This document shows, piece by piece, positions 1 through 64,000 of a stretch of DNA of 64,000 bases (within the stretch, counting starts at the first letter, position 1; every line of letters starts with the position of its first letter). The stretch covers positions 576,001-640,000 of the forward strand of contig CAVWWD010000005.1 of assembly GCA_963758635.1 (NCBI GenBank). Reading direction: 5' to 3'. The stretch is from an uncultured Candidatus Rokubacteria bacterium (GTDB taxonomy: Bacteria; Methylomirabilota; Methylomirabilia; Rokubacteriales; CSP1-6). A program made the position numbers and the translations under genes. The notes under the pieces are model-generated. The model saw only the letters and a list, made by a program, of their open reading frames with translations, was not told where the DNA came from and searched no databases.

Positions 1-56
1 GGCACGCCCGCGAGTCCGCAGAATCACGGTATGAGCCCGCTCGCTGACTCCGACAT
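1..56 (-). CDS. tsf: probable 5' end of elongation factor Ts (partial, with apparent indels)
   Basis: Directly downstream of rpsB. Reads MSESASGLI(R)D(L)RTR if two 1-nt insertions are ignored, resembling the EF-Ts N-terminus. Runs off the window. Confidence 0.4.
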
Positions 57-86
57 CCGCATTCCCTCACAACTCCTTCGTGGGAA

Positions 87-863
87 TCAGGCGCCGGCCT
101 CGGCCGGCTGCGCCATCTCGTCCTCGGTCACCACGGGCAGGTCGGACGCGGCCGCGGCCTCCTCGGCCTCTTCCTTCGCGAGCGTCCCGCGTCCCTCGTT
201 CACCGCGTCGGCCATGCGCGAGGTGATCAGCCGCACGGCGCGGATGGCGTCGTCGTTGCCGGGGACCGGGTAGTCGATGCCGGTGGGATCGCAGTTGGTG
301 TCGACGATGGCGACGATGGGGATGGCGAGGCGCCGGGCCTCTTCGACCGCGATGCTCTCCTTCTTCGGATCGATGATGAAGACGGCCGACGGCAGCCGCT
401 CCAGCTGCTTGATGCCGACGAGCGCGCGCTCGAGCTTCTCGCGCTCGCGCTCGAGGCCGAGCACCTCTTTCTTGGGCAGGCGCTCGTACTCGCCCGATTC
501 CTTCATCTCGTCGAGCTTCTTGAGCCGGGTGATCGACCGCCGGATCGTCGCGAAGTTCGTCAGGGTGCCGCCGAGCCAGCGGTGGTTCACGTAGAACATG
601 CCGCACCGCATGGCTTCCTCAAAGACCGCCTCCTGCGCCTGCTTCTTCGTGCCCACGAAGAGGACGGTGCCGCCCTGGGCGGCGAGGTCGCGCATGAAGC
701 CGTACGCTTCGCGGAACTTCTTGAGGGTCTTCTGGAGGTCGATGATGTAGATGCCGTTGCGCTCGCCGAAGATGTACTTCTGCATCTTCGGGTTCCACCG
801 CTTGGTCTGGTGGCCGAAATGGACCCCGGCCTCCAGGAGCTCCTTCATCGTCAACGTGGCCAT
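87..863 (-). CDS. rpsB: 30S ribosomal protein S2
   Basis: [29 protein letters not shown] and DTNCDP...PGNDDAIRA signatures. Confidence 0.99.
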
Positions 864-877
864 GCCGTCTCCTGTTC

Positions 878-983
878 GGTTCGCCTCCGATCCCGCGCGG
901 CGGCGCCCCGAGACAGGGGCCGCGCTTCCCCGGCGCGAGCGCTGCCTCGCGCGAGCGGGGACCGAAGCGCGGGATCGTGCGTG
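878..983 (-). promoter_or_regulatory. putative rpsB (S2) structured leader
   Basis: Perfect 11-bp long-range stem (888-898 with 967-977), preceded by CACGCACG and followed by GGAGGC..AACC on the mRNA strand, as in rpsB autoregulatory leaders. Confidence 0.55.
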
Positions 984-1001
984 GTTGGACTGCGCTTCGC
1001 C

Positions 1002-2216
1002 TCAGGTCGTGTACTTCGAGTTCAGTCGAACGTACTCCTCGGTCAGGTCCGATGTCCACACGCGGTCCTCGCCGCGCCCCTGTCCGAGGTCGATCACGAT
1101 CGTGTACTCGGCGCCCCCCATGATCTCCCGGATGCGGTCCACCCGCATCCCGGGCACGCCGGTGCCGTGCTGGACGACGGGCTCGCCGCCGATGGCGATG
1201 GCAACCCGGTCCTGCACCACCCGCGCCGCAGACTTGCCCAGCGCCATCATGAGACGCCCCCAGTTGGGATCGACCCCGTAGATGGCCGTCTTCACCAGCG
1301 GCGAGTTCGCGATGCTCCGCGCGGCGACGAGCGCCTCCTTGCCACTGCGCGCGCCGCGCACGTGGATCTCCACCACCTTGCTCACGCCCTCGCCGTCCTT
1401 GACGAGCATGTGGGCGAGCTTCTCCGCGACCGCGAAGAGCCCCTGCTCGAACTGGCGGAGGCCCCGGCCGCCCCGCTCGATGGGGGCGTTCTCGGCGAGG
1501 CCGTTGGCGAGTACGGCCACGGTGTCGCTCGTCGATTGATCCCCGTCGACGGTGACGCGGTTGAAGCTCCGGTCCACCGCGCGGCGGAGGACGGCGTGCA
1601 GCGCGTCGGCGGTGATCGCGGCGTCGGTGGCGAGGAAGCAGAACATGGTCGCCAGGTGCGGCTCGAGCATGGCCACGCCCTTGGCGATGCCGCCGATCGT
1701 GACCGGGCGCCCCCCCACCTCGACCCGGAGCGCCGCCTCCTTGGCCACCGTGTCCGTGGTCATGATGGCCTCGGCCGCGTTCCGGCTGCCCTGCGGGGAC
1801 AGCGCCTTCACGAGCTTCGGCAGCGCGGAGCGGATCTTGTCCATGGGCAGCGGCTGGCCGATGACGCCGGTGGCCGCGACCAGCACGTGCTGCGCGGGCA
1901 CGCGCAGCAGCTCGCCGACGATGCGCGTCATCTCGCGGGCATCCTTCACGCCCTGATCCCCCGTGCACACGTTCGCGCAGCCGCTCGAGGCCACGATGGC
2001 CTGGGCCTTCCGCGCGCGCATGTGCTCCTGGGAGACGAGGACGGGCGCGCCCTTCACCTGGTTCGAGGTGAAAACGGCGGCGGCGCGCGCGGGCGCCGAC
2101 GAGTACACCAGCGCGAGGTCCTTGCGGCCGCTCGCCTTGATGCCGGCGGCGAGGCCAGCGGCGAGGACGCCGGGAACGGCGGTGATGCCCCCCTCGAGCC
2201 ACTGCATCTCCGGCAT
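1002..2216 (-). CDS. argJ: ornithine acetyltransferase / N-acetylglutamate synthase ArgJ
   Basis: GIKASGRKDLAL, AIMTTDT, GIAKG..M..P.LATM, VDGDQSTSD, DGEG, DPNWGR and NSKYTT motifs; start trimmed to ATG 2216. Confidence 0.97.
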   Translation of the reverse strand: MPEMQWLEGGITAVPGVLAAGLAAGIKASGRKDLALVYSSAPARAAAVFTSNQVKGAPVLVSQEHMRARKAQAIVASSGCANVCTGDQGVKDAREMTRIVGELLRVPAQHVLVAATGVIGQPLPMDKIRSALPKLVKALSPQGSRNAAEAIMTTDTVAKEAALRVEVGGRPVTIGGIAKGVAMLEPHLATMFCFLATDAAITADALHAVLRRAVDRSFNRVTVDGDQSTSDTVAVLANGLAENAPIERGGRGLRQFEQGLFAVAEKLAHMLVKDGEGVSKVVEIHVRGARSGKEALVAARSIANSPLVKTAIYGVDPNWGRLMMALGKSAARVVQDRVAIAIGGEPVVQHGTGVPGMRVDRIREIMGGAEYTIVIDLGQGRGEDRVWTSDLTEEYVRLNSKYTT

Positions 2217-2221
2217 GGAGG

Positions 2222-3271
2222 CTACGGGTAGACGGGGGGCGCTTCGAGGCCAGTCCGCTCGTCCCACCCCATCATGATGTTCAGGCTCTGCACGCCGTTG
2301 CCCGACCCGCCCTTGCCGAGGTTGTCGATCGCCGATACGCACACCGCGCGCGAGGTCCGCGGATCCGCCACCACGGCCACGTCGCAGAAGTTCGACCCCA
2401 CGATGTGGCGGGTGGTCGGGCGCTCGCCGTCCGGCATCACGCGGACGAACGGCTCACCGGCGTAGAACTCCTGGTAGAGCGCGACGAGATCGGCGGTGCC
2501 CACCTTCTTCGTCAGCGGCACCGAGGCCGTCGTGAAGAGACCGCGGTTGAGGGGCAGGAGGTGCGGCGTGAAGCCGACCACCACCGTCCGACCGGCCAGC
2601 GCGGAGAGCTCCTGCTCGATCTCCGGCGTGTGCCGGTGGGTGGCGATCCCGTAGGCGAGCACGTTCTCGTTCTGCTCGGTGTAGAGGTACATCGGGTCGA
2701 CCTTCCGGCCCTGGGCGCCGGCGCCCGTGACGCCGGACTTCCCGTCGATCACGATGCCGTCCGCCGCCCCCAGCCCGCTCTTGAGGAGCGGCGCGGTGGC
2801 GAGGATCGAGCCCATCGGGTAGCAGCCGGGCGAGGCGACGAGCGAGGCGGACGCGATCGCCTTCCGGTGGAGCTCGGGCAGCCCATAGACCGCCTCCGCG
2901 AGCCCGGCGGCGTCGATGTGGGGCGCCTTGTACCACGTGGTGTAGAGCGAGGCGTCGCGCAGCCGGTAGTCGGCCGACAGGTCGACGACCTTGCGCCCGC
3001 GCCCGCGCAGCACCGGCACCGCGCGCTGCGACTCCATGTGGGGCAGCGCGAGGAAGACGACGTCCGCGTCGGCGGCGAGGCGCTCGGCGTCCACGTCCTG
3101 GAAGACGAGCGACGAGAGCCCGCGCAGGTGCGGGAACGCGCTCGCGAGCTTCTCGCCCGCGAGACGCTCCGACGTCACGGCGGTGAGCTGCACCTTGGGA
3201 TGGACGGAGAGCAATCGCAGCAACTCCGCCCCCATGTACCCGCTCGCTCCGGCAACGGCGACGCGCAACAT
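2222..3271 (-). CDS. argC: N-acetyl-gamma-glutamyl-phosphate reductase
   Basis: GASGY.G.EL, DLSADYRL, PGCYP, SGVTGAG and DNLGKG motifs. Confidence 0.98.
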   Translation of the reverse strand: MLRVAVAGASGYMGAELLRLLSVHPKVQLTAVTSERLAGEKLASAFPHLRGLSSLVFQDVDAERLAADADVVFLALPHMESQRAVPVLRGRGRKVVDLSADYRLRDASLYTTWYKAPHIDAAGLAEAVYGLPELHRKAIASASLVASPGCYPMGSILATAPLLKSGLGAADGIVIDGKSGVTGAGAQGRKVDPMYLYTEQNENVLAYGIATHRHTPEIEQELSALAGRTVVVGFTPHLLPLNRGLFTTASVPLTKKVGTADLVALYQEFYAGEPFVRVMPDGERPTTRHIVGSNFCDVAVVADPRTSRAVCVSAIDNLGKGGSGNGVQSLNIMMGWDERTGLEAPPVYP

Positions 3272-3287
3272 CGGCCTCTCCTTCGCG

Positions 3288-3683
3288 CTACCGCTTGGAG
3301 TACTGGAACTTGGACCGGGCGCCCGGCTGACCGTACTTCTTGCGCTCCTTCATCCGCGGGTCGCGCGTGAGGCATCCTGCGCGCTTGAGCGTCTGCCGGA
3401 GCTTGTCGTCGAACTCGAGGAGGGCGCGCGCGATCCCGTGCCGGACCGCGCCGGCCTGGCCGGTCGGCCCGCCGCCGCCCACGTTGATGCTGGCGTCGAA
3501 CTGCCCGAGCGTGTTCGTGAGCTGCAGCGGCTGGCAGATGATCATGCGCAGCGTCTCGCGCGGGAAGTAGTCCTCGAAGTGCCGCCGGTTCACCATGATC
3601 GTGCCGGGGCCGGGCCTGAGCCACACCCGCGCCACCAACGTCTTGCGCCGCCCCGTGCCGTAGAACATCGTCGCCGAAGCCAT
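3288..3683 (-). CDS. rpsI: 30S ribosomal protein S9
   Basis: GTGRRK, GGG.TGQAGA.RHG and C-terminal ERKKYG...QYSKR. Confidence 0.99.
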
Positions 3684-3698
3684 AGTGGATGCCGTCCT

Positions 3699-4145
3699 CT
3701 ACGATGCCGACCGTCCGCTCGCCGGGAGCGGCTCGGGCTTCTGCGCGGCATGGGGATGCTCGCCGCCGCGGTAGACCTTGAGCTTCTTGGCCATGGCCCG
3801 GCCCAGGCGCCCCTTCGGGAGCATGCCCTGGACCGCCCACTCGATCACGCGCTCAGGATGGGTGCGGAGCATCCGATCGGCCGTCACCTCGCGCAGGCCC
3901 CCGATGTAGCCCGAGTGCCAGCGGTAGGTCTTCGCCGTGAGCTTCCGTCCCGTGAGGTGGACCTTCTCCGCGTTGATCACCACCACGTGATCGCCCACGT
4001 CCATGTGGGGCGCGAAGGTCGTCTTGTGCTTGCCCCGGAGGATGGTGGCGACCTGCGTCGCCAGCCGGCCGAGCACCCGCCCCTCGGCATCCACCAGGAA
4101 CCACTTGCGATCGATCTCGTGTTCCTTCGCCATCACCGTCGACAT
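3699..4145 (-). CDS. rplM: 50S ribosomal protein L13
   Basis: [26 protein letters not shown] and HPHAAQKP; start at ATG 4145. Confidence 0.98.
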
Positions 4146-4206
4146 GTTTCCCGCCCTCTCGGCCTCTCCAACGTGTGGATTGTCAATCCGAAATCGGCAA
4201 CACGTC

Positions 4207-4235
4207 ATCATAGAGATGACGCCTGCCGGTGTCAA
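4207..4235 (-). promoter_or_regulatory. sigma70-type promoter of the rplM operon
   Basis: TTGACA-N17-TATGAT on the minus strand. Confidence 0.8.
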
Positions 4236-5005
4236 CCCCGAGAGCCCCGGACGGGGCGGGGCGGTCGCCTCGGAGCGGCGGCCTTGACGGCCGCCCCGCC
4301 CTGGGCGCGGCCCGGACGGGCGGCCCCCGCCGCCGGGCGGGCCGCCTTGGCGCCGGCGATCGTCTTGCCGGGCCACGGGCAGAGGGCGCGGACCGCGCAC
4401 GCCGGGCAGTTCGGCGTGCGGGCGAAGCACGTCCGCCGGCCATGGATGATGAGCAGGTGCGTGGCGCTCGTCCACTTCGGCCGGGGAAAGATCTTGCAGA
4501 GCGCGTCGTGGATCTCCTCGGCCTCGGCGGCCTTGGTCAGGCCGAGGCGCTGCGAGAGCCGGGTGACGTGGGTGTCCACGGCAATCGCTGGAATGCCGAA
4601 CGCATTGCCGAGGACCACGTTGGCCGTCTTCCGTCCCACGCCGGGGAGCGCGGTCAGCTCCTCGACCGTGCGTGGCACCTCGCCGCCGTGTCCCTCCACC
4701 AGCGCCGTCGCCATCCCGAGGATGGACCTGGCCTTCGCCCGGTAGAACCCGGTGGAGAAGATCTCCCGCTCGAGCGTTTCCACGGGGATCCGCGCCCAGT
4801 CCCGGGCGGAGCGGTAGCGCGGGAAGAGGCCGGCGGTGACCATGTTCACGCGCTCGTCGGTGCACTGCGCGGACAGGATCGTGGCGATCAGGAGCTCGAG
4901 CGGCGTGCTGAACGCGAGCTCGATGCCCGCGTGGGGGTACGCGCGGTCGAGGAGGGTCAGGATCCGGGCCGCCCGCGCCTTCCGTGCCGCTTCCGACTCC
5001 GCCAT
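4232..5005 (-). CDS. nth: endonuclease III
   Basis: LSAQCTD, HhH motif [15 protein letters not shown] and C-x6-C-x2-C-x5-C 4Fe-4S motif. Confidence 0.97.
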
Positions 5006-5026
5006 CTCCCCTGCCCGTCCAGCTAA

Positions 5027-5104
5027 TGAGCCCCGCGCATCAGACTCATGCGGAGCGGTGGGATTGTAAAGGCCCGTGGCGGTTACCGTATTCTGCGCGG
5101 ATCA
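5027..5104 (+). mobile_element. ~78-bp MITE-like repeat, copy 1
   Basis: Similar to four other copies; imperfect terminal IR; flanks CTAA/TCAG; abuts the HIT gene stop codon. Confidence 0.8.
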
Positions 5105-5533
5105 TCAGCCGCGGGCCGCGAGGGCCCGGCGGATGGCGGCGATGCGCTCGCGCTGCGCCTCCGCGGGCAACGTCGTCGGGTCGTGCGGTGTCCGCCAGAC
5201 GGGCCACTGCGGATCCGGGTCGGCGGCGAGGCGCGGGATGAGATGCCAGTGGATGTGCGCGACCTGGTTGCCCAGGAGCTCGTAGTTCATCTTCACCGGC
5301 GCGTACACCGCCGCGAGCGCGGCGGCGACGCGGCTCACGTCCTCGATGTGGGCGGAGCGCTCCCCGGCGTCGAGATCGTAGAGCTCGGTGACGTGTCGGC
5401 GCAGCACCACGAAGACCCAGCCCGGGAAGAACTGGTCCTCGTTGAAGTACACGCGCGACGTCGGCAGGTCCGCGATGTGGAGCTCCCCCTCCCCGGCCAG
5501 GCGCTCGCACATGTGACAGGAGGCCGCGCTCAT
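5105..5533 (-). CDS. HIT family hydrolase
   Basis: N-terminal CxxC and HIHWH histidine triad. Confidence 0.9.
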   Translation of the reverse strand: MSAASCHMCERLAGEGELHIADLPTSRVYFNEDQFFPGWVFVVLRRHVTELYDLDAGERSAHIEDVSRVAAALAAVYAPVKMNYELLGNQVAHIHWHLIPRLAADPDPQWPVWRTPHDPTTLPAEAQRERIAAIRRALAARG

Positions 5534-6687
5534 GGGGCGCCCAGGGGCGGCCGCGTCTCGAGGAAGCGCCCGATGCGCGACAGGGCCTCCTCGATGCGCT
5601 CGGTGGACTTGGTGTAGCAGAAGCGCACGTAGCCCTCCGCGTTGGCCCCGAAGTCGATGCCCGGGGTGACGGCGACGTGGGTCCGGTCCAGGAGCTCGAA
5701 GGCGAAGGCCAGGGAGTCACGGGTGAAGCGGCGCGCGTTGGCGAGCACGTAGAAGGCCCCCGTGGGCGGCGCGCCGACGCCCAACCCGATCCGCCGGAGG
5801 CCCGCCACCATCACGCGCCGCCGCTGGTCGAACACGCGGCGGAAGCGCGCCGCGTCCTCTCCCGCCTCTCGCAGCGCGGCCAGGGCCGCCCACTGCACGA
5901 ACTCGTTGGTCGAGATGAAGAAGTTGCCGTGGGCGGCGCGCAGAGCGCGCATGAACGCGAGGGGCGCGATCACGTACCCGATCCGCCAGCCCGTCATCGC
6001 GTAGAGCTTGGAGAAGCCGTTGAGCACGAACGCGCGGTCCGTGAACTCGAGGATCGAGTGCTCGGGACCTTCGTACGTGAGGCCGTGGTAGATCTCGTCG
6101 GAGACGATCCACGGGCCAAGCCGCGCGAGAGCATCCATGCGTTCGGGACCCAGCACCGTTCCCGTCGGATTGGCCGGCGAGTTGATCAGGATGGCCCGCG
6201 TCCGCTCCGTGAGCGCTTCGGCCACCGCGGCGGGCCGGAACTGGAACGCGTCGTCCTCGGCCACCGGCACGTAGCGCGGGACGGCCTCCGCATACTTCAC
6301 GAACTTCGGGTAGCACGCGTAGTGGGGATCGGAGAGGACGACCTCGTCCCCGCGTTCGAGGAGCGTCATGAACAGCATCAGCATCGCCGGCGACGTGCCC
6401 GCCGTGACCACGATCTGCTCGGGCGAGACGGTCACCCCGTAGCGCGCCAGGTAGTGCTCGGCGATGGCCTCGCGGAGCGGCAGGAGCCCCTGCGTGTTCA
6501 CGTAGCGCGCGCGCCCGTCCTTCAGGGCCTTCTCGGCGGCCTCGCGGATCACCGGGGGCGTGTCGAAGTCCGGCTCGCCGTACTCGAGGTGGATCACGTC
6601 CGCGCCCTGGGCCTCCAGCTGCTCGGCGCGCTGGAACACCTCCACGGCGAGGAAGGGCTCGATCTCCTGGGCGCGTCTGGCGATCAC
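5530..6687 (-). CDS. PLP-dependent aminotransferase class I/II
   Basis: GEPDF, NSPANPTG, SDEIY and SKLYAMTGWRIG. Confidence 0.95.
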   Translation of the reverse strand: MIARRAQEIEPFLAVEVFQRAEQLEAQGADVIHLEYGEPDFDTPPVIREAAEKALKDGRARYVNTQGLLPLREAIAEHYLARYGVTVSPEQIVVTAGTSPAMLMLFMTLLERGDEVVLSDPHYACYPKFVKYAEAVPRYVPVAEDDAFQFRPAAVAEALTERTRAILINSPANPTGTVLGPERMDALARLGPWIVSDEIYHGLTYEGPEHSILEFTDRAFVLNGFSKLYAMTGWRIGYVIAPLAFMRALRAAHGNFFISTNEFVQWAALAALREAGEDAARFRRVFDQRRRVMVAGLRRIGLGVGAPPTGAFYVLANARRFTRDSLAFAFELLDRTHVAVTPGIDFGANAEGYVRFCYTKSTERIEEALSRIGRFLETRPPLGAP

Positions 6688-6717
6688 ATGAGCCTCCCGT
6701 GGGCGGCCGGTGAGCGC

Positions 6718-8157
<1,440 letters not shown>

Positions 8158-8264
8158 GCTGCCTGTGGCGGGGTCTGCCCCGCGCCGCCGTTCCTCGAGA
8201 CGACGGCCGGCCGGGCCACGATCGCTGCATAGATGGTAAGTATCTGTGACATTTGGCGTTTCAG

Positions 8265-8293
8265 ACCATAGAACGCCGAGGTGGCCCTGTCAA
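8265..8293 (-). promoter_or_regulatory. sigma70-type promoter of the malic enzyme operon
   Basis: TTGACA-N17-TATGGT on the minus strand. Confidence 0.7.
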
Positions 8294-8347
8294 TCGATTT
8301 CCGACCCGAGGTTGACGGTACCGGAACCCCGTGGTATGCCCGGCTGC

Positions 8348-8959
8348 ATGTCGACGGTGGCCAGATGGGCGCTGGTGCTGGGCGTCACGGGCTCACTCCT
8401 CCTTGGGAGCGAGCCAGCCTCCGCCCAGTCGAAGACGTGGAGGCCCCTGGCGGGCAAGAGCGAGGTCATGTTCACCGTCAAGTTCCGGATGGGCGACTTC
8501 TCGGGGCGCTCCGAGGCGGTCAGCGGCGAGTTCAAGTTCGACCCGGCGGACCTCCGCCAGCCTGTCGCCGGGTCCCTCACCGTCGAGGCATCGACCCTGC
8601 GCACCGGCGTGGACGGCCGGGACCGGGACCTCCGCAAGACGATCGAGACGGACCGGTTCCCCCGGATCCGCTTCCAGGTGGAGAGCGCCGAGTCCTCCTT
8701 CCCGAACATCACGGACAAGGCCGACGTGCTCCTGACGATCCACGGGCAGATGTTCATCCGGGACGTCCAGCGCCCGATGACCTTCCTGGGCCGGGTCCGC
8801 AGCCGTGAGGGAGGCCGGGATGGGACCGGCCTCTGGGTGCGCGGCGACGCGTTTCTCAAGATGACGGACTTCGGGATCACCCCGCCCCGGCGCCTCTTCA
8901 TGGCGGTAGAGGACCAAGTGGTGATTACTTTTGACCTGACTCTCGTCCCGGCGGAGTAA
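8348..8959 (+). CDS. YceI family secreted lipid/polyisoprenoid-binding protein
   Basis: Signal peptide, L.TG...RD..L, FP.I.F and DFGI motifs; start chosen at ATG 8348. Confidence 0.85.
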   Translation: MSTVARWALVLGVTGSLLLGSEPASAQSKTWRPLAGKSEVMFTVKFRMGDFSGRSEAVSGEFKFDPADLRQPVAGSLTVEASTLRTGVDGRDRDLRKTIETDRFPRIRFQVESAESSFPNITDKADVLLTIHGQMFIRDVQRPMTFLGRVRSREGGRDGTGLWVRGDAFLKMTDFGITPPRRLFMAVEDQVVITFDLTLVPAE

Positions 8960-9198
8960 GCCCTTCGTCCAACTCCCGATTTCCTTCCTCTCGGAACCGA
9001 ATAGGCGTTCCCACTCTCTCGTCCTTCTAGCACGCGCACGTACGGGTCGCTCCGGGAACAGCGCAACCCGCTCGGTGGTTCCATCGGTCGACGGGCTGCT
9101 TCTTGCATCCATGGAGGGCAAATCGCCGTCTAACCGCTTGTTAGGACGTGCACAAGCTCTGGGCCAGGTGGCCAGAGCGTAGATCCGGGGAACCGCCA

Positions 9199-10713
<1,515 letters not shown>

Positions 10714-10790
10714 TGAGCCTCGCGCAATAGACTAATGCCGAGCGGTAGGACTGTAGAGGCCCGTGGCGGTTACTGTATTTTGCGAGGTCA
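10714..10790 (+). mobile_element. MITE-like repeat, copy 2
   Basis: Starts immediately after the sigma factor C-TAG stop; flanks CTAG/CTCG. Confidence 0.8.
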
Positions 10791-10801
10791 CTCGCCCGCG
10801 C

Positions 10802-11305
10802 TCAGATCCGCGCCACCGTCGTCCGGTAGGTAGCGATGCCGGTGTCGGGCGGCGACCCGCTGATCAGCGTGATCATGGTCGCGGCCTCGCTCCGGTGGTG
10901 GGTGGCGTGGTTGACCACGTGGTGCAGCAGCGGTCCCAGCGGCGCCTTGAGCGCTGCCCCTCGGCGTTCCGATACTCCACCACACGCGCGAGGTCGCCCT
11001 CGGTGAGCCCCTCCACGAACGCCCGCTGCTGTCCCTCCAGCAGGTCCCACGCCGGCCGGAGCGCGTCCAGCGCCGGAAAGTCGGCGTCGCCGCGGATGCG
11101 ACCCGGCGATGCCGCCGTCCACCGCGCGAGCCAGATGGCGTCGGCCCCATAGAGGTGGACGAACATTGCCTTGACCGTGGGAACGCTCCACTGCTTCCCC
11201 ATGTCGCGGGTCGCCGCCTCGCCCAGCCCGCTGGCGACGTTCGAAGAGCCGGCGGTTGGCCCAGCGGTGGTAGTCGTAGAGTCCGCGGATCAGCTCCACG
11301 CTCAT
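10802..11305 (-). CDS. DinB/YfiT family metal-dependent protein (frameshifted)
   Basis: YHRWANRRL, H..GAD..W (alternate frame 10873-11202) and HVVNHATHHRSE; two compensating frameshifts. Confidence 0.8.
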   Translation of the reverse strand: MSVELIRGLYDYHRWANRRLFERRQRAGRGGDPRHGEAVERSHGQGNVRPPLWGRRHLARAVDGGIAGSHPRRRRLSGAGRAPAGVGPAGGTAAGVRGGAHRGRPRACGGVSERRGAALKAPLGPLLHHVVNHATHHRSEAATMITLISGSPPDTGIATYRTTVARI

Positions 11306-11339
11306 GACGCGCCCTCCCGCCCATCGGGCCCGATCGGCC

Positions 11340-11555
11340 TCACTCGAGCACCGCGATGGTGTCGCCCTCCTGGACCGTCTGGCCCTCTGTCACCAGGATC
11401 TCCTTCACCACGCCGGCCCGGGGCGCTTCGACGGGGATCTCCATCTTCATGGACTCCAGGACGATCACGGGATCGCCGGCGCTGACGGCGTCCCCCGCCT
11501 TGCTCGTGACCTGGAAGACCACCCCGGTGATGTGAGCCTTCACCTCTTCAGGCAT
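11340..11555 (-). CDS. stand-alone biotinyl carrier domain protein
   Basis: 71 aa with ESMKM biotinylation motif; overlaps the biotin carboxylase stop. Confidence 0.9.
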   Translation of the reverse strand: MPEEVKAHITGVVFQVTSKAGDAVSAGDPVIVLESMKMEIPVEAPRAGVVKEILVTEGQTVQEGDTIAVLE

Positions 11556-12891
11556 TGAACGCTCCTTGTTCGACCATCTGGGTGTGCACCCGCCCGGATC
11601 GGAAGGCATCGCTCCGCATCACGCGCTGGTGAAACGGGATCACCGTCTTGACGCCGTCGACCTCGAACCGGTCCAGCGCCTCCTGCATGCGCACGATCGC
11701 CTCGTCGCGGGTCGCCCCGGACGCCACGAGCTTGGCGAGGAGCGAGTCGTAGTGGACGGAAACCGTCACGCCCTCGGCGATGCCGCCGTCGACGCGGATG
11801 CCCGGTCCCTCGGGCACGCGCAGCCGCGCCACCGTCCCGGGCGACGGCAGGAAGCCCCGCGCCGGGTCCTCCGCATAGATGCGGCACTCGATGGCCGAGC
11901 CGCGCTGGACGATGTCCTCCTGGCGCCACGGCAGCGCCTCTCCGGCCGCCACGCGTAGCTGGGCTTCGACCAGGTCCAGGCCCGTCACCGCCTCCGTGAC
12001 CGGATGCTCCACCTGGAGGCGGGTGTTCATCTCCAGGAAGTAGAACTCCTCGCCCTTCACCATGAACTCGAGCGTCCCCGCGTTGACGTAGCCAACCGCG
12101 CGCGCGCCCGCCACCGCGGCCGCGGTGAGCCGCGCCTTCAGGCCGGCGCGAGCGCCGGCGCGGGGCTCTCCTCGACGAGCTTCTGGTGCCGCCGCTGGAT
12201 CGAGCACTCCCGCTCGTGCACGTGCACGACGCCGCCCCCGCGGTCGCCAAAGACCTGGACCTCGACGTGCCGCGCCGCCTCCAGGTAACGCTCCACGAAG
12301 AGCGCTCCCGAGCCGAAGGCGGCCTGCGCTCGGCGCTGCGCGGTCGCGAAGGCCGACGGCAGCGCGGCGGCGTCGGCCACTCGCGCCATGCCGATACCGC
12401 CCCCGCCCGCCGCCGCCTTGAGCATGACGGGGTAGCCGACGCGAGCCGCCACCTCGGCCGCCGCCTCGACGCCATCCAGGGCGCCGTCGCTGCCCGGCAC
12501 CACCGGCAACGCCGGCCCGGGCCATCACGGTCCGGGCACCGATCTTGTCGCCCATCTGCTGGATGACCGTCCAGGACGGCCCGATGAACACGAACCCGGC
12601 CTCCTCGCACGCCTTGGCGAACCGCCAGTTCTCGGAAAGGAACCCGTAGCCGGGATGGATCGCCTCGACCCCCCGCTCGCGCGCGGCGGCGAGGACGCGG
12701 TCGATGCTGAGGTAGCTGTCACGCGCGGCCGGCGGACCGATGAGGACCGCTTCGTCGGCATCGGTCACGTGCGGCCACGCGGCATCCGCCTCGGAGTACA
12801 CCGCGACCGATCGGACGCCCTGGGCGCGGCAGGCGCGAATGATCCGGCGCGCGATCTCTCCCCGGTTGGCGACGAGGACGCTGCGCAGCAC
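11548..12891 (-). CDS. biotin carboxylase subunit (frameshifted)
   Basis: ANRGEIA, HPGYGFLSEN, KAAAGGGG and ERECSIQRRHQK (frame 12138-12509), EMNTRLQVEH and YDSLLAK. Confidence 0.92.
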   Translation of the reverse strand: MLRSVLVANRGEIARRIIRACRAQGVRSVAVYSEADAAWPHVTDADEAVLIGPPAARDSYLSIDRVLAAARERGVEAIHPGYGFLSENWRFAKACEEAGFVFIGPSWTVIQQMGDKIGARTVMARAGVAGGAGQRRRPGWRRGGGRGGGSRRLPRHAQGGGGRGRYRHGASGRRRRAAVGLRDRAAPSAGRLRLGSALRGALPGGGAARRGPGLWRPRGRRRARARAGVLDPAAAPEARRGEPRAGARAGLKARLTAAAVAGARAVGYVNAGTLEFMVKGEEFYFLEMNTRLQVEHPVTEAVTGLDLVEAQLRVAAGEALPWRQEDIVQRGSAIECRIYAEDPARGFLPSPGTVARLRVPEGPGIRVDGGIAEGVTVSVHYDSLLAKLVASGATRDEAIVRMQEALDRFEVDGVKTVIPFHQRVMRSDAFRSGRVHTQMVEQGAFNA

Positions 12892-12895
12892 GGAC

Positions 12896-13881
12896 TCAGG
12901 CGGGGCGGACGGCGTCCGGACGGGGAGACGTTCGATGGCGACGAACGCGCCATCCCTCGACGCCGAGACCCCATCGCAGCGCCAACGCCACCGAGCCGTC
13001 AGGGGCGTCGAGCCGGAGCTTCACCACCCAGTGGGCGCCGAGGCGCGCGCAGGCCACCATGCGCGGCGCCGACAGGCGCTCGCCCCCGATCGTGTCGATC
13101 GCGTCGGGTCCCCACGCGGTCCCGCGCGGCGAGCCACGGCGCGGCCCCATCCAGCCCATCGGCGACGAGGGCGGCGACCATGGCGTCGACGGTAACGGTG
13201 AGCTCCTCCGGGATCGGCCAGCGCTCCCTGGGCGCTTCGAGCCGGACGAACTCCGCCGCGTCCCCGGCATCGCTCAGGCTCTCGGCGAACACGGGCGCCC
13301 CACCCGGCGCGGCGAGCTCGTCCCCGGTGACGCCGCGGGCCGTGGCGAGCAGACCGGCAAGGCGCGCGTGCCACGCCCGCGCCCGATCCTCGCGGGCGCC
13401 GTCCCGCGAGGAGGTGCCGGAGGACCAGCTCACCTGCCGCCACGTGGCGCCGCTCGTCATCGATGACCCGAGCGAGCACCCGTCGGGTCGGCGGCTCGTA
13501 CACCTCGTTGGCGAGGTCGAGGTGGCGCTGGTAGGTACCGAGCAGGTGCGGCTTCAGCACCCGGTACACGCCGACCAGCCGCTCCACCGTCTGGCCTGGT
13601 GCCTCCGGCTCCTCCACGACGTCCATGAACGCCACGAAGGCGGGATTCGAGGGCTCCGAGACCTGGGCCTGCGCGCGCAGCTCCGGCAACCGCTTGCCGA
13701 ATGCGTCGGCGTGCTGGGCGTTGTCCCACACGTGACGCCCCATGAGGAGCTTCGCGGACAGCTCGGGCGTGAGGGCAAGCCAGCCGCCGAGGATCCGCAT
13801 CATGCGCTCGGCGGCGTAGCGATAGTTGCGGATCACCCGCGCCGACTGGTCGACCGGGAAATGTCCGTCGAGAGGATACAT
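12896..13881 (-). CDS. ferritin-like protein with degenerate diiron motif and C-terminal extension (frameshifted)
   Basis: WDNAQH and DDERRH helices. Coding-like sequence continues through frames 12999-13460 and 12896-13270 to 5 nt before the biotin carboxylase start. Confidence 0.55.
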
Positions 13882-13934
13882 TCAGTCGTGGCCGAGGCGT
13901 GGGTGGCGAAGGGCTTCCGAGGCCATCGCGTGGG

Positions 13935-14690
13935 TCAGTACACCTGCGATCGCTGGGTGGTCTTGATCAGGCGCTGGATCTCCTCGTCGGTGAAGCCGCC
14001 GAGCTGACGGGCCTCGGTCGCGATCGAGATCAGCACCTGCTCGTGGTCGCCATCCTGGCGGACGCCGCCCAGGTTGAATCGCTCGTCGATGCTCTCCTGG
14101 AACTCGATGGCGCGGCGACGTCGCTCGGGATCACCCTCGGTCAGCTTGGTGAGCCACTTCGATCCCATCCGGACGTGCGTGATCTCGTCGGCGAGCACGA
14201 AGTCGACGGCGCGCTCGATGATCGGGTCGCCCATCTTGCGCGCGATGTGAACGAGCTGGTTGAAGACATCGCAGGCGAGCCCCTCGAGCCCGCGGTTCAC
14301 CCCCGCGACACGCGCGGCGGCGTCCTCGGCGCACGCGCATCGCCACAGGATCGTCGTCTCCGGGAACTCGCCCGGATAGCCGTCGAGGTGCTCGAGGAGC
14401 CGCAGGTAGATCTCGAGGTGGCGCGACTCGTCCCACACCTGCCGCGCCATGTCCATGGTGAACTCCCATGGCGCATCGGGGAAATCGCAGACTGTGCGCC
14501 CCGCGCCCTCCATGGCCTGCATCTCGCCGACCATGATTCCGTGCGCCCGCTCCTTGATGGACTCACGGCTCGAGAGGTCAGGGAACGGCGGCAGTCCCTG
14601 GTCGACCTTGACCTGGGCAACGTCGCGGGCCCGCATCCGGACGAAGCGGTCCTCGCGAGCCAGCTTGTCGTAGGCGATGGGACGTTCCAT
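13935..14690 (-). CDS. ferritin-like diiron protein (DUF455-like)
   Basis: E..A, DESRH, LEG.A.D and DEITHV..G.KW give the E/ExxH/E/ExxH ligand pattern. Confidence 0.8.
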   Translation of the reverse strand: MERPIAYDKLAREDRFVRMRARDVAQVKVDQGLPPFPDLSSRESIKERAHGIMVGEMQAMEGAGRTVCDFPDAPWEFTMDMARQVWDESRHLEIYLRLLEHLDGYPGEFPETTILWRCACAEDAAARVAGVNRGLEGLACDVFNQLVHIARKMGDPIIERAVDFVLADEITHVRMGSKWLTKLTEGDPERRRRAIEFQESIDERFNLGGVRQDGDHEQVLISIATEARQLGGFTDEEIQRLIKTTQRSQVY

Positions 14691-14738
14691 GGCTCCCTCC
14701 AGTGGCTCGGGACCGGCGCGGGCCCGACAGATCGCAAA

Positions 14739-14756
14739 ACTGAACCGCGGTTCAGT
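14739..14756. promoter_or_regulatory. perfect 18-bp palindromic operator candidate
   Basis: ACTGAACCGCGGTTCAGT, about 50 bp upstream of the ferritin-like gene. Confidence 0.65.
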
Positions 14757-14808
14757 CAGTCTAGCCGAAGGTCAGGGACAAGGCAACGGGCCCGGCGCCG
14801 GCGCCGCC

Positions 14809-15996
14809 TCAGCGGCGGCGATGCTTCCTGTCGGCGAGGCTCGCGGGGCGCACCGTCCCCGCCCCGAACCGTTCCGCGATCCGGTCCACCGCCCGGGCGA
14901 CCTGCTCCCGGCGCACCGCGCCGGCGTCGAGGAGCGACAGCTGCCCCTGCCCCGCCGGGCCGAGCCCGGACACCGACAGGCCAATCAGCCGGACCGGCAT
15001 CACCAGCTCGACGCGATCGAGGAGCGCGCGGGCCTCCGCGTAGATGCGAAGTCCGTCCTGGGTGGGCTCGATGGAGTGGCGCCGGGTGATCGTGGAGAAG
15101 TCGCTGAAGCGAAGCTTCAGGGTCACGGAGCGCCCGGCATAGCCCTCGCCGCGGAGCTCGCGGGCGACACGCTCGGCCTGCTCGCGGAGGGTCGCCTGCA
15201 GGCGCGCGAGGTCCCGATGATCTGTGCCGAAGGTCTCCTCGGCGCCCATCGACTTGGGCGGCGCGAAGGGCTCCACCGGACGGTCGTCGCGCCCCTCGGC
15301 GAGGGCGATCAGCCCCGCGGCGCCCGGGCCGAAGCGGGCCGTCAGGGCCGGGACGGGTGTCCTTGCAAGCTGGCCGATCGTTCGGATGCCCATCCCCTCG
15401 AGCTGGGTCCCGGTGACGCGGCCGACACCCCAGAGGCGGCCGATGGGCAGCGGCGAGAGGAAACCGGCCTCGTCCCCGGGCCGGACGACCACGAGCCCGT
15501 CGGGCTTCTCCAGGTCGGATGCGACCTTCGCGACGAACTTGTTCGACGCGACCCCGACCGACGCCGGCAGGCTCATCTCGTCGCGGATCCGGGCTTTGAC
15601 GCGCACGGCGATCGCACGCCCGGATCCGAACAGCCGGCGGCTCCCCGTCACGTCCAGGAAGGCCTCGTCGATCGACACGGGCTCGACCAGCGGCGTGAAC
15701 TCCGCAAGGATCGCCATGATCTGGCGGGACACGGCGGCGTACAGGTCGTGATCGACGGGACGGAACGCCGCGTGGGGGCACAGGCGCGCGGCACGGCCGA
15801 TCGGCATCGCCGAGTGCACGCCGAAGCGTCGCGCCTCGTACGAGGCGGCGGACACGACGCCCCGCCCCCCTGGATCGGCGCCGACGATGACGGGCCGGCC
15901 GCGGAGCTCGGGATGGTCGCGCTGCTCCACGGACGCGTAGAACGCGTCCATGTCGACGTGGATGACGGTCCGGATCTGCGTCGCGGATCCGGGCAT
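14809..15996 (-). CDS. dinB: DNA polymerase IV
   Basis: HVDMDAFYASVE, SYEAR.FGV, SIDEAFLD and NKFVAK.AS. Confidence 0.97.
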   Translation of the reverse strand: MPGSATQIRTVIHVDMDAFYASVEQRDHPELRGRPVIVGADPGGRGVVSAASYEARRFGVHSAMPIGRAARLCPHAAFRPVDHDLYAAVSRQIMAILAEFTPLVEPVSIDEAFLDVTGSRRLFGSGRAIAVRVKARIRDEMSLPASVGVASNKFVAKVASDLEKPDGLVVVRPGDEAGFLSPLPIGRLWGVGRVTGTQLEGMGIRTIGQLARTPVPALTARFGPGAAGLIALAEGRDDRPVEPFAPPKSMGAEETFGTDHRDLARLQATLREQAERVARELRGEGYAGRSVTLKLRFSDFSTITRRHSIEPTQDGLRIYAEARALLDRVELVMPVRLIGLSVSGLGPAGQGQLSLLDAGAVRREQVARAVDRIAERFGAGTVRPASLADRKHRRR

Positions 15997-16004
15997 GGAG
16001 AGGG

Positions 16005-16574
16005 CTACGCGGCCGGGCCCCCGAGGCCGATCTGCGGGGCGACGCCGGTGAGGGCGCCGATGACGAAGGCGAGGTGCGCCTCGAGCGGCACCCCCAGCTC
16101 TTCGGCGCCGCGGTACACGTCGGCCCGGTTCACCGTGCGCGCGAAGCCCTTGTCCTTGAGCTTCTTCACGACCGAGGCTGGCTCGAGGCCGGCGATGGCG
16201 CGGCCGGGCCGGACGAGCGCGCAGGCGGTCACGAACCCGGCCGGCTCATCGCAGGCGTACAGCGCCCGGTCGAGGAGAGACGCGCGCGGGCACCCTGAGT
16301 AGTCGGCGTGCGCGAGGATCGCGTACACGATCTCGCGGGAGACGCCGCGGCTCAGGAGGATCTCCGCGCCCTTCAGCGGGTGACGGGGCGCCGTGGGATG
16401 CATCTCGTAGTCGAAGTCGTGCAGGATTCCCGCGACGCCCCACGCCTCGGGGTCGGCGCCCGAGCGCTCGGCGTAGGCGCGCATCGCCGCCTCCACGGCC
16501 AGGGCGTGCTTGCGGAGGCTGTCGGACAGCGTGAACTCGGTGAGGATCCGCCACGCGCGCTCCCTGTCGATCAT
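16005..16574 (-). CDS. HD/HDIG domain metal-dependent phosphohydrolase
   Basis: KHALAVEA.M, GILHDFD and ACDE. Confidence 0.9.
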   Translation of the reverse strand: MIDRERAWRILTEFTLSDSLRKHALAVEAAMRAYAERSGADPEAWGVAGILHDFDYEMHPTAPRHPLKGAEILLSRGVSREIVYAILAHADYSGCPRASLLDRALYACDEPAGFVTACALVRPGRAIAGLEPASVVKKLKDKGFARTVNRADVYRGAEELGVPLEAHLAFVIGALTGVAPQIGLGGPAA

Positions 16575-16587
16575 GGACCCCGTCGTC

Positions 16588-17241
16588 CTACGAGCGTACG
16601 GACTGGCGCAGGGCCTCGAGCTCCTGCTCGAGCGACTGGATGCGATCCATCAGGTGCTCGACGGCGCGGGCGAGCGGATCTGGCAAGTCCACCTGGTTCA
16701 GGTCGATCTCCCCCGTCACGCGTTGGCCGTCACGGAAGGTCACCCGGCCCGGCACGCCGACCACGACCGAGTTGGCGGGCACCTCCCGCACCACCACCGA
16801 GCCTGCGCCGATCCGGCTGCCCTCGCCGATCGTGAAGGACCCGAGGACCTTGGCGCCCGCCCCGACCACGACGTTGTCGCCCAGGGTCGGGTGCCGCTTC
16901 TCGCGGCGAAGGCTCGTGCCACCGAGCGTCACGCCCTGAAGGAGGGTCACGTTCTCCCCGATCTCGGCGGTCTCGCCGATGACCACGCCCATCCCGTGAT
17001 CGATGAAGAGACCGTCGCCGAGCTTGGCCGCGGGGTGGATCTCGACGCCAGTGATGAACCGGTTCAGATGGGAGAGGAGCCGCGCCGGCGTCGCCCACCC
17101 TGACTGCCAGAGCCGGTGGGCCACTCGGTGGAACCAGATCGCGTGGACACCCGGGTAGCACATGACCACCTCGAGCGCCGACCGTGCCGCGGGGTCACGC
17201 TCGAGGACGGTTCGCACGTCCCGCTTCATGCGTTCAAACAC
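16588..17241 (-). CDS. cysE: serine O-acetyltransferase
   Basis: [32 protein letters not shown] and KRHPT. Confidence 0.97.
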
Positions 17242-17647
17242 GGCTTGCTCCTCCCTCGTCGTTGGTGGCGCGCCCGGCTTCCGCCCGTACGCGCCCGTCC
17301 CGAGCCGCAGCCCGGATGGCCGCGCTCACCACCTCGGCGGCGTGTCGACGGTCGTCGGGCAGGCCGCCCACCGCGGCCTCGACGCGGCCCGCGGGCAACT
17401 CCTCGACCTCGGACAGCGGTAGGCCCGCGATCAGCTCCGTACCCGCGCTCGACGTCGCGATGGTGGGGCCGCACCCGTAGGTCTGGAATCGCGCCTCCTC
17501 CACTCGCCCTCCGCGGATGCGGAGGTACACACGGGCCAGATCCATGCAGTCCCGATCCTCGGCCTCGCCGACGCCATCCGGGTTCCGCATCATCCCCGCG
17601 TTGCGGGGATTGCGAAAGTGATCGATGAGCGTCTGGCTGTAGCGCAC
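17234..17647 (-). CDS. IscU/NifU-N-like protein lacking the third Cys
   Basis: YS...IDHF.NPRN.G, C.D and F.TYGCG; LPPVKIHC replaced by LPDDRRHA. Confidence 0.85.
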
Positions 17648-17650
17648 TAG

Positions 17651-17728
17651 TGAGCCCCGCGCATCAGACGAATGCCGAGCGGTGGGACTGTAGAGGCCCG
17701 TGGCGGTTACCGTACCCTGCGAGGGTCA
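17651..17728 (+). mobile_element. MITE-like repeat, copy 3
   Basis: Perfect CTAG on both sides (17647-50 and 17729-32); lies between the desulfurase stop and the IscU-like start. Confidence 0.88.
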
Positions 17729-18883
17729 CTAGGCCCGCACGGGCGACGCGCTCCGGAGCTTGGCCACGAGCGTCTCCACGGCGTCGACCACGTAGTCGAT
17801 GTCCTCGACGCTGGTGCCCCGGCCGAGGGAGCACCGGACCGCCCCCATCGCCCACGGGATGGGGATGCCCATCGCCACCAGCACGTACGAGGGCTCCACG
17901 TTCCCCGAGGTGCAGGCCGACCCGGCCGACACTCCGATTCCCTTCAGATCCAGCCCGAGAACGACCGATTCGGACTCCACCCGGTGGAAGGACATGTTGC
18001 ACGTGCCGGGCAGGCGATGCGTGGGGTGCCCGTTCACCCGCACCTCGGGCACGTGGGCGCTGACGCCCTCCCAGAGGCGGTCACGGAGGCCGGTGAGCCG
18101 CACCGCCTCGGCGGCCATGTCGCGGGCGCGGACCTCGACCGCCTTGCCGAAGCCCACGACCCCCGCCACGTTCTCGGTGCCGGCGCGGCGCCGGCGCTCG
18201 TGCTCCCCGCCGTGCTGGACCGACACCATCTTCGTGCCCCGGCGCACGTAGAGACCCGCCACGCCTTTGGGCCCGTAGATCTTGTGGCTGGAGAACGACA
18301 GGAGGTCGATGCCGAGCGCGTCCAGGTCCAGCGGGAGCTTGCCGAACGTCTGAACGGCATCCACGTGGAAGGGAATCCCGTGCTCGCGCGCGACGCGCCC
18401 GATCTCCGCGACGGGCTGGACCGTGCCGACCTCGGAGTTCGCGTGCATGACCGTCACGAGGATCGTCTCCGGCCGGACCGCGCGCCGGACGTCGTCGGGA
18501 TCGACGAGGCCGTGGCCATCCACGGGTAGGTACGTCACCGTGAAGCCCTGTTGTTCGAGCGCCTGGCAGGCGCGGAGCACCGCATGGTGCTCGATGGCGG
18601 AGGTCACGATGTGCCCTCCACGTCGGGCGGTGGCCACGCCCTTGACGGCGAGGTTGTCCGACTCGGTGCCGCCGGACGTGAAGACGATCTCCTCCTTGCT
18701 CACGCGCAGGAACGACGCGATCTGCTCGCGCGCCGCGTCCAGGCCCTCACGCGCCTCGCGGCCGAAGCCGTGGACGCTCGAGGGGTTGCCGAAGCGTTCG
18801 GTGAGATACGGAAGCATCGCGTCCAGCGCCTCGGGGTGCAGGGGCGTCGATGCGTTGTGATCGAGATAGACTCGTCGGCTCAT
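17729..18883 (-). CDS. group I cysteine desulfurase (NifS/IscS-type), catalytic residues intact
   Basis: YLDHNASTP, EHHA, DAVQ, SSHKIYGPKG, RAGTEN and SAGSACTS. Confidence 0.95.
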   Translation of the reverse strand: MSRRVYLDHNASTPLHPEALDAMLPYLTERFGNPSSVHGFGREAREGLDAAREQIASFLRVSKEEIVFTSGGTESDNLAVKGVATARRGGHIVTSAIEHHAVLRACQALEQQGFTVTYLPVDGHGLVDPDDVRRAVRPETILVTVMHANSEVGTVQPVAEIGRVAREHGIPFHVDAVQTFGKLPLDLDALGIDLLSFSSHKIYGPKGVAGLYVRRGTKMVSVQHGGEHERRRRAGTENVAGVVGFGKAVEVRARDMAAEAVRLTGLRDRLWEGVSAHVPEVRVNGHPTHRLPGTCNMSFHRVESESVVLGLDLKGIGVSAGSACTSGNVEPSYVLVAMGIPIPWAMGAVRCSLGRGTSVEDIDYVVDAVETLVAKLRSASPVRA

Positions 18884-18921
18884 TGACCTCGTCCTCCTCG
18901 CGATGCTACGCTGACGCCGGC

Positions 18922-19239
18922 ATGACGCTCGCCGGACGCAAGCTCGGACTGATGCTCTCCACCGCGCCCGAGCACGCCAACCTCGCCACCGCCGTCGGCC
19001 TCTCCTCCGCGGCCCTCGATCGCGGCCTCTCCGTGTACCTGTACCTGATCGACGATGCGGTCGCCGCCGTCGAGCACCCCCTCGTGCAGGGGCTGGCCGA
19101 CCGCGGCGCCAGGCTCTTCGTGTGCGCCTACGGCTGCCAGAAGCGCCGGCGGCCGCTGTCCGACCGGGCCACGAACTGCGGCCTCGTCGTGCTCGGCGAC
19201 GTGATCAGCGGAACGGACCGCTTCCTCTCCCTCAACTGA
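18922..19239 (+). CDS. DsrE/TusD-like sulfur relay protein
   Basis: Size about 105 aa; LYLIDDAV, LFVCAYGC..R (active-site-type Cys) and GL..L...I...DRF. Confidence 0.75.
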   Translation: MTLAGRKLGLMLSTAPEHANLATAVGLSSAALDRGLSVYLYLIDDAVAAVEHPLVQGLADRGARLFVCAYGCQKRRRPLSDRATNCGLVVLGDVISGTDRFLSLN

Positions 19240-19249
19240 CGGCCGCCGC

Positions 19250-19606
19250 GTGGCCGCCAGCCCCTCGGTGCTCGTGATCGTCTCGGAGGATCCGCGCGTG
19301 TCCCACCGCGCGAGCGAGGCGCTCAGGATCGCGCTCGGCGTCGCGGCCAGCGACATCGACGTCGTCGTGGTGCTGAGCGGGCCCGCCGCGCACCTGCTCG
19401 ATGCCGACACCGACGATCTGGTGGACGGCGACGACATCGCGAAGGTCCGCGGCTCCCTCCGCACGATGGGGGTCCGCATCCACGTCGCCGCGGACGCCAT
19501 CCCGGCCGACCCCGACTGGAATGCCGAAGGGCATCCCGTCACTCCGGTGGGCCCCGCGGACGTGGCCGCGCTCCTCGAGCGAACCACGCGCTCGATCGTG
19601 TTCTGA
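19250..19606 (+). CDS. DsrF/TusC-like protein
   Basis: DP..S.RA.EALRIALG motif; middle gene of the trio. Confidence 0.65.
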   Translation: MAASPSVLVIVSEDPRVSHRASEALRIALGVAASDIDVVVVLSGPAAHLLDADTDDLVDGDDIAKVRGSLRTMGVRIHVAADAIPADPDWNAEGHPVTPVGPADVAALLERTTRSIVF

Positions 19607-19836
19607 TGCCCCGCCACCTGCACCTCCTCCGGTCCGACTCGGCCGGCGTCGCCGGCCCGGCGATCGAGGCCGGCGCGGCACGGCCGGACACCGAGATCAC
19701 CGTGGTGCTGCTCGACGACGCCCCGCCGCCCCGCCTCCCCGCGGCCGCCCGCGTGCTCACCCTCGGGGCGGGCGGCCTCGACTACGCGGCGCTCCTCGAC
19801 CTCATCTTCCAGAGCGACCACGTCGTCAGCTGGTGA
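19606..19836 (+). CDS. DsrH/TusB-like protein
   Basis: N-terminal LHLL and C-terminal LDYAALLDLI...DHVVSW typical of DsrH/TusB. Confidence 0.65.
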   Translation: MPRHLHLLRSDSAGVAGPAIEAGAARPDTEITVVLLDDAPPPRLPAAARVLTLGAGGLDYAALLDLIFQSDHVVSW

Positions 19837-19847
19837 GGCCGAGCCTC

Positions 19848-20048
19848 TCACCGGTCCCGGTGCTCCTCGACCCACCGCATCTGGATCGCCTCGAGGATCC
19901 CCTCGTTCGAGGCCTTGGGATCGTCGTTGAAGCCGGGGAGCTCGGTCACCCACCGGTGCAGGTCCGTGAAGCGCACGCCGAGGGGATCCGTGTCCGGGAA
20001 CGTCTCCATCAGGGCGATCGCGATGTCCTCGGCGTCCGACCATCTCAT
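19848..20048 (-). CDS. iscX: Fe-S assembly protein IscX
   Basis: W.D..DIAI.L, DP..VRFTDL, DDP..SNE.ILEAIQ..W. Confidence 0.95.
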   Translation of the reverse strand: MRWSDAEDIAIALMETFPDTDPLGVRFTDLHRWVTELPGFNDDPKASNEGILEAIQMRWVEEHRDR

Positions 20049-20061
20049 GGCGCGGGCTCCC

Positions 20062-20384
20062 TCACTTCGGAATCTCGACCACGACGTCGCCCTTGACCAC
20101 GGCCTGGCAGCCGAGCCGCGAGTGCAGCGTCAGGCCTTCCGCGGTGTCGAGGCGATCCTCCTCGTCCGGCTCCATCGGCGACAGGTTCGCCTCCCCTTCC
20201 CGGACGATCACGTGGCACGTCGTGCACGCGCAGCTGCCGCCGCAGTTGTGCTCGAGGTGGATGTCGTTGGCCAGGGCGATGTCGAGCAGCGAGCCCGGAC
20301 GCCCGTGGTCGGCGAGGGGGTAGGCGTCCTCGTCCACCTCGACGGTCACGTTGAGCGGCAGGAAGGTCACCCGATGCCTGGCCA

Positions 20385-20388
<4 letters not shown>
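20062..20388 (-). CDS. fdx: ISC [2Fe-2S] ferredoxin
   Basis: EH.CGGSCACTTCHV...SRLGCQ. Confidence 0.95.
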
Positions 20389-22188
<1,800 letters not shown>

Positions 22189-22211
<23 letters not shown>

Positions 22212-22779
22212 GCGTGTCCGTGTCCTCTCCCAGGGCTTCACCCAGGTCGTCGATCACCGTGCGCAGATAGGCGCGCGCGGCGAGCCGGGCCGTGAACCAC
22301 TCGAGGAGCGCGGATCGGTCGCCGGGCGCCGCCCGGTCCCACTCCGCGAAGCGCCCCACGATCGACCGATCCTCCCGTTCCCGCCACTCCACGAGGCGCC
22401 GGCGTTCGGCCTCGAGCCGCGCCCGCGTCTCGCCGTCGAGCCCGCCGGCCTTCGCCTCGAGCAGCGCTTCCTGGATCTCCATCATCTCCTCCAGGAGCTC
22501 CCGCGGCGCTCGCGGCTTCGCCTCCGCGCCCTCGCGCGTGTCCCGGCCCTCCTCGAGGCGGATCAGGTAGTCCACCCGGGCGAGCGGGTCACGCAGGGCG
22601 CGATAGGCCCGGTTCACCGCCGCGGACGCGTTCAAGGCCTGGGCCTGCGCGTCGGCCGGGGCCGCCTGATGGAAGTCCGGGTGGTGCGCGCGCGACAGCT
22701 CGTAGAAGCGCCGCTGCAGCGCGGCAGCGTCCACCTCGAGCTTCCGCGGAAGGCCGAACACCGAGAAGTAGTCGTCCAT
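22189..22779 (-). CDS. hscB: Fe-S assembly J-domain co-chaperone
   Basis: DYF..F.LP, HPD and N.AY..L.DP..R..Y. Confidence 0.93.
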
Positions 22780-22889
22780 ATCGTCACTGTCGGTCGGGCA
22801 GCCGCGCCCGAAATGAGAACGGGCCCGCCGGGGCCCGTCTCACAACTCTGGGGTCTGGCTCTCGCCCGACGCGCTACGCCACCCCCGTC

Positions 22890-23216
22890 CTACGCCGTGA
22901 ACGAGGTTCCACAGCCGCACGTCGATTTCGCCTGGGGGTTGACGAAGGTGAAGCCCCCCGTCAGCCCCTCCGTCACGTAGTCGAGCGTGATGCCGTTCAG
23001 GTAGAGGTAGCTCTTGGCGTCGCAGACCACAGGGACGCCATCGATCTCGAACTTCTTGTCGTGCTTGCCGACCTCGCTATCGAACTCCAGCGAGTACGAC
23101 AGGCCGGAGCAGCCTCCGCCCTTCACACCCATTCGAAGATAAACGTTCTCCAGGTTCTGCTCCTTGAGGAGCTTTCTCACCTGGGTCGCCGCCTTCTCCG
23201 TCAACGCCAGCGCCAT
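22890..23216 (-). CDS. iscA: A-type Fe-S carrier
   Basis: GGGCSGLSY and NP.AKSTCGCG.SF. Confidence 0.95.
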   Translation of the reverse strand: MALALTEKAATQVRKLLKEQNLENVYLRMGVKGGGCSGLSYSLEFDSEVGKHDKKFEIDGVPVVCDAKSYLYLNGITLDYVTEGLTGGFTFVNPQAKSTCGCGTSFTA

Positions 23217-23244
23217 GTCGTTTTACCTCCCCGTTCGCTGCGTC

Positions 23245-23667
23245 CTAGGCTTGGGATGGCGCCGCGCCCGAGGGCGCTTCCGACGCCGTCCACTTGTCCT
23301 TGTAGTCGGCGAGGGCAGCCTTGATCGCGTCCTCGGCGAGCACGGAGCAGTGGATCTTCACCGGCGGAAGCTTCAGCTCGCTGACGATGTCGGTGTTCTT
23401 GATCTTCGCCGCCTCGTCCACCGTGCGGCCCTTCAGCCACTCCGTGGCGAGGCTCGATGAGGCGATGGCGCTGCCGCAGCCGAACGTCTTGAACTTCGCG
23501 TCCTCGATGACCCCCGTCTCGATGTTCACCTTGATCTGGAGCTTCATGACGTTGCCGCACTCCGGCGCACCCACCAGCCCCGTCCCCACGCCCGGGGTGC
23601 TCTTGTCGAACGACCCGACGTTGCGGGGGTTGCTGTAGTGATCGACCACCTTCTCGCTGTAGGACAT
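23245..23667 (-). CDS. iscU: Fe-S scaffold IscU (Asp39->Asn variant)
   Basis: YSEKVVDHY.NPRN, GAPECGNVM, FGCGSAIASS and LPPVKIHCS. Confidence 0.97.
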   Translation of the reverse strand: MSYSEKVVDHYSNPRNVGSFDKSTPGVGTGLVGAPECGNVMKLQIKVNIETGVIEDAKFKTFGCGSAIASSSLATEWLKGRTVDEAAKIKNTDIVSELKLPPVKIHCSVLAEDAIKAALADYKDKWTASEAPSGAAPSQA

Positions 23668-23690
23668 GTTGGCTCGCCTCCCCGTCGCCG

Positions 23691-24917
23691 CTATTCGGCC
23701 TTCCAGTGGATGGACTTCAGATCCACGCCCTCTTTCGCCAGCTCGTAGAGCGGCGACATCTCACGCAGCCGGTGCACCACCTCCACCGTCCGTCCCGCCA
23801 CGTGGTCCACCTCGTCCTCCGTGGTGAACCGATGCACCCCGAAGCGGATCGACGAGTGGGCGAGCTCGGAGTCCACGCCCAGCGCCGAGATCACGTACGA
23901 CGGCTCGAGGGTCGCCGACGTGCAGGCGGAGCCGGAGGACAGGGCGACTTCCTTGTTCAGCCCCATGAGCACGGACTCGCCCTCGACGTAGGCGAACGAC
24001 ACGTTCAGATTGTGGGGGAGACGGCGCTCGGGATGTCCGTTGAGGAACGCCTCATCGACCTTGGACAGGATGGCCTCCTGCAGGCGGTCCCGGAGAACGG
24101 CCATGCGCTTGCTCTCCTCCGGCATGACCTCGCGGCAGATCTCCGCCGCGCGCCCGAAGCCCACGGCGAGAGGCACGGGGATCGTGCCGGAGCGCATGCC
24201 GCGCTCGTGTCCACCACCGTCCATCATGGCGGACAGGCGCACCCGCGGCCCCTTGCGGCGGACGTACAGCGCGCCCACGCCCTTCGGCCCGTACAGCAGG
24301 TGGGCGGTGCACGAGAGCAGATCGATGCCCATGCCCTCCACGTCGACCGGGACTTTGCCGACCGCCTGGGTGGCATCGGTATGGAAGATGATGCCCTTCT
24401 CCTTGGCGAGCTTGCCGATGTCCGCCACCTGCTGGACGGTCCCGATCTCGTTGTTCGCGAACATCACGGAGAGCAGGATGGTCTTCGGCGTGATGGCGGC
24501 CCGGAGCGCCTCCACGTCGACGAGGCCGTCCCGTCCGACGCCCACGTAGCTCACCTCGAACCCCTGGCGTTCGAGGCGCTTGCAGACGTCGAGGCCCGCG
24601 CGCTGCTCGATGCGGGTCGTGACGATGTGGTTGCCCTTCTCCCGGTACATCTCGGATACGCCCTTGAGAGCCAGGTTGATGGCCTCGGTGCCACCCGACG
24701 TGAAGATGATCTCCTTCGCGTCGCGGGCCCCGATCAGGCCGGCCAGCTGCTCACGGGCGCGGTCCACGCCGGATTCCGCCTCCCAGCCGAAGGAGTGGTT
24801 GCGGCTCGCCGGGTGACCGAACCGCTCGGTGAAGTACGGCAGCATGGCCTCGACCACGCGGGGATCCGCGGGGGTCGTGGACTGACTGTCCATGAAGATC
24901 GGGAACCTGACGGCCAT
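23691..24917 (-). CDS. iscS: IscS homologue lacking the PLP-binding Lys
   Basis: IscS-specific features (SRNHSFGW, SSGSACTSATLEPSYV, LREMSPLYE) but TAHLLYGPKG and EQRA at the PLP site. Confidence 0.92.
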   Translation of the reverse strand: MAVRFPIFMDSQSTTPADPRVVEAMLPYFTERFGHPASRNHSFGWEAESGVDRAREQLAGLIGARDAKEIIFTSGGTEAINLALKGVSEMYREKGNHIVTTRIEQRAGLDVCKRLERQGFEVSYVGVGRDGLVDVEALRAAITPKTILLSVMFANNEIGTVQQVADIGKLAKEKGIIFHTDATQAVGKVPVDVEGMGIDLLSCTAHLLYGPKGVGALYVRRKGPRVRLSAMMDGGGHERGMRSGTIPVPLAVGFGRAAEICREVMPEESKRMAVLRDRLQEAILSKVDEAFLNGHPERRLPHNLNVSFAYVEGESVLMGLNKEVALSSGSACTSATLEPSYVISALGVDSELAHSSIRFGVHRFTTEDEVDHVAGRTVEVVHRLREMSPLYELAKEGVDLKSIHWKAE

Positions 24918-24931
24918 GGTTCTGCCTCTCC

Positions 24932-25375
24932 TTATCTAATGTGGCTCAGCCGGGTCACGGGCGCCGGAACGAGGGGCTCCGCGACCAGCTCGGCCAGGCT
25001 CATCGTGTCCAGCAGGCTGCTGATGCTCTTCTGGATCTTCTGGACGGGCCCCCGCAGGTTGCATCGCTCGTACTGCGGGCAGTCGTCCGTGGTCAAGCAA
25101 CTGACGATGCGCACCGGACCCTCGAGCGCCCTGACGACCTCCCCGACGGTGATCGCCTCCTGCGGCCGGGCCAGCACGTAGCCGCCCTTGGGACCGTTGT
25201 GGCTGACGATCAGGCTCTTTTTCGCCAGCTTCTGGAGGATCTTGGCGAGGAGCTCGCCGGGGATCTTGAATTCCTCGGCGATACGCTTGGCGCTGACCGC
25301 GCCGTCCGGCGATTGAGCCGCGATGTAGTGCACGGCCATCAGTCCGTAGTCGGCGCGCTTGGTGAATCTCAGCAT
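24932..25375 (-). CDS. iscR: Rrf2 family Fe-S regulator IscR
   Basis: G.KGGY.LAR, ALEG and three Cys (C-x5-C-x5-C); first gene of the isc operon. Confidence 0.85.
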   Translation of the reverse strand: MLRFTKRADYGLMAVHYIAAQSPDGAVSAKRIAEEFKIPGELLAKILQKLAKKSLIVSHNGPKGGYVLARPQEAITVGEVVRALEGPVRIVSCLTTDDCPQYERCNLRGPVQKIQKSISSLLDTMSLAELVAEPLVPAPVTRLSHIR

Positions 25376-25403
25376 CCCTGATCTCTTCTCCCTGCCGGCC
25401 ATT

Positions 25404-25469
25404 GTATCCGACCATTTCGGTCGGCGACCATCAGAGTCGGAGTTTGCCAGGGCGATCGGCGCGTGTCAA
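25404..25469 (-). promoter_or_regulatory. isc promoter with two tandem IscR type-1-like boxes
   Basis: TTGACA-N17-CAAACT (extended TG); boxes GTATCCGACCATTTCGGTCGGCGAC (25404-25428) and CGACCATCAGAGTCGG (25425-25440). Confidence 0.72.
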
Positions 25470-25511
25470 GCCGGAGCCGTTGATCGAGGCGGCCCAAAAC
25501 CGCCTGTGCGG

Positions 25512-26507
25512 TCAGGTACTTGAAACCCAGGCGTCCCGGAGCGTCCGCGCCGCGTCCTCGGGCGGGGTGTCGTTGACGTAGATCCCGCCAATCCTGGTCA
25601 ACCGGTCGGGGGACGGGGTGATCTCGACGTGCCAGTGGTAGTCCTCGGCGATGGTCGCCCACTCGCCGGGGAGCACCTTGGCTCCCTGGTTCGGCGCGGT
25701 GTAGAGCATCATCTCGAAGGGGGGATCGGCCATCCGCTCGGACAACGTCCTGAAGTAGCCGGTGAGGACGGCGGCGAGGTCGGAGAGGGCTTCACCACCG
25801 ATCGCCCCCTCGTAGGCGCACGCATGCTGCCGGGGGAGGATCCACACCTCGAACGGCGAGCGGGAGGCGTAGGGCACGAGGAGCACGAAGTGGCTGGTGA
25901 CGCGGACGATGCGCTCCTCCGCGGCCACCTCCTGCCGGATGATGTCGCAATACACGCACCGCCGCTTGTACTGGAAGTACTCGCGGCACACGTCGAGCTT
26001 GCGCCGCGTCTCATCGAAAATGATCGGGATCGCGGTCAGACGCGAGTACGGGTGGCTGATCCGCGAGCCGCGATGACGGTAGCGGCGCGTCACGAGGATG
26101 TCGCGGATCGCCACGTCGCGCTTGAGGTCGCCGATGCGCTCGCCGTACATCCAGAGCACCTGCTCCCACTGGGCGTGGCCCATGGTGGCGGGTGACGCGT
26201 CGTGCTGCGGGCTCTCCACGATCAGCTCCGTCGCGCCGCGTGGCGGGATCGTATCGTAGAGCCCGACGCCCTCGCGCCGGAGCGGCAGTTCGATGCGGAA
26301 GTACGGATCCGCCTCGGGGATGACGCGGACGGACCAGCCGGGGCCGTCGGGCGCGGAGCCTTCCTTTCGGTACGCGGCGATCTCCGACGGCGTCGCGCTC
26401 TCGTTGCCGGGACAGAATGGACACGCGCTCGCGGGGGGCGGGCCCGTTCGCGGCGGTCGGACGAGGACCCATTGACCGCGGGTCGGGTCCTTCCGGAGGC
26501 CGCTCAT
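25512..26507 (-). CDS. GalT/HIT-fold nucleotidyltransferase homologue with altered active site
   Basis: LRKDP..G.WV, CPFCPGNE, W.VRV.P, CVYC, PFEVWILP..H and YHWH; HPH.Q replaced by HPY.R. Confidence 0.85.
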   Translation of the reverse strand: MSGLRKDPTRGQWVLVRPPRTGPPPASACPFCPGNESATPSEIAAYRKEGSAPDGPGWSVRVIPEADPYFRIELPLRREGVGLYDTIPPRGATELIVESPQHDASPATMGHAQWEQVLWMYGERIGDLKRDVAIRDILVTRRYRHRGSRISHPYSRLTAIPIIFDETRRKLDVCREYFQYKRRCVYCDIIRQEVAAEERIVRVTSHFVLLVPYASRSPFEVWILPRQHACAYEGAIGGEALSDLAAVLTGYFRTLSERMADPPFEMMLYTAPNQGAKVLPGEWATIAEDYHWHVEITPSPDRLTRIGGIYVNDTPPEDAARTLRDAWVSST

Positions 26508-26603
26508 GACCCGGCAACCTTAGAGAAGCACGGAGGGCAAGTCAAGGACGGCGGTCGCGCCGGCGCCGTGGACGCGATCGCGTCCGCCCCGAGCGGAGGC
26601 TAA

Positions 26604-26680
26604 TGACCCTCGCAGAATGCGCTAACCGCCACGGGCCTCTACAGTCCAACCGCTCGGCATAGTCTGATGCGCGGGGCTCA
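26604..26680 (-). mobile_element. MITE-like repeat, copy 4
   Basis: Reverse orientation; flanks CTAA/CTAG; abuts the TPR gene TAG stop. Confidence 0.82.
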
Positions 26681-28033
26681 CTAGTTGCCCTTCTCCTGCT
26701 GCGACTTCAACTTGCGCAGGTGCAGGCGCGCCACGTCCACCCAGTCCTTCTCCGAGGGGAGAGCGCTGGCGAGCTGGATGTACCGCTCCCAGAGGGCAAT
26801 GGCCTCCTTGGCGTCGACCTTCTCGTACACGAGGGCGAGGTTGTAGAGGCCGCCGGTGTTCTTGGCGTCCAGCTCGACCACCTTCTTGTACTCGACGATC
26901 GCCTCGGGGTAGAGGCCCTTGTCCTCGTACACCTCGGCCAGGCCCATCCGCGCGTCGAGGAACATCGGATCGAGCTCGATGGCCTTCTTGTACGCGGTCA
27001 CCGACTCGTAGTAGAGCCCCTTCTCCGCGTAGTAGATCTTGCCCAGGCTCACGTGGACGCGTGGGTTCATGGGGTTGAAGTCCAGGGCCTTGCGGTACGC
27101 GGTGATCGCTCCGTCCACGTTGCCCTTGGAGGCCTGTGCCTCGCCGAGACCGACGTAGGCGTCGGCGTAGAAGGGCCGGAGCTCGAGAGCCTTGGTGTAG
27201 GCTTCGACGGCTTGCTCGAACAGGCGACGGGGCACGATCAGCAGCAGATCGCCGAGCGCCTTGTAGGGCTCGGGGTAGCTCGGGTCGAGCTGGGTGGAGG
27301 CCCGGAACTGCGCCGCGGCCTTCCAGCGATTGCCGAGCGCCTGGTGGACGCTGCCCAGCGAAAACTGGGCCACGACGAACTGCGGATCGATCTCCACGGC
27401 GCGGCTCAGGAGCTCGACCGCCGCCTCGTTGGACTCCTGGTTGCCGCGCAGCGCGGCGGCCTGGCCGCGCACGAAGCTCTCGAAGGCCCGGAGGGAACGG
27501 GTGGGGCTCGCCGACTTCTGGACCCGGGCGAGCTCGGCCTCCGTCGCCGGAACCTTGAGCGCGCGGAGGTAGGCGACGGACACGCCCGGCAAGCTCGCCA
27601 GGAGCTGCCCCTCGGGCACGGTCACGGCGTCGAGCGTGCCGCGGTCCGCGCGCTCGCCCTTGATCTCGACGAAACGCGGCTGCAACGCGAGCTCGCCGCC
27701 GGCGCGCCGGACCTCGCCGTAGACCGCCACGTCGGCGCGGACGCTCCGGGCGGTCTGCGCGACGTTCTGCTCGTCCCAGGCGTCCGGCAGCGACATCTGC
27801 CGGAGGCGCCCACGGTCGATCTGCACGAGCGACGGCACGTGGACGAGGGCGAGCTCGAGCGACTGGGCGATCCCCTCGCCCACCCATTGCTCCTCCCGTC
27901 CGAGGCCCGCCGTGTTGAACGGAAGGACCAGGACGGTGCGCGCCTTGACGGCGGCGAGCGCCGGGCCCGCGCTGAGGACGAGGAACAGCGTCCCGAGGAT
28001 TGCGAGGCTAGACCGTCTGTCGCGGAGTCCCAT
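26681..28033 (-). CDS. exported TPR-repeat protein with N-terminal TolB-N/FlgO-like domain
   Basis: Signal peptide, VLVLPF.., and about six 34-aa TPR repeats (A...Y.KAL...P....A...LG). Confidence 0.85.
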   Translation of the reverse strand: MGLRDRRSSLAILGTLFLVLSAGPALAAVKARTVLVLPFNTAGLGREEQWVGEGIAQSLELALVHVPSLVQIDRGRLRQMSLPDAWDEQNVAQTARSVRADVAVYGEVRRAGGELALQPRFVEIKGERADRGTLDAVTVPEGQLLASLPGVSVAYLRALKVPATEAELARVQKSASPTRSLRAFESFVRGQAAALRGNQESNEAAVELLSRAVEIDPQFVVAQFSLGSVHQALGNRWKAAAQFRASTQLDPSYPEPYKALGDLLLIVPRRLFEQAVEAYTKALELRPFYADAYVGLGEAQASKGNVDGAITAYRKALDFNPMNPRVHVSLGKIYYAEKGLYYESVTAYKKAIELDPMFLDARMGLAEVYEDKGLYPEAIVEYKKVVELDAKNTGGLYNLALVYEKVDAKEAIALWERYIQLASALPSEKDWVDVARLHLRKLKSQQEKGN

Positions 28034-31000
28034 TGTCCCGGCCCTCCTTCGGCGTCCTGGTCACGAGCCGTGTCCACAGCGCGGTCACGAGACCGGGGCC
28101 GACCCTTCGGAGCGCGATCTCGGGGATCAGCAGCACGGCAACCAACCCGACGAGCCACGGCCAGATGTCCAGCGTGAGCCGCGACTTCCGCCGCGCCGAC
28201 AGGAACGCATCCCGGGGCTGTCCCGCGACGCCGCCGCCCGTCAGCTCGGACAGCTCGCGGAGGAGCGACTCGTCTACCCCGAGGTCCCGGAGTTCCTTGG
28301 AATACGGTACCACCAGTCCGGCGAGCTGTGACCCCACCATCTGGTCCCCGCGGCGCTGCGCCATCCCGACGAGGTACGCGCCCTCCTGGGAAGCGGGGAA
28401 CCGGCCCCGGTAGCGGCCCGGACCCACCTGCTCGAGCTCGACCACCGTGCGCTGCTTGTCGGGCGAGACGACACCCACCTGGGAGTCGAGGAAGTTGATG
28501 AACTCGCCCTTCGGGTCGATGGCGTCGACCACGACCTCGCCCCGGTCGTCGGCCTGGCTGACGGTGGCGACGGTGTCGGTGCGGGTGCCGCTCCGGAGCG
28601 TCCACCGCGTGAGCTGCGACCAGAACTTGTTGAAGCCGCCCCATCGGAGCCACAGCACCGCCCACTTCGCCTTGGCGTCGGACGTGAACGCCACCGAACG
28701 GCCGAGCCCGTAGCGCCACGTCGCGAGGAGCGGGTCCTCCTGGTGCGTCATCAGCACCATCTCCGCCGTGCCCTTGAGCGAGGTGGCGACGTACCCGCCC
28801 AGGGGCGGCGCCTCCTTCCACTCGATGTCCTGGATGGCCTCGTGGCCCGGCGCGCCCACGCTGGGCTTGAAGGGCTGCTCGACCAGCGAGGACTTCGACG
28901 CGAGCTGGGTCTCGAGCGTGAAGATGCGCGGGATCGTGCTGTCGTCTTCCGTGTAGTAGAAGCGCCCGCGGCCCCACTTGGCGACGTCGAACATGAGCTG
29001 GGCATCGGCGTCCTTGCCGATGGCCACCGTCGAGACCGTGATCTTGTCCTTCGCCATCCGCCGGAGGAGGCCGGAGAAGTCCCCACGCGTCATCTGACCG
29101 TCGGACAGGAAGATGACGTGCTTCAGGAGCGCGGGCCGATCGAACAGGACCTGGTAGGACTCCTTGAGCGCGGGATAGCCGTCCGTGCCCCCGCCCGCCT
29201 TGATCGTGGAGATGGCGGTGTGGATGGCCTGCTTGTCCTTGGCCGGGCGCACCGGGGAGTCCCAGATGAACTCGGTGTCCCAGCTCATCACACCCACCTC
29301 GTTCCGGTCGTCGAGCAGGTCGACGACGAGGTGCGACGCCTCCTTGGCGATGTCGAGCTTGGTGACCTTGCTGTCGGTGGTCATCGCCATGGAGCCGGAG
29401 CGGTCGATGGACAGGACGACGGCGAGGCTCGGGATCTCGAGCTTCTGCTTGACCTCCATCGTCACGGGCAGCGCTTCCTCGAGCGGCGTCCGGTAGTAGC
29501 CCCCGAGGCCGAAGCTCTCCTCGCCGCCTAGCATCATGAGCCCGCCGCCGTGATCGCGGACGTAGTCCCGGATGCTCTCCATCTGCTTCTTGTTCAGCTT
29601 GAGCGAGGAGACGTTGGACAGGATGACGCCGTCGTACTTCTGGAGCCCGGCGACGTCCTTCGGAATGCGGTCGGCCTCGACGAGGTCCACGTCGATGTGC
29701 TGCGAGCGGAGGGCCGAGGCCAGGCTCTGACCCTGGGCGCGCTCCTTCTCGGCGAGCAGCACGGTCGGCCGGCCGCGTACCACGATCGTGCCGAGCGCGC
29801 GGTTGTTCTCGTCGATCGTGTCGCCCTCGACCTCGATGTGCGCCTGGTAGACGTGGATCCCGCTGTGCTCGAGCGACTGCCGGTACGTGTACACGTTCTT
29901 GCCCGGCGTGAGACGCACGACCTGGGAGCCCAGGAACTCTCCGTTCCGGAAGAGCGCCAGGCGCCCCTGCGTCTCCGCCTGGCTCCACGCCACCACCTTG
30001 GCCTGGAACGGCTCGCCGTACTTCACCTCCGACGGCAGCACCATGGACTCCACGACCACTTCCTGCTTGAACGTGAGCGGGGCGGGCACGTAGAAGATGT
30101 CGGCGCCGGCGTCCTTGGCCGCCTGGGCCACGGCGAGGGCGTTGCCCGCGTTCTGGCGGCCGTCGGTGAGCAGGACGAAGCGGTTCGCGTGGCCGGGCGG
30201 CGCGGTGGCGAGCGCGAGCTGGAGGGCCTGGGCCAGGTTCGTGCCCCGCCCGCCCACCTTCGCCTGCGGGACGCTCGATCTTCGCGCCCGAGCGGAGCGG
30301 CTGGTCCACCACCGCCTCCTCGCCGAACACGATGAGGCCAGCCTGGTCGCGCGGCTGCATGGCCCCCGCGGCCTGCGCGACGAACCGATAGGCGTTCTCC
30401 CGCGCGGCCAGGCTCACGCTGTCCGACACGTCGAGCAGGAAGAGCACGTTGAGCTGATCGACCCACCGCGGGATCACCGGCCTGACGAGCGCGACGATGA
30501 GAATGGCGACGAGGACGCCCCGCATGCCCAGGGCCCAGCGGTCGGCGCGGGTCGGCGGAACGGAGAGCCGACCCGCGGTCTGGCGCCGCCAGTAGAGCAG
30601 GGCCTCGACGATGAACACCGCGATGGCGAACATCACGAAGAACGGCCAGAGCTCTCGCGGCACGGGCACCGGCGCCGCCTCGGGGCGCGCCCCCTCCACG
30701 AACGCGGGGACGGGCCGCGGCGTCAGCTCGGATTCCTCGGCGTTCATGAGGTTGACGGCGACCTTCGTCTCGCCGCGCGAGGTGACCACGCGGTACACGC
30801 CGACCTCGTCGGTGTCGGTGAAGCTCGCGAGCCCGCGCGTGACCTGCGCCTGCACGGTGTGCCCCGACGGCGTCGTCACCGTGGCGGTGGACACCCCGTG
30901 CTCGACGGGGAGCAGGATCGGCTGCCCCGCCTGCAGCTGGAGACTCTCCTGATCGAGGCCCGCCGGGTGCAACCAGCGGAGGCTCTTCGAGAGCATCAGC

Positions 31001-32409
31001 GGGAAGGCCACGCGCAGCGGGAAGTCGCTCTTGAAGAGATCGAAGCCGAAGAAGACGGCCTTGCGCTGCTGCTCCTCCAGAAGGTAGATGAGCGGGCCGC
31101 CGGCGGCCTCGACGAGCGTCTTTCCCGCGGCGAGCGGGCGCACGCGCAGCGCGTCCTCGATCGTCACCTTGGCGAAGTCGATCTGGCGCATGATCGGATG
31201 CGCCCGATCCCAGTCCATGATCACGGGCGAGTCGAAGCGTCCGAGCACCTCGAGCGGGACGTCCCCCGGGACCGCGTTCACGAGCACGAAGCGCCCGTTG
31301 CCGACCTTCGTGGGGTTGACGCTGTCGATCACGACGGCATCGAAGCCATCCATGCCCCCCTGGTAGGCGTCCGGCGTCCGGACCTCGAGCTTGACCTGCG
31401 GATCGCTCTTGAGCGCCTTCTCCAGGAACATGTTCCCCGCGCTCACGAGGAGCACCGCGATGGCCCGCGGCGGCGGGATGACGGCGAAGGCCATGTTGTC
31501 GGCGGTCAGGTCGTCGGTCACGTCGATCCGCGCCCGCACCACCCCGCCGCCCGGATGGCTGAACGGGAGGACGAGGGCCCGCCGCACCTGCGGCTCGAGC
31601 ATCAGCTCCTTCTCGGCGATGAGGGTGTCGTCCAGCCGCAGCGTGAGCGTGAAGCGCTGGGGCTCGGTCGAGAAGTTCGCCATCGACAGGAAGGCCTGCG
31701 AGTCGAACGACCCGAAGTAGTTCCGGCGCACCGCCATGCTCGTGATCGCCACGTTGCGCCCGCGGGTGCCCACGCCCGACCAGCGCACGCGGGCGTCCTC
31801 GGCCTGGCCCCGCAGCGCGTCGGGATGCGCGCCGTCGGTGAACACGTGCACCTCGGCGCGCGGGTCGGCGCCCACCAGAGAGCGCGCGGTCCGCACGGCG
31901 TCCTCGAGCCGGCTCGGGATGTCACGGGGGTGCGCGGAGCGGATCGCGGAGACGACCCGGTCGCGGTCCCGCGTGAACGGCGCGAGCACCTTGGGCTGGA
32001 TGCCCGCCTCGATGACCATCGCCTCGGCGCCCTCGCCGAGCCGGCTCACCAGGCCGAGCGCGGCGCGCTGGGCCTGGACGAAGCGCGTCGGCGAGGTGTC
32101 GGTGGCCTTCATGGAGGCCGAGCTGTCGAGCACGACCACGATGCGCTTGGCCCCGTGGCCCATCACGGTCACAGTGGGCCGCGCCAGCGCGAGGGACAGC
32201 GCGATCAGCGCGAGGATCTGCAAGAGGATCAGGGGGTCGCGCTGCAGTCGCTGGAAGAAGGCCGAGGCCTCGCGGTCGCGGAGGGCCGACTCCCAGAGGA
32301 GCAGGCTCGACACGGTGCGGGGCCGCCGCCGGACCTTCAGGAAGTACAGCAGCAGGAGCGGCACGGCGAGCGTCGACAGCAGCAGCGCGAGCGGAGAGAG
32401 GAAACTCAT
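28008..32409 (-). CDS. large membrane vWA protein (BatA N-terminus, three vWA domains, GATase-like region); one frameshift near 30260
   Basis: MSFLSP...VSS..LW BatA motif; MIDAS motifs DSSASM, DVSDSV and DRSGSM; GG..SFG.GGY..TP.E..LPV. Confidence 0.8.
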
Positions 32410-33299
32410 GCGACCAGGAATCCCTTCAGCTGTCTCAGCATGAACTCTTCGACCGGGGTGTCGGTGATCACCCGGTGGTAGCTGATCTCGTTCCCGCGGC
32501 AGAACGTCTCGGCGCGCTCGAGGAACTCACGCAGGCGCTGCCGGTAGCTCCGGAGGGCCTCGCCGTCCAGGGTGAGGTCCCGCAGCTCCCCGGTCTCGGC
32601 ATCGAGCAGCCGCAGGTCTCCGCCGAAGTCCGGGTTCATCTCCTCGGCGGCGAGCAGGTGGATCACGTGCACGTCGAAGCGCCGCTCCAGGAGGGCCTTG
32701 AGACCACGCTCGTAGCCGCCTGCGTCGAGGAGGTCGGAGACGAGGACGGCCAGCCCGGGCTCGCGCGCTCGCCGCGCGAAGGCGCCGAGCGCCTCGTTCA
32801 GCGAGGTGCGTCCGCTCGGCTGGACGCGGCCGAGGAAGTCCATGAGGGGCAGCGCCTGGTTGCGCCCGCGGCTCGGGCTCCAGCCCTCGGCCACGCTCTC
32901 GCGCAGCACGGCGACGCCCACGCGCTCCAGGTTCACCAGACCCACGAAGCCGAGCGCGGCGGCGAGCCGGGCGGCGAAGGCGAGCTTGGACGGCACGCCG
33001 AAGCTCATCGAGGCGGAAGCGTCCACGAGGAGGTTCAGGCAGAGGTCCTCCTCGTCGACGAAGAGCTTGATGTAGAGGCGGTCGAGCCGGCCGTAGATGT
33101 TCCAGTCCACGTAGCGGAGGTCGTCACCCACACCGTAGGGCCGGAAGTCGGAGAACTCGACGCTGTTGCCCTTCCGGGGGCTCCGGCGCTCGCCCCGCAC
33201 CCGGCCGCGGAAGCTCCGACGCGACAGGAGCGCGAGACGCTCGAGCTGCGCCAGGAAGTCCGTGGACAGCAGGGACTGCGCCCGGACGGCGAGCGGCAC
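32406..33299 (-). CDS. DUF58 vWA-like protein
   Basis: G.SVEF.DFR.Y..GDD.R.VDW..YGR, D.SASM and SDLL. Confidence 0.92.
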   Translation of the reverse strand: MPLAVRAQSLLSTDFLAQLERLALLSRRSFRGRVRGERRSPRKGNSVEFSDFRPYGVGDDLRYVDWNIYGRLDRLYIKLFVDEEDLCLNLLVDASASMSFGVPSKLAFAARLAAALGFVGLVNLERVGVAVLRESVAEGWSPSRGRNQALPLMDFLGRVQPSGRTSLNEALGAFARRAREPGLAVLVSDLLDAGGYERGLKALLERRFDVHVIHLLAAEEMNPDFGGDLRLLDAETGELRDLTLDGEALRSYRQRLREFLERAETFCRGNEISYHRVITDTPVEEFMLRQLKGFLVA

Positions 33300-33301
33300 G
33301 C

Positions 33302-34780
33302 CTAGCGCTCGTCCAGTGACTGGAAGTACTGCTTGATCTGCGCCTGGTAGTCGCGCGGCACCTGCTCGCGCGCGATGGCCTCCTCCATCATCTTCCGGTA
33401 CTGCCCGACGATGCCGAGGTACTGCAGGCGCGACGGGACGTTCGCGCCACGCCCGAGCAGGTTGGTGTCGAACCCGTCCTTCTTCCCGGAGCGCGACTCC
33501 CCTTCCACGCCTACGTCGAAGGGGTTCGCGCGCAGCCGCTGGGTGGGATCGCCCTTCGGCGTCGCGCTCCGTCCCTTGCCCGGATAGAGCCCTTCGCCCT
33601 CGGGGAACTCTCCGTCCTCGCCCATGCCGCCGGCGCCCTGCGAGCCCTTCCCTCGCTGGCCGCCGCGCCGGTCGTTCTCGCGGCCGCCGCGGAGCCCCTT
33701 GCCGTCGCGGCCCTTGTCCTCCATCGAGCGCATCTTCGAGAGCGCGCGCTCCATGGCGTCCATGGCCCGCTCGCTCTGACCGCCCTCGAGCGCTTCCATG
33801 CCCTCGGACACGTCGCCCGCCCAGGGCGCCTGCGTGCCGCCCGGCCCGCCCTTGCGGCCCAGCCGCTCCATCTCGCCCAGGAGCTCGCGCAGCTTCTCGG
33901 GCGAGACCTGATCGGGGCGGAGGCCCCCGCGGAGCTCCTTGGACTTCTGGAACACCATCCGGTGCTGGGTCTGCGTGAAGTCACGCTGCAGGTCTGGCAT
34001 CTTGTCCACCTGCTCCAGCATCCGGATGCGGTCGTCGCCTTTCTTCAGAAACGAGTTGAAGTCCGGGCTCCGGCCGCCCAGCGCGGTGTCCTTGAACACC
34101 GCGGCGAGGTCGCCGGGCTGGGTGGGCCCGCCGCCGCCCGCGCGGGGCGCGAGCGTGCGGTCCTGCATCTCGGACCGGCGCACGTCCTCGCGCTTGGTCG
34201 CGCGTTGCTTCGCGTCGGTCTCGAGCTGTCCGGCCCGCTCCTTGGGCGTCTCCTCGTCGTCCTCGGTGGACGCGATGAAGTTCGGCAGCGCGCCTTTCGG
34301 GAACGGAATCGGCGGGGCGAGGGCGAGCACGACGCCCAGGGCCAGGGGCACCGGGACGAACCGGGCCTCGCGCGGCCAGTGGCGCGCGATGATCCGGCGC
34401 TCCGGGCGCGTGGACACGCGCGCGATCGTGTCGGCGACGAGCGCGTCGACCAGCGGCGTGCGCTCGGGATGCTCGGCCCACTCGAGCGAGGTGGCGACGC
34501 GATCCTGGAGGCCGAAGCCGCGGTCGGCGAGGCGCGCCGCCTCGCTCGGGGACACGCGGCGCAGGTATCCGACGAGCACGCCGATGAGGGCCCCGGCGAT
34601 CAGCAGCCCACCCGCGGCCACGAAGGCCGCCGTCCCGAACCGCTCGCGCACGAGGAGCGGGATCGCCGCGGCGACCGCTCCGATGAAGAGGCCGCGAAGC
34701 CCCCAGAACTCGGCCCGCCGCAGGCGCACCTCTCGGATGACCTGCCGGACCAGACGATGGAGCACATGCGTGTCGGGCAT
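33302..34780 (-). CDS. membrane protein with charged/coiled-coil C-terminus (MoxR cluster)
   Basis: N-terminal TM helices, AA...D...GL.DR..T and C-terminal VP..Y...IKQYF. Confidence 0.7.
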   Translation of the reverse strand: MPDTHVLHRLVRQVIREVRLRRAEFWGLRGLFIGAVAAAIPLLVRERFGTAAFVAAGGLLIAGALIGVLVGYLRRVSPSEAARLADRGFGLQDRVATSLEWAEHPERTPLVDALVADTIARVSTRPERRIIARHWPREARFVPVPLALGVVLALAPPIPFPKGALPNFIASTEDDEETPKERAGQLETDAKQRATKREDVRRSEMQDRTLAPRAGGGGPTQPGDLAAVFKDTALGGRSPDFNSFLKKGDDRIRMLEQVDKMPDLQRDFTQTQHRMVFQKSKELRGGLRPDQVSPEKLRELLGEMERLGRKGGPGGTQAPWAGDVSEGMEALEGGQSERAMDAMERALSKMRSMEDKGRDGKGLRGGRENDRRGGQRGKGSQGAGGMGEDGEFPEGEGLYPGKGRSATPKGDPTQRLRANPFDVGVEGESRSGKKDGFDTNLLGRGANVPSRLQYLGIVGQYRKMMEEAIAREQVPRDYQAQIKQYFQSLDER

Positions 34781-34817
34781 CGTGCCGTCTCCCTCGCGGT
34801 GAAGAGCGTGCGCTCGG

Positions 34818-35855
34818 CTACCGGACGAACGCGTCTTTTCCGGTGGCGCTGAGCTCCTCGGCGGCCTCGATGAGCTGCTCGATGAGGCGCTCGCTGTCGA
34901 TGCCCTCGGCCTCTCCCTCGAAGTTCAGGATGATCCGGTGTCGGAGGGCGGGCGCCGCGATGGCACGGAGATCATCGCGGCTGACGTTCGCGCGCCCCTC
35001 GGACAGCGCGCGCACCTTGGCGCCAAGGACGAGCGCCTGGGCGCCCCGCGGGCTCGCCCCGTAGCGGACGAACCGCCGGGTGACCTCTGGGGCACGCTCC
35101 CACGCCGGGTGGCTGGCCAGGATGATCGTCGAGGCGAGGTCGCGGACGTGCGAGGCCATCGGCACCTCGCGGACTAGCTCGCGATAGCGGAGCACCTGGG
35201 CGCCCGCCATCACACGCTGCACGGAGACCTCGCGCGGTCGGGTCGTACGGTCGATGATCTCGGTCAGCTCCTCGAGGGCGGGATACCGCACACGGAGCTT
35301 GAAGAGGAAGCGATCGAGCTGCGCCTCCGGCAGGGGATACGTTCCCTCCATCTCGATCGGGTTCTGCGTCGCGAGCACGAAGAACGGCGAGGGGAGGAGG
35401 TGGCCGGTCCCGGAGACCGTGACCGATCCCTCCTGCATGCCCTCGAGCAGGGCCGACTGCGTCTTCGGCGTGGCCCGGTTCACCTCGTCGGCGAGGAGGA
35501 TGTGGCCGAAGATGGGCCCGCGCTGGTACTGGAAGTGCTTCCGCCCGTCGGCGTCCTCGACGATGATGTTCGTCCCGATGATGTCGCCGGGCATGAGGTC
35601 GGGCGTGAACTGGATCCGCGAGAACGACAGGTCCAGCGACTCGGCGAGCGTGCGGATCAGCAGCGTCTTGCCCAGGCCGGGAACGCCCTCGAGGAGCACG
35701 TGCCCGCCCGCGAAGAGACTGGTGAGGACCTGGTTGATCACGTCGTCGTGACCGACGATGACCTTCTGCACCTCGCTCCGGAGCGAGCGGAAGGCCGCGA
35801 CGAACTCCTCGACGCGCCGCTCCTGGGGCTCGGCGGGCTGGGGGGACTCGGTCAT
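34818..35855 (-). CDS. MoxR family AAA+ ATPase
   Basis: HVLLEGVPGLGKT, RIQFTPDLMP, DEVNRATPKTQSALLE and EGTYPLPEAQLDRF. Confidence 0.96.
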   Translation of the reverse strand: MTESPQPAEPQERRVEEFVAAFRSLRSEVQKVIVGHDDVINQVLTSLFAGGHVLLEGVPGLGKTLLIRTLAESLDLSFSRIQFTPDLMPGDIIGTNIIVEDADGRKHFQYQRGPIFGHILLADEVNRATPKTQSALLEGMQEGSVTVSGTGHLLPSPFFVLATQNPIEMEGTYPLPEAQLDRFLFKLRVRYPALEELTEIIDRTTRPREVSVQRVMAGAQVLRYRELVREVPMASHVRDLASTIILASHPAWERAPEVTRRFVRYGASPRGAQALVLGAKVRALSEGRANVSRDDLRAIAAPALRHRIILNFEGEAEGIDSERLIEQLIEAAEELSATGKDAFVR

Positions 35856-36083
35856 GCAGGACTCCTTTCCCGGATCGGGAGGGCGGCCGAGCGATTTCGC
35901 TCATGATAGGGGTGGTCCTCCCGATCGTCAACCGCACCGGCCTGATTTCCCGACGACGACGGACGGTGGAACCGTTGCCAGCCGGGTGACACTCTCAACA
36001 AGCAGGCCACGGGTGTCGGAGGCCGTGCTAAGGTTGCGGGGGTCAGGGTCAGGCGCGGCCGTGAGCCGCTCAGGGAGGACCGG

Positions 36084-36353
36084 ATGGAACGTCTACCGTC
36101 GGACCTGGACTGCCGGGAGTGCATCGAGCTCCTGGCGGAATACGTAGACGGACTCCTGCCGAAGGCCACGGCCGAGGTGCTCGAGTGGCACCTCGAGGGC
36201 TGCGCGCCCTGCATCGCGTTCCTGAACACCTACAAGGGCACCGTCGACGCGGCGAAGCGCCTGCGCGAGACGAAGCTGCCGCCCGAGCTCCGACAGAAGC
36301 TGGTGGCGTTCCTGAAACGCTCCGAGGTCGCCGGGCGCGACCCCGCGCCCTAG
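36084..36353 (+). CDS. zf-HC2 (anti-sigma-type zinc finger) protein
   Basis: C......L.EY.DG.L and H-x3-C-x2-C. Confidence 0.8.
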   Translation: MERLPSDLDCRECIELLAEYVDGLLPKATAEVLEWHLEGCAPCIAFLNTYKGTVDAAKRLRETKLPPELRQKLVAFLKRSEVAGRDPAP

Positions 36354-36478
36354 ACGTGCTCCGCCGTCCTCTCGTCCAGAGGTTGTGAAAGAACGCGGAT
36401 CCTGACTTCAGCGAGCGGGCGAACACCGCGATTCCGCGGACACGCGGCGTGCCGTCTCGCCGTCCATTCAGATCTCCT

Positions 36479-37027
36479 TCAGGGCAGCAGCCGACGGACG
36501 GCCTCCACCGCCCCCTCCCCCGCCCAGTCCATCTCGCCGATCACGCTGTAGCGCACTCGCCCCGTCGCGTCCACGAGGAAGCTGGCGGGCAGCACGCGTA
36601 CTCGCCAGGCGCGCGGCGCATCCGTGTTCGGGTCCAGGAGGACGCGGAGCCCGAGGGTCAGCCGCCGTGTGAACTCGGCCACCTTGGGCCGCGACTCTCC
36701 GTGATTCACGGCGAGGATCGCGAAGGGGCGGCCGGCAAGGCGCCGCTCGAGCGCCTGCATCGAGGGCATCTCCTCGATGCACGGCTCGCACCACGTCGCC
36801 CAGAAGTTGAGCAGGACGACCTTGCCGCGGTAGTCCTCGAGCGTGTGACGCCGGCCGTCGAGGTCCGCGAGGGACAGGGCCGGGGTCGCGCCCCGCCACG
36901 GGATGAAGCGCGAGGGCTCGGCGCGCGCGGCCGGGGCCAGGACGACGGCGCCCGCGGTGATCGCCGCCAGCGCCACCAGCATGCCGCGGAGGCCGCGGAG
37001 CCCGCGCCGCCCCCGCGCGGCCTGCAC
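36479..37027 (-). CDS. TlpA-family thiol-disulfide oxidoreductase
   Basis: Signal/TM segment and NFWATWCEPC..EMP; start uncertain (37027 or 36982). Confidence 0.9.
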   Translation of the reverse strand: MQAARGRRGLRGLRGMLVALAAITAGAVVLAPAARAEPSRFIPWRGATPALSLADLDGRRHTLEDYRGKVVLLNFWATWCEPCIEEMPSMQALERRLAGRPFAILAVNHGESRPKVAEFTRRLTLGLRVLLDPNTDAPRAWRVRVLPASFLVDATGRVRYSVIGEMDWAGEGAVEAVRRLLP

Positions 37028-37032
37028 GCACC

Positions 37033-38145
37033 TCAGGCCTTGAGCTCGCGCGCCGTGATCGTGTACCGGAAGTTGTCCGGGTCGAGCGGATCGCGACGGC
37101 CCTGGGCGGTTTCCCCTTGCGGATACATGAAGAAGCCGACGCGCCCCCCCTGGGTCGCCTCCGGCAGCGCCACGTCGTGCGCCGCGTTGTACGCGAGCCA
37201 GTTGCCTTCCCACCCGCCGAAGAGCTTCGGACGCACCGCCTCGACGATCGGGTGGTCGATCTTCAGCCACTCCGACGTCTCCTCCCGGGCGACCTTCCCG
37301 ACGTCCGCGGGGTCCATCGCGACCCAGCCGTGGTCCTTCAGGAACACCTCCGCGCGGCAATGCTGGGCGCGTGTGATGTTGGCGCTCCCCGCGCCGAGGG
37401 CCTTGTAGCCGAAGGCGGATGGCGCGAGCCGGATGCCGTAGATGTCGCGGGCGGGCACCCCCACCGATCGGACGAGGCCGACGAACAGGCCGTTGATGTC
37501 GCCGCACTTGCCCCCGAAGTTCTTCGTCTCCAGCATCGCCTTGATGTCACCCACGCCGCAGCCGCGCACCTTCGGCTCGCGGTAGGTGTTGGCGAGGATC
37601 CACTCGTAGACCGCCTTCACCTTCTGGACGTCGGTCTTCGCGCCCTTCGTGATCTCGACGGCCGTCTCCCGCACGATGCCGTCGGTGGGCATCAGGTCGG
37701 TCGGCTGCATCCACTGCCGGAGCGTGGCCGCGCCTTCCGCGACCGGCGTCTTCTTCGTCCAGTCCAGCGCGCGGTCCTGCGTCTGCACCTGGCTCACCAC
37801 CTCGAGGACGGCCGCGGCCTCACCCTCCGCCCATTCCGCGTACACGATGCCCGCGCCGTACTTGGCGTCGGTCACCGAGCGCATGACTCGCGCGTTCCCC
37901 GTCCAGCGGTTCTCGACGCCGCGCTGGTACTCGCCGGTGACCACCGGAATCGGCACCCACGCGCGGGCCACCCCCGCGGGCTGGACCACCTCGATCCGGG
38001 TCGTCACCTCGAACGTGCGCCACGTGCCTGGGCGCGGCTCGAAGATCCTCGGCTGCGCGCCCGCGGCTGGGGCCAGGCCGACGGCGCGAGACGCCGCGAT
38101 GCCTGCCGCCGTGGTGGAGATGGTCAGAAACGAACGCCGGTTCAT
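37033..38145 (-). CDS. Tat-exported transglutaminase-like protein
   Basis: MNRRSFL Tat motif; GKCGD (Cys), QHCRAE (His) and W..MDPAD (Asp) triad. Confidence 0.88.
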   Translation of the reverse strand: MNRRSFLTISTTAAGIAASRAVGLAPAAGAQPRIFEPRPGTWRTFEVTTRIEVVQPAGVARAWVPIPVVTGEYQRGVENRWTGNARVMRSVTDAKYGAGIVYAEWAEGEAAAVLEVVSQVQTQDRALDWTKKTPVAEGAATLRQWMQPTDLMPTDGIVRETAVEITKGAKTDVQKVKAVYEWILANTYREPKVRGCGVGDIKAMLETKNFGGKCGDINGLFVGLVRSVGVPARDIYGIRLAPSAFGYKALGAGSANITRAQHCRAEVFLKDHGWVAMDPADVGKVAREETSEWLKIDHPIVEAVRPKLFGGWEGNWLAYNAAHDVALPEATQGGRVGFFMYPQGETAQGRRDPLDPDNFRYTITARELKA

Positions 38146-38222
38146 GTGAACGGTCCTCCTTTTGCGTCGGAGCGATGACGACGATCGGAGCGAAATGATA
38201 TCGGCCGCAGGAAGGAAGTCCA

Positions 38223-38237
38223 ATCGATTCATCCGAT
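38223..38237. promoter_or_regulatory. LysR-type T-N11-A box
   Basis: ATCG-N7-CGAT dyad between the LysR gene and the transglutaminase gene. Confidence 0.5.
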
Positions 38238-38307
38238 ACCGGCTTCGGCGACCATCGGCAGGCACGATCGAGGCTGCGTGCCGGGCGCGGACGGAGGAGG
38301 GGACGCG

Positions 38308-39207
38308 TCAGGAAGAGAGGGCTTCGGCTTCGAGGAAAACGCGGAAGGCCTCGGCGAGCGGCGAGCGGGTGCGCTCTCGATGCGTGCACAGGTGGAACGC
38401 CCGCGTGATCTTCAACTCCTTCACCCGGAGGCTCCACAGCGTTCCCTGGCGGCACTCTTCCTCGACGGCCCGTCGGGACATCACGGTGACCCCGACGCCC
38501 GCCCTCACCGCGAGCTTGATGGCCTGATTCGAGCCCATCTCGCCGGCGAGGCGGAAGCTCGACAGCCCCACGCCGGCGCCGGCCAGCGCTCCTTCCAGCG
38601 CGGATCGCGTCCCGGAGCCGCGCTCACGGATGAGCAGCGGCTCGGTGAGCAGCTCGGCCAGCGTGACGTGCTTCCTGCCGTTCCACGCATGGCCGGGGCT
38701 CACCACGACCACTTCCTCGTCCGGCATCAGCTCGCGGTACTCGACGTGCCGGTTCGCGAGCTGAGCGCCGACCACGCCCAGCTCGACGCGCCCGTCGGCG
38801 ACCCAGTCGACCACGATCTGGCTGCCGCCGATCAGGAGGGACACCGCGATGTCCGGGTACTTCTCCTTGAAGCGGCCCACGAGGATGGGCAGGACGTGCT
38901 CGCCCGGGATCGTGCTTCCCCCGACGACGAGCTCGCCGGTCATCTTGCCCTGGAAGCTGTCCACGGCCTGCCGCGCTTCCTTCTGGAGCGCGAGCAAACG
39001 GTGGGCGTACGTCAGGAGCACCTGCCCCACGCGGGTGACACTGGCTCCGCGCCCCAGGCGGTCGAGGAGGCGCGCGCCCACCTCGTCCTCGAGCGTCCGG
39101 ATGTGCTCGGAGATCGTGGGCTGGGTGAGGTGCAGGGCTTCCGCGGCGCGCGAGAAGGACCCGAGCTCCGCCACCTTCGAGAAGATCTCGAGCTGTCTCA
39201 GGTCCAT
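38308..39207 (-). CDS. LysR family regulator (CysL-like)
   Basis: MDLRQL..F, SFSRAA..L.LTQP.IS, GGSTIPGE..LP and RE.GSGTR. Confidence 0.93.
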   Translation of the reverse strand: MDLRQLEIFSKVAELGSFSRAAEALHLTQPTISEHIRTLEDEVGARLLDRLGRGASVTRVGQVLLTYAHRLLALQKEARQAVDSFQGKMTGELVVGGSTIPGEHVLPILVGRFKEKYPDIAVSLLIGGSQIVVDWVADGRVELGVVGAQLANRHVEYRELMPDEEVVVVSPGHAWNGRKHVTLAELLTEPLLIRERGSGTRSALEGALAGAGVGLSSFRLAGEMGSNQAIKLAVRAGVGVTVMSRRAVEEECRQGTLWSLRVKELKITRAFHLCTHRERTRSPLAEAFRVFLEAEALSS

Positions 39208-39263
39208 TGCGCTTCGAAGTATATCAGTGGCCGCCAGCCGGGATCGGGCCGACGCGCGCCCGC

Positions 39264-40649
39264 TCAGCGCGAGAGCTGCGCGGCGGCCTCCATGAGCCCC
39301 TCGGCGAGGGTGGGATGCGCGTGGATGGTCGCGGCGACGTCCTCGGCGAGGAGCGCGGCCTCCACGGCGAGCGCGCCTTCCGCGATCAGCTCGCCCGCGC
39401 CCGGCCCCACGATGCCGACACCGAGGACACGCCCGGTGTCGGGGTCGGCGAGCACCTTCGTGACGCCGTCCGCGCGACCGAGCGTGGCCGCTCGGCCCGA
39501 GGCGGCCCAGGCGAACCGGGCGATCCGGACGGCGCGTCCGGCCCGCGACGCGGCGGCCTCGGTGAGACCGCACCACGCTACTTCCGGGTCGGTGAACACC
39601 ACCGCGGGGACGACGACGTTGTCGAACGCGGCGGCGCGGCCGGCGATCGCCTCGGCGGCCACCACGCCCTGTCGCATCGCACGGTGGGCAAGCATGGGCT
39701 CTCCGGTGACGTCTCCGACGGCGTACACGTGCGGGTCCGCGGTCCGGCCGCGCTCGTCCACGCGGATGACGCCGCGATCGTCCGCGCGAACGCCCGTCGC
39801 CTCCAGACCGAGGCCATCGGACACGGCGCGGCGGCCCACGGCCACGAGCGCGCGATCGAAGCGCGCCACCTCGCCGCCGCCGAGGAGGGCCTCGACCTCC
39901 GCGCCCCGCTCGCGGAGATCGGCGATCCGCGTGCCGATCCGCACCGACGTGAACTGACGCTCGACGCGCCGGGCCAGCGGCGTCACGAGATCACGGTCGG
40001 CCCCGGGCAGGAGCCCGTCGGTCATCTCGACGAGCGTCACCGCGCTCCCCAGGGCGGCGTAGACCTGGCCGAGCTCGAGCCCGATGTAGCCGCCGCCGAT
40101 CACGAGGAGCCGCTCGGGAACGTCGGCGACCTCGAGGGCCGCCGTCGAGTCCATCACGCGATCGCCGAGGGACGCCACGCCCGGAAGCGGCGCGGGCCGG
40201 CTGCCCGTGGCGATGATCGCGTGCACGAAGCCGATCCGGCGCGCCTCCTCGCCCTCGACGCGGAGCTGCCGCGATCCCTCGAACACCGCGCGGCCGACGA
40301 CGAGCTCCACGCCCTTGCCCTTGGCGCTGGCGGCGAGGCCACGCGCGAGCCGGCCCACCACCCGGTCGGCCTTCCATTTCCTGAGCGCGTCGAGCGACAC
40401 GCGGGGCGGCCCGAAGTCCACCCCGAAGTCGCGGGCCCGTTCCGCCTCCGCGATCAGCCCCGCCACGTGCAGGAGCGCCTTGGACGGGATGCAGCCCTCG
40501 TGCAGGCACGCGCCGCCGAGGCGCCCGGCCGCGTCCACGATCACGGTCTCGAGGCCCAGCTCGGCGCAGCGGAAGGCGGCCGAGTAGCCACCCGGCCCGC
40601 CGCCGACCACGACGACGTCGACCTCCCGGACGAGATCGCCCATCACCAT
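39264..40649 (-). CDS. lpdA: dihydrolipoamide dehydrogenase (E3)
   Basis: GGGPGGY, GGACL..GCIPSK and HAHPTLAE. Confidence 0.96.
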   Translation of the reverse strand: MVMGDLVREVDVVVVGGGPGGYSAAFRCAELGLETVIVDAAGRLGGACLHEGCIPSKALLHVAGLIAEAERARDFGVDFGPPRVSLDALRKWKADRVVGRLARGLAASAKGKGVELVVGRAVFEGSRQLRVEGEEARRIGFVHAIIATGSRPAPLPGVASLGDRVMDSTAALEVADVPERLLVIGGGYIGLELGQVYAALGSAVTLVEMTDGLLPGADRDLVTPLARRVERQFTSVRIGTRIADLRERGAEVEALLGGGEVARFDRALVAVGRRAVSDGLGLEATGVRADDRGVIRVDERGRTADPHVYAVGDVTGEPMLAHRAMRQGVVAAEAIAGRAAAFDNVVVPAVVFTDPEVAWCGLTEAAASRAGRAVRIARFAWAASGRAATLGRADGVTKVLADPDTGRVLGVGIVGPGAGELIAEGALAVEAALLAEDVAATIHAHPTLAEGLMEAAAQLSR

Positions 40650-40653
40650 GGCG

Positions 40654-41982
40654 CTACAGGCCCAGCAGGAGCTGCTGCGGGTGCTCCAGGCGCCGCACGA
40701 TGTCCGCGCAGAAGCGCGCGCCGTCGGCCCCGTCGGCCACCCGATGATCGAACGTGAGGGACAGCGGCAGGCAGAAGCGCGGCACGATCCCGCCGTCGCG
40801 GACCACGGCCTCGTGGCGTCCCCGCGCGACCGCGAGGATCGCCACCTCCGGATAGTTGATGATGGGGATCGCCCCGGTGCCGCCCAGCGCGCCGGTGTTC
40901 GTGATGGTGAAGGTGCCGCCGCGGAGGTCGTCCAGGCCCGCCTTGCCCTCGCGGACGCGCTGGGCCAGCGCCGCGAGCTCGCGCGCCAGCTCGAGCACGG
41001 GCTTCTGGTCCACGTCGCGGATCACCGGGACGATCAGCCCACGCTCGGTGGCGACGGCCACCCCGACGTGGCAGTAGCGCTTGAGGATCATCTCCCCCGC
41101 CGCCGCGTCGAGGCTCCCGTTGAACGTGGGATGGTCCCGGAGGGCCAGGGACACCGCCTTGAGGAGGAAGCTGGTCAGGGTGAGGTAGACGCCTCGGCCC
41201 TGGGCCGCCTCGACGTTGTCCCGGACGAGCGCGTCCAGCTCGGTGATGTCGGCGCGGTCGAAGTGCGTGACGTGCGGGACGAGCGTCGCGGAGAGCGTCA
41301 TGCGTTCGGCGATGGTGCGGCGGAGATGCGACAGCGGGACGCGCTCGACCGGCCCCCACTGCTCGAAGCGCGGGAGCGGCGGCGGCTCCACGCCGACGGC
41401 GGCGAGCGGCCGGGACGCCGCGGCAGCCGGCGCCGGCGGGACGGCGGTCGCCGATGATGGTGGGCCCGCGGGGGCGGCCGCCGCCGCGGACGGAGCGGCC
41501 ACGCGGGAGCCTGCGGCCGCCGCGCGCACGTCCTCGTCGCCGATGCGCCCGCCGGGGCCGGTGCCGCGGACGGAGCGGAGATCCACGCCGAGCTCACGCG
41601 CGAGCCGGCGCGTCGCCGGCGTGGCGGGCGGCGGACCGTCGGCGTGCTCCCGAACGGCCGCCGCGCTGCCCGTGCCGACGGCGCCCGGCGCGCCGGCCCG
41701 CGTGGAGGACGGCACGGGCGCCGGCCGCGTCGCGGGCGCCTCGGCGTCCCCGAAGCTGACCAGCGGCGCCCCCACCTTCACCGTCTCGCCGGGCCGGACG
41801 TGGATGCGCTCCACGCGTCCCGCGAACGGCGACGGGATCTCGACCTGGGCCTTGTCGGTCTCCACCTCCAGGAGCGGCGCGTCCTCGGCGACGTCCTCCC
41901 CTTCCCGTACGAGGATCCGGACGATCTCGGCCTCGGTCAGGCCCTCGCCCAGGTCGGGCAACGCAAAGGTGCGGGCGGCCAC
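40654..41982 (-). CDS. 2-oxoacid dehydrogenase E2 acyltransferase
   Basis: Lipoyl motif ETDKA, E3-binding PATRRLARELG and FDHRVADG. Confidence 0.95.
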   Translation of the reverse strand: MAARTFALPDLGEGLTEAEIVRILVREGEDVAEDAPLLEVETDKAQVEIPSPFAGRVERIHVRPGETVKVGAPLVSFGDAEAPATRPAPVPSSTRAGAPGAVGTGSAAAVREHADGPPPATPATRRLARELGVDLRSVRGTGPGGRIGDEDVRAAAAGSRVAAPSAAAAAPAGPPSSATAVPPAPAAAASRPLAAVGVEPPPLPRFEQWGPVERVPLSHLRRTIAERMTLSATLVPHVTHFDRADITELDALVRDNVEAAQGRGVYLTLTSFLLKAVSLALRDHPTFNGSLDAAAGEMILKRYCHVGVAVATERGLIVPVIRDVDQKPVLELARELAALAQRVREGKAGLDDLRGGTFTITNTGALGGTGAIPIINYPEVAILAVARGRHEAVVRDGGIVPRFCLPLSLTFDHRVADGADGARFCADIVRRLEHPQQLLLGL

Positions 41983-41997
41983 GGCGAGCGCGCTCCG

Positions 41998-42978
41998 CTA
42001 GAAGGCGAGGGTCTGTCGGGCCGCGGTCACGAGGCGCGCCACGTCGGGCAGGTTCGCGCGCTCGCGCGCGAACCCGACGAAGGGCAGGTCGTAGCCGGCC
42101 ACCCGGGCCACCGGCGCCTCCAGGAACAGGAACGCGCCCTCCATGATGCTGGCGGCGATCTCCGCTCCGGGGCCGAAGCTCCGCGGCGCCTCGTGGACGA
42201 CGACGGCGCGGCCGGTCTTCTGCACGGACGCGGCGATCGTCGCCCGATCCAGCGGCGACAGGGTCAGAAGGTCGATCACCTCGGCCTCCACGCCATCGGC
42301 CTCGTGGAGCGTCTCCGCCGCCTCCCGCGCCACCCGCACCATGGCGCCGTAGGCGACCAGCGTGATGTCGCGTCCCTCGCGCACGACCTGCGCCTGGCCG
42401 ATCGGGAGCGTCTCCGGCTCGTCGGGCACCTCCTCGCGCGCCGCGTGATAGAGCGCCTTGGCCTCGAAGAAGACGACGGGGTCGGGATCGCGGATGGCGC
42501 TGGCGAGGAGCGCGCGGGCGTTCCGCGGCGCCGAGGGCACGACCATCTTGAGGCCGGGGATGTGCGCGTAGAACTGCTCCTCGCTCTCCGAATGGTGCTC
42601 GAGCGCGCGGACGCCGCCGCCGTACGGCATGCGGACGACCATCTGGCAGTGGAAGCGCCCCATCGTCCGCATGCGGTAGCGCGCGGCATGGTTCTCGATC
42701 TGGTGGAAGCACTGGAAGGCGAAGCCCGAGAACTGGATCTCGCAGATGGGCTTGAGCCCGTAGATCGCCATCCCGACCGAGGCGCCGACGATGGCCGCCT
42801 CGGCGAGGGGGCTGTCGATCACGCGCTGGGAACCGAACTTCCGCTGGAGGTCGTCGGTGACCCGGAAGACGCCGCCGTCGACACCGACGTCCTCGCCGAG
42901 GATGATCACGTCGGGGTCGCGGTCCATCTCCTGCAGGAGCGCGAGGTTCAGCGCCTTGACCATGTTGAGCTTGGTCAT
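41998..42978 (-). CDS. 2-oxoacid dehydrogenase E1 beta
   Basis: GEDVG..GGVFR, D.PLAE, EIQFSGF and EHHSES. Confidence 0.95.
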   Translation of the reverse strand: MTKLNMVKALNLALLQEMDRDPDVIILGEDVGVDGGVFRVTDDLQRKFGSQRVIDSPLAEAAIVGASVGMAIYGLKPICEIQFSGFAFQCFHQIENHAARYRMRTMGRFHCQMVVRMPYGGGVRALEHHSESEEQFYAHIPGLKMVVPSAPRNARALLASAIRDPDPVVFFEAKALYHAAREEVPDEPETLPIGQAQVVREGRDITLVAYGAMVRVAREAAETLHEADGVEAEVIDLLTLSPLDRATIAASVQKTGRAVVVHEAPRSFGPGAEIAASIMEGAFLFLEAPVARVAGYDLPFVGFARERANLPDVARLVTAARQTLAF

Positions 42979-43012
42979 CGGCGTCTCCGCGTCGCCGCCG
43001 GCCCCTGCGGGC

Positions 43013-44159
43013 TCATCGCCGCGGCTGGCGCTGCCCGCGCATGGGCACGGCGTCTTCGGGGGAGGTGGCGGGCTCGGCGGTCGGCCCGGCACCGCCCTCG
43101 CCGAGTCGCGCGATCATCTCCGCCCGCTGTGCCTCGAGCGAGGCGGGCCGCTCGGCGTACGCGTGATCGAAGGCCACGAGGGGATCGGCGGGCGGCACCG
43201 ACTCGAAGCGTCGGACGGCCCCGGAGATCTCGGCGTCCACCGCGGCCTCGACCGTCTCGTCGAGGAGTCCTTTACCCTCCAGGTACGCGCGGAAGCGGGT
43301 GAGCGGGTCCTTCCGCTCCCACGCCCGCACCTCCTCCTCGGAGCGGTACTTGGTGGGGTCGTCGGCCGTCGTGTGCACGCTCATCCGGTAGGTCACGCAC
43401 TCGATGAGGGTGGGGCCCTCGCCCGCGCGGGCGCGGTCGACGGCCTCGCGCGTCGCCGCGTGCACGGCCAGGATGTCGTTGCCGTCGACCTGGCTCCCGG
43501 GGAAGCCGTAGGCGAAGGCCTTCTGCGCGATGCGTCCGCGAGTGCGTCTGCTTCTTGAGCGGGACCGAGATCGCCCACTGGTTGTTCTGGCACACGAAGA
43601 CGACGGGCACGTGCCAGACCCCGGCGAAGTTGAGGGCCTCGTGGAAGTCGCCCTCGGAGGTGGCGCCGTCGCCGAAGTAGACCATCACCACCGCGTCGTC
43701 GCCCCGGTACTGGGCGGCGTAGGCGATGCCGACGGCGTGCGGTAGCTGGGTGGCGACGGGAATCGTGATCGGCAGGTCGCGCTGGTCCGGCTCGGGCTGG
43801 GCGCCCTCGAGGCGACCGGCGAAGAACAGCAGGATCTTCTCGATGGGCCAGCCACGCCAGAGCATCGCCGCCGTCTCGCGAAACGACGGCACCATCCAGT
43901 CCGTGGGACGCAGCGCGCTGATGCTGCCGACCTGCGCGGCCTCCTGGCCCTTGATCGGCGCGAACGTGCCGATGCGGCCTTGACGCTGCAGCCGCACCAT
44001 CCGCTCGTCCACGCGGCGCCCGAGCACCATGGCCCGGTACATCCGGAGCAGCTCATCGGCGGGGATCTTCGGCTCGAGGGCAGCGTCCAGGTTTCCGTCG
44101 GCGTCGAGGACGGAAAGGTACGAGACGGGAGAGGCGGGCTGGCTGACGCTTCTCGGCAT
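43013..44159 (-). CDS. 2-oxoacid dehydrogenase E1 alpha (frameshift near 43535)
   Basis: LQRQGRI, GQEA, GDGATSEGDF...NN.WAIS and H.TADDP..YR in the second frame. Confidence 0.92.
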
Positions 44160-44194
44160 GCGCGTCCTGCGCTCCGGCGGTCCGGCGGGAAGTC

Positions 44195-44219
44195 AAAGGG
44201 GGCCCGCGGGGGCCCCCTC
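44195..44219 (-). terminator. GC hairpin, probable terminator
   Basis: GGGGGCCC-gcgg-GGGCCCCC followed by TTT on the minus strand, after the FmdB gene. Confidence 0.45.
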
Positions 44220-44246
44220 ACGCTCCTTCGGCGGGGACGATCGCCC

Positions 44247-44459
44247 CTAGTGACACCCGCAGCCGCCTCCGCAGCAGCCGCCGCCCATCCCGCCGGCCGC
44301 CGGCCCATCGCTCGCGCGGGTGCCGGCCATCGCCCGGAACATCGAGAGGCGCCGGGTTACCCTGGGGCTGTCGCACGTCGGGCACGCCACGACGGTGCGG
44401 CTGTCCACCAGCTTCTCGAACTCGGCCCCGCACTCGCACCGGTACTCGTAGATGGGCAC
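44247..44459 (-). CDS. FmdB family zinc-ribbon protein
   Basis: MPIYEYRC.CG..FE, CP.C and Cys-rich tail GCCGGGCGCH. Confidence 0.9.
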   Translation of the reverse strand: MPIYEYRCECGAEFEKLVDSRTVVACPTCDSPRVTRRLSMFRAMAGTRASDGPAAGGMGGGCCGGGCGCH

Positions 44460-44461
44460 CG

Positions 44462-44665
44462 CTATTCGCCTCCACGCTGGACGTAGCTCTTCACGAACTC
44501 CTCGGCGTTCTCCTCGAGGATGTCGTCGATCTCGTCCAGCAGGTTGTCCAGGTCTTCCTTGATCTTCTTACCCTTCTTGGTCAGCTCCGCGCTGCCGCCC
44601 GAAGAGGCGTCATCCCCTTCCGCCGGCTTGTTCGGTCTCGTCTCCTTCTTCTTCTGCTCTGCCAT
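44462..44665 (-). CDS. pup: prokaryotic ubiquitin-like protein Pup
   Basis: 67 aa; disordered N-terminus; D.LLDEIDDILEENAEEFVKSYVQRGGE matches the Pup C-terminal signature. Confidence 0.92.
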   Translation of the reverse strand: MAEQKKKETRPNKPAEGDDASSGGSAELTKKGKKIKEDLDNLLDEIDDILEENAEEFVKSYVQRGGE

Positions 44666-44701
44666 GGACCTGTCCTCCCGGCTCCCCGAGGGGGCGACCC
44701 C

Positions 44702-45253
44702 CTAGACCGTGGGGAGCACTATCCCCTGCTGTGCCTGGTACTTCCCCTTGCGGTCGGCGTACGAGACCTCGCACGCCTCGTCTGACTCGAAGAATAGCAC
44801 CTGCGCAATGCCCTCGTTGGCGTAGATTTTCGCGGGCAGCGGCGTGGTGTTGGACACCTCGAGCGTCACGAACCCCTCCCACTCCGGCTCGAACGGCGTG
44901 ACGTTCGTGATGATGCCGCACCGCGCATACGTCGATTTCCCTACACACAGTGTGATCACGTTGCGCGGGATCTTGAAGTACTCGACGGAGCGGCCGAGCG
45001 CGAACGAGTTGGGCGGGATGATGCAGACCGCGCCCTGGAAGTCCACGAAGGAGCGCGGGTCGAAGGCCTTCGGATCGACGATCGTGTTGTTGATGTTGGT
45101 GAAGATCTTGAACTCGTCGGAGATCCGGAGGTCGTAGCCGTACGAGGAGACGCCGAAGGAGATGCCGCCCTGCCGGACCTGGCGCTCCTCGAACGGCTTG
45201 ATCATGCCGTGCTCGAGCGCCATCCGCTTGATCCAGCGATCGCTCTTGACCAC
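44702..45253 (-). CDS. dcd: dCTP deaminase
   Basis: [28 protein letters not shown] and YANEG. Confidence 0.96.
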
Positions 45254-45356
45254 CGTGCGGCCATGGTACTCGTGGCCGCGGCGACGGGTCAAGCCCGCCG
45301 ATGGGAAAACGGCGGTCACGGCGGCCCCGTCGAGCCGCCGTGACGCCCGGGACGCG

Positions 45357-46016
45357 CTACTTCGGCTGCGGGACGATGCGGATGTAGGGCTTCGGCGACT
45401 TCCAGCCCGCCGGGTACGTCTGCTTGGCCTCGTCGTCCGAGACCGCCGGCACGATGATCACGTCGCCGCCCTGCTTCCAGTTCACCGGGGTCGCCACCTT
45501 GTGCTTGGCGGTGAGCTGGCAGGAGTCGAGGAGCCGCAGCACCTCGTCGAAGTTGCGGCCGGTGCTCATCGGATACGTGAGCATCGCCTTGACCTTCTTG
45601 TCCGGCCCGATGAGGAAGACCGAGCGGACGGTGGCGTTGTCGGCGGCGGTGCGACCCTGCGACGAGGCGCCCGCGCCTTCCGGCAGCATGTCGTACGCCT
45701 TCGCCACGCTCAGGTCGGGATCGCCGATCATCGGATAGGTCACGGCGTGCCCCTGCGTCTCCTCGATGTCCTTGGACCACTTCTGGTGGTCGGCCACCGG
45801 GTCCACGCTGAGGCCGATGATCTTGCAGTTGCGCTTGTCGAATTCCGGCTTGAGCCCGGCCATGTAGCCGAGCTCCGTGGTGCACACCGGCGTGAAGTCC
45901 TTCGGGTGCGAGAAGAGGATGGCCCACCCGCTGCCGATCCAGTCGTGGAAGGTGATCTTCCCCTGCGTGGTATCCGCCGTGAAGTTGGGAGCCTCGCTGT
46001 TGATCCTCAGAGCCAT
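45357..46016 (-). CDS. 1-Cys peroxiredoxin (Prx6 type)
   Basis: [21 protein letters not shown] and ATPVNW. Confidence 0.96.
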
Positions 46017-46192
46017 GATCCACCTCCGCGTCCGTGACGCATCATCAGAATGGCCGGCGTCCCGGGATGGGACGGCCGGAAACGGGGGCGCCTCCCCTGG
46101 CCCGCCCGCGGCGGCCGGGCGCCCGCCTCGACTGCCTCCCGCTGAACCGCGGGAGGAGCGCTTTCAGTGATACTCCCGGCCGCCCACGAGAG

Positions 46193-46485
46193 TCAAACGC
46201 CGACCCGGTATCGCCTGACCAGCGCCTCGTCGAGGACGAGCCCGAAGCCCGGCCCGACGGACGTCCATCAGACCGTCCTTGATCGGCGGACGGTTCGCCC
46301 ACAGCGTCTGCCACGTCCTCGCGGTTGTCCCCGTTGTAGACCTCGCTCACGCGACCGGCGTCGGTGCGCATCCGCGTGATGACGGCGGACCGCTTCAGGA
46401 CGGCGTACGTGCTCCCGCCGAAGTTCCGGGTCAGCGGGATGTCGACGGCGATCGCCTCGACGCCCTCGATGCGCACCGGCGTCAC
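46193..46485 (-). pseudogene. internally deleted mandelate racemase/muconate lactonizing enzyme gene
   Basis: N-terminal RIEGVEAI.V.IPL...TDAG fused directly to C-terminal PPIKDG..PGFGLVLDEALVRRY*. Confidence 0.7.
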
Positions 46486-47291
46486 CGCCCCTTGAAGGCC
46501 GGCTTCCGCTTCTCCACGAAGGCCTTCGCCGACTCCTGGAAGTCCTCGGTGAGGTGCAGGCCCAGGCCCTGGGTGTAGAGCTTCGACTGGCGCTGCATCT
46601 CCTGGGCGAACCATCGCATCACCCGGACGTTGGCGCGGACGGCGAGCGGCGGGTTCTCGATGATCTGCGCGGCGAGGGCCTCGGCGGCCGGGATCAGCTC
46701 ATCCTGGGGCACCACCCGGTTCACCATCCCGTGCTGGAGCGCCTCCTCGGCGGTGAACATGCGGCCGGTCAGCGCGATCTCGTTGGCGAAGCGGCTGCCC
46801 GTCCAGAACCAGGTCACCACCCAGTGCTGCGCGCCGCCGAGCCCGCGCTGCACCTCCCGGATCTGGAACCTGGTGCCCGCGGCGGCCACGACGAGGTCGC
46901 ACGACTGCGTCAGCATGTAGCCGAGGCCCAGCGCGTAGCCGTGGACGGCGGCGATCACCGGCTTCCAGTTCACGGTCTCCCCGAGGCCGTTGTCCCGCGA
47001 CCGCCGGCCCGCCGGGCCGCCGAGCCGGCGCAGCTCCTCGCGCGTGCGGAGCTGCCGCTGCTTCACGTCCGCGCCCGAGCAGAACGCGCGGCCGGCGCCG
47101 GAGATGATCGCGACGTGGAGCGCGGGGTCGGCGTCGAACTCGAACAGCGCGTCGTTCACGTCCTCCACGAGCTGGTCGCTCGCCGCGTTGAGCTTCTCGG
47201 GGCGGTTCAGCACGATGTGACAGATCGGGCCGGCGGTCCGGTAGAGCACGTTCTCGAAGGTCGGGGCGCCGGCGCGGTCGGAACTCGGCAT
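46482..47291 (-). CDS. enoyl-CoA hydratase/isomerase family protein
   Basis: LNRPEKLNA, AFCSGAD, KPVIAAVHGYALG and AF.EKRKP.FKG. Confidence 0.93.
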   Translation of the reverse strand: MPSSDRAGAPTFENVLYRTAGPICHIVLNRPEKLNAASDQLVEDVNDALFEFDADPALHVAIISGAGRAFCSGADVKQRQLRTREELRRLGGPAGRRSRDNGLGETVNWKPVIAAVHGYALGLGYMLTQSCDLVVAAAGTRFQIREVQRGLGGAQHWVVTWFWTGSRFANEIALTGRMFTAEEALQHGMVNRVVPQDELIPAAEALAAQIIENPPLAVRANVRVMRWFAQEMQRQSKLYTQGLGLHLTEDFQESAKAFVEKRKPAFKGR

Positions 47292-47355
47292 GGCGGTATC
47301 TCCTCTTCTACAACGGTGAGTTTCTGAATGGGAAGGCGCGGCGACAGCTCGACGG

Positions 47356-48273
47356 TCACCCGCGTGCAGGCTCGTCGAGCGCCTCGGCGATCGTGCCCGC
47401 GGCGTCCACCGAGAGGACCAGCGCGCGGCCGGGCTGACCGGCACGCCGGAGCGCGTCCTCCATCGCCTGCGCGACCGTGGCCCCGGGCTCCCGCGTCACG
47501 GCCAGGAGCGACGGCCCCGCCCCGGACAGCGCGCAGGCGATCGCCCCCGCGCGCACGGCGGCGGGAATCACGTCGACGAGCCATGGGAAGAGCTTGAAGC
47601 GGTACGGCTGGTGGAGCCGGTCGTCCATGGCCACGCCGAGGAGGTCCGCGCGTCCGGCAGCGAGCGAGGCGAGGAGCAGGCTGACGCGCTGGAGGTTGAA
47701 CACCGCGTCGGCCCGCGCGTAGCTGTCGGGCAGCGCGGCGCGCGCCTCGGCCGTCGAGCCCTCGGCGTCGGGCACGAGCACCACCCAGGCGAGCCCGGCG
47801 GGCACCGGCACCGTCGCCGCCGCGACCTCGGTGCCGGTCCAGCAGGACACGGTGAGCCCGCCGAGGAGCGTGGCGGTGACGTTGTCGGGATGACCTTCCG
47901 CGGTGGCGGCGAGACGGAGCACGGTCGCCCGGTCGAGCGGCGAGCCGAGCAGCGCGTTGCCGCCGGCGATCCCCGCCACCCACGCCGCCGCGCTCGATCC
48001 GAGCCCGCGGCTGGTCGGGATCCGGTTCACGCACGAGAGGCGGAGGCCGCGGAAGGGGCGTCCCGCCGCCTCGTACGCCATGCGCGCGCCGCGCGCCACG
48101 ACGTTGTCGGCGCCGGTGTCGAGGCGTCCCGCGCCTTCGCCCTCGATGGCGACGGACACGCCGGGGGCCTCCTCGAGCGTCACCTCGTTGTGAAGCGACA
48201 ACGCGAGGCCGAGCACGTCGAATCCCGGTCCGAGGTTCGCGGAGGTCGCGGGCACCCGCACACGCACGCGCAT
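47356..48273 (-). CDS. thrB: homoserine kinase
   Basis: PATSANLGPGFD, P..RGLGSSA, EGHPDN and SGAGPS. Confidence 0.97.
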   Translation of the reverse strand: MRVRVRVPATSANLGPGFDVLGLALSLHNEVTLEEAPGVSVAIEGEGAGRLDTGADNVVARGARMAYEAAGRPFRGLRLSCVNRIPTSRGLGSSAAAWVAGIAGGNALLGSPLDRATVLRLAATAEGHPDNVTATLLGGLTVSCWTGTEVAAATVPVPAGLAWVVLVPDAEGSTAEARAALPDSYARADAVFNLQRVSLLLASLAAGRADLLGVAMDDRLHQPYRFKLFPWLVDVIPAAVRAGAIACALSGAGPSLLAVTREPGATVAQAMEDALRRAGQPGRALVLSVDAAGTIAEALDEPARG

Positions 48274-48288
48274 GCGGCAGAGACTACC

Positions 48289-49026
48289 TTACAGGCGCTT
48301 GAGCAGCCAGTCCGGCGTGAGGCTGATGGCCCACGAGTTGAGGACGACGTAGTAGTTGCTCGCCACGAGCGCGCCCACGGCCACGAGGAGCACACCGGCG
48401 ACACGCTCGACGGTGGGGATGAACGGGCGATAGCCCTTGAAGAACCGGAGGAACCGCCCGAGGGCCAGCGAGAAGAGGAGGAACGGGACCCCGAGCCCGG
48501 CCGAGTACGCGAGCAGCAGGGCCACGCCCTGCTGCACCGTCCGGTCGTTGCCGGCGAGGGTGAGGATCGAGCCCAGCACGGGCCCGACGCACGGCGTCCA
48601 CCCGATGGCGAACGTCAGGCCCACCGCGAACGAGCCCAGGAACCCGGCCGGCTTGTTCTTGAGCGAGACCTGGGCGTAGCGGCCGAACACGCCGATGCGC
48701 AGCACGCCCGCGATGTACAGCCCGAAGACCACGATGAGGAGCCCGCCGCCGATGCGGATCGCGTCCCGGTAGTCGAAGAAGAACTGCCCGGCCGCGCTGA
48801 ACGAAGCGCCAAGGCTCACGAACACGACGGTGAAGCCGGCCACGAACGCGGCGGAGTGACCGAGCACGCGCGACCGCTCGGATGCGTCCGCGTCGGCGGT
48901 GAGCCGGTCCACGGACATGCCGGTGATGAACGAGAGATAGGAGGGAAACAGGGGCAGCACGCACGGCGAGAGGAACGAGAACAGTCCCGCGGAGAACGCC
49001 ACCAGTACCCCGAGCGACTCGCTCAT
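48289..49026 (-). CDS. ccdA: cytochrome c biogenesis protein CcdA
   Basis: SFLSPCVLPL.P and GWTPCVGP.L; multiple TM helices. Confidence 0.93.
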   Translation of the reverse strand: MSESLGVLVAFSAGLFSFLSPCVLPLFPSYLSFITGMSVDRLTADADASERSRVLGHSAAFVAGFTVVFVSLGASFSAAGQFFFDYRDAIRIGGGLLIVVFGLYIAGVLRIGVFGRYAQVSLKNKPAGFLGSFAVGLTFAIGWTPCVGPVLGSILTLAGNDRTVQQGVALLLAYSAGLGVPFLLFSLALGRFLRFFKGYRPFIPTVERVAGVLLVAVGALVASNYYVVLNSWAISLTPDWLLKRL

Positions 49027-49054
49027 GACCGGAGACGGCTCACGTGAGGAGGGC

Positions 49055-49595
49055 TCACTTGAGGAGCGCGCCGAAGAGGGCGGCCGCGCCGGGGCCGTCC
49101 CACTCGCGCGGGCCGTTCGCGGCGAGGACGCGCCGGCCGGAGCGGTCGATGATGACGCTGGTGGGAAGGGCCCACACGCCCCACGCGCCGCTCACCGTCA
49201 GGCGCGGGTCGAGCCCGACGGGGAACGTGAGCTTGTGCCGCGCCACGAATGGACGCACCACCGATGCGCCGTCCGCGTCGAGCGACACCGCGAGCACGAC
49301 CAGGCCCTGCGATTTGAACCGCTGGTACAGGCGCTCGAGCCCGGGCATCTCCTCCTCGCAGGGCTTGCACCACGTGGCCCAGAAGTTGAGGAAGACGACC
49401 TTGCCCTTGAAGTCCGACACGCGGAGCGTGGCGTCGTCCGCGGTGCCGACCGGGACGTCTCGGCGTCGGCCGCGCCGAGGCGGGCCGCGTGAGGCCGAGC
49501 GCCTTGGCCGGATCGCCCCCCGCGCTCGCCGCCGGGCTCGGCGCGGCCGTCCCGAGGGCGAGCGGCACGATCAGGAGGCCGGCGGGCCATCGCAT
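49055..49595 (-). CDS. TlpA/ResA-family thioredoxin (frameshift near 49460)
   Basis: Signal peptide in frame 49023-49595; NFWATWCKPC..EMP in frame 49055-49420. Confidence 0.85.
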
Positions 49596-49660
49596 GGCGG
49601 CAGTATACAGATGCGCCCCACGCGAGGCGACGCCGCCGCCTGTGGTAGGGTCGAAACGCC

Positions 49661-50350
49661 ATGAGCCGCCTATACAACGTCATCACCTTCGACTGCTACG
49701 GCACCCTGATCGACTGGGAGGCGGGCATCGCCTCGGCGTTCGCCGCGGCCACGCGCCGGTCGCGACCCGTCGACGTGCGGGCCGCGGTCGCGCTCCACGC
49801 CGAGATCGAGCCCGTGGTGGAGGCCGAGGCGTTCCGCGGCTACCGGGAGGTCCTCACCGAGACGGCACGGCGGGTCGCCGCCCGCCTCGACTGGCCCCTG
49901 CCGGACGGGAACGCCGGGTTCCTGGCCGAGAGCTTGCCGGCCTGGCTGCCGTTCCCCGACACGAACCGCGCGCTCCGTCGGATCGCCGGCGCCGGCTACC
50001 GCCTCGGTATCCTCTCCAACGTGGACGACGGCCTTCTCGTCTGGAGCCGCCGGCACCTCGGCGCGTTCTTCGAGATCGTGGTCACCGCCGAGCAGGTGCG
50101 CTCCTACAAGCCGGCGCCCGGTCATTTCATCGAGGCAAAGACGCGCATCGGTGGCGCCACCTGGCTCCACGTCGCCCAGAGCTACTTCCACGACGTGGTC
50201 CCCGCTCACGCGCTCGGCGTTCCCGTCGCCTGGATCAACCGGAAGAAGCAGCCTCGGGCGGGCGCCGCGCGGCCCGATCGCGAGTTCACCGACCTGCAGG
50301 GCCTCGCCGACTGGCTGACCGAATCCCAGGACGCGCGCTTGACTGCATAG
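49661..50350 (+). CDS. HAD-superfamily hydrolase (haloacid dehalogenase-like)
   Basis: TFDCYGTLIDWE, LSN.D, SYKP and HVAQS.FHD. Confidence 0.92.
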   Translation: MSRLYNVITFDCYGTLIDWEAGIASAFAAATRRSRPVDVRAAVALHAEIEPVVEAEAFRGYREVLTETARRVAARLDWPLPDGNAGFLAESLPAWLPFPDTNRALRRIAGAGYRLGILSNVDDGLLVWSRRHLGAFFEIVVTAEQVRSYKPAPGHFIEAKTRIGGATWLHVAQSYFHDVVPAHALGVPVAWINRKKQPRAGAARPDREFTDLQGLADWLTESQDARLTA

Positions 50351-50422
50351 CAGTAGGCGCATATCTAGTGGACACCGGCGCCGGCCGGGCGTCGATTCCA
50401 CGCCATCGCTGGGAGGGTCACG

Positions 50423-52217
50423 ATGGATGAGCATGCGCTTCGCGAGCTGATCTCCGAGGTGAGGACCGGACGGCTGGGACGCCGCCGGTTCGTGCAGACC
50501 ATGGTGGGCCTGGGCCTCACCGCGCCGATGGCGACCCAGCTGCTCGCCGGCGCGGGCCAAGCGCACGCCCAGCCGTCGAGGACGGCCGGGTTCAGCCCGA
50601 CGCGGCGCGGCGGGGGCGGGCCGCTCCGCCTCCTCTGGTGGCAGGCGCCGACCCTGCTGAACCCGCACTTCGGAACAGGCACCAAGGACCTGGACGCCTC
50701 GCGCATCTTCCACGAGCCCCTCGCCGCCCATGACCCCGACGGCAACCCCATCGCCGTGCTCGCCGCCGAGGTGCCGAGCGTCGCCAACGGGGGGCTCGAC
50801 CGGAACGGGATGTGGGTGATCTGGAACCTCAAGAAGGGCGTGCAATGGCACGACGGCAAGCCCTTCACCGCCGATGACGTCGTGTTCAACTGGGAGTTCG
50901 CCGCCGACCCCGCCAGCGCCAGCGTGTGGCTCGGGGCCACGCGCGAGATCGCCCGCGTCGACAAGCTGTCGGACGTCTGCGGTCAAGGTCGCGTTCAAGC
51001 AGCCAACGCCGTTCTGGCACTACGCCTTCTGCGGGAACTTCCAGATGATTCCCAAGCACCTGTTCGAGGCGTACCGGGGCGGCAAGTCGCGCGAGGCCCC
51101 CGCGAACACGCGGCCGGTGGGCACCGGCCCCTACCGCTTCGTCGACTTCAAGCCCGGAGACATGATCCGGGCCGAGATCAACCCCGCCTACCACGTGCCC
51201 AACCGCCCGTTCTTCGACACGCTGGAGATGAAGGGCGGCGGGGACGCCGTGTCGGCGGCGCGCGCCGTGCTCCAGACGGGCGAGTACGACTACGCGTGGA
51301 ACATGCAGGTGGAGGACGAGGTGCTCCGCCGCCTGGAGCAGGGGGGAAAGGGCCGCGTGGAGCTCTGGGCGACCGGAGGGATCGAGCACATCCAGTGCAA
51401 CTTCACCGATCCGTGGAAGGAGGTGGATGGCGAGCGGTCCAGCGTCAAGACGACCCACCCCTTCCTCGCCGATCCCGCCGTCCGCCAGGCCCTGAACCTG
51501 CTCGTGGACCGCGCGGCGGTCCAGGAGCAGATCTACGGTCGCCAGGGGCAGACCACGGCCAACTACCTCAACGCGCCCTCGGTCTACAGCTCGAGGAACA
51601 CGCGATGGGAGTTCAACGTCGACCGGGCCAGCCAGATCCTCGAGGCCGCGGGCTGGAAGCGAGGCGCCGACGGAGTCCGGGCCAAGGACGGCAGGAAGCT
51701 CAAGATGGTGTTCCAGACCTCCATCAACGCGCCGAGGCAGAAGACGCAGCAGATCGTGAAGCAGGCGGCGACCAAAGCCGGCATCGACCTGGAACTGAAG
51801 TCGGTGGTCGCCTCCGTCTTCTTCGCCTCCGACCCGGCCAACCCTGACACCTACTCGCACTTCTCCACGGACCTGCAGATGTACAACGCCGGCACCGGTG
51901 TCGACCCCCAGTCCGGCATGCGAAAGTTCACGTCGTGGGAGGTCTCGCAGAAGGACAACAAGTGGGCGGGGCGCAACATCACGCCGCTGGCGCAGCGAGG
52001 AGTACGACCGGCTGTACCGGGCCGCCGAGACCGAGATGGACCCGGTGAAGCGCGCCGCTCATGTTCATCCGGATGAACGATCTGCTCATCGCAGAACGTC
52101 GTGGTGATCCCCGTCCTCTGGCGAAACGGCGTCGGCGCCGCCACGGGCCGGCTGCGCTTCGACCCGTCAGGATGGGACTCGACGCTCTGGCGACTCGCGT
52201 ACTGGCACAAGGCCTGA
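50423..52217 (+). CDS. peptide/nickel ABC substrate-binding protein 1 (Tat signal; several frameshifts)
   Basis: GRRRFV Tat-like signal, W.DGKPFTADDV.F and PVGTGPY; colinear with the next gene. Confidence 0.85.
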
Positions 52218-52302
52218 GACGACGACCCCAGAACCGCGGGACCTGGCGCCCGGTGCCGGGGGCACGCCCGAGCGTCCACGCCCCGGAAACCCGCGCCATG
52301 TC

Positions 52303-52331
52303 TTGACAGTTTGTTCCTCGAAGTCTATAAG
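52303..52331 (+). promoter_or_regulatory. sigma70-type promoter
   Basis: TTGACA-N17-TATAAG. Confidence 0.65.
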
Positions 52332-52388
52332 TGACCATCCGGCGTCAGGGCTCCGCATCGTGACGCCAACTCCCCAGGAGGCTCCTGC

Positions 52389-54186
52389 ATGGAAGAACGC
52401 GAAATCAGGACCCTGATCGATCACGTCAAGGCCGGCCGGCTGGGCCGGCGGCGATTCGTTCAGATGATGGTGGGGCTGGGACTCACCGCCCCGATGGCCA
52501 GCCAGATCCTCGCGAGCGCCGGCGTCGCCCAGGCGCAGACCCGGTCGACCTTCAACCCGACCAAGCGGGGCGGCGGTGGGGCGCTCAAGGTGCTCTGGTG
52601 GCAGGCCGCCACGCTGCTCAATCCCCACTTCGCGGTGGGCACCAAGGACCAGGACGGCTCGCGCATCTTCTACGAGCCGCTCGCCGCCTTCGATCCGGAC
52701 GGCAACCTCGTCCCGATCCTCGCCGCGGAGATCCCGAGCGCGGCCAACGGCGGCGTGGCGCGGGACGGCAAGTCCGTCACCTGGAAGCTCAAGCGCGGCG
52801 TCCAGTGGCACGACGGCAAGCCCTTCACCGCCGACGACGTCGTCTTCAACTGGGAGTACGCGGTGGATCCCGCCACCGCGGCGACCACGATCGGCACCTT
52901 CAGCGATGTCGAGCGCGTCGAGAAGGTGGACTCCCACACCGCCCGTGTCGTCTTCAAGCGGCCGGTGTCGTTCTGGGCTGAGCCGCTCACCGGCTCGACC
53001 GGGCAGGTCATCCCGAAACACCTCTTTGAAGGCTTCAAGGGCGGCAAGTCGCGCGAGGCGCCCACCAACCTCAAGCCGGTCGGCACCGGTCCGTACCGGT
53101 TCATCGATTTCAAGCCCGGCGACTCCATCCGGGCTGAGATCAACCCGAACTACCACGTGCCCAACCGGCCGTTCTTCGACACGCTCGAAATGAAGGGCGG
53201 CGGCGACTCGGTTTCCGCGACGCGTGCCGTCATCCAGACCGGCGAGTACGACTTCTGCTGGAACGTGCAGGTCGAGGACGAGATCCTCAAGCGGATGGAG
53301 CAGGGCGGCAAGGGGAGGATCGACATCGCCGAGGCCGGCAACATCGAGCACATCCAGGCCAACTTCACCGACCCGTGGAAGGAGGTGGACGGCGAGCGGT
53401 CGAGCCTGAAGACCACCCACCCGACGCTGTCCGATCCCGCGGTGCGACAGGCCCTCGGCCTCCTCGTGGACCGCGCGTCGATCCACGAGCAGATCTACGG
53501 GCGGCTCGGGCGGACGAGCGCCAACTTCCTGAACGCGCCCTCCCGCTTCTACTCGAAGAACACCAAGTGGGAGTTCAACGTCGACAAGGCTAACCAGATC
53601 CTGGACGCGGCGGGCTGGAAGCGCGGGGCCGACGGCATCCGCGCCAAGGACGGGCAGAAGCTCAAGTTCGTCTACCAGAGCTCGATCAACCAGCCGCGAC
53701 AGAAGACCCAGGCCATCGTCAAGCAGGCCGCCCAGAAGGCGGGCATCGACATCGAGATCAAGTCGGTGGTGGCCTCGCGTATTCTTTTCGTCCGACGTGG
53801 CCAATCCCGACACGTACACGAAGTTCTACACGGACATTCAGATGTACACGACGACCATGGGACGGCCCGATCCCGGCGTGTTCATGAACCAGTTCACCGC
53901 CGCCGAGATCGCTTCCAAGGACAACAAGTGGCAGGGCCGGAACATCACGCGCTGGAAGAACGACGAGTACGAGCGTGCCTACAAGGCCGCCGACGGCGAG
54001 ATGGACCCGGTCAAGCGTGCGGCCCACTTCATCAAGATGAACGACCTCGTGATCCAAAATGGCGTCGTCATCCCCGTGCTGTGGCGCATGGTGATCTCGG
54101 GCGTGTCCCACAAGCTCAAGAACACCGACATCTCCGGCTGGGACTCGAACTTCTGGAACCTGCGCAACTGGCACCGGGAAGCCTGA
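52389..54186 (+). CDS. peptide/nickel ABC substrate-binding protein 2 (frameshift near 53780)
   Basis: Family 5 SBP motifs; C-terminus in frame 53797-54186. Confidence 0.9.
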
Positions 54187-54234
54187 CGGAGGGACGCTGA
54201 CGAGGGGCCGGGCCGCCCCGGCCCCTCGCGTCAC

Positions 54235-55194
54235 ATGTCCAAGTACATCCTGCGGCAGCTCCTCAACCTGCTCCCGACCCTGCTCGGGATCAGCGTCATC
54301 CTCTTCACCATCCTCGCGCTGGCCCCCGGCGATCCCTTCGAGGAGCTCGCGACCAACCCGAACGTGCCGCCGGAGGTGCGGGCGAACCTGCGCGCGAAGT
54401 TCGGCCTCGACGATCCCCTGCCCATCCGGTACGCGCGCTGGTTCACGTCCATGATCCGCGGGGACTGGGGCTTCTCGTTCGTGAGCCGGGTCAACGTCGA
54501 CACCCTTATCCTGCAGCGCCTGCCCACCACGATCTTCCTCATCGGCTCGGCCCAGATCCTCGCCATCCTGATCGCGCTCCCGGTGGGCGTCTTATCGGCG
54601 GTGCGCCCGTACTCCATCTTCGACCAGATCGCGACCACGTTCGCGTTCGTCGGCTTCTCCCTGCCCACGTTCTTCACCGGGCTGCTCTTCATCCTGTTCT
54701 TCAGCATCTACCTGGACTGGCTGCCCTTCATCTACCGCGCCGACATCGACGCCAAGGGCTTCGCGTGGGCGTGGGCGGTGTTCAAGCAGGCGATCATGCC
54801 GGTGGCGGTGCTCGGGCTCGCCCAGGGCGCGTCGTGGACCCGCTACGTGCGCGCGTCCTGTCTCGAGGTGATCCGCCTCGATTACGTCAACACCGCGCGC
54901 TCGAAGGGCCTGTCCGAGCGGGTCACCATCGTCAAGCACGTGGTGCGCAACGCCCTCATCCCGGTGGTGACGCTGATCGGGCTCCAGATCCCCGCGCTCT
55001 TCGCGGGCGCCGTGGTCACCGAGCAGATCTTCCGCGTCCCGGGCATCGGCTCGCTCCTCATCAGCGCTATCCAGTCGAACGACACGCCGGTGATCATGGG
55101 CGTGGCGTTCGTGACCTCGTGCCTGGTCCTCGTCTTCAACCTGGTCATCGACGTGCTCTACGGCTGGCTCGACCCGCGGATCTCGTACCGCTGA
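54235..55194 (+). CDS. peptide ABC permease (DppB/OppB type)
   Basis: APGDP, GLD.P, YV.TARSKG and RNALIP...DPRI. Confidence 0.94.
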   Translation: MSKYILRQLLNLLPTLLGISVILFTILALAPGDPFEELATNPNVPPEVRANLRAKFGLDDPLPIRYARWFTSMIRGDWGFSFVSRVNVDTLILQRLPTTIFLIGSAQILAILIALPVGVLSAVRPYSIFDQIATTFAFVGFSLPTFFTGLLFILFFSIYLDWLPFIYRADIDAKGFAWAWAVFKQAIMPVAVLGLAQGASWTRYVRASCLEVIRLDYVNTARSKGLSERVTIVKHVVRNALIPVVTLIGLQIPALFAGAVVTEQIFRVPGIGSLLISAIQSNDTPVIMGVAFVTSCLVLVFNLVIDVLYGWLDPRISYR

Positions 55195-56142
55195 TGGCCA
55201 CGCGGACCCTTCCCGGCCAGGTGCTGACCGCGGAGGACGTCGTCGGGCGCTCGCGCGCTCCCGTGTCCTTCTGGGCCGACGCGTGGCGGCGTTTCCGCCG
55301 CCACCGCCTCGCCGCCATGGGCGGGGCGATCCTCGCCGTGATGGTGCTGGCGGTGGTGGCGGGCCCGCTCGTCTACCGCGTGCCCATCAACGAGATCGAC
55401 TTCAAGCACAAGCTCAAGGGGCCGACGTGGCAGCACCCCTTCGGCACCGACGACCTCGGGCAGGATCTGCTCGCGCGCATGCTCTACGGGGGACGCATCT
55501 CGCTCGCGGTGGGCCTGGTCGCCATGCTCATCGCGATCATCGTGGGCACCATCATCGGGGCGGCGGCGGGATACGCGGGAGGGATCGTGGACCACGGCTT
55601 GATGCGCGTGACCGATCTCTTCCTCTCGCTGCCCCAGCTCCCGCTGCTGCTCCTCATCATCTATCTGTTCCGCGACGCCCTGAAGGGCGTCCTCGGCCCC
55701 GAGGCGGGCGTGTTCGTCCTCATCGTCGCCGTCATCGGCGGCTTCCGCTGGATGCCGGTGGCCCGGCTCGTCCGCGCCCAGTTCATGTCGCTGCGCGAGA
55801 AGGAGTTCGTGGAGGCCGCGCGCGGCCTCGGGCGCGCGCCCGATGCGCCAGATCGCCCGGCACATCCTCCCGAACTCGATGGGCCCGGTCATCGTCGCCG
55901 GGACCATCGACGTGGCGGCCTCGATCATCGCGGAGTCCACGCTGTCGTTCCTCGGGCTGGGCTTCCCGCCCGACATCCCCTCCTGGGGCCGGATCCTCTT
56001 CGACGCCAAGGACAACCTCGACTTCGCCCCGCACTGGGCCTTGTTCCCCGGCACCGCCATCTTCCTGACCGTGCTCAGCATCAGCTACCTCGGCGACGGC
56101 CTGCGCGACGCCCTCGACCCGCGCAAGGTCCTCTCGAAGTAG
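55194..56142 (+). CDS. peptide ABC permease (DppC/OppC type; frameshift near 55835)
   Basis: HPFGTD.LG.D, GGRISL, EFVEAAR, HILPN and E..LSFLGLG. Confidence 0.9.
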
Positions 56143-56164
56143 CCCGACGCGGCCGGAGCCCGCG

Positions 56165-57595
56165 GTGAGCGATCGCGATCTCTGCTTCACGCCCGCCACG
56201 GCCCTGGGCCGCCTCTTCCGGGCGCGGAAGACCTCCCCGCTCGAGGTCATGCAGGCCGTCCTCGCGCGCATCGACGCGGTCAATCCCGCGCTGAACGCCT
56301 ACGTGCACCCTCGCGCGCGACGCGGCGCTGGCCGGAGCGCGCCGGGCCACCGCCGCGCTCCGGCGCGGCGCCGCGCTCCCGCCGCTCCACGGCGTGCCGG
56401 TGTCGATCAAGGACCTCACCCCGACCAAGGGCATCCGCACGACGTGGGGTTCGAAGATCCACGAGCACGACGTGCCGGAAGAGGACGCGCTCATCGTCCA
56501 GCGCCTCAAGGCGGCGGGCGCCATCGTCGTGGGCAAGACCAACACGCCCGAGTTCGGCGCGGGCGGCAACACCTTCAACGCGGTGTTCGGACCGACGCGC
56601 AATCCCTGGAACCCCGCGTTCACGTGCGGGGGGTCGAGCGGCGGCGCCGCGGTGGCGCTCGCCACCGGCATGGGCCCGATCGCGGAGGGCTCGGACCTCG
56701 GCGGCTCGCTCCGGATGCCCGCGGCGTTCTGCGGCGTCGTCGGCTTCCGCACCACGCCGGGGCTCGTGCCGAAGCACCCGGTGGAGCTCGGCTGGGACTC
56801 GCTGTCCGTCACCGGGCCGATGGCGCGTACGGTGTCGGACGTGGCCCTCATGCTCTCCGTCGTGGCCGGCCCCGACGACCGCGCGCCGATCTCCTACGGC
56901 GTCGACACGCGCGAGTTCCCGCGGGCGGTGCGCGCGCCGTCGATCAAGGGCTGGCGCGTGGCGTGGACGCCCGACCTTGGCGGCCTCCTCCCCGTGGACG
57001 CCGACAACGTGCGGGCCGTCGAGGAGGCCACCCGGGTGCTGCGGGCCCTCGGCGCCCGCGTGGAGGCGGCGAGCCCCGACTTCTCCGAGGTCCACGAGAT
57101 CGTGCTCGCCAGCCGCGGCGTCACCATGGTGGCCATGCACGCCGACAAGCTCCCCGCTGGAAGCCCGAGATGCAGAAGGGGCTCGTGTGGAACATCGAGC
57201 AGGGCCTCTCGCTCGGCGTCCGCGACATCGCCCGCGCCGAGAAGCTCCGCACCCGGCTCTGGCAGCGCGTGCGCGCCTTCATGGAAGGCCACGAGCTCCT
57301 CGTCCTCCCCACGACCTCGGTGCCGCCGTTCCCCGTCGAGCAGCCCTACCCGACCGAGATCAACGGCAAGCCGCTCGAGACGTACATCCACTGGGCCTAC
57401 CTGACGTACGCGATCACGCTGACCGGTCTGCCCGCGATCTCCGTGCCCTGCGGCTTCACGCGTCAGGGTCTGCCCGTGGGTCTCCAGATCGTGGGTCGCC
57501 GGCGGCGCGAGGCGGACGTGCTGCGCGCCGCCGCCGCGTTCGAGGCGGCGGCCCCGTGGGCGCACCGCGTGCCCCCCGCCGTGTCCGCCGTCTAG
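56165..57595 (+). CDS. amidase signature family protein (two frameshifts)
   Basis: GVPVSIKD, GKTN.PEF, GGSSGG, GSD.GGS.R and GLPVG.QI. Confidence 0.9.
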   Translation: MSDRDLCFTPATALGRLFRARKTSPLEVMQAVLARIDAVNPALNAYVHPRARRGAGRSAPGHRRAPARRRAPAAPRRAGVDQGPHPDQGHPHDVGFEDPRARRAGRGRAHRPAPQGGGRHRRGQDQHARVRRGRQHLQRGVRTDAQSLEPRVHVRGVERRRRGGARHRHGPDRGGLGPRRLAPDARGVLRRRRLPHHAGARAEAPGGARLGLAVRHRADGAYGVGRGPHALRRGRPRRPRADLLRRRHARVPAGGARAVDQGLARGVDARPWRPPPRGRRQRAGRRGGHPGAAGPRRPRGGGEPRLLRGPRDRARQPRRHHGGHARRQAPRWKPEMQKGLVWNIEQGLSLGVRDIARAEKLRTRLWQRVRAFMEGHELLVLPTTSVPPFPVEQPYPTEINGKPLETYIHWAYLTYAITLTGLPAISVPCGFTRQGLPVGLQIVGRRRREADVLRAAAAFEAAAPWAHRVPPAVSAV

Positions 57596-57673
57596 TGACC
57601 CTCGCAGAATACGGTAACGCCACGGGCCCCTACAGTCCCACCGCTCGGGATTAGTCTGGTGCGCGAGGCTCGT
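57596..57673 (-). mobile_element. MITE-like repeat, copy 5
   Basis: Reverse orientation; CTAG on both sides; follows the amidase TAG stop. Confidence 0.85.
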
Positions 57674-57809
57674 CTAGCCCGCGCCCGATTCCGCCGACGT
57701 TGCGTCCCGGAAGAGGCTCGGGCACACTGCGCGTGATCCCCGCCGGTCCCGCCCAGCCTGAAGCCATGGGCCGGGCCGACGCGTCTCAACACGAAAGGAG
57801 AAACGAGAC

Positions 57810-58283
57810 ATGACGCCCAACATCGGCATCACCGACGACCATCGCGACGGAGCGCAGAAGATCCTCGAGACGCTCCTCGCCGACGAGTACGTGCTGTACA
57901 CGAAGACCCGCAACTATCACTGGAACGTGGTGGGCCCGCAGTTCAACGACCTGCACAAGTTCTTCGAGGCCCAGTACGACGCGCTGAACGAGGTCGTGGA
58001 CGAGGTGGCCGAGCGGGCGCGCACGCTCGGCGGGCACGCGATCGGCACCCTCGCCGAGTTCGTCAAGCAGGCGCGGCTCAAGGAGCACCCCGGACAGTAC
58101 CCCGACGCGCGCCAGATGATCGCCAACCTCGTGGCCGATCACGAGGCCGTGGTCCGCACCCTCCGCGGCGACCTCGCGACGGCCATGGAGAAGCTCGGCG
58201 ACGCGGGCACGAGCGACTTCCTCACCGGCCTGCTGGAGAAGCACGAAAAGATGGCCTGGATGCTCCGGTCATTCCTCGAATAG
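57810..58283 (+). CDS. dps: Dps (mini-ferritin)
   Basis: HWNV.G..F..LH..FE.QY, DE.AER and HEK.AWML. Confidence 0.96.
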   Translation: MTPNIGITDDHRDGAQKILETLLADEYVLYTKTRNYHWNVVGPQFNDLHKFFEAQYDALNEVVDEVAERARTLGGHAIGTLAEFVKQARLKEHPGQYPDARQMIANLVADHEAVVRTLRGDLATAMEKLGDAGTSDFLTGLLEKHEKMAWMLRSFLE

Positions 58284-58295
58284 CCGACGCAGACG

Positions 58296-58802
58296 TTACG
58301 CCCGGGCGAGGCGGCGAAGGGGGGGGCCCGTGAGACGGGTAAGGATCCACTCCTTGCGGAACCCCGCCCCGAGCTTCTTGTAGAAGCGGATGGCGGGCGT
58401 GTTCCAGTCCAGCACCGCCCACTCGAGTCGACCGCACCCCTTCCGCACCGCGATGCGACCGAGCGCGCCGAGGAGTGCCCGCCCCGCGCCGCGACCGCGC
58501 TCCTCCGGCACCACGAACAGGTCCTCCAGGTAAAGCGTGGGTCGGCTCAGGAACGTGGAGTACGTGAAGAAGTAGAGCGCGAAGCCCACCGCTCGGCCGT
58601 CCCGCCGGCAGATCAGGGTGTGGAAGTACGGGCGCCGTCCGAAGCCGTGCCGCCGGAGCTGTGCCGGGGTGGCGTGGCACTCGCGGAGGAGACGCTCGTA
58701 CTCGGCGAGCCCGCGGATCAAGGCGAGGATCGTGGGCACGTCACGGACGGTGCCCACCCGGATGGTGAGGCCGGCGGACCGAGCGCGGCGCCGGGCCGGC
58801 AT
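58296..58802 (-). CDS. GNAT acetyltransferase (SSAT-like)
   Basis: I..LAEYE, YSTF, LYLEDLFV, RGRGAG and VLDWN.PA..FY. Confidence 0.9.
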   Translation of the reverse strand: MPARRRARSAGLTIRVGTVRDVPTILALIRGLAEYERLLRECHATPAQLRRHGFGRRPYFHTLICRRDGRAVGFALYFFTYSTFLSRPTLYLEDLFVVPEERGRGAGRALLGALGRIAVRKGCGRLEWAVLDWNTPAIRFYKKLGAGFRKEWILTRLTGPPLRRLARA

Positions 58803-60127
58803 CAGGCGCCCGCCATCGCGAGCAGCATCTCCGTGTAGCTCCGCGCTCCCGCGCGCAGGTTCTCCAGCGAGATCCGCTCGTCGTTGCCGTGGATGCGGCC
58901 CGTCTCGCCCGCGTCGAGGATGAACGGGCTCCACCCGTAGGCGTGCATGCCCGCCCGGCGGAACACCCAGCTGTCGGTGAACGCGACGAGGATCTCCGGC
59001 GCCACCACCACGCCCGGGGCCCGCCGCTGGAGCGTGTCGGCGATGGCCTTGTACATCTCGGTGTCGGGCGGCGACATGTTCGGCTGCTTCGGCGTGCCGA
59101 CGATCTCCACGTCGACCGCGTCGTCGGCGATCACGTCCTTCACCCAGCGGCGGATCTCCTCGGGATCGTCGCCCGCGAGCATGCGGCAGTCGATCTGCGC
59201 CGCCGCCTCGGGCGGGATGACGTTGCTCTTCTCGCTGCCCTTGAGCATGGTGAGGGCGAACGTGGTCGCGACCATCGCGGCCCGGTGCCGGTGCGACAGG
59301 AAGCGCGCGCGGAAGGCGGGATCGCGGAGCGACCGCTCGAGGTCGTCGTACCCCGCGCCCTGCCCGTCGGGCAGGAGCGAGCCGAGCCGCGTGAAAAACT
59401 CCTGCGCCTCGGGCAGCACGCGCGGCGCGCGCTCGGCGGCGAGGAGCCGCGACAGCGCGCGCACGAGCCGGTTGGGCGCGGTGTCCGCCCACGGCATCGA
59501 CCCGTGCCCGGGCGCGCCGTGCGCGACGATCCGGAGGGGCAGCCCGGTCTTCTCGGAGATCTGGATGCCCCCGAAGGGCGCGCGGAGCTCCGGCCCCGTC
59601 TCGATGCAGCCCAGCTCGGACAGCGAGTACTCGGACCCGGCGATCCAGTCCGCGCGGTGGTCGGCCACCCACTGCGCGCCGTGGCGGCTGCCCGCCTCCT
59701 CGTCGGCCGTGGCCAGCAGCACCAGATCGCGCGTGAGCGGCACCCGGGCCCGCCTGATCGCGAGGACGGCCGCGAGCTGGAGGATGCCCGTCGACTTCAT
59801 GTCCAGCGCGCCCCGCCCGTAGAGGTAGCCGTCCTTGATGACGCCGCCGAAGGGATCCACGCTCCAGTACCGCCGGTCGGCGTAGACGACGTCGATGTGG
59901 TGATGCAGGACGATGGCGGGGAGCGATCCGTCGCCGCGGAGACGGGCCATCAGGTTGCCGCGCCCCGGCACGGCTTCCGCCGTCTCGCTCGGGATACCGT
60001 CCTGATCGAGCACGCCGGCGATGAAGCGCGTGCCCTCCGTCTCGTTGCCCGGAGGGTTCGTGGTGTCCAGCATCAGGTAGCGGCGGCACAGGTCCACCGT
60101 CTCCTCGCCGATCGCCCGCCAGTCCAT
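58802..60127 (-). CDS. M20/M25/M40 metallopeptidase
   Basis: NPPGNE, H.DVV, GRGALDMK, ADEE and HG.DE. Confidence 0.92.
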   Translation of the reverse strand: MDWRAIGEETVDLCRRYLMLDTTNPPGNETEGTRFIAGVLDQDGIPSETAEAVPGRGNLMARLRGDGSLPAIVLHHHIDVVYADRRYWSVDPFGGVIKDGYLYGRGALDMKSTGILQLAAVLAIRRARVPLTRDLVLLATADEEAGSRHGAQWVADHRADWIAGSEYSLSELGCIETGPELRAPFGGIQISEKTGLPLRIVAHGAPGHGSMPWADTAPNRLVRALSRLLAAERAPRVLPEAQEFFTRLGSLLPDGQGAGYDDLERSLRDPAFRARFLSHRHRAAMVATTFALTMLKGSEKSNVIPPEAAAQIDCRMLAGDDPEEIRRWVKDVIADDAVDVEIVGTPKQPNMSPPDTEMYKAIADTLQRRAPGVVVAPEILVAFTDSWVFRRAGMHAYGWSPFILDAGETGRIHGNDERISLENLRAGARSYTEMLLAMAGA

Positions 60128-60132
60128 GGCGC

Positions 60133-61427
60133 TCAGGCTCCCCCGGCCGGTCGCGCGACCGTCGTCCAGTAGTGCCCGGGTTGGGGCGCCTGGCGAGCCG
60201 GCGCTCGAGCCGCGGCGCCGCCTGCTCGACGAGGCCGGCGCGGAGCGTGGCGGCGAGGAGGGTGTCGTGGAACACCTCGCGCTGGGCGTGGCTGCCGCCG
60301 ATCTCGCTGATCCGGTCCTCGATGGGCGCGATGCGGGCCGCCGCCCCCGCGTGGTCCCCGCGCGCGAAGGCGTGGAGGCCCTCGAGGAGCGGCACCGCCA
60401 CCTCGGGCAGCGTGCGGTTCCGGCCTTTCTGCCCGCGCTGGCGCAAGCGCTCCAGTTGCCCCTCGGCGGCGGCCCAGTCCCCCGACGCGGCCAGGGCCAT
60501 GCCCACGTGCACGTCGTGGAAGAGGAGCAGCGCGAGGTCGGCGCGGGCCGCGGCGCGCGCCCCGACGTGCCCCCAGCGCCCCGGATCGGGCCGATCGAAG
60601 AGGTCCAGCCGCCAGGCGAGCGCGACCGCGTCGTGCAGGTCCGAGGCGATGTCGATGGGCAGCGCGGCGAACACGCTCCGGAACATGCGCTCGGCGTGCT
60701 CGTAGCGCCCGGCGGCCAGGTGCAGGAGCGCGATGTGCCAGGCGAGGTGGTTCCGGAAGTAGCCGAGCCGACGGCACGGCTGGACGCGCGGGGGCAGGAT
60801 CTCCACGCCGCGGTCGTTGTCGCCCGTCTCGTACAGCACGTGCGCGAGGGCGTGGACGGCCCACGCGTCCTCGGGGTTCAGCGCGATGGCGCGGTCGGCG
60901 AGCGGCCGGGCCTCGGCGAAGCGCCGGTTCTCCTCGAGGGCGAAGGCGTGAAGCCCCAGGACGAACGAGTCGCCGTCGAAGGCATCCACGATCGAGCTGG
61001 TCAGCGCCAGCATGTCCGCGGAGCGGCCCTGCCAGAACTGGAAGAAGAAGAGCCGCTGGGCGAGCAGCAGCTCGCGCGGCCTGTCCTTGAGGATCTCGGC
61101 GATGAGGGCGCCCGACTCCGGCACCCGTCCCGCCAGCATGAGGTCGAGGGCCTCGACGTGCTGCCGCTCGCGCGCGGGCAGCGCCGCCGCGCGGGCCTTC
61201 GCCTCGCCGATCGCCGCGCGCGCCTCGGCCGGGCGCTCGTCCAGGAACAGCGCGAGCGCGTGACCGGCGCGCGCGAGCGCGAAGTCCGGATCCGCTTCGG
61301 TGGCGGCGCGGAACGCCGCGGCGGTCCCGGCGTCGAAGGACAGGAGGCCGCGCACCCCGGCGTCGTAGTGGTCGAGCGCGGCGCGCGACGAGGTGGACAC
61401 GGGCAGTCCGTAGAGGTCGGCGGGCAT
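60133..61427 (-). CDS. TPR protein (TTC38-like); C-terminal frameshift near 60180
   Basis: DPDFALA, AFALEE, D.WAVHA.AH and IGGSHAQR. Confidence 0.8.
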
Positions 61428-61491
61428 GACGGGCATCCTAGCAGCCGCGCGCCGCGGTGTCGATCGCCGCGCCGCGCGGCCGGTGGAGGAT

Positions 61492-62502
61492 CTATCCGCG
61501 CGGCGCCCGCCGCGCCGCCACGGCCGCTCCGGCGCCGGTGACCTCCCGCAGGAACCCCACGGCTCGTCGCTCCGCCCACGAGCGGCGGCCGCCCGGCCCC
61601 TCGATGAACCCCGCGTGCCCCCCCTGGCTCACGAACTCCGCGCGGAGCCACGGCGAGCCCGCGACCTCGGCGCGGGGCAGCGAGTGGGCGGGGACGAACG
61701 GATCGTTCTCCGCGTTGACGAGCAGGCAGGGACGCCTGATCCGCGCCAGGAACGACCGGCTGCTCGAGCGGGCCCAGTAGTCGCGCTCGTCCTCGAAGCC
61801 GTGGAGCGGCGCGGTGAGCGCGCGGTCGTACTCGGCGAACGTGCGGGCCCGGAGCGCGCCCGACAGGTCCACGCGCGACGCGAGCTGTCCGGCCTTCGCC
61901 CGCACCTTCGCCTTCATGGCGCGAAGGAAGTGGGCGGTGTAGAGGGAGCGCGCGAGGCCGCGGTCGAGGACGGCCGCGCACGCGGCCAGGTCGAACGGCG
62001 TGGAGATGGCGACGGCCCCGCGCACCTGGGCGGGCGCGCGGTCCCCCAGCTCGCCGAGCCACTTCAGGACCACGTTGGCGCCAAGCGAGACGCCGACGAG
62101 GGCGAGCGGGATCCCGGCATCACGCTCGACGAGACCCTTCACGAGCCAGTCGAGGTCCGAGGTCTCTCCCGAATGGTAGAGGCGCGGCTGACGGTTCAGC
62201 TCGCCGCCGCACGAGCGGAAGTTGAGGACGACGCCCCGCCAGCCGAGCGCGCGGATCTCGTCCAGGAGCCCGAGGACGTAGTGGGAGCGGGAGCTTCCCT
62301 CCAGCCCGTGCAGGACGACCACGAGCGGGCCGTGGCCCGCCTCGAGCCAGTCGAGGTCCACGAAGTCGCCGTCGGGCGTGTCCCGGCGCTCGCGTCTCAG
62401 CGGAACGTTCGGGGTGCGGCGGAGGAGCGGCCCCCAGAGGGTCTGGGCGTGCCGCCCGCGGAGCCACCACGGTGGTCGGTAGGTGGGCTCCGCGGGCGTC
62501 AC
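61492..62502 (-). CDS. YheT-family alpha/beta hydrolase
   Basis: H.QT, HGLEGS, NFR.C, G.SLG, DPF and GGH.GF. Confidence 0.92.
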   Translation of the reverse strand: MTPAEPTYRPPWWLRGRHAQTLWGPLLRRTPNVPLRRERRDTPDGDFVDLDWLEAGHGPLVVVLHGLEGSSRSHYVLGLLDEIRALGWRGVVLNFRSCGGELNRQPRLYHSGETSDLDWLVKGLVERDAGIPLALVGVSLGANVVLKWLGELGDRAPAQVRGAVAISTPFDLAACAAVLDRGLARSLYTAHFLRAMKAKVRAKAGQLASRVDLSGALRARTFAEYDRALTAPLHGFEDERDYWARSSSRSFLARIRRPCLLVNAENDPFVPAHSLPRAEVAGSPWLRAEFVSQGGHAGFIEGPGGRRSWAERRAVGFLREVTGAGAAVAARRAPRG

Positions 62503-62512
62503 GCCCCCCGAG

Positions 62513-63046
62513 CTACTCCTGACCCTGGAGGATGAGCTTCACGACCTCCGGCACGATGGCGCGGGCCCGCTGGTCGAGCTCGGCCTCGGTGAGGTTGGCG
62601 ATGGGATGGGGCATCGCGAGGTACTTGTAGTTCGGCACGCCCCACGCCTGGGCCATGGCGCGGCCGGTCGACTCGAACACGTCGGTGATGATGGACGCCG
62701 CGGGGATGCCGACCTTCTCGAACACGATTCCGTCGAGCACACTGCCCGACGAGCACGACCCTCAGTCGCCGACGCCGGCCACCACCACGTCGACGCCGCG
62801 CCGCGCCTCGTCGATGATCTCGTCGTGGGCGGGCACGCCCGCGTTCTTCTTGCGCCACATCTTGGTCTCCGCCGCCCCGTACTCCGAGACGAGGAGCGCT
62901 CCGATCTTCTGGAGCAGCTTGTCGGAGTTGTACTTGGTGTTCTCGACCAGCCCGATCCGCTTGCCGGCCAGCGAGTCCGGCCGGGCCACGTAGGTCAGCG
63001 GCTGCTGGCGCGCATCGACGGTCGGATCCAGGATCTCCATGCTCAT
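62513..63046 (-). CDS. UGSC-family selenoprotein (Sec at TGA 62762-62764)
   Basis: Two in-frame ORF pieces join as GVGD-U-GSCSS...E..GIP...PHP; SECIS-like hairpin follows the TGA. Confidence 0.88.
62731..62751 (-). promoter_or_regulatory. bacterial SECIS-like hairpin
   Basis: CGTCGGGCA-GTG-TGCTCGACG starting 10 nt after the TGA, with G in the apical loop. Confidence 0.7.
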
Positions 63047-64000
63047 GATGACCCCCTCTCGTTGATGATCTTCGTCACCGCCTCCGACGACGTGCGGCTG
63101 CCCCATCCCGGGATGTAGGCCGAGAAGGAGCCGGCGCGCCCGCCCGCCGCCACCACCAGGAAGTCGTCCGCGGTGTGGACGAGCGCGCGCTGGGCGCTCT
63201 CGTCGTCCGGCTTGATCGCGCCCGGCATGCGCCCCGTGCGCTTGAGGTGCGCGACGCTGGCCTTGGTGTTCTCGAAGAGGAACCGGCGGATGTCCGCCTT
63301 GGTCCACCCGCCGGCCGCGATCGTCTTCATGTGCTCGCCGCCGATGGTCAGGCAGTAGTTGGGCTGGCCGATCTGCCCGGGCAGCCGCATCGTGTCGGCG
63401 AAGGTGGTGAGGATGCCGTCCGGCGTGGCCGAGAGCTGGTTGTAGACCTGGTGCGGGCCCAGCGCCGCCATCACCGTGACCGCGCTCTGGTCGGGCCGGC
63501 AGCCGATCCGCTCCACGTGGAGCGGCGTCCACGGGCTCTCCTCCTCGTTCTCCGCGATGACGTACGAGTACTTGCCGGGGTGGCAGATCGTCCCGCGGTC
63601 GAGCTTGCCGGGCAGCGTCCCGATGACGTTGCGCATGATGAGCCGCACCGCGCGGCCCACCGTGGCGTTGGCGCGCCACCCCGGCCCGAACAGGTTGTCG
63701 CCGCAGTTGAAGTCGAGCCTCCGCGCGATCGGGCCGTTGACGATCAGGAGCGGGCCGGCACCACCTGTCGAGGTGGCGGGCCCGTGGTAGCCGTACTTCG
63801 GGTCGGAGAGGGCCTCGACGGCCGCCACCACCACCGGCAGGTACTCCGGCTTGCAACCGGCCATCACCGCGTTGATCGCGACCTTCTCGGCGAGGATCGA
63901 GACCTGGCGGTTGGTGATGAAGCCGATCTGGTGGTCGGGACCGAGCTCCGCGGCGTCCAGCATGGCCCGGACCCGCGCCTCGGTGGGCGGCACCACGGGC
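63043..64000 (-). CDS. conserved uncharacterised protein linked to the UGSC gene (5' partial)
   Basis: PVVPPT, A.NAVMAGC, IVNGP and RANATVGRA; ATGA overlap with the UGSC gene. Confidence 0.75.
   Translation of the reverse strand, partial: PVVPPTEARVRAMLDAAELGPDHQIGFITNRQVSILAEKVAINAVMAGCKPEYLPVVVAAVEALSDPKYGYHGPATSTGGAGPLLIVNGPIARRLDFNCGDNLFGPGWRANATVGRAVRLIMRNVIGTLPGKLDRGTICHPGKYSYVIAENEEESPWTPLHVERIGCRPDQSAVTVMAALGPHQVYNQLSATPDGILTTFADTMRLPGQIGQPNYCLTIGGEHMKTIAAGGWTKADIRRFLFENTKASVAHLKRTGRMPGAIKPDDESAQRALVHTADDFLVVAAGGRAGSFSAYIPGWGSRTSSEAVTKIINERGSS

Follow-up and report, generated by a model that had tools for sequence, protein, structure and literature searches.

A conserved IscS without the Schiff-base lysine, probably an adaptor, in the isc operon of soil Rokubacteria

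The isc operon of the studied Rokubacteria genome encodes an IscS protein, IscS1, which lacks both Lys206, the residue that forms the Schiff base with PLP, and the stacking His104, while Cys328 and the surfaces that bind its partners are kept; it is therefore likely to be a non-catalytic hub, and probably a conserved adaptor without catalysis. The loss of the lysine had been claimed in an earlier note on this DNA and is confirmed as K206L; two further changes absent from that note, H104Q and D79I, come on top of it. The preferred reading, which is held tentatively and is drawn from sequence, is that IscS1 may be a dead adaptor or hub of a working ISC system, whose persulfide would be loaded by TusA/DsrE carriers fed mainly by a second, intact desulfurase.

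Three adjacent units make up the locus: the isc operon on the minus strand, a trio of E-F-H genes on the plus strand, and desulfurase 2, IscU-like 2 and cysE on the minus strand. Gene order, strands and the 38-bp gap all agree with what the earlier note had read from the sequence. The features are listed here by their positions in the window, that is, the whole stretch of 64,000 nucleotides that was analysed.

16588..17241, minus strand: CysE serine O-acetyltransferase (TIGR01172 above cut-off)
17234..17647, minus strand: IscU-like 2; retains Cys-x-Asp, Cys and His but has Ala in place of the third Cys, without LPPVK
17729..18883, minus strand: desulfurase 2, type I, NifS/MIS-like; catalytic residues intact
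18884..18921, no strand: divergent gap of 38 bp between the desulfurase 2 start and the E start
18922..19239, plus strand: DsrE/TusD-like subunit, Cys68 aligned to the TusD active Cys (profile, alignment)
19250..19606, plus strand: DsrF/TusC-like subunit without Cys (Pfam DsrE family, E = 1.3e-7, above cut-off)
19606..19836, plus strand: DsrH/TusB-like small subunit without Cys (linked to DsrH through a relative)
19848..20048, minus strand: IscX (TIGR03412 above cut-off)
20062..20388, minus strand: [2Fe-2S] ferredoxin, ISC-like (Pfam Fer2 above cut-off)
20385..22211, minus strand: HscA, open frame extending to 22241 (TIGR01991 above cut-off)
22189..22779, minus strand: HscB (TIGR00714 above cut-off)
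22890..23216, minus strand: IscA/ErpA-type carrier (TIGR00049 above cut-off)
23245..23667, minus strand: IscU1; three Cys, His and LPPVK intact (TIGR01999 above cut-off)
23691..24917, minus strand: IscS1, IscS clade, with K206L, H104Q and D79I (profile matches, alignment, tree, structure model)
23922-23924, 24297-24299 and 24603-24605, within iscS1: codons of the Cys328 equivalent, K206L and H104Q, respectively
24932..25402, minus strand: Rrf2-family regulator, IscR-like, C-x5-C-x5-C (Pfam Rrf2 and TIGR00738 above cut-off; relatives aligned)

The minus-strand isc genes run in the order Rrf2/IscR-like regulator, iscS1, iscU1, iscA, hscB, hscA, fdx, iscX, and this full set together with an intact scaffold identifies the operon as an ISC operon. 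Its completeness, as claimed earlier, holds for the gene set; the regulator and the ferredoxin fall under the strict cut-offs for their ISC types, the former at 81.6 bits against 207.55 for TIGR02010 (IscR), the latter with fdx_isc as its top NCBIfam model. The regulator start is likely near 25375. The CGD and LPPVKIHC motifs of IscU1 are present in all 35 loci that reach iscU1.

At the lysine position IscS1 reads TAH-L-LYGPKG (codon CTG), where IscS and NFS1 read H-K-IYGPKG, and the cysteine of SSGSAC is kept despite the loss. The protein otherwise has the type I fold and the clade membership of an IscS: it scores above the cut-off of NF010611 and under that of TIGR02006, it falls in a clade with E. 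coli IscS with a support of 100, and its structure model (pLDDT 83.9) has a TM of 0.91-0.93 to NFS1 and E. coli IscS. According to PMC9978102 (section 3.2), E. coli IscS loses its activity as H104Q, Q183E or K206A, although PLP binding and cysteine adduct formation persist in the K206A protein. By analogy with these mutants, IscS1 is predicted to have no desulfurase activity.

All 39 family genomes chosen by similarity have Leu (25) or Met (14) at position 206 together with Gln104, Ile79 and Cys328, and five additional family genomes carry the same motifs, so that the pattern holds in 44 of 44 genomes read, a subset of the 93 in the family; four different codons occur at position 206. IscS1 is under purifying selection: its dN/dS is about 0.12 (60 pairs), against 0.08-0.10 in lysine-bearing orthologues, and in the same nine loci it is better conserved than desulfurase 2 (83% against 74%). 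An independent contig from a public run (X13) is identical to positions 24037-24317 with 0 differences, Leu codon included; this contig and the 44 agreeing genomes rule out sequencing error as the cause of K206L. The view that this is a relic operon in decay, or an assembly error, could appeal to apparent frameshifts elsewhere in the assembly and to the substitution D39N in IscU1, which alignment with relatives finds to be private to the studied genome, but it is refuted, with virtually no probability left to it, by the agreement of the family through different codons, by the low dN/dS, by the independent contig and by the absence of a visible SUF back-up from most family genomes (SufBD was found in 20 of 93, against 37 of 45 genomes in other orders of the class).

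The surfaces that dock IscU, Fdx and IscX, evaluated with interface residue sets taken from PMC2854127 and PMC11302665, are fixed in IscS1 (R39, R116, R220, R223, R225, W45, D52, R55, R237 and the IscU-facing helix residues), and desulfurase 2 is without R39, R223 and the C-terminal end of IscS. Fixation, dN/dS and docking residues together support the earlier proposal that IscS1 is an adaptor, probably without activity. The TusA contacts are altered at two sites (E49 to Ala, Gly or Ser, and D65R), which counts against TusA docking; in E. coli IscS, E49A abolishes TusA binding (PMC2854127). The pocket for PLP and substrate is also fixed for the most part (T76, N155, D180, Q183, H205, T243, R354), and this weighs against a pure adaptor, which need not keep such residues.

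The trio stands in position and order as a DsrEFH-like set, with the qualification that E scores 16.9 bits against a Pfam DsrE cut-off of 22.7 and that H has no direct Pfam match, its identity depending on a profile of its relatives that matches the H protein of genome G011, a Pfam DsrH, at 5.6e-14. In G011 the related trio adjoins yeeE and tusA. With three homologous subunits, the order E-F-H and an equivalent of the active cysteine on E, the trio appears from its sequence to be of the DsrEFH/TusBCD kind, like the type II (YTD) trio (PMC13293266), A. vinosum DsrEFH and E. coli TusBCD. One cysteine on E is general (52 of 53 homologues) and aligns with that of TusD; unlike those systems, the present one has two extra cysteines on E, Cys72 and Cys86, which besides Cys68 are fixed within the order, its subunits are shortened, it is fixed between two Fe-S loci, and it is without the synteny with tusA and yeeE that marks the YTD type, both genes lying elsewhere in the genome. 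E is present in 88 of 93 family genomes. Strict pairing with DsrC/TusE was checked and does not occur: DsrC/TusE is present in only 4 of 111 order genomes, so that the trio is uncoupled from it, and DsrC was not found in the studied genome (87% complete). DsrE proteins of this kind have been tested with TusA as partner, and TusA-DsrE sulfur transfer in vitro runs both ways (PMC13293266); a direct hand-over of sulfur from DsrE to IscS1 is unsupported, TusA being encoded outside the window. The divergent gap, in which no sigma-70-like match was found, is about 36-42 bp long at most loci of the family and about 70-140 bp in sister families.

Desulfurase 2 is intact, with His, Asp, Gln, Lys and Cys in 19 of 19 sequences; all 40 loci have its lysine motif, and it occurs in 100 of 111 order genomes. 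In the tree it groups loosely with the enzyme of genome G058, and the top models for it and for IscU-like 2 (IscU2), NifS and clostridial NifU, are both under cut-off. The third Cys of IscU2 is Ala or Ser in all copies aligned or read, and the protein lacks the three Cys and LPPVK of an IscU/NifU scaffold, as had been noted. The minimal NifS/IscU pairs of G058 and G001 in the same class, which we take to be of the MIS type, have a U protein with three Cys and LPPNK, whereas IscU2 is dispensable in some relatives: of 40 loci, six (L053, L054, L063, L070, L428, L435) cleanly lack it between the genes for desulfurase 2 and CysE.

Linkage of the three units holds across the order, and since sister families keep Lys206 with an unchanged gene order, the layout is older than the lysine loss, which is recent in the Rokubacteria family. 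In six genomes that have Lys, His104 and Gln183 together, the trio and desulfurase 2 are present and IscU2 is degenerate already. Sister families whose IscS1 is intact likewise have the trio, desulfurase 2 and the tusA pair described below; the presence of these parts is thus independent of the loss. One sister genus has H104Q and Q183E instead of the lysine loss. The idea of "complementary losses" as a single design does not survive the retention of Lys206 beside the same parts and the loci that have no IscU2. Three genomic patterns had been named as capable of refuting the proposal (a normal lysine in orthologous operons, unlinked units in relatives, strict pairing of the trio with tusE/mnmA or dsrABC); none refutes it outright, and one holds by half.

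By tblastn neither tusA nor mnmA is in the window, as stated earlier, yet both are encoded elsewhere in the genome. The tusA gene adjoins a second lysine-less paralogue on contig C8, which has Asn-Asp at the lysine position in 41 of 41 copies and is of the Archaeoglobus (SND) type; this tusA-linked paralogue is found in 89 of 93 family genomes and 0 of 45 outside the order, and tusA is adjacent to it in 43 of 44 loci. As the neighbour of tusA, this paralogue may be its only partner, which speaks against a route from TusA to IscS1. YeeE/YedE (59 of 61) counts for a carrier route, but it is common, and 7 of the 14 genomes used as controls have it too. CyaY was looked for in the studied genome and not found. 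In E. coli an IscS2-IscU-TusA complex forms, and TusA competes with IscU and reduces cluster yield; no literature report was found of TusA reloading any IscS.

The statement that no such system had been described was too strong, since A. fulgidus IscS, described as lysine-less and inactive in a 2022 review (PMC8918507), and M. acetivorans isc1 (iscU1 MA0807, iscS1 MA0808, DsrE-family MA0809, SirA/TusA-like MA0810) precede it. The review names the sulfur source of an inactive IscS as an open question. The A. fulgidus IscS-IscU pair (PDB 4EB5, 4EB7, 4HVK, 4R5F) resembles the present one in a type I fold without the PLP lysine, a retained Cys and an intact IscU, but it has Asp199 and keeps His104 (Leu/Met and Gln in IscS1), it belongs to a separate clade, and it is a minimal iscSU, whereas IscS1 sits with E. 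coli IscS, without the SND motif, in a full ISC (Fdx, HscAB, IscA, IscX) with an active desulfurase 5 kb off; the true Archaeoglobus-type gene of the studied genome is the C8 paralogue. In M. acetivorans a lysine-less IscS likewise lies by IscU and DsrE (PMC7585200), but there a single DsrE and TusA stand together without accessory ISC genes, whereas here it is the trio that adjoins the operon, with tusA at another place in the genome. E. coli iscRSUA-hscBA-fdx-iscX shares gene order and docking residues with the studied operon; its IscS is active and a donor to TusA, whereas IscS1 is predicted to be inactive.

Independently of the Rokubacteria case, Aquificaceae and Caldimicrobium also evolved a lysine-less IscS. 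Five Aquificaceae genomes have the lysine-less gene as their sole desulfurase-family gene, and neither a lysine-bearing desulfurase nor SufBD was found in these five; its protein is changed at Q183 and R354 too. TusA neighbours the Aquificaceae gene in 0 of 15 loci and adjoins iscU instead, and in Caldimicrobium the order is tusA-iscS-iscU. Archaeoglobus-type loci have TusA in 33, DsrE in 18 and IscU in 33 of 40, against 0, 0 and 4 of 15 lysine-bearing control loci, a comparison in which the controls come from one phylum, related loci are not independent and the TusA and DsrE profiles are seeded partly from the test loci. It is possible, if doubtful, that lysine-less IscS proteins are repeatedly evolved, reverse-running persulfide adaptors through which a TusA/DsrE pool feeds IscU, and that they arose independently three times or more (in the Archaeoglobus type, in Aquificaceae/Caldimicrobium and in the Rokubacteria ISC), with a probable fourth loss in H104Q with Q183E; the Rokubacteria would then have a complete mitochondria-like ISC whose sulfur step is outsourced, the catalytic and scaffold roles of IscS being separated in nature.

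Under the preferred reading, desulfurase 2 would make persulfide, with CysE backing the cysteine supply, and TusA, encoded beside the second paralogue, would carry it. The DsrEFH-like complex, which shares the divergent gap with desulfurase 2, would act as a sulfur store or buffer in exchange with TusA, and imported sulfane sulfur could enter there as well. Docked TusA would reload Cys328 of IscS1, opposite to the direction of transfer in E. coli, and the Cys loop would hand the sulfur to IscU1, after which Fdx, IscX and HscAB would act as usual; IscU2 may be no scaffold but an accessory that desulfurase 2 can do without, accepting its sulfur or activating it. The TusA ties of other lysine-less IscS proteins (Archaeoglobus type, M. 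acetivorans isc1, Caldimicrobium) count for such a carrier route, and the position of tusA outside the studied locus counts against the reloading of IscS1 by TusA.

The sulfur may instead pass directly from desulfurase 2 to IscU1, or through a heterodimer with IscS1, which would serve as an Fdx/IscX platform and perhaps a cluster ligand, while the trio and TusA serve Moco and tRNA. Desulfurase 2 is adjacent and nearly universal, the two proteins complement each other in their surfaces, one being fit for catalysis and the other for docking, the layout with its trio predates the loss, and T243, a residue which in IscS serves the cofactor of the partner subunit, is fixed in IscS1. Against this, desulfurase 2 is without the C-terminal IscU-binding end, and the five Aquificaceae genomes could not follow such a rule; in addition, the Cys loop of IscS is charged at its own subunit's site, so that a heterodimer would not simply charge IscS1. 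Direct supply is on balance unlikely.

Somewhat more unlikely still is the model put forward for A. fulgidus IscS in PMC8918507, under which inorganic sulfide or polysulfide would feed the ISC system, IscS1 would only scaffold IscU1 and contribute a cluster ligand through Cys328, and desulfurase 2 would be a housekeeping enzyme (tRNA thiolation, cofactors). Here the Aquificaceae are favourable, since an active partner is not always present, as is the genome's C-type MnmA, a type that draws sulfur directly from desulfurases. H2S also rescues an E. coli iscS deletion via IscU under anaerobic conditions (PMC13015791), but that rescue needs no IscS protein and so leaves the strict conservation of IscS1 unexplained; Fdx, which serves to reduce persulfide, is moreover kept together with its docking patch, and the public runs carrying the studied DNA are mostly from soil, bog and rhizosphere, not sulfidic springs. 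It is quite improbable that IscS1 retains a slow or different lysine-independent PLP/PMP chemistry, or acts as a cysteine-binding sensor that tunes ISC output: the fixed pocket, the PLP binding and cysteine adducts of E. coli K206A and the sole homologues of some Aquificaceae would fit, but H104Q or K206A alone kills the E. coli enzyme, A. fulgidus IscS is inactive, the Aquificaceae protein is altered at Q183 and R354, and the only family-specific lysine gain in IscS1, at position 112, lies on a surface patch.

The lysine loss is recent and fixed in an abundant, widespread family of soil Rokubacteria, inside an E. coli-like ISC that mostly stands without SUF, and close relatives with intact or differently inactivated orthologues provide built-in controls. 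If the preferred reading is true, there would be a second sulfur entry point into ISC, the docking and loop functions of IscS would be selectable without catalysis, and annotation by similarity would miscall such genes as active desulfurases, the sole Aquificaceae copies included.

In the window, a complete isc operon lies on the minus strand, three small DsrEFH-like genes (E, F and H) lie on the plus strand, and a second minus-strand unit consists of a desulfurase (desulfurase 2) followed by an IscU-like gene (IscU2) and cysE, with a 38-bp gap separating desulfurase 2 from E; gene order, strands and gap length are as the earlier note had described them. That note had also reported an IscS without the Schiff-base lysine in the complete operon. 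This protein (IscS1), which is alignable over its full length to human NFS1 and E. coli IscS, indeed carries Lys206->Leu, together with His104->Gln and Asp79->Ile (E. coli-style numbering), and retains Cys328; an independent public contig shows 0 differences across the Leu codon, and the protein adopts the IscS fold in an AlphaFold model (pLDDT 83.9, TM 0.91-0.93). A search for a replacement lysine found no family-specific one except at surface position 112. A promoter scan of the locus gave no match better than shuffled sequences, and parts of the locus are covered by RNA-library contigs, a coverage which is no proof of transcription. At window positions 11548-13881 and 27622-32409, biotin-carboxylase-like and VWA-domain genes are apparently split over frames, which suggests indel errors in the assembly. 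At 23551-23553, the scaffold IscU1 has Asn at the conserved Asp39, an allele or an assembly error; a co-evolved partner change allowing the IscS1 cysteine to ligate the cluster is ruled out, because all relatives read have Asp.

The lysine loss in IscS1 is a family trait under selection; judging by how close homologues are named, the organism is a Rokubacterium. Residue 206 is Leu in 25 and Met in 14 of 39 family genomes (the best 29 matches among 93 other family genomes, the genome itself and nine chosen ones), and Gln104, Ile79 and Cys328 occur in all 39; five further family genomes have the same substitutions. Eighty motif-scan loci, selected by the substitution itself, were kept out of this count, and motif-scan loci are present in the 75-sequence residue table and in the dN/dS pairs. 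Four unpublished genomes (G029, G047, G057 and G100) are inside the tallies of IscS1, SufBD, the tusA-linked paralogue, E, desulfurase 2, IscU2 and YeeE/YedE, one of them (G057, locus L027) among the 39; no claim depends on unpublished genomes alone. The dN/dS of IscS1 is 0.12 (60 pairs); orthologues that have the lysine give 0.10 and 0.08. Over the same nine loci, IscS1 is more conserved (83%) than desulfurase 2 (74%). A sequencing error or a pseudogene is ruled out by the family-wide fixation, the dN/dS and the independent contig.

In E. coli IscS, H104Q, Q183E and K206A are each without desulfurase activity, and PLP binding persists in K206A (PMC9978102, in excerpt); by analogy with these variants, IscS1 is very probably inactive. 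Its partner surfaces are largely in place when compared with the interfaces in the available parts of PMC2854127 and PMC11302665: the basic patch for Fdx, IscX and CyaY (R39, R116, R220, R223, R225) and the IscU-facing helices are retained, as are the TusA contacts W45, D52, R55 and R237, with E49 and D65 changed. Desulfurase 2 has all catalytic residues and is without R39, R223 and the C-terminal end. SufBD occurs in only 20 of 93 family genomes, compared with 37 of 45 from other orders, and was not found in the genome itself, which is 87% complete; most of the family therefore appears to assemble its clusters with the isc operon that contains IscS1. We infer that IscS1 works as the hub of this system.

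The relatives indicate the order of events. The three units are linked and share one gene order in all 20 order-level loci, and in further loci as far as contigs extend. On whether orthologous isc operons have a normal lysine, a point raised by the earlier note, the answer is divided: the 39 family genomes counted all have Leu or Met, whereas six sister-family genomes (L056-L060, L427) keep Lys, His and Gln. Because the gene order is shared with these lysine-keeping families, the trio, desulfurase 2 and the degenerate IscU2 are older than the lysine loss, and the idea of complementary losses in the earlier note is too neat. IscU2 is moreover dispensable in some relatives: with a presence in 90 of 111 genomes, and clean deletions in 6 of 40 loci, it is ruled out as an obligatory link. 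Desulfurase 2 occurs in 100 of 111. A sister genus keeps Lys and has H104Q and Q183E in the 10 fully read genomes (L051-L055, L422, L424, L426, L428, L429), each of these being a change that inactivates E. coli IscS. IscS1 falls inside the IscS clade, and the sister genus is nested among His-bearing sister genera in both trees (quick searches, support 96-97); these sequence comparisons suggest two separate inactivations, with a single origin of H104Q not rejected (AU test, p 0.20). In other orders, 18 IscS-like genes all have Lys and no accessory genes alongside. In another family of the class (L032, L034), an IscU-like protein with Ser for the first Cys (GAPASGD) stands beside a lysine-bearing IscS.

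E and F are DsrE-family proteins, and H is linked to DsrH through a homologue in genome G011, where a related trio (L123, G011:C31:3786-11535) lies in an rrf2-cysK-moeB-EFH-yeeE-tusA/rhodanese-tusA-moaD-like-cysM-JAB sulfur-assimilation cluster. E is present in 88 of 93 family genomes; its three cysteines are fixed in the order, and only Cys68, aligned with the active Cys of TusD, is general (52/53). DsrC/TusE occurs in 4 of 111 genomes and the MnmA of the genome is C-type (by comparison with the accessible part of PMC7025502), so the trio is neither the TusBCD-TusE-MnmA tRNA relay of E. coli nor a Dsr relay, and the strict co-occurrence with tusE/mnmA or dsrABC that the earlier note considered is not seen. 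In type II DsrEFH, the nearest studied complex, TusA is the sole specific donor and transfer is bidirectional (PMC13293266, in part).

Outside the window, tusA immediately precedes the gene for another desulfurase homologue without the lysine; A. fulgidus IscS is the best match of this paralogue in the PDB:

G000:C8:1089408-1090861 (L073, L079), tusA with a lysine-less desulfurase homologue of the A. fulgidus type (Asn-Asp motif), no iscU

This pair is frameshifted in the assembly and intact in most relatives. The paralogue occurs in 89/93, 8/11 and 1/1 genomes of the order's three families and in 0/45 outside, and tusA adjoins it in 43 of 44 loci; YeeE/YedE is present in 59 of 61 order genomes. 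An intact type I desulfurase beside an NrtR-like regulator and NAD-synthesis genes (G000:C2:62119-63312) is a possible extra sulfur donor, and a SufU-like and SufS-like pair without SufBD lies beside molybdenum-cofactor accessory (CoxD/E-like) genes (G000:C5:145117-146696).

A motif scan of 39 of 64 parts of the GTDB contigs gave at least 119 loci, comprising Rokubacteria-type isc operons and a separate Aquificaceae/Caldimicrobium group. Caldimicrobium has the order tusA-iscS-iscU, with a lysine-bearing desulfurase elsewhere in the genome; in two of the loci L130, L154 and L173, all tusA-iscS(Leu)-iscU, a second, divergent IscU-like gene follows. In the family of genome G151, matches came from 30 genomes, 21 of which had just one; all 12 distinct main matches read have Leu, and the nine second matches comprise five with Lys and four degenerate. 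Four Aquificota genomes (L256, L268, L270, L272) have a more degenerate homologue with Trp at 183 and no His-Lys motif. Five Aquificaceae-group genomes (G164, G165, G172, G157, G178; L441-L445, L456-L460) have one desulfurase-type gene, which is lysine-less, and one IscU; a PP-loop tRNA-thiolase-like gene comes after iscU, and SufBD, searched by family, was not found in them. Among these genomes, at least two of three loci read have tusA at a distance of two genes from iscU. Among Archaeoglobus-type metagenome loci (flanks for 80 of 120, 40 long enough), TusA, DsrE and IscU lie within 1.5 kb in 33, 18 and 33 of 40, compared with 0, 0 and 4 of 15 in a small, single-phylum set of lysine-bearing controls.

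In the preferred chain, desulfurase 2 would charge TusA with persulfide, the EFH trio would buffer the carrier sulfur, and a carrier, most plausibly TusA, would reload Cys328 of the IscS1 hub; as a whole, this is put tentatively, at slightly under an even chance. Against it count the position of tusA, unlinked to the isc locus, the altered contacts E49 and D65, the competition between TusA and IscU in E. coli (PMC11302665, in part) and the largely retained cofactor pocket of IscS1. Direct supply by desulfurase 2, or a heterodimer of it with IscS1, is rather unlikely. Sulfide may instead feed ISC, as proposed for A. fulgidus (PMC8918507 and PMC13015791, in the parts available); this is improbable here. 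Residual chemistry or cysteine sensing by IscS1, with which the retained pocket is consistent and to which the inactive E. coli variants are opposed, has a slim chance.

The earlier note knew of no described system of this kind. An inactive IscS paired with IscU is already known from A. fulgidus (through reviews, PMC8918507, in part), on which the available parts of PMC13066941 and PMC8300815 hold nothing further, and clustering of a lysine-less IscS with DsrE and TusA is given in a supplement legend for M. acetivorans isc1, which has the same make-up as the Archaeoglobus-type cassettes (PMC7585200, in part). Among top-ranked matches in the open-access literature, no published account of the lysine-less IscS of Rokubacteria or Aquificaceae was found. 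The novelty is that a true IscS, encoded in a full ISC operon, has lost its lysine recently and independently, and that some relatives have intact and others differently inactivated orthologues; an outside sulfur supply predating this loss would be what let IscS1 give up catalysis.

Follow-up and report, generated by a model that had tools for sequence, protein, structure and literature searches.

The IscS homologue encoded in the isc operon of this Rokubacteriales genome has neither the Schiff-base Lys nor the PLP-stacking His of its E. coli counterpart and is very probably a pseudoenzyme. Lys-less, inactive IscS is already known; here it forms part of a complete ISC operon of the E. coli kind and is found across a family. 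The gene (hereafter Lys-less iscS1; product P0001, 408 aa) is an unbroken open reading frame at 23691..24917 of the window, i.e., of the whole stretch of 64,000 nucleotides that was analysed. It lies on the minus strand, as do all features below unless stated otherwise.

The active site and the operon

Alignment with E. coli IscS (RefSeq), to which P0001 is 55% identical, places Leu207 (CTG, 24297..24299) at the K206 position and Gln105 (24603..24605) at the H104 position, as the sequence-only reading of this DNA had claimed. That reading also described a full-length frame in which the Cys loop, RSGT, DATQ and the IscU-binding tail are kept, and the alignment bears this out for the loop cysteine C332 (E. 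coli C328; 23922..23924), T245 (E. coli T243), D180, Q183 and the tail; H205 and R354 of the E. coli enzyme are retained as well. The tail runs for 18 residues past E. coli L386 and is part of the predicted IscU-binding segment (23691..23747). A third change that is fixed in the clade, I80, was identified in the orthologue alignment beside the phosphate-binding motif (24678..24680).

The E. coli variants H104Q, Q183E and K206A are each reported to be inactive, with some PLP binding and the trapping of cysteine adducts retained (PMC9978102). P0001 carries two such lesions together (H104Q and K206L), and because the equivalent E. coli mutants are inactive it would be expected to have no desulfurase activity, which supports the earlier suggestion of a probable pseudoenzyme. 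Of the features of an active IscS, P0001 has the type I SSGSAC-loop Cys and RSGT, the fold-type I class V fold and profile, the isc operon and the docking surfaces, but not Lys206 (L207) or His104 (Q105). The other PLP-pocket residues examined (T77, N156, D181, Q184, H206, T245, and R358) were kept in 88/88 orthologues of families f1 and f5, and since the rest of the pocket is invariant, non-covalent binding of PLP or PMP is likely. Such PLP binding is compatible with the protein being a pseudoenzyme. Within f1 and f5, K113 at a surface Arg position is the only Lys or His to have become fixed anew. Rescue by the Lys of the GPKG motif (K212), which had been raised as a way in which the enzyme might remain active, is ruled out, as this Lys is also invariant in Lys-bearing relatives (7/7 and 24/24); in the predicted model it is located at the dimer interface.

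The operon order is Rrf2 regulator-iscS-iscU-iscA-hscB-hscA-fdx-iscX. The Rrf2-family regulator in the iscR position (24932..25402) passed the superfamily cut-off and failed the IscR cut-off in the profile search. Profile searches also identified iscU1, which encodes a scaffold with three Cys that were located by alignment (23245..23667), as well as hscB (22189..22779) and iscX (19848..20048). The iscA-type carrier (22890..23216) scored below the equivalog cut-off and the 2Fe-2S ferredoxin (20062..20388) scored 91.4 bits with fdx_isc, below its cut-off of 132.1; hscA is given as called (20385..22241), and its real start is probably a few codons inward. P0001 itself passed PRK14012 (600.6 bits, cut-off 548) and failed TIGR02006 (578.7 bits, cut-off 643.2). 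Because it passes an NCBIfam IscS equivalog cut-off in PRK14012, with TIGR02006 below, annotation pipelines would label the Lys-less protein as an active desulfurase, and this in considerably more than one hundred species. A promoter and terminator scan gave no signal exceeding chance. In IscU1 residue 39 is Asn (AAC, 23551-23553) in this assembly only, D (GAC) being found in 91/92 genomes, and this may be a strain change or an assembly error; IscU D39A is reported to be inactive in vivo (PMC8918507).

Downstream of iscX, three small ORFs resembling DsrE/F/H (TusD/C/B) lie on the plus strand (18850..19836), and this trio between iscX and iscS2 is kept across the order. Pfam PF02635 was found in the middle ORF only; the outer two we take to be DsrE/F/H-like by their position and a motif. 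They are followed by iscS2, encoding a NifS-like desulfurase homologue (17729..18883; profile search and alignment), by iscU2, encoding a NifU_N-domain protein in which His-Ala replaces His-Cys so that the third Cys is missing (17234..17647; alignment), and by the serine acetyltransferase gene cysE (16588..17241; 244.4 bits, cut-off 210.65). Homologues of iscU2 were without the third Cys wherever the region was aligned, in both Lys-bearing and Lys-less genomes, and it is possible that iscU2 encodes a sulfur carrier and not a scaffold. Downstream of cysE the window further holds genes for an HD-domain protein (16005-16574), found at the same place in f1 relatives, and for a DUF455 protein (13935-14690).

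Distribution, selection and a second loss

The residue losses were followed in 88 translated orthologues from families f1 and f5, a subset picked for genus spread and intact clusters. All of them have Q105 and none has Lys at position 207, which is Leu in 62 and Met in 26. I80 and T204 were found in 88/88, as were C332 and T245 of the RSGT motif, and position 80 is D in 7/7 Lys-bearing orthologues. An IscS1 orthologue was recovered in 137/158 genomes of family f1. A pattern for the Lys-less motif (His-hydrophobic-x-Tyr/His-Gly-Pro-Lys-Gly), run on genome DNA, matched in 139/158 f1 genomes, in the single f5 genome (1/1) and in 0/91 of the remaining genomes of the phylum; as a control, the pattern was reversed and gave one match in 251. 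The f1 orthologue in G173 gave no match to the pattern but is Lys-less too. Both H and K are present in 7/7 canonical orthologues of families f3 and f4, likewise in a partial f2 gene, and in 84/84 IscS from outside the order, which served as chance control. Further orthologues, 78-85% identical, occur in Rokubacteria and Methylomirabilota records and were left out of the Rokubacterial counts, as they may overlap the surveyed genomes. Among 80 f1 and f5 sequences the codon at 207 is CTG in 36, CTC in 19, TTG in 2, and ATG in 23. The concentration of Met207 (ATG) in early-branching genera of the tree suggests a codon path from AAG through ATG to CTG.

All Rokubacteriales IscS1, including those that bear H and K, share N35H, A76G and a Ser at E. 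coli A11 (H35, G76, and S13 in P0001; 24810-24815 region and 24690-24692), positions at which IscS from outside the order has N35 in 84/84 and A76 in 81/84. As these changes are present even in the H/K-bearing proteins, the active site may have shifted already in the ancestor of the order.

Pairwise dN/dS (NG86) was obtained from 93 genomes in which iscS1, iscS2, and hscA were all recovered, and pairs with dS below 0.05 or saturated were dropped; the pairs are non-independent, related and GC-rich, and compressed dS tends to inflate the ratio. Within genera the ratio was 0.090 for the Lys-less iscS1 (177 pairs, maximum 0.20), 0.152 for iscS2 and 0.150 for hscA; between genera the three values were 0.163, 0.225 and 0.245, respectively. 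For the Lys-bearing f4 iscS1 it was 0.103, from 10 between-genus pairs whose depth is unmatched to that of the Lys-less set. Of the two desulfurase genes, the Lys-less one is under the stronger constraint; in a set of 80 sequences 177/408 columns are invariant in the Lys-less IscS1 vs. 118/384 in IscS2. Soil, bog, and rhizosphere samples contain near-identical copies of this DNA. One contig of a soil RNA library agrees with positions 24037-24317 in every letter (0 differences); the L207 codon falls within this match, at a distance of 18 letters from the contig end. Such contigs indicate the presence of the DNA and not its transcription. One read-derived record over Q105 shows 3 differences, the places of which are unlisted.

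A second loss was observed in genus g30 of family f4, where IscS1 keeps K206 and carries H104Q, Q183E, and S203T in 10/10 genomes, with a dN/dS of 0.078. When the five diagnostic columns were removed, the IscS1 tree placed the Lys-less proteins in one clade (SH-aLRT 96.9) and joined g30 to canonical f4 (SH-aLRT 97.5). Similarly, a tree built from five genes of the neighbourhood (46 rows) grouped f4 with g30 at 100 and placed the His/Lys-bearing f2 as sister of f1 and f5 at 98.7, and on this tree the His/Gln state requires two changes and the Lys state one. A single origin of H104Q in g30 and in f1 and f5 is ruled out (p-AU 0.0016), the constrained group having been defined by residue state and chosen after the IscS1 tree was known. 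Genus g30 thus lost the site independently of f1 and f5, by another route to a dead enzyme.

Docking surfaces, IscS2 and the sulfur supply

In E. coli numbering the Lys-less IscS1 keeps R220/R223/R225, G234, R237, A327, and a tail of 17-18 residues in 88/88 orthologues. The equivalent E. coli surfaces are reported to bind ferredoxin, IscX, and IscU (PMC3750173, PMC2854127), and deletion of residues 374-404 to abolish IscU binding (PMC2854127). The Arg patch of P0001 (R221/R225/R227, 24237..24257) is accordingly a predicted docking site for ferredoxin and IscX (alignment; PMC2854127, Table 3; PMC3750173). Conservation thus suggests that dimerisation and partner binding are retained, probably together with a non-covalent B6 cofactor. 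IscS2, 49% identical to the Lys-less IscS1, has the complementary pattern. H104, D180, Q183, K206, C328, and R354 are intact in 82/82 sequences; R223 is missing in 82/82, G234 is replaced by E or D, and the protein ends 0-2 residues past L386. The loss of docking surfaces in IscS2 complements the Lys-less IscS1, and judged from these residues catalysis and docking appear to be split between two genes. IscS2 also deviates at two further positions, with Ser at N155 (82/82) and Ser at T12, and because both are altered its activity is only assumed.

The iscS2 gene is present in 139/158 f1 and 18/21 f4 genomes and is fragmented in two g30 loci. It begins 4.8 kb downstream of iscS1 here, and in relatives the two genes mostly share a contig, some 5 kb apart. 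A search for IscS2 across the class gave only homologues of 50-59% in other orders, which may or may not be orthologues and were left out of the comparisons. Genera with H and K in IscS1 show an equally tight linkage, which is therefore not specific to the dead form. As sufB was found in only 30/158 f1 genomes, ISC is probably the main Fe-S pathway in most of them; in this genome, which is 87% complete, no SufBD domain or sufB was found. Two other loci of this genome (G000:C2:59043-63312 and C5:145209-146696) hold desulfurase genes whose motifs look intact, one for a nadA-linked NifS that lies behind a NUDIX-type regulator and one for a SufS-like protein.

We lean, with reservation, towards the view that the Lys-less IscS1 is a dead platform or adaptor that relays sulfur fed by IscS2. 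It would be kept as the platform on which IscU, ferredoxin, and IscX dock. IscS2 would make the persulfide and pass it to the retained C332, either directly or via the DsrE-like proteins or IscU2, and C332 would hand the sulfur on to IscU and possibly also serve as ligand of the nascent cluster. An externally loaded platform is favoured because IscU is reported to receive sulfur in cis from the IscS subunit to which it is bound (PMC2854127) and because C332 is invariant. The role of IscS2 as donor is inferred from genomic context only, and several observations speak against it. Transfer of persulfide from a desulfurase to a dead paralogue is without precedent in the literature searched, N155 and T12 are changed in IscS2, the nadA-linked NifS and the SufS-like protein could be donors instead, and iscS2 is linked as tightly where IscS1 keeps H and K. 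Furthermore, the other PLP ligands of the Lys-less IscS1 are invariant, which a pure relay would not need and which leaves a cofactor-dependent role possible.

It is also conceivable, if unlikely, that the two proteins form a heterodimer in which IscS2 provides the sole working site, and the Lys-less subunit provides the docking surfaces and a Thr in trans to the PLP site of IscS2. The complementary surfaces and the invariant T245 would fit this arrangement. The heterodimer was also predicted, with an ipSAE of 0.93 vs. 0.00 for the best control, a contact agreement of at least 97% between runs and a partner pLDDT of 92; the ipSAE mark was reached by 116/157 solved complexes and 2/215 mismatched pairs in the benchmark. 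However, such a pass is expected from the likeness to solved IscS homodimers, and close cousins of true partners pass too, so that the prediction speaks for structural compatibility only. As IscU accepts sulfur in cis, IscU on the Lys-less subunit would still meet a loop that cannot be loaded by its own site. The genes are moreover in different apparent transcription units with the opposite-strand dsrE-like trio between them, and the cis PLP ligands of the Lys-less IscS1 are conserved too.

A little less probable is that the Lys-less IscS1 acts as scaffold and Cys ligand for a nascent [2Fe-2S] cluster on IscU, as proposed for Archaeoglobus fulgidus IscS. Free sulfide or some other carrier would then supply the sulfur, and IscS2 would serve tRNA thiolation or a DsrE-like relay. 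In agreement with this, iscS2 is oriented divergently to the dsrE-like trio and grouped with cysE and the two-Cys IscU2, and mnmA is present in this genome. The usual role of ferredoxin is persulfide reduction, and the conservation of both the ferredoxin gene and the ferredoxin-docking patch argues against this explanation. The A. fulgidus enzyme is reported to be inactive, to hold PMP and to lend a Cys ligand (PMC8918507, PMC7585200), which gives a precedent, but the case for sulfide in that organism rests on sulfate reduction (PMC8918507), and the near-identical holders of the DNA studied here are soil, bog, and rhizosphere samples.

Still less probable is that non-covalent PLP supports catalysis of a slow or altered kind, or that a PLP-cysteine adduct acts as a cysteine sensor gating cluster assembly. 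Seven PLP-site residues are kept in 88/88 Lys-less orthologues, whereas a paralogue of the A. fulgidus type (see below) has lost four, and the binding of PLP and the trapping of Cys adducts by E. coli K206A and H104Q (PMC9978102) would be in line with such a role. On the other hand both acid-base residues are absent, the sole new fixed Lys or His is K113 at the surface Arg position, and each single E. coli mutant is reported to be inactive already (PMC9978102). Sequencing error, or a decaying pseudogene redundant with IscS2, can practically be dismissed, as the sequence-only reading had argued from two changes in one gene: the assembly does contain a frameshift in another desulfurase gene and the unique IscU D39N, but the Lys-less form occurs in 139/158 genomes with four codons at position 207, so that the change is family-wide and not that of a single genome, the independent contig is identical at the L207 codon, more of its columns are invariant than in IscS2, and a dN/dS near 0.09, not near 1, excludes decay.

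Relation to A. fulgidus IscS and a tusA-linked paralogue

P0001 resembles E. coli IscS and human NFS1 in fold (TM 0.91-0.96), operon position, IscU tail, Arg patch, Cys loop, and most PLP ligands, and differs from them in that H104 and K206, reported to be needed for activity (PMC9978102), are replaced. Its AlphaFold model has a pLDDT of 87.5, with a TM of 0.95 to NFS1 and 0.91 to E. coli IscS, compared to 0.86-0.88 for A. fulgidus IscS (PDB 4EB5, 4HVK, 4R5F). The latter had been put forward as precedent, and this holds as far as it, too, is Lys-less and reported to be inactive, PMP-binding and a possible cluster ligand (PMC8918507), keeps the loop Cys and has an IscU partner; it does not hold as descent, the two being analogues and not orthologues. 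In A. fulgidus IscS the Lys is replaced by D, the stacking His is kept and the equivalents of H205, Q183, and R354 are missing; in P0001 K is replaced by L (L/M in the family), H104Q is present and H205, Q183, and R354 are kept. P0001 is 43-44% identical to A. fulgidus IscS vs. 55% to E. coli IscS, lacks the S-N-D-x-Y-G-P motif of the A. fulgidus type (it reads A-H-L) and, unlike the archaeal protein, belongs to a complete isc operon that includes hscBA, fdx, and iscX. A. fulgidus IscS ranks below NFS1 and E. coli IscS in searches with P0001, and in a tree with active-type outgroups but not A. fulgidus IscS, P0001 nests among Lys-bearing Rokubacteriales IscS. These comparisons suggest that the Lys-less IscS1 arose independently. 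The nearer relative of the A. fulgidus protein in this genome is a tusA-linked paralogue.

Methanosarcina acetivorans IscS1 is also Lys-less, and that genome has other, active IscS copies; it belongs to a minimal archaeal iscSU cluster, and its expression is reported to yield inclusion bodies (PMC7585200). In the literature searched, which was largely open-access, no paper on a Rokubacterial or isc-operon Lys-less IscS came up, and the available part of PMC13066941 holds nothing on inactive paralogues. A review leaves open, in the part available, the sulfur source of Lys-less IscS and the reason for its B6 cofactor (PMC8918507). A dead form in a full ISC operon with an adjacent candidate donor separates the catalytic from the scaffold role of IscS, and natural controls exist in Lys-bearing orthologues that are about 78% identical and in a second lineage inactivated by another route.

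The third type I desulfurase homologue of this genome (G000:C8:1089694-1090861, plus strand; relatives L242-L261) has Asp at the Lys position. It is frameshifted in this assembly, possibly by an assembly error. Among 20 loci of weaker homologues, 19 have Asp at the Lys position, lack H205, Q183, and R354, and keep the loop Cys, the remaining locus being a nadA-linked NifS; tusA adjoins the gene in 19/19 such loci. The N-D-x-Y-G-P-P-G motif of this paralogue was found in 137/183 genomes of the order, and among PDB entries the paralogue matches A. fulgidus IscS best (377 bits), the N-D motif being common to both. TusA is reported to take its sulfur in trans, from the other IscS subunit (PMC2854127), and a dead TusA-binding subunit with an active partner is therefore workable in principle; the residues that bind TusA in E. 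coli are poorly kept in the third paralogue. It is tempting to speculate, tentatively, that IscS2 may be the one catalyst, with the Lys-less IscS1 directing sulfur to IscU and the tusA-linked paralogue directing it to TusA, via heterodimers or loop-to-loop transfer. If so, the allocation of sulfur would be set by the levels of the adaptors and not by competition of partners for one enzyme. Selenocysteine in the third paralogue was considered and rejected: in both loci in which the alignment covered the TGA, this triplet is the one that ends the gene.
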